Assembly (NCBI GenBank): GCA_044892505.1
Contig: CM097882.1
Location: 433,256,001-433,320,000, forward strand
Direction: 5' to 3'
DNA length: 64,000 nt
Source of the DNA: Schmidtea nova
Lineage: Eukaryota
Below are positions 1-64,000 of this stretch, piece after piece (position 1 is the stretch's first letter; each line of letters opens with the position of its first letter). The notes under the pieces were generated by a model, which was not told the DNA's origin, did not search any database, and saw only the letters and a list, made by a program, of their open reading frames with translations. Made by a program: the position numbers and the translations under genes.

Positions 1-2
1 AT

Positions 3-1655
3 CGGAATAATACGGCTGATGGAGGTAAAGCTTATTATCGATGTAACATGGTAAAAAGACGCGGACAACAATGCGAGGCTGGAATATATTTGCTGTTTAA
101 TAATAACAACGATAGTGTAACAATGTTTAGAGCAGAAAACAAGCATACGCATGGAAACTCACAGCAACAAACTTTAAAGCTTTCAAATCAGATGAAAGAA
201 GAAATTAAAAAGCTTTTTAAACTAAAAATAAAACCAAAAAAAATTTTAGAAATATTAAATGATAAAGGTTTAAAGCTTAAAAACAAGACACAAGTTTCTA
301 ATTACTTAGTGCAATTAAGAAAAGAAGCATATGGGCCAGCCGCAATAAGCCTTGGAGAATTTGAGCAGTGGTGTATTGATCATAGCGAAATTCCAGATTC
401 TGATGAATTACCTTTTGTGGTGTCACATCAAGTGAAATATTGTGATGAATTAGATGATGCAGAGGATGAATACAATGAGGGTTCGCACTTCAGAGTTTTA
501 ATTTCAACAAAACGTTTGCTTAAAAACTGTAGCATGTCGAACAAAATTCATATTGATGCCACTTATAAACTGGTATGGGAAGGTATGCCAGTTATAATTG
601 TTGGAACTACAGATCTTGATCGTCATTTTCATCCGATTGGTATTGCTGTATGTACGAATGAAAAAAAAGCAGATTTTCAATTTATTTTTGAAACAATTAA
701 GAAAATAAATGAAGAAATTGAATATTTAATATCAGATGCATCAAATGCCATTCGTAATGCATTCATCGCAGTATTTGGTGTGAATAAACGTTTAATTATG
801 TGTTGGGCTCATATGCGACGCAATGTTACGAAAAAAGTTGAGTCTCTTGTTGAAAAAAGCATGAGAAAGGAAATAATAGATGACATCGATACATTACAGT
901 TAGCTTCAAGCAAGCAAATATTTGATAAAGCATTACCATTGTTTATCAAGAAATGGCTTCAGAAAAGCCAAACTGAGTTTATTAACTACATGAAACTTCA
1001 ATGGTTTACAACACATCAATATTGCTACGAAGGTGCTGCACAATACACGCCTTCTACGAACAACTCATTGGAATCTTTCAATTTAGTGGTAAAAAAAGAA
1101 GAAACATTTCGTGAACGACTACCACTCTCAAGATTTCTTGAATTAATCAATAAATCTGTAGCAAAGTGGTCAAACGAATATTCATCCAACAGTCGAATAT
1201 TCAATACTTCAACTACAATTGAATTGTCCCAATGGACAAAAGGATATCAATGGGCAAAAACTAATGTAAACGTCTCATCAGCAATTTCTAACGATTCAAT
1301 ACAATATTTTTGTCCATCAAATCAGCAATGTAAGGCATCAGAAGAGGAAGCAGCATATGTATTGGAAATGCGTTGGAAAACATTTGATCAATTCAAACGT
1401 AAAGGTTTCAAAGTTTGGATTATAAATCTGCCAAAAGAAGCAGAAAACTGGATGCATGGTTGCTGTACTTGTCCAGAATTCTTAAAGAAATTTATATGTT
1501 TTCATATAATAGGTTTAGCTATTCGCTTAAAATATATTAAACCTCCTCCAGCAGCTAAACAAATACCAATAGGGCAAAAACGTTCGAGGGGTATTAAATT
1601 TTTTCTAAAAAAAAATAACTGCTCTTTTATTGTTTATACAGACCAAAAATTTTAA
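3..1655 (+). CDS. Mutator-like (MULE) transposase with N-terminal Zn-finger-like motif and C-terminal SWIM finger; open to the 5' edge of the window
   Basis: The frame is open from base 3. Motifs: YYRC-x9-C...HTH at the N-terminus, IHIDATYK (D1), ISDAS (D2), CWAH (CxxH), TNNSLESFN (E), and SWIM CTC..CFH. No internal stops over about 550 codons. ACCAAAA-type short repeats follow at 1640-1815. Confidence 0.88.
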   Translation, partial: RNNTADGGKAYYRCNMVKRRGQQCEAGIYLLFNNNNDSVTMFRAENKHTHGNSQQQTLKLSNQMKEEIKKLFKLKIKPKKILEILNDKGLKLKNKTQVSNYLVQLRKEAYGPAAISLGEFEQWCIDHSEIPDSDELPFVVSHQVKYCDELDDAEDEYNEGSHFRVLISTKRLLKNCSMSNKIHIDATYKLVWEGMPVIIVGTTDLDRHFHPIGIAVCTNEKKADFQFIFETIKKINEEIEYLISDASNAIRNAFIAVFGVNKRLIMCWAHMRRNVTKKVESLVEKSMRKEIIDDIDTLQLASSKQIFDKALPLFIKKWLQKSQTEFINYMKLQWFTTHQYCYEGAAQYTPSTNNSLESFNLVVKKEETFRERLPLSRFLELINKSVAKWSNEYSSNSRIFNTSTTIELSQWTKGYQWAKTNVNVSSAISNDSIQYFCPSNQQCKASEEEAAYVLEMRWKTFDQFKRKGFKVWIINLPKEAENWMHGCCTCPEFLKKFICFHIIGLAIRLKYIKPPPAAKQIPIGQKRSRGIKFFLKKNNCSFIVYTDQKF

Positions 1656-1821
1656 ATTAACTTACCAAAAAAGAAAATTATACTGTCCAATACACAAAAA
1701 TATACTGACACTTAATTATTTATACCGACCAAAATATTATTTTATACTGATATTTTATTTAATAAAATACCGACCAATTATTAAAAAAAATACTGACCAA
1801 ATAAATAAACCCCATTAAAAA

Positions 1822-3070
1822 ATGGTAATGGAGTATGCTACGAAAATACGCAAAGAAACAATTGAAGAACTTTCGGCTTGTAAACTAAATGGAAAAAGAT
1901 TCAGTTTGAAGTTAGACGAGTGGTCTTCGACCAGAAACCGAAATATTGTGCATAGTACGACTAAGTTCTGGAATCTTGGATTGGCCAGAGTTCATGGTAC
2001 CATGTCAGCTCCTAGATGCTTAGAAATTTTAAATGAAAAACTGAATATGTTTAATTTAACTTTGGATAATTTTGTTTCCAGCACCACTGATGGTGCATCC
2101 GTTATGAATAAATTTGGCCGCATATCAAACATCACCCATCAAACATGCTTAGCACATGGTATACAACTTGATGTGGTTGCTGTTCTCTACAGAAAAGACA
2201 TGTCTTATGTGGACGCTGAAGAATGTTTGTCCAGTATTTCGGAAAACAACGATGACGTCGATTTAATCAAAAAGGACAGTGACGAATACGATGAAAACTT
2301 AAGTGTAACACCGGAATATCTTTTTAAAACCTATGATTTGCCGTTCTCCCCTGCCATTCATCCATTAATTGAAAAAAATAAAAGTTGTGAAGATCTTTCG
2401 AAAGTCGCCCACTAAAAATGATAGTGTTCTGCAAAAGCATGTGTTAATGCAGTTTAAACGAGAAAAATCGTTGATTCTAGACGCGCAAACAAGATGGAAC
2501 AGCTTGTTTGATATGCTAGAACGATTTTTTAAGCTTCGTGACTGTATTCGAAAGAGCTTGATTGATATATCAGAAGATATAAATTTTTCACAAGCCGAGC
2601 TACAGCTATTTGTGTATTACGTCCAGTAAAACTTGCAGTCAAAACTTTATGCAGTGAGAATCAAAATTTGTTAAAGGCCGACATTGTACTTAAGTTTATG
2701 CTTGATCATTTATCACAACAGGAGACTGAACTTGCTGCAGAACTCAAGAACATCTTAATTCACCGTTTGAAGGAGAGGAGAAGAGTTTATTCGGACGTAT
2801 TAGAAGTTCCTGTATAACCCACAAAATGATTTGGATTTAGATGCTGATGATTTTAACATTTTCAACAAAACGACAAAACCAACAATGTTAAAAACTATCA
2901 TAGAGCTGGCGGAACGTTTGTTTTCTCAAAAAAATACGGCCAACAACAATAAAGTTGACCCTGATATAGAAATTGTTGATGAATTTCAAGAAATCCCTCA
3001 TGCTGAACCTTGTAACGTTTCCATAAAGGAAAACTGCATTTATGTGTTTATATACTATTTGAGTGAAGCA
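1822..3070 (+). pseudogene. Degraded hAT transposase (frameshifted across three ORFs)
   Basis: FSLKLDEWSS, STTDGASVM, TCLAHGIQL and LDAQTRWNSLFDMLERF are hAT catalytic-core motifs, split over ORFs 1822-2415, 2369-2629 and 2831-3169. Confidence 0.8.
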
Positions 3071-3630
3071 ATCAACCAATCAGTATCGATCCGCCCACTA
3101 AAGTTTCCTATTTTTCCAAATAATTTTCTAATTGGATTGGATTATTCAACTAATTCATTTAATTTCTAATGGTTTAGTTCGTTTTGATTTAATTTAATTT
3201 TTAATTCTTTATCTTTAAAGTGTGATTTCCTTATTTCCTTATCTCATTCAATAATTATTTTATTAGTTTGTTTTCTTTTAATTTGTATTTTTTACGCAAT
3301 TCTGTTTTTAATAACAGTTATACAAAATCGTTCGAGGGTTATAACCTAACAGAAAAGACTTATTTTGTTTTTGTAAATTAGAAATCATGTTAAACAATAT
3401 TTAAGAAATTATCCTGGTCAAAGTTACAATAATGCAGCTAACACGACTGTCAAATATTAATAGTTTACAAGTCAGGACAGAAATTTTATCACAATCTGCC
3501 GCTTTCATTTCATGTTATAATCACGCGCTTAATTTAATTGAAAATTATTCTACAAATCAAAATTATCTAAAAAATATTAATCAGCTTATATTTATTTGAA
3601 TACCCATTTCAGAAATATTAAACAAAAAGG

Positions 3631-4158
3631 TTAGTCATCATTTTTGTTGACAGGTTTTCTAAACAAATCATACAAATTTTTTGCCTAAATTCAATAATGA
3701 ATTTGGAAAATAATGACTACAAAAAAACCTTGAGAGCTCCTAAACCTGGACATGACTTAAGCTGTTCAAAATCTGACAACATGATAGCTTCAATTGACTA
3801 CCGGAAAGATTAAATAAATAGCGGGAATTAAAAGAACTACTCCAAAGGTTTCCATTAAGGTTCGTGCATCTGTTTTATTAATTGACGCAATTGAAGTTAG
3901 AAATGAAACATATTTGTTTATTTCCTCATCAGCTGCTGATAACTTTTCAAATTTTGATTTGTCTCCAGTCAAAATATCCGGAGGTTTATTTTCAAACATT
4001 TTAAATGACTCTAAGTATCGAGCGACTTCATCATTGCTATTGACCAACTCAAATAATAATCAACAAAAAAAAGCTGCAAACCTCCACGCTAATAACATTG
4101 TAAGATTATTTGAAATACACAATTGAGAAAGTTCCCGTATCTCCTGAGTTGAATCTAC
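3631..4158 (-). CDS. ERCC1: ERCC1 exons 6-9 (end of central domain, HhH2 domain, stop)
   Basis: Four exons separated by GT-AG introns of 45, 43 and 44 nt. The tracked ORF 3790-4047 is exon 7 read through its flanking introns. Confidence 0.93.
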
Positions 4159-7100
4159 CTAAAAATAACAATGCTATGTTGAGAAATATGCCAAAACTCT
4201 GTAGATTACTTTGTAGATTCAAATAGTTTAAAATTTCATCAAATAAAACAAGTTATGAATTGAAGCAGATTTGTGATCCTGAATTTGTATTTTAAAATTT
4301 TATAAAAGTTGATTTTATTGCACTTTATTAACAACAATTTCATATTCATTTAAAGTAAAATTCATTGTGTAAAATGTGTACCATTTATGGAGCACATCAC
4401 TGTCTGGCCAATTATTTCAAATTCCAAATGTTGTGCTACCGTTGTAAATTCAAGATACACTTTTCCTCTTATTTTCAACCTAGCTACTGTCGCTGGTCAA
4501 TCTCAACGAACACTCCAGACCAACACTTCACCGCCAAATTTTGTTTAATTATATTTAAATGTGAGGCGGGTGATTTTTACATTTTGTTTGCTATTTGACA
4601 ACAAATTTGTAAGTCTATTTAATGTTTATAATAATATTAAATTCCAGCTTATTTCAAAAAGCTTATTTCAAATTATCTAGCTAAGATATGTATACAGTGA
4701 AAAAAAGAATTGTAGAAAATGTGCATTCCTAAATTTTCTTATTTCATAATTTGAAATCAAATACTATTATTTTGTAGACATGTGATCTTAAAAAAGGAAA
4801 GTAAATTTCGAATGCAGATCGTTTCATTCTTAGTAGACAAATGAATACTTCCTCCCAACAAAAACAAGGCCTTATATATCATTTGCAGAAAAACATCAGT
4901 TGTCTTGAATGAATATAATCTTCGACATATGACGAAAAGTAGCACAAGCGTCACTATGGACTAGTGGCAAGTTAATCCAGAAGAGAAAGAGGAAAACTGA
5001 AATGAATTTTGTCATCAAACACAACTAATATTTAAAGCGTCCCCAGAACAGTTATAAAATGCTGTTCATTTCAGGATAGAAGTTACACATCGCATTGCAA
5101 CTCATTTTCAGATGGTTTGAATATTATGACCAAATAATGCAGTATATTTCAAGATTTTAGCTTTTCCAGAAATACTATTGTCAGATATGGGTGACAAAAT
5201 GAAGCAACTGAATGGCAATCAAAAGTTTGCATTTTACTGCCCTGCTATTGACAAATGCCACGATGAAAGACACGGCCCAACTGCTTATATTTGTTCGTGA
5301 CATAGAGAACTTGTCAATAGTCATTTCAAATTTATTGGATCGTTATTGGTATTGATTTGTTCGATGCAATAAATCAAATGAACTTCTCATGACAAAACTA
5401 TGTTTGAATATTAACTGACGGAGCTTTTAATAAGACTAAATAGTCAAGTGATTGTAAACAAAACTGACAGTATCACTCACCGACAAATACAATGTAATGT
5501 CGTAGAACGTCAAGTCAGCTGTTTTAAATACAATAGTTGAGAAAACACAAAAAAGAGCACTGCAGAAATATTTAAAGACTCTTATGAAAGGAAAATTGTT
5601 TTGGGCTGAAAGGACAAAATTATAAAAATAAGCATCAAACAAACCGCGCAGCAACATTGAAATAATAAAAGGAATTAAAAATAAATGATAAGGAAACAGA
5701 AATAAATTAGAAACGTATAAAGAAATAAACGAAAATAAGGAACGTTAATTAAACCAATAAAGGTAATCAAAATCAATTTAAAAAGAAATGGAAACTTCTC
5801 AAGTTTAGTAAAAAAAGATGAAACATTATTCCGATAAAACATTATTCCAATTATGATTAATCTAATCAATTATGATGATCTGATGCTTAAAAATCAGATA
5901 TTTATCAAATGTTCTGTTGATATTCCGTTGTGATTGTATTCAATTGTTATGATTATCAATTAATTTGTTCATTTTTTTCACTTCTGATTTTTTAAATTGT
6001 CAAATATTATGTGAAAAAATTATGTTTTTATAGGTAGAAGACAGAAAATCTGTTCCTTTATGAAACTGGATTTATAATTATAATACAAAAACATAGTGAT
6101 TCTTAAAAATGGAAAAAGCGTTACATCTAGCATTAAATCACAGAATAACACATCTTAGTAGAATCGGAGAACCTCGCAACCCGCGTACCACTAGCGGCCC
6201 TCCACAATATTTTAGTGGCCCACAACAGCTTTTTTCACAAATTAAAATGACTAAAACTATGCAGCAAACCAGATTGACTGAAGAACATTTAGGTTCGATA
6301 TTAAAAATTAAATATAGCCAAAGTCAACTACCAAATTTTGAAGATTTGAAAAATTAGAAGCGGTGCATTATATCAAGCAAAAATAATTTATATTCTTTAT
6401 TATTAATAATTCTCTTTTTATAATTATTTTTTATTTTCTTTATGGTATTTAATTAACACTCAAAATTTGAATTTTTAACAAAACTAAGTCCACAAAATGA
6501 TTTGGAATACAATTTTCGAAGAATGTGGCCCATATACTGAAATGAGTTTGACATGCGATCAATGGAAAATCAAATACTCAAAACAATCTTGTAGTGATAA
6601 CTGTCGATTGGGTGATTGCTTTGGAGTTTGATGGTTAATCTTTTTATAATGATTTTATTTGGTTTAATTTTGTAAATTATGTTGATATCAAAAAGGAATT
6701 ATGGCAAATCGCCTTTAAATTAAAATTTGAATTGTGCTATATCGATGCTATAAAATAATGAAAAAATATTATAAAATAGAAGTGGAATTATCTTGTTTGA
6801 AAAAAAAGATCTTATAATTTAAACCACTTGTTATTATTAGGTTGGTACATTTTAAACCTTGAATTTTTTGATAATTCATTAAGTTAGCGAGGTTAAATTT
6901 CTACGTATAAAAATATTACTAATAATTGTTATTTAACTCTAGGATTAATAAATTTGTTTTCAAAAAATTATTAGGTTTCACGGAATGTATTTGTTTTTAA
7001 AAAATGAATACTAGTGAAATACGCTTAATTATCCGTTCTAAGTATAAATTCGGTGTAGTGGAACATCTATCAGCAGCTCCAAACGATATATGAAAGCCTA

Positions 7101-10100
7101 AAAATGGTGTCAGAAGTATTTTGAAGTCATTTTGCATAGACTTATTAAGGCCAAAATATTTTCAACTATCTACCTATTAAAGGCCTATTACCAGATCCCA
7201 GTTAAAGAATTTAACGTGGAAAAAACTGCTGTGTTGACACCTATCGGACTTTTTGAAAACGTTTACATGCCGTTTGGTCTTAGAAATTCCGCCCAAGCCT
7301 TTTAAAGACCTGGTGAATTCACCATTCGCAATTCTTTATTGGTTCTAAGGACGCGGAAATATACATTAAACACTTAGATGCAGTTCTTTGTGCACTTTCT
7401 TCTAATAACCTACAAATTAATTCAGACAGGTGTTTATTTTTTAAAGAAGTCTGTTTTTGGGTCACATAATCTCGAGTTAAGGTGTTCGTCCACTATCTGA
7501 CAGACTAGATACTATATCTAAGTTTCCCCTTCCACAAACTGTTACTCAGCTTCGGAGTTTTCTAGGAACAATAAACTATTGTCACCGTTTTATCCCAAAA
7601 ATTTCAGGAATTCTTTCACCTCTGTCTGGTTAGTGTTCTAGACCAAATAAATCTATAATTCCTTGGAATGATACTTCATTACTCGCTTTTAAGCATGCTA
7701 AAACAGCCCTTTCAAACATTCAGACTTTACATTATCCACGAAAAGATTTGCCTTTATGTTAACCACAGACGCCAATCCATGTCGTTTTGCACCAGATAAA
7801 CGGTTACATCCCAGAGCTATTAGAACTTTATTAAAAAAACTTTCTTCACAACAAAAATATTAAGCTTTTGACCGCGAGCTTCTCGATATTTATAAGTCGG
7901 TTTAAACACTCGAGGGCCATCTTTTTAGCATGCATACAGGCCATAAACCACTTATTTACTTATTCTCAATGAAAGACCCTTCTCCGAGACAACAAAGCCA
8001 GATTAGCTATATTAGGGAATTTTCTCGCCAAATATACCACATCGCCGCCAGTGATAACATTATAGCTGATTGCCTTTCACGTAATGTAAACGCTGTTATC
8101 CTCTGTCCTCTATTTTCTATCGACGAACTCCAAAATAATCCTCCAAATGCTATTTCAATGATATTTCTAAATTTGGCGACAAACATAATTAAGGACAAAA
8201 TTCATTACGACTCATCTCTTCCTGGCCCTCTTCGCCCAAACTTGAACGACTCCATGCGAAAACCGGCTTCTCTATCTGTTCATAACACACACCACCCAGG
8301 TTCTTCAGCCCTTTTTAATCTATTACAAACGCTTGTAGTTTGGCCAAACATGAGACACGGTGTTAAGCTCTGGGTTGCACAATGCATAGGATGACAACGT
8401 TTTAAAATAACTAAGAACACTAAACATCATTCATTATCCCACTGGAAACCGTTTCGAAAACTTAAAAACTGACATCGTCGACCCAGTCCCAAGCGACTCT
8501 GGTTTTTCTTACCTTGTGACCATGATTGACCGCAAGACTCGCTGGTTCAAAATCATTCCTTTACGTACCATTTCTGCTAACACTATCGCAACTTCACTAA
8601 TTCAAAATTGAATTTTACGATATGGAGTTCCCAAGTCGATCATCAGTTTGAGTCTAACTTATTTCAAGCTTTTACCTCTAAACTTGGGATACAACATTTA
8701 CGTACAACCGCATATCATACACAAACCAACAGTTTAGTCGAACGTTTCCATTGTATTTTAAAAGCTTATCTCGGCATTCTTTCTGAAAAACAAGGTTGGA
8801 CAAAGGTTTTACCTTTCGTATTATTAGGTTGGCGAAATACACATTCTAGGACTACATGATCATCACCTGCTCAATTATTTTCGGTACAAAAACATTTTTT
8901 CCCGGCCAACTTGTCGACTTTGATGACTCTCCGACTTTTGAAGACCTCGCAATTGTTAGAGACCATTTTTTATCAATAAAAACTAATCCTGAATTCTCTT
9001 CCACGACCACCTATAAGCCTTACATTCCGAAACATTTGAAAATTCTTCCCACGTCTATATTATAAATATAACAGATGCGAATTTACAGCCAAGATATTCC
9101 GGACTTTACAAGCTCATCAAGATTAGAGAAAACACGAAAGTGATTGTAAACAACGCTACACAAACTTTTACCTCTGCCGTCTTAAACCAGCTTCAATTTT
9201 ACTTGATGAGGAACCTCCATTTGACAATTTCTCGACTCAAACCGATATAATCCCAAACTCTGAAATAATAGACTATAAAGACCCTATCATTTCCGCTGAG
9301 GACGATCATTCCCGCAATTTACCTTCACACCCGATCGTGCAAGCATCAGACGCAGAGAACAAAACTACGGGAAACTCTGGATACATACTGTTTATCCCAG
9401 AACCAAATGACGTACTTCCTTTACCCTCCATTTTGAGGGAAACAAATCAAATATCAAAGAAACGAAAGTCTGTCACTTACAACAAATGGGTTCATGTACG
9501 TTCTATTAACGAAAAACCCGATTCGTCAACCAGACTAACAAGAATCGATTCAAATAACTAACATTACTTTTTACCAATTTCCATTAGTCAATTTCCATTC
9601 TCAATTTCTTCCATTCCCTGAATTTTCTTTTTAGACACTACAAAATACCATATTATTATAATGCGGTGTTGCGACTCGTAAAAATAAACAAGACATTTGT
9701 TAATGCAACAGTAAACGAAAAATACAACACTGGTATTAGAAATTTCTCAATAAAAATGAATCTCTTAAAAATGAGCTTCGGATAGACCTTGTTGAAGAAA
9801 ATAGCGATGAATCAACTTGAGAACTTGCAAATTAAATGAAACTTAACTACGCCAGTTTTGAGAGAAGCACTTCCATCAAATAGGTAAAGTTAAAAAATTG
9901 GGTAAATGTGTACCAGAAGCTTTCTGAGCGAAAAAATTAGATCATAAGAATATGTGCTTTGAACACCTAACCAGGTACAACCGTGACCCATTTTGGAACC
10001 GCATTGTTAGATAAAATGAGACATCATAACATGTCCCAAATACTGATAACAATTTTGGTGGTGGATTATTTTCTAACAACTGGTGAAACAATGACAGCAT

Positions 10101-13100
10101 TAATGTCTTCTAATATATGATTATTATTAACGCATATTTGAGATCAGCAATAATTTTATGTAATATTTTGTAAGTATATTTCAGATAATAATACCTTTAA
10201 TTTAACCATTTTAAATGCCTAGAAAATAATTTATCTACAATAAAATACTCAATATTTTAAAATGACGAACTTCTAGAATACTTCATGGAGATATAAAACT
10301 AATGAATTTTATTTATTATGATGCAAATGAGCAATGAAATACTAGTGATATGCAGTGCTCACTATGCAAACATATATTATAAATACATTTCTCAATAATT
10401 ATACTTTTATGAATAAACTAAGAACGCTATAATAAAACCGAAATTTGGTAAAGACGGTCATGGGGGACTGTCATGGCGTAAAATGGGTTAAAATTACCAT
10501 CTACTAAAAAACCATTTAATTTGAAATCATTATACATGAAAATGATAACTTCTATTTTCAGCAAGACGGGACTTCCGTTGGCAAATAGATAGATAAGCAG
10601 ACGATGTCCGATGTGTGAATGTGAACAAAGATAAAATTACTCATCAAAGAAATCTGCCAATAACTTAATAGAGATACAGATTAGATTGTAGAAGCCCAAT
10701 CAGAGCAATATCTAAATATTGAGTGACACTAATATAAGGAATGAGAATTTAATTATTAGGCTTCTCTTTAAAAATTACTTTAATATCGAGATTTTATTTA
10801 TTGCGGACAATGAAGTTAATAATGAAGATGGTTTATTGAATGACAAGGAACAAATTTTTTAATCATCAGACAATGTTTTCAAGTTTTATTAACCACAACA
10901 GTTAAGGAATTCGATGATGAGCATGAAGAATCTCAGCATGCTGTATTTCATCAAAAAAGTACGACATGCTCGAATATATTGACATATAACAGTCATAGCA
11001 TATTTAAATACATCTTTAATTATAAATACTAATTAACTTAGTTTTTGCAACACAAATCCACACAAAAGCAAAAACTCGCTAAATAAAACCATCAGAAAAA
11101 ATGGAAAACCAAAAATTAAACTCGAGAATCTTACAAACACGTATGCACACAACACTCAACCAATCAAAAAGCCTGAATTTATTTAGAAATATAATTAATT
11201 AATTTTACAATGACTGTTTTATATTTTAACAGTATTTTTGAAGTTGACTAAAAAATTGATCAGAAATTACTGTGATTTTATTTTTTTAATAGAAATTTAA
11301 ATTTTTTGGAAAAGATTTAACGATTATTTAAACGAAAATTGTGCTTAAATTTATATTATGTTGCGGCTTTTTTGAAATGTGTGTATTAGCAATAACTTAC
11401 AAAATTTAACTCATCCATCACCCAAACACGGATACTTAAATCTACTATAGAATAGTTGTGACCTTCCCGTTGGGGGCCTGCCCACCTAGATTTTCTAAAT
11501 TCTTAACAAACCAAGGTACGAACAAAATGCAGTTCAAAATCAGTCAAGTAGAAATTATAGCGAAAAATCCTAAAGATGAAAAATTTATAGAGATCGAAAT
11601 CGGCATTAGTAACAAACATTTCAAAATTGTGGCGATTAATTATTTTCTAATAAAATAAAAATCTCAAATTATTCCGTCGGGCGACATAGTGGAACGCCCG
11701 AAAATTTATTACCCGTGTAAAAGTATTATGTAGATCGACAATGCCGGAAATCAATTAAGGAATATCACAGTTCTACATACAACTAAAGCATAATCCGTAG
11801 GGTAGGAAATGTTGGTTTCCTAAACTAAGTGAATAAATCCCCACGTGGGCGAATGGCATGGATAATTAACATTTAACGATTTACTGAGAATTTACTCTGC
11901 CGATTTTGTTTTTAATGCATGACAGGAAACGGGAAAATTGCGAATCGCAATAATTCCATTAAGCTAATGGAAATCCATTGCACCCGAGTAGAAATGATCT
12001 GTGTTAATTGAAATAAACCGGGATAGTTTGAGCGGCGTTTCCAATTGAAATAGTTAATAGTAAATTAGTAGCATGTTCCCGCACTATCTCACAGTAAAAT
12101 AAATTACTTAACCCTCCGTGGTATTTTTCATTAAAAATGTTTGTTGCAGTTATATTCATTTCTTTTAGATAAAAATCATGTTTTGTTATCACCATCGAAT
12201 CACTTCGGGAACTGAGAGAAGAGTCCACGCTTGCCATCAACAGGTAATAGTACAACAACTACTTGTATATCTCGACACCACTGAAAACCATTCCAACTTC
12301 GCTGGTACGTGAGATTTTTGAAAAACAGATTTCCTACGGGGAAGAACCAAAATTTAGTTTTCATCGCGATAGACCTGATCGCATAGTGTAGCACGGGAAT
12401 ACAGGATGACCAATCGACGTTAAAGTCAACCTCCCCCTGACTGCACACGATAATTTGTGGAGATCCCGAACGAGGTCGAGGGCATCAACAACATCATATA
12501 CGATGGAAGTATTCCGATAACCGAATTTCAAAAAATTGGACGTGTGTTAATTCAATACGAGCAAGAGGAAATCATCATGGGCTCTCTTCTCAGTCCTTCC
12601 AGTTCAACCGAAAATTTTATTTTTAATTTAGTACTAACTATTGTGTGTATTTATAATGTGGTTCCTAATAATATTGAAATGTAGTTTTTGTACTGTTATA
12701 TGTTATATTATGGATGGTTGTGTTTTTGTATTTTGTTATGCTCAAATATTAGGACTGTGATCTTTGTAAGTTGTATTATATTTGTCTTGTGAAGAAATTG
12801 TAGAGTCCAGCAGAGTCTCCGGTTAAAAATAACTGTCTTGGGACAGCTGGGGTGAATGTTGTGTATTCGTGTGCTTGAGTGCGTGTGTATATAAAGAGTG
12901 TGTTAACAAAATAAACTAATTCAATAATAAATTTTATTCGTACCTATACCACAGAAAAACTGAAGCTCGGAAATATTAAAGTCTAATGTTAATTTTTCTG
13001 TTCCGTTTTCTTTTATTTTCCTTGGGGATTAATATCTTCATGAACAAAATCTTTTATTTTCTTGTCAATTTGTTTTCTTTTGAAATCCTTAACTTTATTT

Positions 13101-16100
13101 GTTTTATTTTTCCATAGCAATCTCTTTAAGTTAAAATAAATTTCTATAGTTATTTCATTTGTCTATTTATTTATAACAGAGTATAGAATTACTTAGTGAT
13201 TTGGAAACATATTTTAATTTATGGAGGCTAGTAGAGTTTTTTCCGGTGTTTTAAAACAATGATGTGGCAAATGAACAAATCGAGTTGCTATATATTGATA
13301 TAAATGATACGGAGGTACACGTGGTCATAATCTCAATTTTCGAAAATTTGAGTGAATGCTTGATTATTTAAATCAGATTTGGATGAATATTTGAATTGTG
13401 ATCTATCTAATTTATCAAATGGATACACTGTTGAAATCGATTTAAATATACAGTATTTTTTTGAAAATAAACCGTTGCAGCCTAAAAAAGTTTGAATAAA
13501 GTTGAAAATAAGTGTAGGAGTATGTTATTTTATGTAGTATGCAAGCGCTAATTAAAAATGCACTTAATTCTTGGTGTGCAAGTAGGCTTGCAGGTGTACG
13601 TTATTTTGGCTTACAAAATAATAATGTACGTTATTTACGGAATTAGTGAAAACGTACCTAAAGGTACGTTTAATTACTGATTATATTTTAAGTCGCACAC
13701 ATTTTTTAAAAATTGTTGTAATTTAAATCAAATAGTATAAAAAATACGCGAAAAAGGAAACAAAAATCAACCATTTACACATTAAGAATATAGTTTCGTT
13801 TATATTATGCTGCGTTTTTGTTTAAAGGGGAAAATTTACCATTTGTTTAAAGTTCAACTTTAATGAAGCAGCGTTTTTGTATTCTTAAAGTATTATTTCT
13901 GGAATATTTGTTAAAAAAAGTATTTAAATTAGGCTTGCCAGGTGTACGTTATTTTTTGTATGTACGTTTTTTTCGAAATTTTTATCTGGCAAGCCTATGT
14001 GGAAGTAACAAAAATTCATAGAGCTATTAAATTCGGCAATATTCAAACTGTGTAGATACTTATACTAATTTAAGTTTACTACAAGTTGGTAGAAAGTTTG
14101 AACAAATAAAAAATAACGTAATGATGACAATGTATAAAACTACATTTTTTGTATAAAGATATAATTTGTTTTGATAATCTTAGTTATATGGATAAAAAAA
14201 GATTTGGTGATGTCTAAATTGAGAATTTACGAGTTATAGTATAAACCAGAGGTGGGGAACCCGCGGCCTTTTGGCTATTCTAGTGCGGCCTTTTGAGTAA
14301 TACCGATTTTTTTATTTGTATTTGATAAGATTTATGATGAGAATAAATTATTTCAAAATCTGTGCTATTTTCTTTATTATTTCAAAATCTGTGCTATTTT
14401 CTTTATCATTTCAAAAAACGTGTTATTTGTTTTATTATTTCGAAGAACGTGCTATTTTTTATTATTTCAAAATTTGTGCTATTTTTTATATTTTCAAGAA
14501 AAAATTTGCTATTTTTTTAATTTTCACTTTATATAATTTTGTTTGTGTTACAACTCTGTTTGTGTCAAAGAAGATCAAGAGATCGCTAAAGGACGAAAAC
14601 AGATTATTTAACGAGGACTGGGAATTGGAATATTATGTTGTTTCTGTTAAAAATAAAATGATTTCTTTACTTTGTGATACTACTATATCAACATTGAAAA
14701 AATTCAATGCTCATCAGCATTATAGTACTCATAAGGACCACAATATAATAAATTAGATTTGTAAATATATATTTTTTTCATAAAAGATTATTTTAAATTG
14801 CGTTTTGGCTAATTTATAATGTGAATTAAAATTAATAGTTTATAGGGGGGGGTCAACGTTTTATTTACTGCGGCCTTATGTTAAATCAGATAAGTGAATG
14901 TAGCCTCTGGTATAAACAGTTGGCCAAATATCAAAGAAACTTAGTTGTGATTTTAAAACCTGATAATCAATAAAAACAATAAAACGTAAAAAATTAAACA
15001 TGCAGACTGTTTTATATTTGTGTGTAAAGTCTGGTTTTGAAATGTGTTCAACAAAATAGAACAAAACCGCAAAATAAAAGGAAATAGAAAATAAAGAAAA
15101 TAATATTAATAAAGAAAACTAAAGAAATAAAATAACAAAAAGAATTTAACCGGATAATAAAAATAATAAATAAAAACAATAAATCAGGGGTGTCAAACTC
15201 GCGGCCCTCGGGTACCCGTGGGATTTTTCATTTTATTTTTACTATTACTATTGTTATTATTACGTATTTTTAAATCAGTTTTGAATAAAATTACAAATTA
15301 TTTCATAAACAGAAAATTGAAATATTTCATTTGTTATTGTGATTTTATTTTTCATTTGTTTTAACTTATCAATTTGTAAAATTAGATTTGTTATTTTTGT
15401 GAATTAATTGAAGAATAAATCATTTGAATATAATCCATTTGTTTTAAAGTACAACATAAGATAATTTTCAAAATAAAGCAATTAATTGCTTTTTGTATTC
15501 AATTTGTCAAAACGAAAAATCTCTGATGAGCACTGAAATTTTCAAGGAAAGTGGGAATAGGAATATTTTTGTTGTGAAGGAAAAGATAAAATAATTTGCT
15601 TGATATGCAATAATACTATTAATGTACCAGAGATATATAACATTAAACGTCACTATGAACAACATAAATCAATATATGATAAATATGAAGGATTAATGAG
15701 AGAAGAAAGATTGGGACTGAAAAAACAGAAATCTATGTAGTTCAAGAAAATGAATCAGTGGTGGATGCAGCCTATGAACTCAGTCGAAAGATCGCCATGA
15801 GCGGGAAATCTTACAGTGAATGAAATTTCCTAAAGCAATGTCTTGTGAAAACGGCTGGCATTGTGTTCCCACAGAAAGCGCAGTTATTTAATGACTAGTA
15901 ACACTATTGCTGGACGTATTGATGAAATGGCGGATAATCTGAAACAACAATTGAAGGCTGCATCATGCAAATTTTGGTACTTGTTCATTATCGGGACCCC
16001 CAGAAAATTTTAATAATTTAGTACGTTTTTATATTATTTGTAAAGTGAATATTTGAAATAAATAGTTGCATTTATTTTATCGTTTGGTCTAATTTTAGAA

Positions 16101-19100
16101 GACATTTTTAAATAATATTTAATTATGATATTCCAAATAAAGGGAGTGTTTTTGTTTAATGCTATATTGTTAATACACCAAGTCATAGACAGTACTTCAA
16201 CTATTTTGATTAGAATGAATATCTTTAACTTGCCGAGCACCGAGGAGGAGGCCGTTACGTTTCTTCAAGAGAAGGGTATCTTGCCGGCCAATCGATTCTG
16301 TCCGAACGGTCACGAAATGAAACTCTACTTTGGCACATGCATTTTTTGGAAATATAACATCAAGTCTTGCAAGAAGAAAGTCAACATGCGCGATGGAAAC
16401 TGGTTCGCCGACACTCGTTTGCCATTCGTCACAGCCGTTTGCTTCTTCTACGGTTGGGCCAAAGAACTGACTTCAATCAAGTGGTGCAACGAGGATCTGA
16501 GCATGGCTCAGGCGACTACAGTCGATTGGAACGCGTACATGAGAGGTACCGTCGCCGAGCAGTTAAGCCAACGTCCACAACAGAAGATCGGAGGCGAAGA
16601 AACAATTGTGGAAATTGACGAGTCAATGTTCACCAAGCGCAAGAACAATGCAGGACGGGTATTGCCTTGACAGTGGATCTTTGGATAACTTTGCCGTGAT
16701 ACAGGTGAGTGCTTCCTTGTTCAAGTTCAAGACCGAAGCGCGAAAACTCTGATGAAAGAGATCAAGAAGCACATCAAGAAGGGCACAACCATCTTCTCAG
16801 ACAGTTGTCGCGCTTATAAGTCAAAGGAGCTGGGAAAAGCCGGATTCGAGCACTTCGAGGTCAACCACAAGTACAGCTTCGTGGATACGGACACCGGCAC
16901 TCACACCCAGACCGTCGAAAGTATGTGGGGATCGGCCAAGTGGCGCAACAAGAAACACCGAGGCACCGCACGTCATTATTAGGAGTCGTATTTGGCTGAG
17001 TTCATGTGGCGCAAGCATGTTGCCAGAGAGGATGTTTTCGAGGCTTTGTTAGAAGCAATTGTCGCAGACGCAGTAGTTGTAATTGTTGAATTAAATGTTT
17101 TCACCGAATTTTTGATTTTTTACTGAGGGTCCCGATAATGAACAAGTACCCAAATTTTAACATTTTTCTATTTGGAAAACTGTTGGAGACTGTTGACATC
17201 ACAGGAATCGCACAGCTCGCAGTGTTCATCAGGGCCTGCGATGCTGAATTCAATGATTACGAAGAACTTATCGAATTGATTCCAAAACACGATAGAACAA
17301 GAAGCGATAACATTTTTGAAAAAGTCGAGGAGATTTTGGATGACTATGATTTGGATTTGAGTAAACTTGTATGCTTATCAACTGACGGTGCAAAGAATAT
17401 GTCTGGCAGACATAATGGTGTTGCTGTCAAATTGGGAACAAAAATTAAGAAGTTGTATCCAGATTCATTATTTGACCATTTACACTGAATTATTCATCAG
17501 ACAATTTTGTGTTCGAAAACATTAAAATTGGACCGCGTACTTAGTTAGGTTACAAAAACAGTTAACTTCATTAAAAAATGCTCTCAACCATCGTCAATTC
17601 TGTCAGCTGTTAGAAGATATGGATAATGAATTAACAGATGTTCCATTCTACACAGCAGTTCGGTTCGGTCATAAAGTGTTGAAAGACAAGAAATCATTTT
17701 ATGTTTAGAGATAAAAGGATATAAAAAAATAAAGGATGACAGTTGGGTCCATTATCTAGCATTTGCTGTAGACATTACTGCACATTTAGGTGATCTTAAT
17801 TTGAAATTACAAGGCAAAAACAAGCTCATCGCTCAGTTGTATGATGATATCAAATTCTTCATTACAAAACTTAACTTATGGAAGACACAGTTGTCACGTG
17901 AAAATTTTGTTCATTTTTCTACCAGCAAAGAACTCAAAAACAATGTCAATACTGTATCCATACTGTGTCCATACTTACCTTTTCTAAATACGAAAGTCAC
18001 CTGGATTTGTTATTGGAAGAATTTCAGAATAGATTTAGTGATTTCTCATTTTTGGATGAACAATTTCCATTATTCTCGGCACCACTCAACTTTGACGTTG
18101 TAAAAGCAGAAGAAAACTTGCAAATGGAATTAGTAGAAATGCAGTCAGATTCTACGCTCAGAGCTAAGTATGTAGAGGTGGGGAAAGCTGATTTTTATTC
18201 ATACCTCCTTAAAACCTATACGAACTTAAAAAACTGTCAATAAAAATTATGGCAATGTTCGGTTCCACTTATTTGTGCGAACAGTTATTTTCATTTATGA
18301 AATTAACAAAAACATTTGTCATCCCTAATGAAGGTGGGAACGACAAATACATTTAAGTCAAATATAAAAACAATTGTTATGAAAAAGAGGCATCAAGTCT
18401 CAGGGCAAAAATGATAGTGTTTGTAATAAATAAATTGTTTTGTATGATTATGTAATTTGTTTAAATTTTTCATTTCATCCTTCATAATTTCGATCAAAAT
18501 TACTATATTTAGTGTTATGAGGCAATAGCTTAATGTAGCCGTTGTAGTAAGTAGTAAGTAAATTAATTAAATATAATACGAAATGTTACAGTGATTCTTG
18601 AGTTTTTTGATGTGGCCCACGGGCGTACTCAAAATTCAAGAAGGTTTGAGAGACAGGAAGAGTCCAAAGATTAACCACCTCACCACAGTGGCCCACCAGT
18701 TGTAGTCTCATAAGATGAAAACAAATAAATGCAGATTGAGGCATAAAATGATGCCAGTGATAAAGTAAGGGTTAATGAACTCAATTTGTGTCTCTGGTAA
18801 AATCAGCATACTATTTTAAAGTTACATGATGAAAGAGTCTTGATTTTAAGCTGCAACTGTTTGAAAACGATATTAGAACTTTAACTTTTCTAGAAAAATG
18901 ATAACAGTACATCTTAAAGCAATGTTGTTGCAAAATCTAAATTTATTGCAGCGAAGAATAGCATGTACATTTGTAATTATTGGTTTAAATTTAAATTTAA
19001 AAAAAGGGTTATACTTTAGTTTACCAAAATATTTTTATAAATGAAATTTATTTTGAATGAGAAAGATTAACACTTGAAAATTTTGATATTTATGACAGAT

Positions 19101-19882
19101 CGAAGACAACTTAGAAAAATAGTAAGGAATTTAAATTCCGTTTAATACCGGTTTAACAATTGACAAAATGATAAATATTAATAAAATAAACACTATAAAT
19201 AAATAAATAAAATTTATTATCACTATAATTAACTAACCGTATCCACCAACACCAGTAAAGCCCGCAATTCATAAAGTGATCCAATTCCTTTGATCCGTGT
19301 AAAGATATAACTTGGTTTCACTTTGTGATAACTCAAGCTAATTTAATAGAAAATATATTCAATAAAATCTCCCATTAAACACCATCTTACCTCAAAAACA
19401 ATGCGCAAGAAGTTCTACTCATGATGAAATCCGGCTCGATTTCATCAAAACTCCATCTGACATTCCTCAGACAATCGATTACACCGTTACCTTTCTATAC
19501 AGAACAAATATATGTATAAAAAACTTTTATAAAAAATTGCCTGTCGGTGATTGACAATTAATTGCGATGAAAGGCTAAGATAACAATAATAAAAAGATGA
19601 AAACAGATGAAAACTGTTACATTGGAGCTAAATTAGCAGATGTTGAAGGAGAATTATCATGAAATTCATTTACAGGAGTAATGCTAGCGTTTTTAAAGGT
19701 TTTTGGTCTTTGCTCTTGTGAAGAAGGTATATAGCCATCAATTTTACCGGCCTTATACATCTGGAACAAGCTGCCCTTCTTTATTCATTAATTAATCACA
19801 TAACTTGTATTAAAATATCTACTTCCATAACAGGTGATTCTATGTCAGTTGTAATGGTATTTAAAAGACCATCTTCTTTCAT
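3631..19882 (-). CDS. ERCC1: DNA excision repair protein ERCC1, complete spliced gene (9 exons, 283 aa)
   Basis: Manual splicing on the minus strand. Exons: 19823-19882, 19621-19778, 19541-19574, 19391-19494, 19238-19337, 4082-4158, 3841-4036, 3729-3797, 3631-3684; total 852 nt, all phases consistent. The translation includes HRQKGNGVIDCLRNVRWSFDEIEPDFIMSRTSCALFLSLSYH...LLVLVDTVDSTQEIRELSQLC...MLLAWSNDEVARYLESFKMFENKPPDIL...SINKTDARTLMETFGSIE...CPGLGALKAKNLYDLF. This is colinear with the ERCC1 central domain and tandem HhH domain. The two N-terminal exons are less certain than the rest. Confidence 0.93.
4960..5430 (+). pseudogene. hAT (Buster/SPIN/GTF2IRD2-like) transposase remnant inside the ERCC1 giant intron
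   Basis: A frameshifted reading gives AID..D and DTAQLLIFVR, resembling the FSLALDESTDxxDTAQLxIFxR motif. Confidence 0.55.
6165..6556 (+). mobile_element. Internally deleted non-autonomous hAT
   Basis: The left end resembles GAACCT..CCCGCG..CCACTAGCGGCCC and the right end is TGTGGCCC...GAGTTTGACA. Between them is a transposase C-terminal fragment, TRLTEEHLGSILKI. Confidence 0.55.
7130..9560 (+). mobile_element. Degraded Ty3/gypsy pol (RT, RNase H, integrase)
   Basis: LLKAYYQIPV..KTAVLTPIGLFE..MPFGLRNSAQAF (RT); HTGHKPLIY...NIIADCLSR (RNase H); QHLRTTAYHTQTNSLVERFH (integrase). Many stops and frameshifts. Confidence 0.88.
9700..10060 (+). pseudogene. Mariner transposase N-terminal remnant
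   Basis: Degenerate LVEEN..ST.ELAN and GKVKKLGKCVPE (WVPHEL-like) followed by EHLTRYNRDPFWNRIV. Confidence 0.65.
10206..10487. mobile_element. Possible small non-autonomous piggyBac
   Basis: TTAA at 10202-10205 and 10488-10491, flanking imperfect inverted ends (CCATTTTAAATGCC / reverse complement CCCATTTTACGCC). Confidence 0.4.
11457..12953 (+). mobile_element. Possible long LTR-like segment (unassigned)
   Basis: A block visibly GC-richer than its flanks, bounded by TGTG...CACA. TATATAAA is followed by two AATAAA close to the CA end. No matching TSD (ATAGT vs GAAAA). Confidence 0.35.
13585..13997. mobile_element. MITE with TAGGCTTGCCAG termini; left end present twice
   Basis: TAGGCTTGC(C)AGGTGTACGTTATTTT occurs at about 13585 and 13930. 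The inverted CTGGCAAGCCTA ends at 13997. Confidence 0.6.
14246..14930 (+). mobile_element. Non-autonomous hAT with BED-like N-terminal fragment
   Basis: Left end CAGAGGTGGGGAACCCGCGGCC; fragment NRLFNEDWELEYY...LLCDTTISTLKKFNAHQHY; degenerate right end near 14930. Confidence 0.6.
15976..17150 (+). mobile_element. Merlin (IS1016/ISXO2-like) DNA transposon, 1175 bp
   Basis: 28-bp TIRs GGTACTTGTTCATTATCGGGACCC(C/T)CAG (27/28 match) at 15976-16003 and 17123-17150. Perfect 8-bp TSD CAAATTTT at 15968-15975 and 17151-17158. Confidence 0.93.
16215..17090 (+). pseudogene. Merlin/ISXO2-like transposase with two in-frame stops
   Basis: CPNGHEM...C..CKKKVNMRDGNWF, IGGEETIVEIDES, GTTIFSDSCRAY, VNHKYSFVD...HTQTVESMW, YLAEFMWR. 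Stops occur in VLP*QWIFG*LCRD. Confidence 0.88.
19238..19882 (-). CDS. ERCC1: ERCC1 exons 1-5 (disordered N-terminus and first half of central domain)
   Basis: Five exons with introns of 44, 46, 46 (GC-AG) and 53 nt. They encode RQ|KGN...PDF...CALFLS|LSYH...LLVLVD. Confidence 0.9.
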
Positions 19883-20197
19883 TTTTAAAATAAAAATTTA
19901 TTATTAATATTTAAACAAGGATAATTTTGTTTACAGAATAATTTTTTATATATTTTTTTAATCAAGATACATTTAATATTTTAAATTGTTAAATTATTTT
20001 TGTGAGAATTTATTAAAATTATTATTTTATATTTTGATAATAAATTTATTACTACAAATTATAATAGTGCTAAAATGTGCATTATTGTGATAGGCCACAA
20101 TTGTGTTTATACACAGGAAGGTATCATAGATACAACTGAACACACGTTTAAATATCTAATAAGATCATATTTTAGTGATATTTCGAACCAATAATAG
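19883..20197. promoter_or_regulatory. Putative bidirectional promoter between ERCC1 and the coiled-coil gene
   Basis: 315 bp between the divergent ATGs at 19882 (-) and 20198 (+). Inferred from gene arrangement only. Confidence 0.55.
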
Positions 20198-20404
20198 ATG
20201 GATAATATTAATAATTTAGTGAACGACGTTATGAGTGGTGATGATGAGCGACTTAGTTATAGGTCATCGAAAAGTTCCGATAGTGACTCAACAGTTATCT
20301 CCCACGACGATAGGATTTTAAACTCTTTAATCAATGAAAGTGAAACAGTCACTAAAAGTTTATTGAATCTCAATTCTTATCAAAGCCTCATATCCGAAGA
20401 AAAG
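20198..20404 (+). CDS. Probable first exon of the coiled-coil gene (Ser/Asp-rich N-terminus)
   Basis: MDNINNLVNDVMSGDDERLSYRSSKSSDSDS...ISEEK, 69 codons, then a GTACTC donor and AT-rich intron-like sequence. Confidence 0.65.
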
Positions 20405-23400
20405 GTACTCATCCTATTTATTTTATATTTAAAAATAATTAACTAAATTTTTAAAAAATGTCTAAGTTATAGGGTAAAATTTTATTTTTCTATAAAAGTT
20501 ATAAAATAATTCAATAAATATAAATATATTTGATGAAAGAATAAATATAATAGTGCTAATTTTCTTATAAATAATGTCTTGTAAATTTACTAAGTTGATA
20601 ATGTTAACCTTTAATTTATTGAGCAATCGTTAAGTTTATATAATTTACCATGAATGTTTAAGAAGACCAACGAGGAACTTGGATTACTTCTGAAATTTTT
20701 ATAAAATTATTTAATAACTGTTTTCTAAAACAAAATCAAACTACTTATGCATAAATAAATAAAAATCACCACAAAAATGATTCAAAATGATGAAATGAAA
20801 ATAAAGAATTTCTGTAAAAAATTGAGTTGGTAGAATTCTTTTTAAAAAATAACGAAATAATAAATAATTGCATAAAATGGGATAGGCGGAATTAAAATCT
20901 GTAAATCTTACCAAGGCGGACTAGAATTTTTGAAACAACATAACGATTTTTAAAGAATTTGTTTTAGAACAAAGATAAAAACAAAAAACCGATAATTTAT
21001 TAAAAATTGAATATAAAATACGCTAGCTGAGTTAATGAAAAAATCAACAAAATGAAAAGATTTATTGAAAAGATAAAGACAGGAATGAAAGGCACCAAGA
21101 TGTACGAAATAACGTCATTATATGATTTACAAATTAGATTTAATTTTAATCCGCAAACAAATAAGCTGAAGAGGACTGGCTTTATGCCACTCTTAAAAGA
21201 ACGATTTTTTTGGGTAAGCAGACAGATACTCTTTTCGAGCTCGACAGAACATAGTGCAACTATTTATCGATAGTGTCAATAGAAAATAATATTATGGAAT
21301 CTTTAATATGATGATATAATTAAAGAATTCCTAGTCGCAAAATGTCAAAGAATATTGTTTAAATAAAAAGCTGAAAGTCATTTTTTTGATACTTTTGTGA
21401 AAATGCTTTTTAATTGTATAGTCATATTAATCATATTTCAAATTCCTTTTTTGAAGTTTATAACTTAAGGTGATTAAATTTTGCCGCATATTAAGGAACA
21501 GATGTGGATAATAAATATTTAAAGTGTGAATTCTTTATGATTTTATGACAACAATTATACACCACCTCAGGGCAGCTGACATTCTTAAATGGACTTTAAA
21601 ATTGAATCACGAAAACATGTTTTTATAATAAAAGTAATTTATTGTAATAAAAGTAATAATTACAATATAAATTTTAATTTCAGTTAATAAGTTACATATT
21701 AAAACAAACAAAAATTTATTTTAAAAAAAAGTTAGTAGCAAGTTCTGTAAATTCTTGCAAATCTCATTACTTTTCAATTGGATAAACTTAACATGGCTTT
21801 GCAGTGTAAACAGATCGCAAAACCTATTCCATGTAATATTATTCAAAATATACTGCCTGTTTTTATATAATCTTTATGCATGTTATTGTAAGCGTATGTA
21901 TTTTTTTTTAAAAAAATTTAAAATTAGTAATTGTGAAAAAAATTATAATTGCATTCATGTGTTTTATTAGGATTCATTTTTGTTTGTTCAATATAAATTA
22001 AAAGATCGAAAGTCGTGATAGAAACAAAGTATTTTCTTCTTAATTTATATATGAAGAATTAATTTAAAACCAAGTAATATTTCGAACAATTTCAACATAC
22101 CGCCACATTACTATAGTTCAATAAGAATACATTTTACATCTCTTTCCTTTTAATAATCTTTTCTTTATGGGCTAGCTTCATAATACTGGTGTTTTTAATG
22201 TTCATTCTTCTGACAATGATTAAATTTGACATTCTGATCTTTAATGGCCTTCCTCTCTGCTATTCAAATATCTTCGTTCGCAATTACCTTGGTTTAAATA
22301 AACATTTCTTCTAATCGGTCCGTTAACATGTCTCGAGAGGCATTAATGTTTTTTTGAAATTATCATTGATTTCTAGCATTTTAACATTCATTTCGATTTC
22401 CTATCTTTGAACATTTGCTTCCAGTCGTCCCACAGTCCGACTCTGTTCGTTTTTTTCATTCATTTGACGATGATATGGTTTACCTTTGGTTTGTCTTTCC
22501 TTTAACATGGCTGCCTTGGCATAGTTCTTCTTTAAATAATGTATAGCAGCAATATTTTTGATTTCTCTTTCTCTTTTGTATCATCATATTTGACCCACCG
22601 ATTTTTAATTAAAGGAGTCTAATAAACTGCATCATAGGCGTGGTAGACATGGTAGTATTTGTTTTGGTTTTGGTCATTATAAATTAAACAAATTGAAAGT
22701 TGTGATAAATAAGATATATTATATAAACAAAGTATTTTCTTAATTTATATATTGAGAATTAATTTAAACCCACGTAATATTTCTAACAATTTCAACGTAC
22801 AACCACACTCCAATAGGAAAATATAAATACTATAAATATGAATAGTTTATAAAAAAGTATCTTACATGTTTAATTATCTTAGCTTGGCTATGAGTGTTAT
22901 TATTATAATTAATACTCCTTCCGTTACAAAAAAACTGTCTATTCATATTAATAAAATTATCATTGAAAAATAACAAAAACGCATCTACAATACAATCTAT
23001 GTACTTGCATGGATGTAAGACAACTTTATTTATGACTCCTATAATAATATTATGAGCAGCAGTTTGGTCCATGATATATGGTATAGAGTTCCACTCTGTA
23101 CCATCTTTATCAACTTGCGAAATATGATTTTCGTTATCACTTTCTTCACTACCTTTGCTCACAAACATTTAATCACAAGCTTCTGAAGCAGTTTCTAATT
23201 GGTCACTTTCACTATCAGATAGATTATTTTCATTTTTCTTCTACATTCCTTCAATTTCTATTTCGTCTACACTACTTTCTTCTTAAGAAGTCAGTATTTC
23301 TGCTGCAGTTTATTTAATTCTTTAAGACATCCTTGAAGAAAACATACAATTTGCTATCTGAACAGAATAATATTATAATTTCTTACCAGTTTTTAGAAAA

Positions 23401-26400
23401 AAAATTGCTTACACTTGAAAAAATGTTTTCAAATATAACAGAAATAAAAATAAAAAATAAAATGTACTATTGTAAATAAAATAAAATGTAAGTAAAGTAT
23501 AATGTGTCTTAGAATCACAATTTGGCGTTTTATGTCGGACTTATATAATATGAAGGTTTTAGTGTCGACAAAAATATTTTTTTTTTATTTTTAGTTATTT
23601 TGCGAAGAAAGTATAAATGATAGAATACATTATTATCATTTGAAAAAATTATTGTATTTGCATATAATATCTACAAATTAAACCGAAATGTGATTCAAAG
23701 TCACAAACCTAGTGTTAATGGAGTTAAATCGGACAGTATTTTTAGAACAGAATATTTTTAAGAGACTGATTTGTGCATCTGATCTATTGAAATAGTTTGT
23801 TCACAAAAGAAATTTTATATTAAATATAAATTGTATATTTATAAAACATCTTTATATTTGTTTAATAATGTTGATATTTCAATCTACTGGATAATCCTTG
23901 GGACATATTCCGTCACAATTCTGGGCGTTTTAAAGTCCAGTTAAATGTTTTCATTTTGAAATTATAATTTTTTAAGTTGAAGATCACTGATATAATGCTC
24001 GATATGCAAATACTGTTCGATGAAACTCGAATTCTGATTGGACAGTTTAATATGCAGATGTGTATTTTAGATTGAACAAATCGATTACCTAATCTGCACA
24101 GAACATATCCTTGACAATAGTGATGGATTCGTTTTGTTTCGTTACTGCCGATTCTAACTGTGCAGAATTCGATAAAGACTTTCATATAATTTTTTTTATT
24201 TTCATATTGAATGAATGAAACCAGTAGATCGTGCCTTATTTGTGCTTAGCTATAGCTTTCTGCTAAAACTACTGAATCATTAGATTATTACGTAACCGTG
24301 TATGTAGTGACTGGGTGATTACATTAAACATTTGAACATATATTAATTATTACTCTAAAATAGGATTCAACAAAGGTTTGGATACCAAGGGCTAATTAAG
24401 TAATACAACGAGAGTTGTCAAATTATAAAGCACCATTCAGAAGAAATTCTACCATTTATTCAATAATAATAATAAGAATTTTGTAAATTTTTAAAATCCA
24501 TTCAGGCGCGAGAAGTACTTCAGGTGCCAGTGCCTTAAAGGATAACAAAAGGTAAGTTGTGAAAAATGTCTTAACGTCAATTCATCACTGCTAATGACTT
24601 GTATCAACTTATTAGATTTCCTAAGACAACCGTGGACCTAGTTTTGAGCTTGATTTTTGACTTGCCCGGTCATTCATTATCATACACCTTTGTCTTCAAA
24701 CGTACAAAATAACTTTTAATTGGATGTATTTATGGCATTCTGGGAGTTTTTTTGTATGACATCTAATTTTGTCTCTAACACGCAGTTTTGTCTGAACTTT
24801 TCATAAGGGCAAGCAGTGATGTCCAACCAAAACGCAAAAGTTCCCTGGTTGACATTTTTCCTTCAAAAAGAGTAGTAAAGGTTTTTTTGAAGCCTTCTTT
24901 TACATAAATCTCACCATATACAACTTTGACTTTGGTTTTTCATATGAAAATGGTTGACATTCCTCAACAGGAAATGACAGTCCAGAAAACAACCTTAGAA
25001 TAGAACTTTTCGCAGAATTTAAAGTGAGTTTCATCTAGCACATCTTCTACTTAATCTCTATTAACCCAGTAGCTAGAATTTTGTGTTCGGATTAAAGTAA
25101 ACTAAGATTCATAATAAAGAACGAAATTTGTTTTACTCTTTTCACGGAAAAATTTCAATTATAATTTCAAACGCCCTTTTCAATCATTTTTCACCTCTTT
25201 TCTTTTTATTTGATCACAAAATTATTACGAAGAGTGTCATTCACATTAAATTTTGATAGATGGAATATTTGACCAAGTTTTCTGAATCTTTGACCCATCT
25301 TTCCAGTCACTGTCTTCAAAAGTCACTTCTTAATGTCTAGTTGCTTTTTAAATTTTAAACATTTCCATTCTTCTCATGTGGTTCATGAATAGCGTAAATA
25401 CTTGATCTTGAATAAGGGACACCTGTAAACGTTGCCGTTGTTTCAGATTTCGTATGATTTCCGTAGAACTTCATTATGTTTCGATAACTTTTTTTTATAT
25501 TTAAAATAATGACGTTGCTAATATTGATAAAGATAACTAAAATAACGAATAAATTAAGTTGAGCTCTTTAATGATTAAATAATCTAATATATAAAGTGCA
25601 ATGTGCGTGTGTTCTCTATAGAACTCAAAACCCCTAAACTGATCTCGATGAAATTTGGCATGGGATAGTCCTCGAGGGGGATAAGGTTCTTAGCTGGGTT
25701 TTGACTCCGAACCCGACCCTTGGGGACAGGGGGTCCAGGGTGACTCTGCAGCATCAACCGTGTGATTTAGTAAAAACTTTATAAAACATAAGTTATAAAT
25801 CACCCCTGTTTTAGGGGGATAACGTTTCGAGACCCGGATTCTGAAGGAACTGACCCATGCAAAGTTTATAAAACAAAAGCTGAAGTGCACATTCCAAATA
25901 GTGATAGATATCAACTTACAAGAAAACAATAATAATCAAATGTGAAGAAATTACCCATTATTTAACTTTTTGTAACATGTTTGTGATGTAATTATAATGG
26001 GATATTTGATTTCCCTAACCCCTATTATATATTGTGTAATGCCTGCATGTGTGAATGATTATGCTTGATTGACTGAGTCCTCAGATGATATCATTGTTTA
26101 TTATATCCCAAGAAGCTATTGCTGATTGTGCTGGTGTCGGCACACCGGGTACTATAAATAGTACCACGATTTCTTAAATAAAGTTTCAGAAATTCAAAAG
26201 TTATTCTTATTTTTTACAATGTTCAAGTTTTTTTCAGTGCGCGAGATGATTTCATTGAAAAGTTTGAGTAAATGTTTTTAGAAATTCTTTATTTGTGGTT
26301 TTTAAGTGTAAAATAAACAAAACTTATTACTTTCTTAATGTCTTTCAGTTATTTCATAGCTTTAACCAACAGGGTCACATTTTGTGGGATTATTGTGTAA

Positions 26401-29400
26401 CACTAAAAATATTGCTGTATCTTACTGTACATAACCCAAAATTGGTATAACAAAGTTCCAGATGGACTTGAAGCCTTGTTTGAGTGATATTGGCCCTAGC
26501 AACGCGTATAATCCAAGCTAGTTATATATACAAATGATAGATATCATATATAAATATGATAATAAAAATTATAGTCTCGTAAATTCATGTCTAGTGTTGT
26601 ACTGACATTTATTAGTATACAAAATAGCAGCAAGGTATAATTGCGCCTGCTTCCCAATATATATCTGGTGCTTTGACTCAAAGATCGAATTAACAAATGC
26701 CCACCAAATTAGTCATTTTCAAAAGAACATGTTTTTTTATTTTACCAGAAACTTTATTCAGCCTCCATCATTCTATCTCAAACTTTGCTTATAAACTGAA
26801 AGGTTTGCTATCAGAGAAATCCTGAACCTCTTCCTTCAATTGTTTTTTGTTAATAAAATATCGAACATACAAAATGTTTTCAAAAATAAATAAAAATAAC
26901 TTAGAGCCAAGCCTACTGAATGCAGTGAATGACGGTAAGATGAAAGACACGTCTTTTGATTCTGAAGATTTATTGTGAAAACTTGTTGTGCAAATACAAT
27001 TGCAATATTATTGGGTCTTAAAAATTGATTATTGAACACGAGGAGTGAGATAAGTTATCTTTCCTACCGAAAACCAAATAGTATTCCATTAAAAAATATT
27101 GTTGCGCACCTGTCAAATTCATAGCCAATCAGAGATCGGAATCATTGGCCATCAATGAGCATAAATAAATTCAATTCATTACAAGTTTCGCTCTTTTATT
27201 TATTTAACTTTTTTGAAAAATTTAAACAAAAACGCTAAACGAAATAATTACAAAATAAAATACAACTCCATTAATTGATTATGACGCATGTAAAATAATT
27301 TCACCACGGCGTATTTGCTGATAAATTCACTATTTATTGATTATTTCATTATTACGGCGTCGGAATGATAATTGTTTGAATGAACTGCAGTGTGCAGTTT
27401 TCATTGAAATTCGGTAACTACATATTAATGTTTCGTACATGATTGACATAGTAAGCTAGATGTTAAAAATAATATTTTTTAATTTTTATATAAATGCACT
27501 ACTTATAGATATCAGTAAAGTATTTTGATATTTCTAGTTTTGATGTACATTTCATTGTTTTACTAATTTATTTGTTTACGCTAGTGGTTTTCTTAACCTT
27601 TTGTAATCCGCAAAATAATCCACAAGGTTTGCAACAACTCTAAATTATATTAAGTGAATTTGTTGAACAAAAAATATTAATGGTGAAAATGTAAAAAATA
27701 AGATCTTCAGATTAAATTTAAAAAAAAAACAGCACAATAAAAATGGGACTTAATAGTAAAACAGGTTGCTGATAAAAAAACAAATGTCTTATTCGTATGG
27801 ACTAATACAAGACTGACTGGTTGTTGTCGGGTCTCGGGGAAATATATGCTTGGCCCCCGAAAAAAAAACAAATAATTCATGAACATAATTTTATTATTTA
27901 ATCTAATATTTATTTCTTTAATATCATAAAACATACTTTTTTGTATTTTTGTATTTAATTAATTTCATAAGAAACAATATTTTAGTTTTCCTAGTTATTA
28001 CCGTTACATTTTATAACTAATTGTTCAATCACACCATTGGAAATTTATTTAATTTGCTACTTCCTGTTCTCTTAACAGCATAACAACTCCCTCTACTCTG
28101 TTCCGCGGAAGCTACTGACACTGGTGGCACTGGCATAAATCTTAATGCTATATATACAATTGATACACCTCCTCTATGTTATCTTTGAAAATTTGTTTTA
28201 GGCAATCTTATGGACTTTTGCTCTCTTGAATGGTTGGCAATAATGATTGGCTATAATGATTGGCTATAATGATTGGCTATAATGATTGGCTATAATGATT
28301 GGCAATAATGATTGGCAATAATGATTGGCAACAATGATTGGCAATAATGATTGGCTATAATGATTGGCTATAATGATTGGCAATAATGATTGGCTATAAT
28401 GATTGGCAATAATGATTGGCAACAATGATTGGCAATAATGATTGGCAATAATGATTGGCAATAATGATTGGCAACAATGATTGGCAATAATGATTGGCAA
28501 TAATGATTGGCAACAATGATTGGCAATAATGATTGGCAATAATGATTGGCAACAATGATTGGCAATAATGATTGGCAATAATGATTGGCAACAATGATTG
28601 GCAATAATGATTGGCAACAATGATTGGCAATAATGATTGGCAACAATGATTGGCAATAATGATTGGCAATAATGATTGGCAATAATGATTGGCCTTTATA
28701 TAGCCTTTATACACACTTGATAAAGGCTGTGCCAAAATATCGTGTACTTATTTGAAGAAATTTTGATCTATAGTCATTCATTATGGGAATTATTGATATT
28801 AATAATAAAAAAAGATCAAATGTGAAAAAAGATAATTATGATATTATAACTAATATTGATATATTTCTTTTTATTATTTTTATTACAGACTTATTAATAT
28901 TTATAGACAAAAATATCAATATTTATAGACAAAAATATTAATATTTATAGACAAAAATATTAATAATTATAGACAAAAATATTAATAATTATAGACAAAA
29001 GTATTAATATCTATAGATAAAAATATTAATATCTTACTTCGTATGAATAATTGGATTTTTTTAATTTTAGTTTCAATAAAAAAAACCATCACATGACATT
29101 TTTTCACACAAACATTGAAAACTCTAAAACAAGCCAGGATAGTCCAAAAAGAAGAACAACAGTAACGGTAGAAACACTGAGAAACATGCGTAACATGCTT
29201 CTACGTGGTAAAACAGCCAAGACCATCACGAAAGATCTAAATCTTTCTTCAAAAACTGTCTACAGGTGGATTGAAAGACTCTCTTCACATATCGGTAGGG
29301 AAGCGGATCTAAGTGTACTCATAAAACCCCCGGGTCGCCAAAGAGCAGAATTAACAACTCAACAAGTGTCACTGGCTGAAATTGTTTCAAATGATCTCAG

Positions 29401-32400
29401 TTTGACCCCACGTGGTATGTCACATTGCCTTGAAATACAGGGTATTCGTCTAAGTCAACCTACAATTTCAAATCATCTAAATAACTTGGAATTAACCAAA
29501 AAACGACTAGTAAAGATTGTAGAACGGAAAAATTCCAGTCAAGTTATCAATACACGTAAGAATTATGCGATTCGGTATAGGCTCAAAAATGATGAAGATT
29601 TGTTGTTTCTTGATAAAACCGGGTTGAATCTCCACTGTACAAGAAACTATGGCTACAGTCCAAAGAACACGCCAGCCAGAATAGTCGATCCGACAGCAAG
29701 GGGGAAAACACCTCAATTATAGCGCTAATTTCGAGAAATGCGATTTACACAAAAAAATAATACAAGGTGCTTATAATTCTTCACTAATTGTTGATTTTTT
29801 GCGGGAATGTATTACACTGGGTTGTATCAAATCCAATCATGTGGTATTGATGGACAATGTTAGGTTTCATAAGACCGAGCTTGTTTCGATTTTTTTCCGA
29901 GAAAATGGTGTGTCATTTGACTACATTCCACCTTACAGTCCAGAGCTCAATCCAATTGAAGAAATATTTAGCGTTATGAAAAATAGGTTTTACGAAAAGT
30001 GACCACGAGAAACCGATGCAAATAATTTGAAAGTATATGTTGAAGAAGTTATTAATGAGATGAATAATGACCTTGATTTTAGTAAATTTTATACGAATAT
30101 GCGATCCTATATGAATAGGGCATTTGGTGGAACTAGTTTTTAAAGAATTAATTAATTAAATGACTACTGTTTGTGGTATTGCTTTTATCTATTATTCGAA
30201 ACGGCCTATGAAACAGCTTATATTTAATATATTAAAGTTTTGAGTCATAGTTTTAAGTAATATTTTAGAATAATATTTTTTAGAATTAATATTTTTGTCT
30301 ATAATTATTAATATTTTTGTCTATAAATATTAATATTTTTGTTTATAATTATTAATATTTTTGTCTATAACTATTAATATTTTTGTCCANNNNNNNNNNN
30401 NNNNNNNNNNNNNNNNNNNNNNNNNNNNNNNNNNNNNNNNNNNNNNNNNNNNNNNNNNNNNNNNNNNNNNNNNNNNNNNNNNNNNNNNNNNNNNNNNNNN
30501 NNNNNNNNNNNNNNNNNNNNNNNNNNNNNNNNNNNNNNNNNNNNNNNNNNNNATATATTATAAATTAATCAATTCAATATTTTATTCAGTATGACATTAT
30601 TATTTTCTGTTTTCTAAAAGTGCACATTTACTAAATTGCTTCTTTAAAAAACATAAGTATAATATAATAACATTCATCACAATTTCAGAAATATGAAAGA
30701 AAACCTTGGCAAAGTGCTTTATCTTTAAAATCAAAAAACAGTTCAAATTATGTGCAAAATTTAAGACCATCAGGCACATCCGGATATGAGAGTGGGGAGG
30801 CTGGATTATCTTTTCGCTCCAACAGTGCAGTAANNNNNNNNNNNNNNNNNNNNNNNNNNNNNNNNNNNNNNNNNNNNNNNNNNNNNNNNNNNNNNNNNNN
30901 NNNNNNNNNNNNNNNNNNNNNNNNNNNNNNNNNNNNNNNNNNNNNNNNNNNNNNNNNNNNNNNNNNNNNNNNNNNNNNNNNNNNNNNNNNNNNNNNNNNN
31001 NNNNNNNNNNNNNNNNNNNNNNNNNNNNNNNNNNNNNNNNNNNNNNNNNNNNNNNNNNNNNNNNNNNNNNNNNNNNNNNNNNNNNNNTTTTATTATTATT
31101 ATCAATAATTCTCATAATGACTATAGATCAAAATTTTTTTTTATAAAGAATAACACAATATTTCGGCACAGCCTTTATCAAGTGTGTATACACACTTGAT
31201 ACAGGCTGTGCCGAAATATTGTGTTATTCTTTATAAAAAAAAATTTTGATCTATAGTNNNNNNNNNNNNNNNNNNNNNNNNNNNNNNNNNNNNNNNNNNN
31301 NNNNNNNNNNNNNNNNNNNNNNNNNNNNNNNNNNNNNNNNNNNNNNNNNNNNNNNNNNNNNNNNNNNNNNNNNNNNNNNNNNNNNNNNNNNNNNNNNNNN
31401 TGCCGCAGTGTACCGTTCAAACTTTCAATAGCACTTCAAGTCTTTTACAAAAATTACAAAATGAGGTTAAGATAATTTCTAAACATTTTATTCTTTATAA
31501 ATTTATAAATTTAGTTGACTTTAAGAACGACAGAATTGCATGACAAGGAAAATGAATACTTCAATCTGAAAGCAAGCTATGAAAATATAAGAGGTCAGTT
31601 TGACCTTGTCAATACGGACATGTCTGCCTTACGCATGCAAATATTATCAAAGGATAAGCAAGTAATATTTAAATAAATTTATCTAATTATACATGAGACA
31701 AGCAATTCTCATAAACAAGGAAATAAAAATGAAATAAGAAATGTTTTATATTAAAAGACAACTTTTATTCAGATCATAGTTTCTAAACCAAAGTGCCGTT
31801 TTCAAATGGAACGGGTGTTTTTTTAATGCACTTGAGCTTATTAATGCACTTTAATATAATCTAAGGATTATATTAAAGTGCATTAATAAACTCACGCGTA
31901 AAATAATAACTTTGTTGCGCTTTCAATAACTACAGCGAGTATATATTTATACATTTTTACTATGTAAATATTTTCTTAGTTTCACTATTTTAGACAACAC
32001 CAGTCGTAATTTTAAATTACTTTGTTTTAATAATCTGATATTACATCAATTTCAGAATTCAAATTTTTTAAATAAAAGTTAAATAAAGACTTTTATTCTC
32101 TTTTATTGTTAACTCAATTTTATAATTGTACATCTATCACAATTGTTCAATATATTCGGAAGTCTACAGTCTATACACAGTGACCGAGGCACGCAATTCG
32201 AGTTACAAGACTTGAATTCATTTTTAATAATTCATTTTTAATATCCCATTCATTTTTAACAAATATAAATATAGTGAAGACAAGGATTACTCCCTCAGGG
32301 CAATGGACAATGTGAAAAAATGAATGGGATAATTATGAAAACAATAAACTTAGCACTAAAAGAGAAATCTCTAGACAAATCAAGTTTGGAAAGTATTCTC

Positions 32401-35400
32401 GATATCTCGTTAAACTCGATCCGAACACTTCTATCTACCGCAACGAATAAAACTCCACACGAAATGAGTAGCAAATGTGTGGAGTCAAACACAAAGACAT
32501 GCGTGAGCGTAAAATTTTAAACAAAGATTATGAGTCATCGAACCCCCCGGGATCAATTTTTTTGCGTGGGCGAGGGGGGTCAATTTTTAAAAACTTTTTT
32601 AAAAACTTTTTTTGTATTTTTTTACCTTTTTAAAAATTAAAAAAATTTTTTTTATGGTGCATCAATGACTCCAATTTTTTTTTAAAAATTATTTTATTTT
32701 TTTACTCATCAAAAATTTTTTTAATTTTGATTTAAAAAAATTTTTTTTTATTTTTCTGACTCATCGATGACTCACCTATGACTGATCAAAAGTTTTTTTT
32801 AATTTTAAATAATTTTTAAATAATTTAATTTATGACTCATTATTCTTGATTGATGCCTTTCAAGATGCTACAACAGCTCCTCATGGATATATTTTCCTTG
32901 ATTTCACACAACAATGTAGTGATAATTTAAGAGTTAGAACTGATATTTTCAACAAGGAAGGAGTCGTGGTTTATAAACAAAGTTAAATCTATGTATTTGA
33001 CTAATCATGTTAATAAAATCTCGAGTAAAGTTTGCGCGATTTATAAAAGGCTAGAAAAACAATGAAAATAGGTAAGAAACTGAGTAAAACAAAGAAATTG
33101 ATAAATACAAAGAAATCAGTTTCAAAAACCAGTTATACACCGTCGGAAAAACTAATTATGAATAATATTCCAAAGAGTAATCAAATTCAAAGTATTTTGA
33201 AATCTAATCCTAAACAAATACATCATCGTAGTTTCCATTTTTAATGCATTGCTTAAAGCCCCCAGTGTTAGAAGAATGGGTATTCTGAAATCGTTTCCTA
33301 ATTACGTTATTTATGTTTTACTAACTATTTTAATTAAAGTCGTTAGAGGTAAAATGAATCTAAGTGCATCTAATCGACGGGTTTTGAACAAACATTAAAA
33401 ACCACTGTTATCACTTGTAAAAACAAAAAAAAATAGAAAACTTATGCGTAAAATAATATATAAACAACAAGAAGGATTTATTGCAGCATTGTTACCATTA
33501 GCTTTATCATTATTGGGAGGTGCTGGTTTATTAGGAAAAAGGTCAAAAACAATGGGTCAATTCTTACCTAATCTAAACTCTAAATATTAAATCTTCTTGT
33601 TGTAATGAAGAAGATATGAACGAACCAAAAGACAAAGCCGGTTTCGTGGAGTCGAAAAGCTAAGGAAAAAAGTACCGAATTCGAAAAAACAGACACAAAA
33701 CTGGTTATCGAGGCAACTTGCATACAGTCTAAACAAACCGATGCTGAAACGTTTTCCAACTCGAGCATATATAACATATAGAATTAATGATTTGTGGCAA
33801 ATGGATCTGATGGAAATGATTCCGTATTCGGCAATTAACAAGGGATACAAATATATTTTAACATGCATTAATGTTTATAGTCATTTTGCTCGAGCTGCCG
33901 CCGTAAATCTAGATCTACTAATGACATGGTAGTTGCAATCAAAGCTATGATGAAAAAGGATCGTCGAACTAATTTACAAACTGGGTTGGGTAAGNNNNNN
34001 NNNNNNNNNNNNNNNNNNNNNNNNNNNNNNNNNNNNNNNNNNNNNNNNNNNNNNNNNNNNNNNNNNNNNNNNNNNNNNNNNNNNNNNNNNNNNNNNNNNN
34101 NNNNNNNNNNNNNNNNNNNNNNNNNNNNNNNNNNNNNNNNNNNNNNNNNNNNNNAACAGTAAAGTGAAAGAAGTGATCAAGGGAATCAATCATTATTCGA
34201 TATTCTCTCAATTCAAAGCAGCTCTTGTCGAGAAATTTAATCGAACATTAAGTGATCGCTTGAAAAAATACTCTGTTCACGGTAATAAGACACGGATTAA
34301 TGTTTTACCACAAACTATTCACAGTTATAATCATTCTGCTCATCAGGGTATAAATGGAAAGAAATCTGCTGAAGTAGTTGATAATGGAAATATTTTGAGT
34401 GATATGAAAACAAAGAAACCAAAATATAAAATAGGTGATCATGTTCGAATTAGTAAAATTAGTGCATCGCCATTCATTAAAAATCTTGATAGTAATTGGA
34501 GCGATGAGGCATATATAATATCGAAAGTCAACCCAGTTCAGAATCCTGTCATGTATACTATTTCTGACTCTGATAACAATATAGTCAGTGGAAAATTCTT
34601 TGAGCAAGAATTAGAAGTTATACGTCTTCTACAATATTTAGAATTCAAAATATATTGAAAACTAAAATGACGGGTAAGGATAAATAATACTATGTCAAAT
34701 GGCATGGATATAAAGAACCATCATGGATATCATCAAAAAATGAATTTTTATACTATTTTACCAAGCAATAGTTGTCCCGATATACATCCAGATAATACTG
34801 CCAGTAAATTCATGATCAATCTACAAAATCCGATTTATTTAGACGGTATTTGGAAAGTCGCTCTCTTGGACTTTACATTTGTGTATAATCCATTTCGATT
34901 TTATAGTAAAGCCAATATTGAGTACAAAAAGAAAACGTTGCATTCAAAATATAAAAATATTGTAATTGACAATGAAGTTGATGAAGTTGATATATCTAAT
35001 CCTGTCAATGATATTGCTCAAATGTATAGCGATAAGATTCTTTTTATTTCAACTGTATTTACTATCCCTTTACTATAACATTTGATACTTTAAAAATGAC
35101 AAAAGATTGAAATTACCGAAACAGAGTTATCAAAGTCCTATGGATACATACAAGATGTGGTTACCTGGATATACCAAAGTTGGAGAAAAATTGGAAAATA
35201 TTAGAATAAAGATAGAGTACAAGGCTGATACTACATTTACATATACATTTAATGATAACTTATAAATATCGAAATTGTAGGAAATGCAATCATATTTGAT
35301 TCAAAATTGTGGAAATATTTTTAAATCGTTGGAATTGGCAGATGATACTTACTTCAAATTCAGTCTGAATACGGATATTAGTGAAGTTAAATTTAATAGA

Positions 35401-38400
35401 AACCTCGTAAAAACATTCGGATTAGCGAAAGCAACATATACTCAAGATGGAAAATTCAATTTAGGAGTAAATAAACAGAAAATAATTAAACTTCGTCAAC
35501 AAATGTTCATTTAGTGTAATATAGTGAATCCTATAATTGTTGGTGATTCATTAGTTTCCATGTTAAAATCGGTATGGATTGAAAAACATGAACAGGATGA
35601 AGTTGTTCAAATACAAGTAGGAAATCCAATATATTTAACGGTTTCAACTTCTTGTATAAACAATATAGAAATTAATATCCGAGATGATAGAGGTAATTTA
35701 ATAAACTTTCCAAAAGATTCAAAAACTCATTTAACTCTACATTTTCGAAAAAACGATGAGTAATCCCGATATAATTTCTTTCTATAATAATAGTTAAACT
35801 GGTGGCGAATTACCGAATTTTGTAGGTAAACAGTATGGATCAGGTTGGTTGAAAACTATTGAAAGATTTCCACTTTCTATACTTAAACGATTAGGAAGTG
35901 TTGGAATGAAAACTGCTAGAGATGTTATCATGAAAGATAATTAAATATTACCTTCATTGAAAACGAATGATTTGGATGCTGTATCAAAAGCGATTCCTTC
36001 AATAAAAAATATGTTTACAAAAAATGAACCGAAACTGAACTTATAAGACCAAAACGTAAAAAGGGTAGAAAACGTATTAACAAATGAATGAAAGGTTATG
36101 GAACTATATTTGAAGAATAATTTGCTGTAAATCTGAATTATGTATTTTTGATCCAATATGGGGTGAATATGGGGTGTTTGAATATGTGTTTCCAATGAAT
36201 TCTATTACAGATAGTAGAAATCAATTGGAATTTTACATTAACGGTTCTTCAACCGAATATTTAAATTTGAAAGATACTTAATTATCCCTTACTGTCAAAG
36301 TTGTAGATAAAGATAAAAATAAATTACTTGATGCGACTGATGTAGTACGTAATAATTACCTGTTTCACATTCTTTTCAAAGATGCAATTCTTGGATTTAA
36401 AAATATAAAAATTGAGGGTGAAAACAATACATATGCACACAAGGCAATAATCGAAACTGTTTTAAATTATACTAGTGATACAAAAGAAACATGTCTGTCT
36501 CCAATGGGATATGGTGCATCTGAAGATAGAAAAAAGTGGATTAAAGGATCGAAACTTTGACGAAACTATGACGAAAATGAAATTAATAATTTAAATTATA
36601 ATAACTTATATAATATTAATAATATTAATACTAATCAAGTCAGTTATGGTGCTTAGAAATCGTTAATGATCTAAAAAAATAATCATATTATAATAAAAAT
36701 GGATGTAGAAAATTTAAATTTAAAAAGGGTCTCAGTACCGAATATTCTTCTAAATAAATTAAATTTTTATATAAATAAAATGAAATCAGTTAAAATTCAA
36801 TTCTGTTTGAAGGTGGAATTTGAGAAAGACGATGAATTACAATCGTTCGTTATCTCAAATTCCGCCAAGGTCTTGAGTGATACTTTCATTGAAGAAGGTA
36901 TTGCTCATTTAAATGAGAAATTAATCCGAATAAATGAAAAAGGTAACCATTGGACTATCTCCAAAATTGAGAATATAAGATTTATCCTTACTAAATATTC
37001 TGAAATAAGTAGATTAAGCGGTAGTAAGTTCATTGATACTCCTAAATCTTTAAGAAAAAAGAAATGTTTAGTTAATGTTGTAAATGAGGATGACTTTAGT
37101 TTTTTGCATTGTTTTCTTTTGATTATTAAATAGAATACATTAACTAATGAAACTCGTAATATTTCTTCCTACAATCTTTCCCAAATTAAATATGAACCGA
37201 ATGATATGCCAATGAAATTTGCAAATATCAGTAAATTCGAGCGACAAAACCCTGGTTATAGTATTAACGTCATGTCATATAATGAACATGCTTTAATAGA
37301 AATGTTCTGAAACACCCGTTCATCGACTTAATATACAGGTCCAAAGTTTTAGGTGCCACTCCAATAAATTTGTTATTACTCGAAAAAAAAGACTTCATTA
37401 TATCGCCATCATCGATTTAAATAGATTTTTGAATTGTCATAATAGTTCAATAACCCCTGTAAGGATTTGTAGTCAATAGTGTCCGAGATGTTTAAACGGG
37501 TTTAGGAATAATGAAAGTTTCAATAGGCATAGGGGTCTTTGTGATAATAATCAAACTGGTACAACTTTGTACACATTACCCAAAATAAATGGCTCGAATT
37601 TACTGATTAGAAGAAAACAGTGACTACTCACTTTGTCATTTATGCCGACTTTGAGACAATCTTACCTACGGACACTAGGTATTTCCAGAAACACTTACCG
37701 ATTTCAGCAGGCCTTCTTTGTATTAACAACTTTTCTGGCGAAAATTTTGTAAATCCTTCCCCCAGTTTAGAATAACATCTAAAAACCACCAACTTTTTAG
37801 TCTTAAAAATCATAAGAGGACATTAAGCTGTAGGGATGATAAGCGGATCTGGGTTAGTCAAAAATAAAGCCTGGCATATGACCATTATAGATAGGGTAAC
37901 AGAATAGTAAATCCAGCAGAGCAGCAGCAGCAACAACAACAACATAATGAACAAAATAAATGAACAACATTTTCATGAAGAGCCGGAGCATAAATATTTA
38001 CAATGATGGCAAAAATAACCGAAAAAGAAAATCAAAAAGAAAATCAAAAAGAAAATCAAAAAGATATTCAAAAAAAATCCAAAAATATGAGAATGTTCAA
38101 TCGGCCCTCCTCAGGGCCACAATTTTGAATTACTTACATGAATTCAGCAAAGAATTAAAACTATCATTTTGATTTTATTTATTTTTTTAGTTTTATTATT
38201 TACAAGTATTATTTTTGTGTTTTTATTTTTTTATAAGATTATAAGTTGATTATTTTTATCTTTATTAATTTTATTTTATTAANNNNNNNNNNNNNNNNNN
38301 NNNNNNNNNNNNNNNNNNNNNNNNNNNNNNNNNNNNNNNNNNNNNNNNNNNNNNNNNNNNNNNNNNNNNNNNNNNNNNNNNNNNNNNNNNNNNNNNNNNN

Positions 38401-39367
38401 NNNNNNNNNNNNNNNNNNNNNNNNNNNNNNNNNNNNNNNNNNNNNNNNNNNNNNNNNNNNNNNNNNNNNNNNNNNNNNNNNNNNNNNNNNNNNNNNNNNN
38501 NNNNNNNNNNNNNNNNNNNNNNNNNNNNNNNNNNNNNNNNNNNNNNNNNNNNNNNNNNNNNNNNNNNNNNNNNNNNNNNNNNNNNNNNNNNNNNNNNNNN
38601 NNNNNNNNNNNNCTGTCTGAAATTTTGTTAACGAGCCACATAGTCATCGATGCGTCATCGCATGAATCATCGATGAATCATGCAAATGATGATTCATTGA
38701 TGAGTCATCAATTAAAAAATTTTTAAAAAATTTAAAATTAAAAAAAACACCTTTGATCAGTCATAGGTGAGTTACGACGAGTAAGAAAAATCAAAATTAA
38801 AAAAAAATTTTGATGAGTTAAAAACAAAATAATTTTTGAAAAAAAATTGATAAGTCATCGATGCTCATAAAAAAATTTTAAAAAAAATTAAAAAAAGAAA
38901 AACAAAGTTAAAAAAAAGGTTAAAAAAATTTACCCCCCTTGTCCACGCAAAAAAATATGAACCGGGGGTGATTTGATGACTCATGGTCTTTTTTTAAAAT
39001 TTACGCCCACTCATGTCTTTGTGTTTGACTCCACACATCCACCTACTGAAAAGATCTTTAACTTTCCTAGGAAATCAATCGCTGGCACGGATCTGCCAAC
39101 ATTCTTACAAGAGCCCAAAGAAGACATTTTATAAAAAGAATGATGAGATCAAAAAACGATCCACTAGTCGATAAAGTTAAGCTTGTTGAAACAATATCCC
39201 CATTTTTGCAAGAGTATAACATCCGAACGTAAAGATAGATACAGTGTCAACAAGTCACCTAGCCCCAAGGGCCGGAAAAAGATATGCCGACATCACTCAA
39301 AAGAAAGATACACCAAGTAACATAACCGAACCAATAGAATTTTCCAAAGATAACTTAGAAAAACTCA

Positions 39368-39403
<36 letters not shown>

Positions 39404-39709
39404 AGGTTTTATTATCTTTCCAAGTATTGAATGATGAGTGTTTGATGAATTTTTTCAGTGTATTCAAAGTATTGCTTGATGGAATGTATGATGGAATGAT
39501 TGAGAAGACTACTCAGATATTTATACTATTGACCATCATTAAAATGACAGAATAATATTGTTATAATAAGTAAATATAGAATAATAAAGAATAATAAAGA
39601 ATATTAATAAATATAGAATAATAATAAATAGATAGAAAACATAGAGTAACTAATATCGGAGGGGGGTTATCTAAAATAAAATTTTACAAAAGAGAAATTT
39701 TCTTAAGTG

Positions 39710-39769
<60 letters not shown>

Positions 39770-41871
39770 TTTTGTATTCTAATACAGCCGGATGATGGTG
39801 AAAAGTGAAACAATATCTAAAGAAATAAGCAGAGAAGAGCAATATAAAAGCAAATACAGCAAATTTAAAATTTTATTTTTTAATATTAAGGGTTCACAGT
39901 ATTAATATTCTATATTATTATTATTATAATATTATACATGTTACCAATGTGAGCGCTATTTATTATAAGAAATGTTTGTTGAGTATATATGCCATGCTTG
40001 CAGGTTTTTGTTGACTTATTTTATTTTGCTACCTTCCTATATTAAAAGTTTATAGAAAGTTATATATCCCAAGGTAAGTTTGTGCGTATCGCTTAACATT
40101 TTTTTCTTATATTAACTTTTATATTTCGAAATAAGAATAGATCACCATTACGGTAGCCTTTTTGTCTATTTTTTGTAACCAATCAAAACGGAATGATGTA
40201 TTGAAAAATAAATGTGAAAAACTACAACTTTCAATTTAATGAACACAATGTTTAATTATAATAGAACATTTTTTGAACTTTTTTATATTAAAATATAAGT
40301 TATTTGTCACACAAGTTTCAAAAAATGACTACTAATAAAAGGTCACGAGATTACGTTATAAACATAATCAGTGATAAAGTAGATCACAGAATTTATAAAT
40401 TAATATACCACTCGCCTAATTGTACAAAATTAAAACTTGAATGAAACACAATTGACATAAATAAAATTATAAAAGTAATTCAATTAATTAGGTGTATAAA
40501 TAAATACAAATTTAAAAATCAAACAATGTATTTGAGTTAACAAATTAAAATTGAGTAGCATTTGTTGAATGTCTAGTAGTAATACTTCTGTTTCTATAAC
40601 TATGAAAATGCACTACTTCAATGGAGAGATTTGATTGGCCAGCTCGCGTATTGATGGAATATTGATTTATCAATTTAATATTATCGGAACTGTAATTTAA
40701 CTGCAATACTTCTGCAAAGAAGATTCTGATTGGTTGATCAAAGAAATGTTATTGTTCTGTATCAGTTGACATAGTTGACATAGTTGATTGGTGATATTAT
40801 GTTGATTTGCTCAAGATGTTTCACGGACAGCATTAGCTTGATTTCTCTAATTGAGAATTCGTCTTTCTCTCGCTATTTGTCCAACCATTTAGAAGGATTT
40901 AATTTCCTCAATTATCCCTGTACTTACATTTACGGATCGGAATTTCTTAAATGCTTTATCGGTTTTATTTTCGTTAGTGTTGCAAATATTAATAATCGCT
41001 TTAACTAAATGTCTATTCATGCTATTGATGAACAATCTTTCAGATGCGACAGCTGCAACAGAAATTGGTCAGTGTGGAAGGATCAGCAACACGTTCTTAT
41101 GGTGATTGCGAGGCAATGCGAGTGGAGGTAAGCTTTGTTATTTATTTATTATTTCTGCCAATTTATATTTAAAATTACTAAATATAATTAAATCAGTGGT
41201 TCTTAAGCGATGGTACACGCACACATTAGGATTGCGAGAAAATGAGCTTGACTTCCATTCGTTAATGTAGTTGAAAATTCAAAATCTAATTTATTACGTT
41301 TAAGAATTGCGTATCCTATTCTAAGGACCAATTTTACTTAAGACTGGAAAATATAGATGAGTGATAATGACAATTTTAGCCAAGCTTTTTAATTAATATT
41401 TTAATAAAATGCAAATCTTTATTTTTATGTTTTTTTGGATGGTGCGGAAATATTTTTTCCATGTAAAAAGTTGCAAATAATGATAAAGAATCACTGATTT
41501 AAATGTAATAACATTTTATAAACTATACATTATTATTTTTATTTATTTTTTATAATTTATAGAGTTTATTAGCCTATAACAGGAATTGCAAAGACAATTT
41601 GTATAAAAGCCACAAGAAGATTTCTAAAAAATAATAAGATAAATTATTTTTTTATTTATATATTATTTAAATACAATAACATATATTAAATATAAATATA
41701 ATAAATATAAATATAATAATATATAACAAATATATATTTAATAAATAAAACATTATTATATAAATAAGATTAATATTTTATTAAAATAAGCTGTAATTAT
41801 CAAAAATAATTTTATTGCTTTGCTTATACATTAAAAAAAAATTAATTTTCTATACTAGTAATTTTTTAATG

Positions 41872-41958
<87 letters not shown>

Positions 41959-44900
41959 AATTATTTAGTTTTGACGGTACTAAAAGCAATCATAAATATC
42001 ATAATTTCATATTTTTATAGATATTTTAATTTATGAAGAGCTTCAAATAAAATTAAAAAATAATGTGGCTCGTTAACAAAATTTCAGACAGCTCTAGTAT
42101 ANNNNNNNNNNNNNNNNNNNNNNNNNNNNNNNNNNNNNNNNNNNNNNNNNNNNNNNNNNNNNNNNNNNNNNNNNNNNNNNNNNNNNNNNNNNNNNNNNNN
42201 NNNNNNNNNNNNNNNNNNNNNNNNNNNNNNNNNNNNNNNNNNNNNNNNNNNNNNNNNNNNNNNNNNNNNNNNNNNNNNNNNNNNNNNNNNNNNNNNNNNN
42301 NNNNNNATGACTATAGATCAAAATTTTTTTTTTATAAACGATAACACAATATTTCGGCACAGCCTTTATCAAGTGTGTATTTCACACTTTGATAAAGGAA
42401 ATACACACTTGATAAAGGCTGTGCCGAAATATTGTGTTATCGTTTATAAAAAAAAAATTTTGATCTATAGTCATTATGAGAATTATTGATAATAATAATA
42501 AAAAAAGATCAAANNNNNNNNNNNNNNNNNNNNNNNNNNNNNNNNNNNNNNNNNNNNNNNNNNNNNNNNNNNNNNNNNNNNNNNNNNNNNNNNNNNNNNN
42601 NNNNNNNNNNNNNNNNNNNNNNNNNNNNNNNNNNNNNNNNNNNNNNNNNNNNNNNNNNNNNNNNNNNNNNNNNNNNNNNNNNNNNNNNNNNNNNNNNNNN
42701 NNNNNNNNNNNNNNNNNNNNNNNNNNNNNNNNNNNNNNNNNNNNNNNNNNNNNNNNNNNNNNNNNNNNNNNNNNNNNNNNNNNNNNNNNNNNNNAAGACT
42801 ATACCAATAAAAAATAAATTTTCACCTATTTATTTAAAAATTTTACATTTTTTATTTTTGATCTATTTATGGTTTCGTTTATTTTCATTCTTTTCAGACA
42901 AAAGATCAAAAGTTTTTTTCTTTCTATCAATTAAATAAAAATTTTCACTTTGTTATTAAATAAAAGTTGAAAAAGGAAGTATTTATTTATCAATTGTTAG
43001 GAAAAAAATAAGCATTTTTACATGTAAATTAAGAGATATTAATTTAGAAATTGACGAGATCCAAAAACGTGCGTAAGAACCAATAATATAAAATAGGATA
43101 ATAAAAAAGCGAAAAAAACATTAAAATTTAAATATATGCTAAATTTAAAATATTTGTTTTCTGAAAGACAAATTCATGCGATAAGTAAATAATTTTGAAT
43201 GATTTCTAAAAATTTCCCCCATTGAACTCATGACTAAAATCCACTCTTCCTCAAAAAAATTAAATTAAATTACAATAATAAAAAAAAATAATATTTTTTT
43301 AATATTTTTAATATATTTTTATTCTTTAGGTTATAAAGAATCATGGCTAAAAATTTTCTGCGGATGTTAAATTTTTGTAATGATCCTTAATATTTAGAAA
43401 AATTTATTAATTTGCAAAATTAATGCCGAATTATTTCAAAATAGTTCAACATTATTATTTATTCTTTCACTAATATAAAAATAATTTAGCAAATTTTAAA
43501 TATAATTTATTTAATTGTTCCTTCTTTCTGTATGAATTTTGATTATTAAAATTTATAAAAATTTAAAAAAATTTACTTTGCAGGCCATTTTTTTAACTTT
43601 ATTTCACTAATTGATATTATAAACCTAATATGTAAATATAAATAAATAATATAAAACTACGTGATATATTACTGTCAAATGGCAGGCCAAAATATCTAAA
43701 CCTGACAACATGACCTTTACCGTATTGTTTCTATATCAAGACAATTATCACAATGTTCTGACTTATTAATTAATTATTTTATTAATAAACCAATTAAATA
43801 ATTCACAAGTATTATGCCATTTACAGAAATGATGAATTTTATTAACAAACACAAATTTATTTATTTAGCAAATAATTTATCGGGCTTTGGAAATTATTTT
43901 TTAATTTAATTTAATTTAATTTATTTCTTTTATTTTCTAAATAATATAACAATTAAAAATAATAACATAAAGAAAATGAAAATATAGAATATTTTTATTG
44001 TTTCGTTGTTGTCAGAGACCATTAAAATATAATAATAAGGTTAAAAGTGGTTAGCCCTTCTCCGTAATGTTTTTAGGCGAAATATTTCAATCTTATAGAA
44101 ATATCCTAACTTATCACTTCTTCCTGTATATTGTTTATGTGATATAATTAATGAATTGATTATATGCATTAATTATATTTTAAAATATATGTTGTTTAAA
44201 TATTAAGAGTTGAGAGAAGTATTTAATTGAATTTAATTTAATAATTTTTTTGGAATTATTATTGTCATCTTATTTAATTATTATTTATTTAATCGTTGGA
44301 ATCACATAAAGGTATTATTATTATATTTTTAATCAGTTATAGATTTCAGATATAACCATTAAAATATAACATGGCGTCACGAACTGAAAAAGAATACTTG
44401 CAGGAATACTTATTTAAAGATAAGTTATCAAAATTGATTACATTCAAGAAGCGAGGAATTGAAAATCATTTAATTGAAGATCATTTAATTCTCGTCAGAA
44501 GTTTTATTGATCAGTTTGCCAAACACAACTTGGTAACGGAAGAAGAAAAAATTAAAGTATTTTTAAAATACACTAGACAGGAAAGAGATGATACTGTGGT
44601 AGATTTTGCAAAAAGAGTAAAAATGCGATGCCTAAGTTACGAAGGAGAAAAAGAAAAAATGATGATACATGCCTTTATAGAAGGTGTGAGAAACCAAACT
44701 CTCTCGGTAGCCTTGAAGATCAGAGAGCCAAAAACGTTGGAAGAAGCTATAGAAGAGATTAAAATGGAGCACGTGGGCGTAAAAGAAAAGGAAAACGAGT
44801 ATAATCAAGTTAGGAAACTGGCTACAACGTACGAAGGGACAATAAATTTCTTAAAAAGAGAAATTGACAGGTTGAACAAGATTATTGAAGAATTAAGGAA

Positions 44901-47900
44901 AGAACAATTGAGAAAACCGAATAAAAATCAGAGAGAAGTAAGAGAAGACATTTCTTCCTATCAGCAAAAGGTTACATGTTTTAAATGTAACAAGGAAGGG
45001 CATATAGCGAGATTTTGCCTCAAAAAAGATGACAATGGAAACATTGATACAAGGACGTGCAATAAATGTGGGAAAAGGGGACATATAGCAGTGAATTGCA
45101 GAATAGGTACAAATAGGATGAATGCGATTAAATGTTACGAATGTGGTGGTGGTCATTTGGCTAGACAAGAGGAATAAATTCAGATATTTTCAAGAAGAAG
45201 ATGAAGAGGAAGAAGAAGGTTCAGCCAGAGGATCAAAGACCGATTCTGAAGGTGACAAGCATGTAAATACTATAACAGAAGTAAGGTCTGCTAAAGGGAC
45301 GAAGAAACCAAATGAACATTTAGAAGAACAATATGCAAATTATATAAACGGTCAACGGGAAAAACCAAAAAACAGTTAAATAAATACCAGTCTACAGTTA
45401 TCTCTAGTAGTAGACCGGATAAAGCGCGGAATAAACCAATAACTGAATGTTATATTGGACATCAAATGGTTAAAGTTATGTTTGATACGGTTGCAGATTT
45501 AAATGTTATTAGCCAGGAGTTGACAGATAAACTAATAAACGGAAATCCAACCGTAAAGGTGTATAATTCAAAAACAAGAGTTACATGTGCTATTGGAAGC
45601 TCAATCGAATGTGTATGTAAAATCCAGCTAAACATAGCAATCGGACCGATTGTGACAAGTCACGTATTTGACATTATGCCAAATATATTCCCACATGGTT
45701 ATATCGGGATAAGAAGTATGAAGAAGTTTGGAATTATCATTAATGCACCAGAAGACTGCATAGAGATCCAAGGAATTAGATTGCCATTCTTATCAAAAAC
45801 TATTCCAGCGGCTTCTTTAAACGAATCCCAACTGTATTAGAGAGTCGTAATACGGTTGAAGGGAGATACGAGACTTGGGGAGATGGTTATCAGGATTATT
45901 ATAGAGTTTTTGTATCAAGTAACGTATAGATGGAAACAGTCGGAGAGTATTTTATCAGAGGAATGGCAATAGATAAGCAGAACAAGAGATTAGAGAATCT
46001 TAATCAAAGTTGTGTGTTTAATGGTGAAAGAGTCAAAATGGCAGAGAGAGAAATTTTGATAAGTGATTATGTGCTTAAAGTTGATGAAGGATATGTATTA
46101 GTAAAAATCGATATGATGGAAGGTGGTATTAAACAGTTGCATGCAGGAACAACTTTAGGTTTCATAGAAAGATTTTACGATAAAACGGCAGAAAAGGCTA
46201 CTATTGGAAGTATGTCATCATCAGAACAGCGAAGAGAAATCACAGCAGTCGATAAAATTTTACGAAGTATAGAAGTTTCTTTAGATCGTACTATTAAAAA
46301 TAGCGAAAGAAAAGAGTTAATGAAAACAATAGAAGAAAATAAGGATGTTTTTAGTAAATATAAAATGGATATTGGGAAAATTACATCAGTACATCATGAA
46401 ATTGACACTGGGAACGCCCGGCCAATTGCTTTTAAACCAAGAAAAGTACCATTAGGTCTCGAGGAAGAGGTTGACCACATGGTACAAGATTTATTAAGGG
46501 CTGGAAGTGTGAGACCGAGCAAGTCAGCGTGGAATTTTCCGATTGTGTTTATAAGAAAAAAGAATGGTGATATTAGAATGTGTGTCGATTATAGGGCACT
46601 GAACGCAAAGACGGCAAGACCAATTTTTCCAATACCCGCTGCGGAAGATCTTTTTGATACACTTGGAGGAGCAAAATTTTTCTCTACATTAGATCTATCA
46701 AGTGGTTACTACCAAGTACCAATAAAATAAGGTGACATAGAGAAGACAGCTTTTAGCACAAAGTATGGACAATTCGAATTTACACGAATGCCATTTGGAT
46801 TGTGTTCCGCACCAGCCACTTTTCAGAAGCTTATGAACATGGTCTTGAGAAAGGATAATTGGATTAAGTGTGTCGTATATTTGGATGAAGTTCTTATATT
46901 TAGGAGAACCATCAAAGAACATAATCAAAGATTGAACGCTGTATTACGCCGAATTGAAGAGTCAGGACTGAAATTATCACCAGCTAAGAGTTCATTTTTA
47001 AAAACAGAAGTTAATTATTTAGAACATGTCATCAATGAGAATGGGGTAAAAACTGACCCAGAGAAAATTGAGAGTATATGATCATCGACAATGCCAACAT
47101 GTAAAAAATAATTGCAGACCTTCTTAGGATTTTGCAATTATTACCGTATATTTATAAAAGATTATGCAGCGACATCAGAAAAATTGAGTTCAATGTTAAA
47201 GAGTGAAAATAATTTTGTGTGGAAAGAAGATAGAAAAAGAGCATTTTACGAACTTAAGAGCAGACTGTCAACGCCGCCGGTGTTGGCCTTGCCAAATAAG
47301 GAAGGGGAATATATACTGGACACGGACGCTTCGCACAATAGTATGTTAGACGTTTTGTGACAGTGACAAAATGGAGAAAAAACGAGTTTTGTGTTATGCA
47401 TCAAAAACCATGAGTAAGAGTCAGAGAAAATATTTTATAACAAGAAAAGAACTATTGGCAATATATACGTTTGTGCTGAAATTTAAGCATTATTTGATGG
47501 GTTGAAAGTTTTTAGTGAGAACGGACCACCAAGCGCTGAAATGGTTATTGAAATGGGATTATCCAAACACATCACAATACTGTGTTTGGCGAGCCGAACT
47601 AGAAGTCTACGACATGGTTGTCGAATATAGAAAGGGCGAAGAACACATAAACGCTGATGCGATGTCCAGGTTACCTCCATGTGAACAATGCTTACTTAAG
47701 CATAAAGAACCGATGAAGCGTCGAAACGTAAAAGTATACGATGAATTAATAGATGTAAAAAGGACAGAATACGACGATCTAGAATGAGAGCGGGTTATGT
47801 GTAAACTGAAAATACATGAACATGATTGGGGACAAGACGATGATGTCGACATACAAACCATAATTAAAAGGATGAAAAGTTCAGATTCTGAAAATGACAG

Positions 47901-49991
47901 AAACGTAGAAGAGATAAGAAGAGGCAGCAGAGAATTACAAACAATATGGGCACACAGAAAAAACTAAGGATAAGGGGCGATCTACTTTATATCCAGGAGG
48001 ATAACGAATACAGATTGATATTACCGAAATTAAAGAAGAAGAAATTAATAATACAATTTCACAGTTTTCTAGGACATCCCGAAATCGAAAAAACTTATCG
48101 AATAATAAAGAATAAATATTATTGGCCTAATATGGAGTCTGATATATAAGAAGTAATAGGAAAATATCAAGAATGCGCACATAACAAAAACAGAAACGGT
48201 AGAATAAGGGCACCATTTCGAAGCATAATTGGAGAAAAACCTTTTCAGATAATAGCAATTGACATAACAGGACCGTTCAAGACAACACAGAAAGGATTTA
48301 GGTATATACTGGGTAAAATACCAATGAGGAATATCGAGACAGAGAATATTGCAGAAGCGGTTTAATCGCAGTGGATTTCAAAGTTTGGAGCACCAGAAAA
48401 AATACACTCAGATTGTGGAAGTAATTTCCAATCAAGATTGTTTGCCGAATACTGTAAAATATTAGGAATTAGGAAGACATTTACCTCACCTTACTACCCA
48501 CAGAGTGATGGACTGGTAGAACTACTATTTGGAACTACAAAAAGTATGATTGCAACGGTGTTAGAAGAGAAGAGCAAAGACTGGAGTGTAGTATTACCGG
48601 TAATAGAGTTCGGATTAAGAACTACAATACAAAAATCAACGAATTATTCACCATATGAAATAGTATTTAGAAATCAAGCAAGATTACCCATATCAGCAAT
48701 AAAGGTTAATACGAGACATTTTCAAGACTATGACGATTACGTCCAACAGCTGCAACTAAATTTATCAGATATTCACAAGAAAGAAGGGAAAATATGGATA
48801 GACTAAGAGAGTGTATAAAGAATGATAAAGAATGATAAACAGAATGATAAAGAATGATAAAGAATGAAAACAGAAGGGGTTTCAAGAAGAAGTATATAGG
48901 AATTGATTATATGCATTAATTAATAATAATAATAGTAGAAATTCACAAGAAAGTAAGAAAAAATATGGATAGACAAAGAGAGTGTATCGTCGCAAGATAT
49001 AATCAGAATCGATGGCACAAAGAATTGATAGTAGGAGATAAGGCAATGATAAAGAATGAATACAGAAGGGGTTTCGAGAAGAAGTATATAGGGCCATTCA
49101 TAATAGAAGAAATAATGGATAAATGGACCTATGTATTATATAGTGACAAAGCTAAAAAAAGAATAAGAAGAAATTATAATAAAATAAAAGTAGTAAATGA
49201 CGAGGGAGATTCCTGTAGAGTAAAGCCAACCAACACTAGTATTTGGTCAAGGGAACCGAACACCAATTTAAAAACGATGAGAAGGTACCCATTACGGACG
49301 ACGAGAAATCAGAAACATAAGTACCGTTCGGTTGCCAAAGAGAGGGATGTGATATAATTAATGAATTGATTATATGCATTAATTATATTTTAAAATATAT
49401 GTTGTTTAAATATTAAGAGTTGAGAGAAGTATTTAATTGAATTTAATTTAATAAAGTTTTGGAATTATTATTGTCATCTTATTTAATTATTATTTATTTA
49501 ATAGTTGGAATCACATAAATGTATTATTATTATTATATTTTTAATCAGTTATAGATTTCAGATATAACCATAAAAATATAACAGTTTATAATTAAAAACA
49601 CAAGAAGAAGTGATAAGTCAATTGGAAAGAATTTCACATTGGAGTGATCAGAATCATTTTAAGATCGAAATATTTCACCGAAATAAACATTGCGGAGAAA
49701 TGTTAATNNNNNNNNNNNNNNNNNNNNNNNNNNNNNNNNNNNNNNNNNNNNNNNNNNNNNNNNNNNNNNNNNNNNNNNNNNNNNNNNNNNNNNNNNNNNN
49801 NNNNNNNNNNNNNNNNNNNNNNNNNNNNNNNNNNNNNNNNNNNNNNNNNNNNNNNNNNNNNNTTCACCTTTGATTTTTTTTATTATTAATATCAATAATT
49901 CCCAAAATGGTAAGACTTTAGATCAAAATTTCTTTAAATAAGGAAACTTTTCTTTAAATAAGTAATATTTAAGCACAGCCTTTATCAAGTG

Positions 49992-50028
<37 letters not shown>

Positions 50029-53000
50029 GAAAAACGCCAACTAAGTAAATTCAACATAAACGCGATATATTTCGATTGTATAACAATCTTCTTCATGCAG
50101 CAATCAGGATAATCGATAATAAATCGAAAATATGCAATAATCATTTTCAAACTATATCAAAAATTAATTTTTTTTAAAAATAAAATTTAATTTTTTTACA
50201 TAAAATTTAAAATATTAATTAATAAACATATATAAAAATTTTTCAAAGTTCAACATACAATTTAAAAATTTTTTTTAAAAATAAAAATATTCTCAACAAA
50301 CAAACATAATTATGCCAAATCCAAAAATTAATGCTCAAGTTGCCTGATTCACAGATATTTTGAATGTGTTTAAGTATTTAGATGTTATATGTTGCGAATT
50401 GTGTTTGTGGTATAATTATGTTATTATAAAAATTTAAATTGTATGTTGAATTTTGAATTTTGAAAAATTTTTATGTTTGTTTATTAATTAATTTTAAAAA
50501 ATTTTATGTAAAAAAATTAAATTTTGTTTTTAAAAAAATTAATTTTGATATAGTTTGAGGATGATTATTATTGATTAATTTGTTTAGATATTGCAGATTT
50601 TTTATTTTTTATTGATTATCCTAATTGCTGACTGAAGAAGTTTGTTATACAATCGAAATATATCGTGTTTATGTTGAATTTACTTAGTTAGCGTTGTTCT
50701 ATTATTAAATCATTGCCNNNNNNNNNNNNNNNNNNNNNNNNNNNNNNNNNNNNNNNNNNNNNNNNNNNNNNNNNNNNNNNNNNNNNNNNNNNNNNNNNNN
50801 NNNNNNNNNNNNNNNNNNNNNNNNNNNNNNNNNNNNNNNNNNNNNNNNNNNNNNNNNNNNNNNNNNNNNNNNNNNNNNNNNNNNNNNNNNNNNNNNNNNN
50901 NNNNNNNNNNNNNNNNNNNNNNNNNNNNNNNNNNNNNNNNNNNNNNNNNNNNNNNNNCTTCGATTTTTATGAAATATTTTTCCGTAGTTAGAAAAGACTC
51001 GTTCTCAGTTAGAGGATGTCAAACAGTCAAGTGACAATAAATATGATAATTTGTCCTCTGAAGTGAGGCGACGCGAAGAAATAATTGCCCAGCTGCGTTC
51101 TGAATTGACGCAAACCGCGCGCACAGTCACTCGGTCAACAGAAGTAATATTGCATTGAATAATTTTATCTAATTGAATAATTTTATGATACTGATTGTAT
51201 GAATATTGAAACCGAGATTCATTTTAGGTGGACAATGCAGTCAAAGAAAAGAATATTCATTTGGAGAAAACAGTGAAACAAAAAGAGCAACAAGTAAAAT
51301 TAATGTGTTTACATTTAAAATTTGTGAATTTATTAGCATTTCATTTTGCATAAGGATAGATATCCCCACAATGATGCCATGGCAATGAAACTTGCTTTTA
51401 CATGCTGTAGAAATTAGCGTATGACTGGGATAGTAATTTTTTGGTAAAACTGCCTATTATGACATTGCTATTTATTCCTAAATTGTTTTTTATCTGTCGA
51501 ATGTAGGCAAATAAGAATATATCTCATTCTTTATCTCTCCTTCCAAGACATGTTTTATACCAGAACTGCTATTTATAGGTCGTATTAAAAATGCGACAAA
51601 AAATATTAAAGATTAATTTAGCTCAACGCAATTATTTTCAGGTCTTAGCACGATATCTATCATGAGTTCTGGAAGTTTGAAATATCAATTCTACAAGACA
51701 TCGTATTATTTGCTTCAAGCCACGCAGAACCTCGCACCTTTATTTAATATAGGAGTTGGGAACCAGTGGCTCTTACCTCGAAAAAATGCCACTCTCTTAA
51801 ATAATCAAAAAATCGGAAAAAAAATATCTAAGCAAGTTATTTCGAAATTATTACGAATATCAGAGGACGAATTTATATATTTCGAAAATTTGCGCAATTT
51901 TAGGATGAAATTAAGTGCAGAAACTGATGAAACTGATCATAAAGTATTTATTGATACGACTACTACAATTGTACATCAATTTGCAGCCAGGTTTAAAGAT
52001 TTCAGAAAATACAATTGCGATGGGATGTTTAACGAACATACTAAAATGCAGTGGCGTCACTAGGGGGTGCATGGGTGGGGTGCGAACCGCACCGGGTGAC
52101 ACCATCACAAGGGGTGACACGAAAATGCAAAATATCACTGTCTATGATTCTATGTCACTCCATGAAATTATTCTTATGCATTATTTCAGCCAGCTGGCCC
52201 AGCGCCCAGCAACAGAAATGTATTATATTATTGAAATACAAAAATATCTCTGTGTCAATGCTCTTGACAATTGTCAAAAACATCGATTTTTTGACCGTCG
52301 ATAGGCTCCCCAGCACTCCACTTCAGCTTTTTCGCATAGTTAGTTAGTTCATGTCTAACATAACCTACAATAGTGTTTGTTTTTCCCGCTACATGTGCTT
52401 AAAAACGCTTTGTTTTTGTCGTTGTATTGGATGTTGGTGGTTTTGAAGTTGTCGTTAGGTGGGTTGACACCAACCCTAGTGACGCCACTGCTGAAATGTG
52501 TATAAATTTGGTGTTTAATTCAGACAAAGTCTAACTATATTCATAAAAATCTATTCAATTTTATGAATTGTTTTATAAATTCTCAAAGAAGGACTAAAAA
52601 GATTTTATTTTCATGATTCTAAATTTGTAATTTTTTTGCTGGTATTTTAGTTGTTTATTTAGTTCATTTGTTTGAATTGACAGTAAATGTTGGATTTTTT
52701 TAAAAATTTAAGTTGTAATCATTTTGCGAAATTGCAATTAGAAAATCGCATTGAAGGGTTTCCTACTTTTCCTAATGCTGTTGTTGAGTATTGCAATCGA
52801 ATTTGCGTAGAATCCTAAGAATCTATTCTTTACAATAATCCTGTTAATAGTACATTTCAAGATGTAAGTATGCTGGAAATTAAATGCCCAAAAGAAAAAA
52901 ACCTCGCGAAAATAAGGAAACATTGAAATTTGTAATTTACCAATTAAAATGCAATGTAAAACTGATTGACATAAGAGCTTTTCCGCAAATAAGTACCGCA

Positions 53001-54797
53001 GAACTACAATTAGAACTTATAGAAATCAAGAATACAAGTATCTGGGTTGATAAATTTGAAGATGAGTCAGAAATGAAGGATACGTCGCAAGATATTATAT
53101 TCAAATGCTGGGATTTACTGCCAAATATTTATCCAAATTCTAGAAACCTTGCTTTTGGCCTATTAACAAATTTTAAGTCTACATATAATTGCGAACAATT
53201 TTTTCATTGATGAATTTCATTCAAAACAAATACCGGAGTAGACTAGCAGATGAACGTTTGAAAGCCTTAGTGCAGTTAAAATATACGAAATATTAACCAA
53301 ATTTGGCACGGTTATCCAAGAAAGTTCAAAACCAGAAATTGCACTAGATTTACTTTTTATATACATAATATATTTTATGAATTTTATTGTTTTTATTTTG
53401 AATTAATAGAAATCAGTTGATTTTTTTATCATGGCTCCACAATATTGCATTTGAATTTTTTTATAGTTTTGGCTCTTAGATTTTAAAAGGTTCCCGACCG
53501 ATGATTCAATGCATTAGTAATCATAAAGGTCATCATCAATCCTGAAAATGCGCCTGACCATAAAGTAAACATAAGCAACAATACAAAAAAGTTATATGAC
53601 CAATTGTTTAAAAAATTACGATATAACCATATATAAACTGCCTGTCCCCTGTCACAAATATCTAAATTTAAGTAATCTTAGTTATTATTAATCTACTATT
53701 AAAATTTAGTTCTATCATTATAATAATTTTAATTTAAAGTTTTTTATTATTTTATTACTATTTTTATTGTTTTTTTATTATTTTTCATTTTTAGCACTGT
53801 CTGTCCTTTTACATGTACATCGCCACCCATATCTAATTTTATATAAATTCAAAAAAAATGCAACCGTCATTTAACGGGCTTAATATACAGTTAGTTAATT
53901 AATTAAAATCTAATTAAACAATGATAAAATATGCAAAACTTATAAAAATTACCATAGGTTTATCCGAAGAAAAAAATTAAATTTTAAAATTACAAAGCTA
54001 AAATAAAAACAAATTTTGTATAATATCAATTTTGACCAGGAGAAAACTTTTAAATTATATTCAGAGTTGAAATTTAAAAATTGAAGGTATTTTATTTTGG
54101 ATGCTTCTTGTAGTAAAAGAGATTTTTTAAAGATTTACAATAATATGTTGACAGTTATTTCTCCAACTTAAGAAACATGAGAAGTAGGGAGAAAATCTAG
54201 TTTTTACACAGGAAAAATGGATACATTTTTTCTAATCTAAAAATAAATTTTGAAATAAATTCACAAAAAATAATAAGAAAAACATTTTCTAAACCTCTAA
54301 ACCAGCGTTTCGCAACCCTTTTACGATTATCGCCCATTCCCAATTACTAAAAATTCAAATCGCCCAGGTTGGGAAACACTGGGGTAAAGTAGATGTGACT
54401 ACATCATGTAGTCTACATGTAAGGTGATGTGTGTGCGTCATATATTGTTATACTATAAAGATTNNNNNNNNNNNNNNNNNNNNNNNNNNNNNNNNNNNNN
54501 NNNNNNNNNNNNNNNNNNNNNNNNNNNNNNNNNNNNNNNNNNNNNNNNNNNNNNNNNNNNNNNNNNNNNNNNNNNNNNNNNNNNNNNNNNNNNNNNNNNN
54601 NNNNAACCTGGACGATATCAGCCACTAGTAGGCGATTTGAAATTTTAGGTGGGTGATGTTTTTGCGATGTTTTACCGATGTTTTTGAGATGTTTTTGCGA
54701 TGTTTTTGCGATGTTTTTGCATATGTCAACCTTTTGACACTGCCTTAAAATTTTATTATTTCCGTATCGTTCTAAATTCTAGAATCTAGATACAATC

Positions 54798-54889
<92 letters not shown>

Positions 54890-57529
54890 GATTGTATCTA
54901 GATTCTAGAATTTAGAACGATACGGAAATAATAAAATTTTAAGGCAGTGTCAAAAGGTTGACATATGCAAAAACATCGCAAAAACATCGCAAAAACATCG
55001 GTAAAACATCGCAAAAACATCGCAAAAACATCACCCACCTAAAATTTCAAATCGCCTACTAGTGGCTGATATCGTCCAGGTTGGGAAACACTGCTCAAAA
55101 CATTTATAATTAATACATTATTTGAAAAATAAAATATCTAAAAAATGAATGCAAAAAACTTTAAAAGCGAAAATAATACATAGTTAAAATATATTCACAG
55201 AAAGTGACAAAAATAGTGACAAATATTATAACTACAAGGTAATTCAGCTCCGTGTGGCCGTTTACAGTGCACATCATGCACACCCCTATCACTAGTCCTG
55301 CTCTTACAGCTTCTGTAAACCCAAAAAATGAAATATAAATAATTTTTAAATTAAAAAAATTAGTAGCATAAATACATATGCAAATATTAGATAGAGAAAA
55401 TAGGAAAATAATTATTAATATTTTGAAACAATAATTATTCCATTGAGACTTTCAGCAGTGTCCATAATCACATTCGATACTCTGGCTTTGTAGCTTTCAA
55501 TTTTAGCAAAACATTCCTAGAAAGATAATTTTTTCTTTTCTCCTTGTTCGGAAAGGATAATCTCTTCTCATTTCTGTCACAGGTCTGCATCAACTCTAGC
55601 TCAACATGTCTTATCATTAAAATGTTTTATCATTAAAAAGTTTTATCATTAAAAAAAAAGTTTTATCATTAAAAGTTTTATCATTAAAAAGTTTTATTCT
55701 TCATCTTTGACTTTTTTCAATTTAATTTATTTTCATTTTTTTCAGACAAAAAATTATTTTCCACCCTCCTATTCTACAAAAATAACTCTGATCTATTGTC
55801 TGAAAAAAATGAAATTTTAAAGTTTAGATTAATTTTCAGTCAATTGGAGTTAAATTATTTATTGCAACAATTTTAGCTTCAGAATTTACTAAAACATAAC
55901 AAAGAGCTGGAAGACCTAACAAAAAAGATGCAAGAAGAAATCTCACAGAAAGGAAACACAGCAACAACGGTTGAGAATCTCGAGCAAGAAATCGACTTCA
56001 TCAAGGAGCAACTAGACAATGCCAATCAAAGAAATGAGGCACTGACGGAAACAATGCTAAGTTCAAAAAGGTTCTATGAGGAATTCAAAGTGAATTCAGA
56101 CAATGTCGTTAGTGATTCTTGTCTATTGTTTGTCAATTTCCTGAAATGGACAATATTCAGATGAAAGGCCACATAAATACAATTGATAAGATAAAACAAG
56201 ATTACAGGGAGCTCGAGCTGAAACACAAAGATTGTCTTAGTACAATGAAGCAGCAAGGAGATAACACTCAACGCTTAGTCAAAGAAATTGCAGATCTTAC
56301 AGAAAAAGTAAATTCTTAATTTTTTATTTGACTTAACTTATGGTAAAGTGTATTTTAAAAATATTTTCCTTTCTAAATATAATAGTAGGACTTGTATTAA
56401 ACGCCGCTAACCCTTAGGGAGTCACAATAACTCGACGATACATAGAAATGTATTGGTTTCACAATTACAATCCATGAGACAGCAGAGAGTATGAAGAGTC
56501 ACTACCGCATTTTAAGCTTGAATTTTTGCTAAAAACTATTTAGTTTTAAAGAAAAATTACTAGAGTAATTATAAATCCAAAGAACTACAAAAAATGCAAA
56601 GAAAAGATGATAATAAAAAAGGATAACGAAGACACCATATCGTCAGATGAAGCCATTGTATGGATTATGGAGCAGTAAATACAAAGACAACCAAACCCAT
56701 TTATCTGATTCCAACATATTTTGAAAGTTTTCCCTAAATTATTCTCTGCCTAAAGGTTTGACGAGTGAATATTAACAAGTTACACTTAAACGGCCAGACA
56801 TATCCAAGATATGTATTAGCGTGAGATTTGGTCGGTTTGAATGCCCTTTGAACTCTCTGGGGTTCCAGCAACCTCCCAAAATATGATAAATGCTACTTTA
56901 TAGAAAGAAAATTGTATGTCATGACTGATTTTTTAAAACTATTTATTATTAAAAGTTAAAGATTCAGGATCAAAGTTATCACCTGCTAAATGTAATTTTA
57001 TGAAACGAGATATAAATGATATTATAATATCATAACGCAGACCCTTTTAATAACCCGCCATACGGGTATTCATAATAGAAATAAGTTCGACTGAAAATGT
57101 TAATTATGCATTAAATTACAAAAAAATCCTAAAAAACAATCATCTACTTTTTGGTGTAAACACAATCAATGTTTGCAATGGCATTCGATGGCATTTCTAA
57201 TCCAGACGGGAGTAGGTAGAAGTGTGAAGCCTGGAACAAAGACACTATGACTTATCGATGACTCAAACAAAGACATTATGACTCAACCCACGGGGTAGAA
57301 ATTTTTTCCTTATGACTCATCGATGAATTTATCGATGACTCATTTCGATGACTTCATTCCAAAGGTCAAATAAGGTCTCACCTTCAAACGAGGGTATCAT
57401 TCGAAAGGTCTTTGAGAGGTCTATACAAAGTTGATACCCTCGAATCTTTATGGAGGGTCCTGAACCTTCAAAGGGTCCAAAACCTTCAAATTTTAAATAT
57501 ATATATATATATATATATATTTCAAACCT

Positions 57530-57563
<34 letters not shown>

Positions 57564-57889
57564 TTCCAAAGGTAATTGAAGGTGAGTATGATGGTCATAC
57601 CTCCAAAGGTCTATAGTATGCTTTCAACCCTGAAATGGTCCCCAACCTTAAAAGTTTTTCAAACTTTACAAGTTATATATTATTCCAAAGGACTTTTGAT
57701 GGTGAGTTTAAAGGTCATACCCTTGAAGGGCCCAAGGTTCAAAAATTTAAAGCCTAACAATATACATGCCATTCGAAAGGTATTTGAGATATAAGTATCA
57801 TGGTCATACTTTCGAAGGTTAATGGTGAGTGCTGAACCTTCAAATCTTTAAAAACCTTCAAGAGGTCCAAAATCTTTAAAACTATATAG

Positions 57890-57965
<76 letters not shown>

Positions 57966-60900
57966 TCAAACTAAAAGTAATTCAAAGGTCAGTTCGAAGG
58001 TCATACCCTCAAAGGGTCCAAGGTTCAAATTTTTAAAACCTTATAATATATATAAACCAGCTGGGGTAACCCGGCGTTGCTCGGGCCAATATTTAAAAGT
58101 AAGCAAAGTATATAACTCAAACAAGGGTTGATGTCCATCTGGAACTTTGTTATACCGATTTTGGGCAATGCACAGTAAAATACTGCAAGATCTTTTAGTG
58201 TTAGACAATAATCCCACAAAATATAACCCTGTTGGTGAAAGCTATGAAATAACCGTAAGACATTAAGAAAGTAATAAGTTTTGCTTATTTTATATTTAAA
58301 ACAACAAATAAAGAATTCCTAAAAAACATTTACTCAAATCTTTCAAATCATCTCGCGCACTGAAAGAAGAAAACTTGAACATGTTACAAAAAGTTAAATC
58401 ATGTGTAATTTCTTCACATTTGATTATTATTGTTTTATTTTAAGTTTATTTCTTTCACTATTTAGAATGTGTACTTCAGCTTTTGTTTATAAACTTTACA
58501 TGAAAATGATTTTGGCTCCAGAGTTATATGGGCTCCAGATCCTTCCGAAAACGTGATCCGCCCCCCCCCTAAAACAGGGGTGCTCTATAAATTTTGTTTT
58601 ATAAAGTGTCCACCAAATCGCACAGTTGATGGTGCCATTTTGGGCCTCTCTGACCTCGGAGATCGGGTACGGGTCGAAAACCATCTAAGAACCTTCTCTC
58701 CCTCGATGACACGCCCCTTGCCAAAATTCATTGAGATCGATCCAGAGTTTTGGATTTCTATAGATATTTATTTGCCCTTTATATATTAGATAAATGTTTT
58801 CTTTAATTAAATTATGACGCGTATTCATCTGAAAAAAATCTCTGCTATAATGTACAATCTTAATAATATGTTAAAAGGTTAATTATTACTACTGTCATAA
58901 TTCTTCATTATTACATAGCAAATTATTATTGCACGTAGGCGGCAAATTATTTAAGCGCATCCCTGATTGTTAATAACATAATTTTGAATTAATAGAAGTA
59001 AAATCTTTTTAATTTGTTTAATGGTTGTTCAGCGTTTTGCCTTTTGTAATTTCATTTATCTTCATTTAGTTTTCTACTATAGATCAATGCTTTTTGTTAC
59101 TGTCTTGATGCTTGAGAGTATATCGAGTGGCGAATGAAACCACAATTGGCATCGCCATTAAAGCCAGTTATATGTAGTCGTTATAAATAGTCGTTGATAT
59201 GTCGTTTCAGTTATTCTTTCTTGGAAAAATGCTTGAAATCTTACTAGTTATAACCATAGAAAATGAACATTTAAATTTCATACAAAAGCAATAAGTTCAT
59301 CGTGGATAAAAGTTTATAATTGAAAAGTTGTAATCGAAGTTCATGTCGATTATCAAAAGGTTCGTCCAAAACTAAATGGACTTCGGAGTCGATGTTTTCC
59401 GATTAATTTTGCTGCAGATTCATAAGATATAAAAATCTTTCAATTGTAGAAAAAGACCCAATTGTTATCAAGATTAATTCAGGATATTGTTCATTCTATG
59501 GAAATTAGCTCCCGAATAAATTGGAACCGCAAGTAGGGCACAAGCAGCCCTTTGCATTATTGGTATATTGAATACATTGGTCAAATGTGAAATCCGGTTC
59601 CCCGTACAATAACGGATCCATGTCACCATAAGGTATACCATCTATTATCCCTAAACCCGTAGAATACCCAGTCTCACACGGCTCAACAAGTATACGGTTA
59701 GACAAAATATTTCTTCGGTAATTCAAACGGTTGATCAACTTCGATGACAATCGACTCGATACCGTCTTTTTACTTTTAACAAGACACTTATACATTTTTG
59801 TTAAAAATCTTACGTACCCAGACGAACAACTGGTATCGAAATTATCGCTGACAGAAGATGTTGATAGACCTAAATATTTCTTTCTTTTATTCTTGTTATG
59901 GGATCTATATTTTGCACGCTTTTTACTTTCTGATTTTTTTCGATAGTCAACTCTTTCCTCTTTTTCATATTTTCCACTGTCACTATCAGAAGTAAGATCA
60001 TCGGTTAATTTCTCATTTATTGAATTGTATTTAGGAACCGATTTTTCTAATTTTGGTTCTATTTGAAGGTTTTTAGAACTTTCTTGGTAATTCTTAGTAT
60101 TGTAATCCTTTTCATTTTGTTGAGTATTTAAATGCATATTACCTACATATTCTTCTTTAAGCGCATTTTCAGCTACTTCTTTTGGGGCATTGTCAACTAC
60201 TTCTTCCTTATGTACAGATGTGAGATCTTGTCGAGATACCATTTTGTCCCCAGGTAAATTCTGCCTGTCTTTATCATTTGAAGAATCAATTATTCCTCGA
60301 GGTACTTCATTTGTACTATCCGTTTTGGCCTCGGATAAATTTTGTTTCTTTTCATCAGTTGTTTCTTGACTTGCTTGATTTTTAGTGTCTTCAGAAATAA
60401 TTTCATTATCCTGCTCATTTGTTTCATTATCCTCACTGGGCGTAATTGGAGCTTCTGATTCGTTATCATCAAAAAGCTTTTCTAATGCTTCCTGCGCCTT
60501 TTCTTTGGCTTTATTTTTAGCCTTTTTGCTGGCATCTTTTTGACCTTTTTTAGATGTTTCTTTAGTAGCCTTTTTACCTTGTTTTTTACTTTGATCCTTG
60601 GCAGCCTTCTTTCCTTTTTCTTTAGCAGCCTTCTTTCCTTTTTCTTTAGCAGCCTTCTTTCCTTTTTCTTTAACTGCTTTCTTTCCTTTTTCTTTAACTG
60701 CTTTCTTACCTTTTTCCTTAGCTGCTTTTTTAATTTTATCTTTAGCAACCTTTTTACCCTGTTCTTTAATCTGTTTCCCAGCTTGTTTATTGGCTTGTTT
60801 ACTAACCTGTTTTGAAGTTTGCTTACTGGCTTGCTTACTAGTTTGCTTAGTGGCTTGTTTACTAGCTTGCTTAGTGGCTTGTTTACTAGCTTGCTTAGTT

Positions 60901-61639
60901 GCCTGTTTACTAGCTTGCTTAGTTGCCTGTTTACTAGCTTGCTTAGTGGCTTGTTTACTAGCTTGTTTGGTAGCTTGTTTGGTAGCTTGTTTGGTAGCTT
61001 GTTTGGTAGCTTGTTTGGTGGCTTGTTTGGTGGCTTGCTTAGCGGCTTGTTTACTAGCTTGCTTAGCAGCATGTTTACTAGCTTGCTTAGCGGCTTGTTT
61101 ACCAGCTTGTTTAGCTGCTTGCTTTCCAACTTGTTTTCCGGCTTGCTTTCCCCCAACTTTTAAGCCAGTTGCTCCAAATTTAGCAGCCAACCCGGCCATT
61201 AATTAAAAGTTTAGGATATTATTATATTGTTCATATTCATTTAAACATTATGAATTTCCACAAGTCAATAAAACATATTATTATTATTATTATCAAATAT
61301 TTATTATTCAGATAAGAATTAATGACCATAACTATTCTGAGCAAGCTAAGCAACTTCATACGCTGAAATTGGAAAATGCCGAGTCAAAGAACTTGGTTAG
61401 AATGTACATTTTATTTGCGAAATACTTTCAATATTTAAATCTAGATTGAGAACTTCAAGCTCCAACTAGTTGATGCTTCAATGACCGAAACCAATTTGAC
61501 TAAAACCTTGACCAACGAAAGTCAATCTCGTCAGAGTTACATTGACCAATTGTCACAGGAAACTATTCATTTGAATAGAGTTATAGACGATCTTAAAGAC
61601 AAAATCAAAATACGAGACGAAACAATCGGAAAACTTAAC
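20198..61639 (+). CDS. Large multi-exon coiled-coil protein gene (partial model; identity unknown; 3' end not resolved)
   Basis: AG/GT-bounded exons that join in frame: 20198-20404; tentative 24256-24291 and 24506-24551; 30766-30829; 31409-31465; 31515-31661; 41044-41127; 50988-51143; 51228-51293; 55877-56089; 56161-56307; 61312-61395; 61445-61639. The translation is rich in E/K/Q/L with heptad character (e.g. LEKTRSQLEDVKQSSDNKYDNLSSEVRRREEIIAQLRSEL). Further exons may lie in N-gaps. Linkage of the first exons to the coil exons is inferred. Confidence 0.75.
22140..23723 (-). mobile_element. piggyBac remnant
   Basis: Acidic N-terminus then DKDGTEW...AAHNII...DAFLLFFNDNFIN, typical of the piggyBac N-terminal region. 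A TTAA-flanked end lies at 23723-23727. An internal ~90-bp direct repeat occurs at about 22022 and 22726. Confidence 0.5.
24570..25500 (-). pseudogene. Heavily degraded Tc1/mariner/IS630-family transposase
   Basis: Fragments GNHTKSE...TGVPYSRSSIYAI (HTH-like) and HPIKSYF..LKTKVYDN (NPIENxW-like), with many stops. Confidence 0.45.
25583..26521 (+). mobile_element. Non-autonomous Helitron, interrupted by a solo LTR
   Basis: A|TCTAATATATAAA 5' end and CTAG|T 3' end preceded by a degenerate hairpin (GGCCCTAGCAACGC). Homologous to the copy at 58057-58790. Confidence 0.8.
25982..26218 (+). mobile_element. Solo LTR (237 bp)
   Basis: TGTGATG...TTTTACA with a perfect 5-bp TSD ATGTT (25977-25981, 26219-26223), internal TATAAATA and AATAAA. 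Removing it restores colinearity with the second Helitron copy. Confidence 0.88.
28229..28693. repeat. 13-bp minisatellite, about 35 copies, AATGATTGGC(AAT/TAT/AAC)
   Basis: Read directly from the sequence. It produces the spurious LLPIIIANHYCQS ORFs (39 nt = 3 units). Confidence 0.95.
28712..30390 (+). mobile_element. IS630/Tc1-like element with long, internally repetitive inverted arms; right end runs into a gap
   Basis: TA|CACACTTGATAAAGGCTGTGCC left end. About 20-bp subterminal repeats TATAGACAAAAATATTAATA at 28900-29030 are inverted at 30290-30390. The transposase lies between them. Confidence 0.82.
29086..30140 (+). pseudogene. IS630/Tc1-like DD34E transposase, frameshifted
   Basis: HTH (KTITKDLNLSSKTVYRWIER), FLDKTG, LMDNVRFH, IPPYSPELNPIEEIFS; 34 residues counted between D and E. 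Two frameshifts near 29705-29750 and a stop at 30000. Confidence 0.85.
30766..31661 (+). CDS. Coiled-coil gene exons 30766-30829, 31409-31465, 31515-31661
   Basis: PSGTSGYESGEAGLSFRSNSA | CTVQTFNSTSSLLQKLQNE | LTLRTTELHDKENEYFNLKASYE...LSKDKQ, with canonical splice sites. Confidence 0.75.
31089..31257. repeat. Abutting termini of two IS630-like copies forming a 138-bp palindrome
   Basis: ...CAAGTGTG TATA CACACTTG...; 31120-31257 is self-complementary with one mismatch. Confidence 0.85.
33062..33587 (+). pseudogene. Polinton small basic core-like protein
   Basis: Lys/Arg-rich, ending KQQEGFIAALLPLALSLLGGAG, which resembles the QxGGFLPALL motif of small Polinton proteins. One frameshift and one stop. 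Confidence 0.55.
33615..34739 (+). pseudogene. Polinton-type retroviral-like integrase with C-terminal chromodomain
   Basis: INDLWQMDLMEM...KGYKYILTCINVYS, KAALVEKFNRTL, YKIGDHVRISK...WSDEAYII...GKFFEQEL, YYVKWHGYKEPSWI. Contains an N-gap and stops. Confidence 0.88.
34740..35763 (+). pseudogene. Polinton minor capsid (penton) protein
   Basis: MNFYTILPSNSCPDIHPDNTASKF.INLQNPIYLDGIWKVAL at the start and PIYLTVSTSCINNIEINIRDDRGNLINF...LTLHFRK at the end. Confidence 0.78.
35756..36090 (+). pseudogene. Conserved small Polinton protein (TGGELP.FVGKQYGSGWL motif)
   Basis: MSNPDIISFY...*TGGELPNFVGKQYGSGWLKTIERFPLSILKRLG, with premature stops. Confidence 0.55.
36100..36560 (+). pseudogene. Polinton major capsid protein, N-terminal fragment
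   Basis: QLEFYINGSSTEYLNLKDT.LSLTVKVV...NNYLFHILFKD...NNTYAHKAIIETVLNYTSDTK; truncated. Confidence 0.75.
36699..37760 (+). pseudogene. Protein-primed family B DNA polymerase, N-terminal fragment
   Basis: GSKFIDTPKSLRKKKCLVNVVNEDDFSFL and FVIYADFETIL (ExoI motif). The polymerase domain is absent. Confidence 0.75.
39371..39400. repeat. (TA)n microsatellite; others at about 39712-39765, 41873-41953, 54802-54885, 57895-57959, 62675-62748
   Basis: Read directly from the sequence. Confidence 0.95.
41044..41127 (+). CDS. Coiled-coil gene exon
   Basis: TTTCAG | MRQLQQKLVSVEGSATRSYGDCEAMRVE | GTAAGC; 84 nt, phase 0/0. Confidence 0.75.
41194..41496. mobile_element. hAT MITE
   Basis: TIRs CAGTGGTTCTT / AAGAATCACTG; 8-bp flanks AATTAAAT / ATTTAAAT (7/8). 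Confidence 0.75.
42307..42512. repeat. Second end-to-end junction of IS630-like termini
   Basis: The right end finishes at 42377 plus TA. A 22-nt spacer carries a partial TIR copy. TA plus the left end starts at 42404. N-gaps lie on both sides. Confidence 0.82.
44371..45177 (+). CDS. gag: Gag with three zinc knuckles
   Basis: CFKCNKEGHIARFC, CNKCGKRGHIAVNC and CYECGGGHLAR (third one degenerate), after a capsid-like region. Confidence 0.85.
   Translation: MASRTEKEYLQEYLFKDKLSKLITFKKRGIENHLIEDHLILVRSFIDQFAKHNLVTEEEKIKVFLKYTRQERDDTVVDFAKRVKMRCLSYEGEKEKMMIHAFIEGVRNQTLSVALKIREPKTLEEAIEEIKMEHVGVKEKENEYNQVRKLATTYEGTINFLKREIDRLNKIIEELRKEQLRKPNKNQREVREDISSYQQKVTCFKCNKEGHIARFCLKKDDNGNIDTRTCNKCGKRGHIAVNCRIGTNRMNAIKCYECGGGHLARQEE
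45440..49357 (+). pseudogene. pol: Ty3/gypsy pol (protease, RT, RNase H, integrase), disrupted
   Basis: VMFDTVADLNVIS (protease), RMCVDYRALN, FSTLDLSSGYYQV, MPFGLCSAPATFQ, YLDE, LDTDAS, RTDHQALKW, TFTSPYYPQSDGLVE. Multiple stops and frameshifts. Confidence 0.92.
49862..49993 (-). repeat. IS630-like right terminus
   Basis: GATCAAAATT...GCACAGCCTTTATCAAGTGT|ATA; same family as 28712, 31186 and 42377. Confidence 0.75.
50026..50717. mobile_element. Foldback element with about 290-bp imperfect inverted arms (MULE-MITE-like)
   Basis: AATAGAAAAACGCCAACTAAGTAAATTCAACATAAACGCGATATATTTCG... at 50026 mirrors the sequence ending at about 50705. The outer end reads GGCAATG on the minus strand. Confidence 0.75.
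50988..51293 (+). CDS. Coiled-coil gene exons 50988-51143 and 51228-51293
   Basis: 156-nt and 66-nt phase-0 exons with canonical sites and an 84-nt intron. Confidence 0.8.
51600..53500 (+). mobile_element. Degraded hAT transposase and right end, interrupted by a MITE
   Basis: IVHQFAARFKDFRK, LQLELIEIKN, NFKSTYNCEQFF, YRSRLADERL; terminus AAAAGGTTCCCGACC. Confidence 0.7.
52049..52490. mobile_element. hAT MITE nested in a hAT
   Basis: TIRs CAGTGGCGTCACTAGGG / CCCTAGTGACGCCACTG; 8-bp flanks CTAAAATG / CTGAAATG (7/8). Confidence 0.85.
54303..55093. mobile_element. Composite hAT MITE ending in a large hairpin centred on (TA)n
   Basis: Left TIR CAGCGTTTCGCAACC; right TIR GGTTGGGAAACACTG at both 54381 and 55093. 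Outer flanks CTCTAAAC / CTCAAAAC (7/8). The interval 54605-55082 is an inverted repeat. Confidence 0.72.
55877..56307 (+). CDS. Coiled-coil gene exons 55877-56089 and 56161-56307
   Basis: LQNLLKHNKELEDLTKKMQEEISQK...FYEEFK | MKGHINTIDKIKQDYRELELKHK...DLTEK, with a 71-nt GT-AG intron. Confidence 0.82.
56560..57030 (+). pseudogene. Ty3/gypsy RT remnant
   Basis: CMDYGAVNTKT..PIY.IP, QVTLKRPDISK...RFGRFE, GSKLSPAKCNF. Confidence 0.6.
57240..58035. repeat. Complex repeat: TGACTCA/ATCGAT motifs followed by AAGGTC-rich units interleaved with (TA)n
   Basis: ATGACTCATCGATG resembles the Polinton TIR subrepeats. TCGAAGGTCATACCC..AAGGGTCC..AGGTTCAAA-like units recur in both orientations. Confidence 0.6.
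58057..58790 (-). mobile_element. Non-autonomous Helitron (same family as 25583-26521)
   Basis: On the minus strand: A|TCTAATATATAAA 5' end, hairpin CCCGAGCAACGCCGGG, CTGG|T 3' end. Confidence 0.85.
59505..61199 (-). CDS. Intronless 564-aa low-complexity protein (KQAS/KQAT and KEKGKKAA repeats, acidic middle, basic/Ser-rich segment, Cys-containing tail), nested antisense in an intron
   Basis: A 1695-nt uninterrupted ORF in AT-rich DNA. About 330 C-terminal codons are non-repetitive and still open, so the ORF is not just a repeat artefact. No transposase or retro motifs seen. Confidence 0.8.
   Translation of the reverse strand: MAGLAAKFGATGLKVGGKQAGKQVGKQAAKQAGKQAAKQASKHAAKQASKQAAKQATKQATKQATKQATKQATKQATKQASKQATKQASKQATKQASKQATKQASKQATKQASKQATKQTSKQASKQTSKQVSKQANKQAGKQIKEQGKKVAKDKIKKAAKEKGKKAVKEKGKKAVKEKGKKAAKEKGKKAAKEKGKKAAKDQSKKQGKKATKETSKKGQKDASKKAKNKAKEKAQEALEKLFDDNESEAPITPSEDNETNEQDNEIISEDTKNQASQETTDEKKQNLSEAKTDSTNEVPRGIIDSSNDKDRQNLPGDKMVSRQDLTSVHKEEVVDNAPKEVAENALKEEYVGNMHLNTQQNEKDYNTKNYQESSKNLQIEPKLEKSVPKYNSINEKLTDDLTSDSDSGKYEKEERVDYRKKSESKKRAKYRSHNKNKRKKYLGLSTSSVSDNFDTSCSSGYVRFLTKMYKCLVKSKKTVSSRLSSKLINRLNYRRNILSNRILVEPCETGYSTGLGIIDGIPYGDMDPLLYGEPDFTFDQCIQYTNNAKGCLCPTCGSNLFGS
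61312..61639 (+). CDS. Coiled-coil gene exons 61312-61395 and 61445-61639
   Basis: IRINDHNYSEQAKQLHTLKLENAESKNL | IENFKLQLVDASMTETNL...DETIGKLN, with a 49-nt GT-AG intron. Confidence 0.8.
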
Positions 61640-62673
61640 GTAATTTTTCTATTAACTTTTTCTTGAAATAAAGACATTTTTTTATATTTTCAAATATTTT
61701 GCATTGTTTTTATTATTATGATTTTGAAGCTTCTCTCGTCTTATGCTTAAAGGTTAACATCACAAGTATAATTGCTACGACGGCGTGAGACATTTCGAGA
61801 AATTCTTCATTAACTACTTAATGTAAACAGTTACTTTGAATTTTTGGTCAAAAAATAATAAAAATATTTTTAAGTAAATTATATGTGAGTATTTAAAAGA
61901 ATATTCTAAATTCATTAATCAAATGATTTTCATTTAGTGATTCATATAAACCCCTTTACACTTGTTTTCATACATTAAGAGATGCTATAATATAAGATAA
62001 AAATTATCAATATCAAATGAAAACTTACGTGGGTGTTAAATTTTAACTTTACATAGTTTAAGAGATTTAACATCTCATAGACAAATTGGAAGAAAAAATA
62101 AATTATACACACAAGCACAGCACACAATGAAAAATGCATGCAAACTTTTAAAGTCAACATATTTTACGCGATTAAGAGATCTATAATAAATTTATTTATT
62201 TTTTTAATTTTTGGGTAAAATTTGGAATATTTCCTAGGACAGTTGCCGAGAAAATGAACAAATAACGTCGTAAGTTTTATTTTAATGAATTTTAATATAA
62301 AACTTCATATATTTTCGAAAATCCCCTTGAAATATTTTCAATTTATTGACAATTAAACATTTTTATGCAGCAATTTAGCTATTTTAGAGATCTCAGATAA
62401 TGCAGTAAAATAAAATTTGGCAGTGCTTGAAATAACATACAATGAATAAAATTTTGTATAAAAATAGACAAAATTAGTATTCTAGATATTTACTTTCTAG
62501 CTTTTGAAAACAAAATATTATAATGGAATTTCTGAAATTTACCAAATCAGAATAATCAAAGCCATGTAAAATGGCGAAAACTACTTCCGATTTGAAGATT
62601 TCTTATAATATCCAAAAAAATATTTCAGAGATAAATAGAAAATTTTTAGTTAATAATTCTTGTAGTGCCTCCG

Positions 62674-62754
<81 letters not shown>

Positions 62755-64000
62755 TATATAGTATATACAAATGTAGAGTTGTTTAAATAACCAAACTCAC
62801 GGGCACAATTTAGAATCAACTAAAACACACTGGCACAAATTCGAAAAACAAAATACAAATCAAGATTGAATTCAATCAGCACAAGAGGATCGCAGCACGG
62901 ATAGATTTCTTAATTAATAAAATTTATATTACTATTAACTCCAGTTTTTTTATTTCAGTTATGAAATCCGATTATGTTTCGTTGATATTTTTTCTCACTT
63001 TATAAGTCTCAACAATTCTTATAACAAATCTTAATTAAAAATGATTATTTAACTTTTAATGTAAATAATTTCCAAAATATGTTAAATAATCATAAGTTCT
63101 TACAAAGTATTCAAAAATTAAATAAAAATAATATTATGAATTATAGAATAGAGATAATCTTTCAAAGCTTGTAAAGTGATCACATATGATTATGAAATCA
63201 AAATAAAAGCTTTAAAAGATATCTTTTAAAAAAATTACCTAATAGCCATTTAAAAAAATGGTTGAATTATCTTCAACAAAATATAATTATGAGTCACAAT
63301 TAGGTTTACACACTTGCGTGTTTTAAAGTTACTCTTAAATTATGGAAACAGGCATAACAGTCGGTATAATAAATGATAAAGCGCAGCCTATAATATCATC
63401 ACAAGTACAACAAGCACTTGATTGAGGGCAAGACTTATTTATTTACATACATAGAAAAAATTAGAAACGCTAAACAATATTTAGTTGAATTAATATGAAA
63501 CTGTTTTACGTATTGTTAGGAGTATCAATAATTTTTTTTTCTCTATAGGAGAGAGAAAAGAATTTAAATATTATCTAAAAGAGTTGACCTTTGCTTTGCT
63601 GTACACAATGAATAACCCCCACTAAATATCACAAATTCAAGAAGTGGAAATTGTAGCAGCAAAAGATATAAATTCCAATTTAATAGTAAATTTCGTTGAT
63701 AGAGTTTTTATTAAGTTGGAGATTAAGAAATTCGAAGATGAGAGATATATTTCACTTTGATATTTTTTTATTGAAAAACCATTTAGTTGTAGCAAGTGTG
63801 AGAATAAGTTCATAAATATTCACATTGCTGATAGATATGCGAGTTTAACTAGCACATTACAACCAGGCTAGCAAACCTTAACTTTCATTTCTATTAGATT
63901 AGGAAAGCCGCAAGCGATGGGGATAACGAAAACACAAATATTTTTAAATACAGAAAAGAAATTGTATGTTCCAGTTTACTAATTATCTATAGTAATTCTG

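Follow-up and report, generated by a model that had tools for sequence, protein, structure and literature searches.

A single-exon antisense open reading frame within an intron of a planarian coiled-coil gene probably encodes a lysine-rich repeat protein with an acidic middle

The window analysed here is a 64,000-nucleotide stretch of the Schmidtea nova genome, to which all positions given without a contig name refer. It contains, on the minus strand, a single-exon open reading frame (ORF; 59505..61199) whose translation is 564 aa followed by a stop (62 kDa, pI 9.8). On the opposite strand, judging from the sequence, lies a host intron (56308..61311 (+); GT-AG, phase 0 at both ends) flanked by coiled-coil exons at 56161..56307 (+) and 61312..61395 (+), the latter only 113 nt from the nested ATG. 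The whole coding sequence falls within this one intron of another gene, and the placement given in the initial annotation was borne out by both the translation and the position of the exons. The host gene has more than 20 exon candidates (50985–61640 (+) of the window and C1:433320001–433346400, i.e. it extends about 26 kb beyond the window), many of its introns are about 50–60 nt and it encodes a long coiled-coil protein. A search for its 5′ end gave no further host-like exons in the part of the window that precedes about 50,990, nor in the 140 kb before the window. Comparisons of the host protein gave generic coiled-coil matches only; its last exons presumably resemble PMFBP1/CCDC18. An exon of the next gene downstream (L022:287–475) may resemble the ROC-COR region of DAPK1. 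The same intron also carries very high-copy non-coding repeats with TA runs (57130–58560; summed contig depth thousands-fold above the flanks) and an element ending near 58790, which we take to resemble a Helitron-associated short element. Just upstream of the window (C1, about 433240500–433253400), units of about 554 nt are arrayed in tandem over at least 13 kb.

The nested frame opens at an ATG that a single codon separates from the preceding in-frame stop and that has a weak context (T at −3); GC content per 20 nt is 0.40–0.60 within the ORF and 0.05–0.20 just upstream of the ATG. Its non-repetitive part comprises 323 codons with no stop, against 193 codons for the longest frame in 2000 shuffles, and the remaining five frames over the ORF contain 10–48 stops each. 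The region 55700–61800 was compared with short-read contigs from four public runs whose behaviour is that of DNA data; all come from one study and from no more than two samples. A short-read contig spanning 59049–60630 showed 0 differences, confirming most of the ORF, and no frame-breaking difference was seen across the four runs. One contig from one run is without one 24-nt unit, the frame being kept, which may reflect assembly collapse. The first ATTAAA-type poly(A) signal candidates (59008..59022 (−)), consensus matches only, lie about 480 nt after the stop. Between 59270 and 59504 (−) the frame of the ORF has just three stops in about 78 codons, with GC near 0.30, and this stretch is possibly a decayed longer 3′ end.

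Splice sites were ranked with a crude model built from 15 donors and 17 acceptors chosen by eye, one of the donors being probably misplaced. A candidate in-frame internal intron (59813–59682) has by this measure a fair donor (rank 14/93) and a poor acceptor (rank 129/192) and appears unsupported; an acceptor directly after the ORF stop ranked 174/192. None of the 17 host acceptors has G at −3. Because the acceptor of the candidate intron is poor, the reading of the ORF as intronless stands, though unproven.

The length of the ORF proves little alone, since 12-bp satellites elsewhere in this genome open frames of 500–800 codons. Two such near-perfect 12-bp arrays (C1:512067472–512071104 and C2:252731643–252735254; 150–200 units) lie in the gag-like region of related LTR retroelements, directly after the CCHC knuckle, and are open in several frames. 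The repeat units of the nested ORF differ mostly at silent positions. When changes between distinct units were counted on a minimum spanning tree (transition biases 1–8), 17/29 and 11/23 were synonymous, versus 19–30% expected overall and 21–30% for the first set. P ranged from 8e-6 to 1e-3 in the first set and from 1e-3 to 0.04 in the second; these values are approximate, as units are not independent. The pN/pS ratio between units was 0.21 for the 12-mers and 0.06–0.23 for the 24-mers; in both sets the ORF's own frame gave the smallest value of all six. Moreover, 17 of the 31 units in the ORF array are distinct, versus 2–3 among the 20–197 units of five satellite arrays in the same genome. 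The ORF is not mere satellite read-through. As its units differ mainly synonymously, it likely makes a protein, and we regard it as very probably protein-coding and likely a real lineage-restricted flatworm gene. The bias shows past selection on the protein and is not proof of present expression. Among the many frames that satellites open in this genome, a real low-complexity gene can be told apart by the excess of silent changes in its repeats.

The predicted protein starts with a short Gly/Ala/Lys leader (residues 1–18; 61146..61199 (−)), which is not a signal peptide. It is followed by a QxxK array (residues 19–142; 60774..61145 (−)), encoded by a 12-bp repeat and devoid of acidic residues, and by a Lys-rich block (residues 143–241; 60477..60773 (−)) that includes exact 24-bp octamer repeats at 60600–60719 (−). 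The KQAS/KQAT-type array described in the initial annotation is present but consists of 31 QxxK units (124 aa), and the exact KEKGKKA(A/V) octamers number five, not six, with degenerate copies beside them. Next comes an acidic spacer of 177 aa (residues 242–418; 59946..60476 (−); net charge −22, pI 4.4; low model confidence), then a basic cluster (residues 419–443; 59871..59945 (−)) that fits the bipartite nuclear-localisation pattern of PROSITE and is predicted to act as a nuclear import signal. A Ser/Arg/Lys linker (residues 444–505; 59685..59870 (−)), which contains the candidate intron mentioned above, leads to a Gly/Pro/Tyr/Cys tail (residues 506–564; 59508..59684 (−)) with a C-x9-CxCxxC cluster and no confident fold. 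The Cys-rich tail was correctly noted before, but GCLCPTCG is not its very end, as five residues follow the CxCxxC-G motif.

With a net charge of +57 and a pI of 9.82 overall, and −22 over residues 242–418, this is a basic protein with an acidic middle. Residues 1–241 contain 77 Lys (32%), 52 Ala (22%), 13 acidic residues and neither Arg nor Pro (f+ 0.32, f− 0.05; f+ 0.24 in the QxxK array); the first Pro is residue 251, leaving residues 1–250 proline-free. The earlier description of the protein as charge-segregated holds over long distances along the chain, where the SCD of 23.1 lies below that of every one of 200 shuffles; it fails over short distances, since shuffled sequences also reach the kappa of 0.19. 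The stated lack of a hydrophobic signal peptide agrees with a best 19-residue hydropathy of 0.56, a membrane span being also absent. In a single-sequence AlphaFold model, helices were placed at residues 21–117, 133–206 and 217–244 (block pLDDT 68–92 over residues 21–110), so that residues 21–244 are predicted to form long Lys/Ala/Gln helices. Beyond residue 250 confidence is low (full model: mean pLDDT 53, pTM 0.23), and the C-terminal 121 aa modelled alone gave no fold (pLDDT 33).

Homologues of the nested protein were sought in several collections. None was found among 260 and 73 candidates scored at E ≤ 1, among 1.84 billion representatives or among PDB sequences, and the Atlas gave no usable match. 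Pattern matches tested in viral contigs (0/26) and metagenome contigs (0/424) were likewise negative, phages gave none, and no Pfam domain or NCBIfam match was detected. PHROG 23568 (E = 3.7e-18, residues 17–52) and PHROG 8332 (E = 8e-4) match within the QxxK array, probably for compositional reasons. A foreign origin, which the initial annotation had suggested among others, is thus unsupported, the searches of protein representatives and of viral, metagenome and phage sequences being blank. As a control, a 216-aa host exon was searched and also had no homologue (0/2064, longer proteins only, E ≤ 1e-5); protein collections therefore probably lack close relatives, and orphan status is weakly tested and relative to the collections used. 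None of four repeat motifs of the protein occurred in the open-access literature searched, and no description of the nested gene was found in open-access literature listings. The novelty implied in the initial annotation is weakened by the equally blank host exon and by opposite-strand nesting being the usual arrangement of nested genes, according to the available part of a Drosophila survey (PMC3814207).

We tentatively favour the view that the product is a nuclear DNA-condensing basic protein, probably of the germ line, with the acidic spacer as a built-in shield. Its proline-free polycation would neutralise and compact linker DNA much as H1 tails do, although no globular domain accompanies it; the acidic spacer might fold back on the basic half and shield it until use or, alternatively, be trimmed off from a precursor; and the Cys cluster could bind zinc or cross-link. 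There are precedents in the accessible portions of two sources, namely acidic tails of HMG proteins that occlude DNA-binding regions (PMC4207994) and insect sperm basic proteins trimmed from precursors (PMC12216123). The bipartite localisation pattern and the absence of a signal peptide favour a nuclear role. No S/T-P-x-K/R CDK site occurs in the whole protein; without such sites it would resist cell-cycle decondensation, which would suit spermatids, and proline-free germ-line H1 stretches lack CDK sites as well. The germ-line assignment is proposed on the analogy with germ-line H1 tails in that source and on the prior that Drosophila nested genes peak in testis in 44% of cases versus 14% of controls, 56% peaking elsewhere (PMC3814207, as far as its available part reports). 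Several points weigh against this reading: the testis prior comes from flies, the structure model is single-sequence, the basic half has no Arg (residues 1–241), unlike protamines, and canonical H1 genes are present in the genome, so that no gap needs filling. Nor does composition single out DNA, because microtubules, actin, RNA and membranes are likewise bound by polycations rich in Lys and Ala.

A bolder version of the DNA-condensing proposal would make the product a flatworm-specific, self-shielding sperm chromatin protein that arose de novo from short tandem duplications. Its lysine helix, 250 residues long and free of proline, would take the place of an H1 tail or protamine although it has no histone ancestry, its acidic chaperone would be part of the same chain, and the gene would have entered the intron as coding sequence alone, flanked by a target-site duplication; we consider this improbable. 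Planarians are a group for which open-access listings gave no sperm nuclear basic protein; should the nested protein package DNA in their spermatids, it would be a candidate for one and a natural test of the idea that proline-free helical lysine tails are potent condensers. Planarians permit direct RNAi tests. If it is just another fast-evolving nested orphan, the result is a useful annotation and little more.

The main rival, somewhat unlikely in our estimation, is that the gene is real and encodes a cytoskeletal structural protein of sperm or ciliated cells, cylicin-like or microtubule-binding, in which the Lys-rich helices would attach to actin or to the acidic tails of tubulin, with cross-links formed by the Cys tail. 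The long helices predicted in the basic half would suit such a role, and the host itself encodes a long coiled-coil protein. Cylicins CYLC1 and CYLC2 are described, in the part of the source available, as large, with Lys-rich repeats, KKD/KKE motifs and a pI above 10, and the nested protein resembles them in its size, its Lys-rich repeats and its pI near 10 (PMC10684152). However, KKD/KKE tripeptides are absent, the pI of 9.82 is not above 10 and there is no Pfam match to the cylicin N-terminal domain, so the protein was rejected as a cylicin proper; unlike cylicins it also has the nuclear-localisation pattern, and a Foldseek search with the full model returned 0 matches at E ≤ 0.001.

It is unlikely that the gene, if real, encodes a scaffold of somatic nuclei or nucleoli that forms condensates with RNA through its charge blocks, with no role in germ-line chromatin. 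The basic-acidic-basic blocks, the import-type pattern and the long-range charge segregation beyond all 200 shuffles would be expected of such a scaffold, whereas the short-range patterning is ordinary and neither an RNA-binding domain nor RGG-type repeats are present. Nucleolar scaffolds are, besides, usually conserved.

Very unlikely, in our view, is a stranded mobile-element cargo gene that was copied into the intron and is either kept or decaying there; giant planarian Ty3/gypsy elements, with their accessory genes, would be one possible source. That the ORF is intronless and has a short direct repeat close to both ends speaks for this origin. The two copies (59481..59494, 10 nt past the stop, and 61213..61234, which has 8 additional nt and is separated from the ATG by 13 nt) form a weak repeat found post hoc. 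Its 14 nt are significant in flanks of 40–60 nt (P = 0.004–0.03) but not in flanks of 110 nt (P = 0.33–0.46), and it is not a common repeat end, as a search of the whole genome with a pattern derived from it gave 23 matches. It is a possible target-site duplication and, as such, hints at insertion. However, the multi-copy state, the LTR/pol context and the splice acceptor before the ATG that characterize the giant Ty3/gypsy accessory gene were all lacking: the 75 nt that precede the ATG contain no AG, and neither an LTR, pol nor a terminal inverted repeat was found adjoining the ORF. In the flanks, no inverted repeat longer than an AT-rich 12-mer was seen (TA runs only, in the 25 longest of 172 pairs).

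Protein searches of the genome with residues 404–564 and 242–418 returned the locus itself only (1/6 and 1/68 candidates scored), so that the gene is single copy and high-copy mobile-element matches were not found. At the DNA level, 58900–60500 gave the self match and 40 short matches, all to the flank at about 58950–59100 (40/137 candidates scored). Of 18,418 candidates for the basic half, 150 were scored and 38 matched; as paralogues these were rejected, 10 of 12 loci examined (of 20) being satellites or other low-complexity frames, while in the other two the matched frame did not pass the filter applied. The retroposed origin raised in the initial annotation fared poorly, with the weak direct repeat as its one sign: the genome searches found no intron-containing parent gene, no part of the ORF matching beyond itself, and there is no poly(A) tract (no run of A in the 714-nt 3′ flank exceeds 5 nt). 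The suggestion of a host gene free of mobile-element features, also made there, is supported in the form of a nested, antisense, single-copy and probably protein-coding gene.

Finally, it is highly improbable that the ORF is a recent pseudogene or a silent frame grown from a 12-bp satellite and not functioning now, for although long satellite-opened frames exist in this genome, the start context is weak and no orthologue is known, the 323 stop-free non-repeat codons, the synonymous excess between units and the lack of any frame-breaking difference in four DNA runs (at most two samples) argue against it.

Some further features of the genome were recorded. An LTR-type retroelement at C1:433156001–433166000 has several long frames, one of which (1163 codons) looks membrane-anchored. 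On the mitochondrial contig C101, COX1 occurs at two places separated by 23 kb, so that the contig is likely a doubled circle; a broken copy of the gene is also found in the nuclear genome, at C1:352.4 Mb. In mitochondrial COX1, AAA stands at 2/2 places where the aligned mammalian chain has Asn, with AAG at three others, as under table 9, the mitochondrial table common to flatworms and echinoderms. Taken together with the short AT-rich introns, this code suggests a flatworm, probably a planarian, whereas triosephosphate isomerase placed the organism no more closely than among animals.

Among known systems, Drosophila nested genes offer a genomic parallel in being wholly intronic and, in 71% of cases, on the opposite strand; they mostly arose by duplication of a known parent according to the available part of PMC3814207, and the nested ORF is unlike most of them in that no parent was found in the genome. 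At the protein level, the likeness to linker-histone tails pointed out initially holds for the Lys/Ala composition of the basic half; the winged-helix domain of linker histones is missing. H1 tails average K 34.6%, A 24.0% and P 10.6% (f+ 0.38, f− 0.03), and proline removal strengthened their DNA condensation, as reported in the accessible text of PMC11331069. Proline-free, predicted-helical stretches of up to 213 residues occur among the 94 tails treated there, in testis and sperm H1s. The nested protein shares with these germ-line tails (H1FNT/H1T2, sea-urchin sperm H1) its Lys/Ala composition, positive charge and long proline-free stretch predicted to be helical; its proline-free run of 250 residues exceeds those 213, whereas its QxxK array is less densely charged (f+ 0.24) than H1 tails (PMC11331069). 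In contrast to H1, the basic part stands at the N-terminus, is rich in Gln and consists of repeats of four and eight residues; the 177-aa acidic spacer and the Cys tail follow it, and there is no globular domain. A PF00538 search of the genome found three H1 loci, the nested locus not among them, and alignments to their three tails gave z-scores of −1.2 to 2.1 (nine comparisons), within the shuffle range, in a test limited by low complexity. The protein was accordingly rejected as an H1, having no globular domain and no likeness beyond composition to these three genes. Two of them, neighbouring intronless variants at C3:42.97–42.98 Mb, have Lys/Val/Asp-rich, proline-poor tails (3% Pro), unlike the C2 H1, and are candidates for germ-line H1s.

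Protamine-like sperm nuclear basic proteins, such as Mytilus PL-III and PL-IV, differ from the nested protein, which is known from sequence, in that the latter is 62 kDa, has a large acidic block and lacks arginine clusters in its basic half. It resembles protamine-like proteins and protamine precursors in being basic, low-complexity, Cys-containing and hard to annotate and, possibly, in being trimmed from a precursor, as far as such proteins are described in the available part of PMC12216123. At 564 aa and with 0 Arg in residues 1–241, it was rejected as a protamine of the small arginine-clustered type. The axoneme-associated Mst101 proteins of Drosophila hydei have helical Lys/Ala/Glu repeats, to which the Lys/Ala-type repeats described here are similar, but in Mst101 the unit is longer and includes Cys. 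Orphan genes nested antisense within others are of a common kind; the basic-acidic-basic-Cys layout of this one is unusual.
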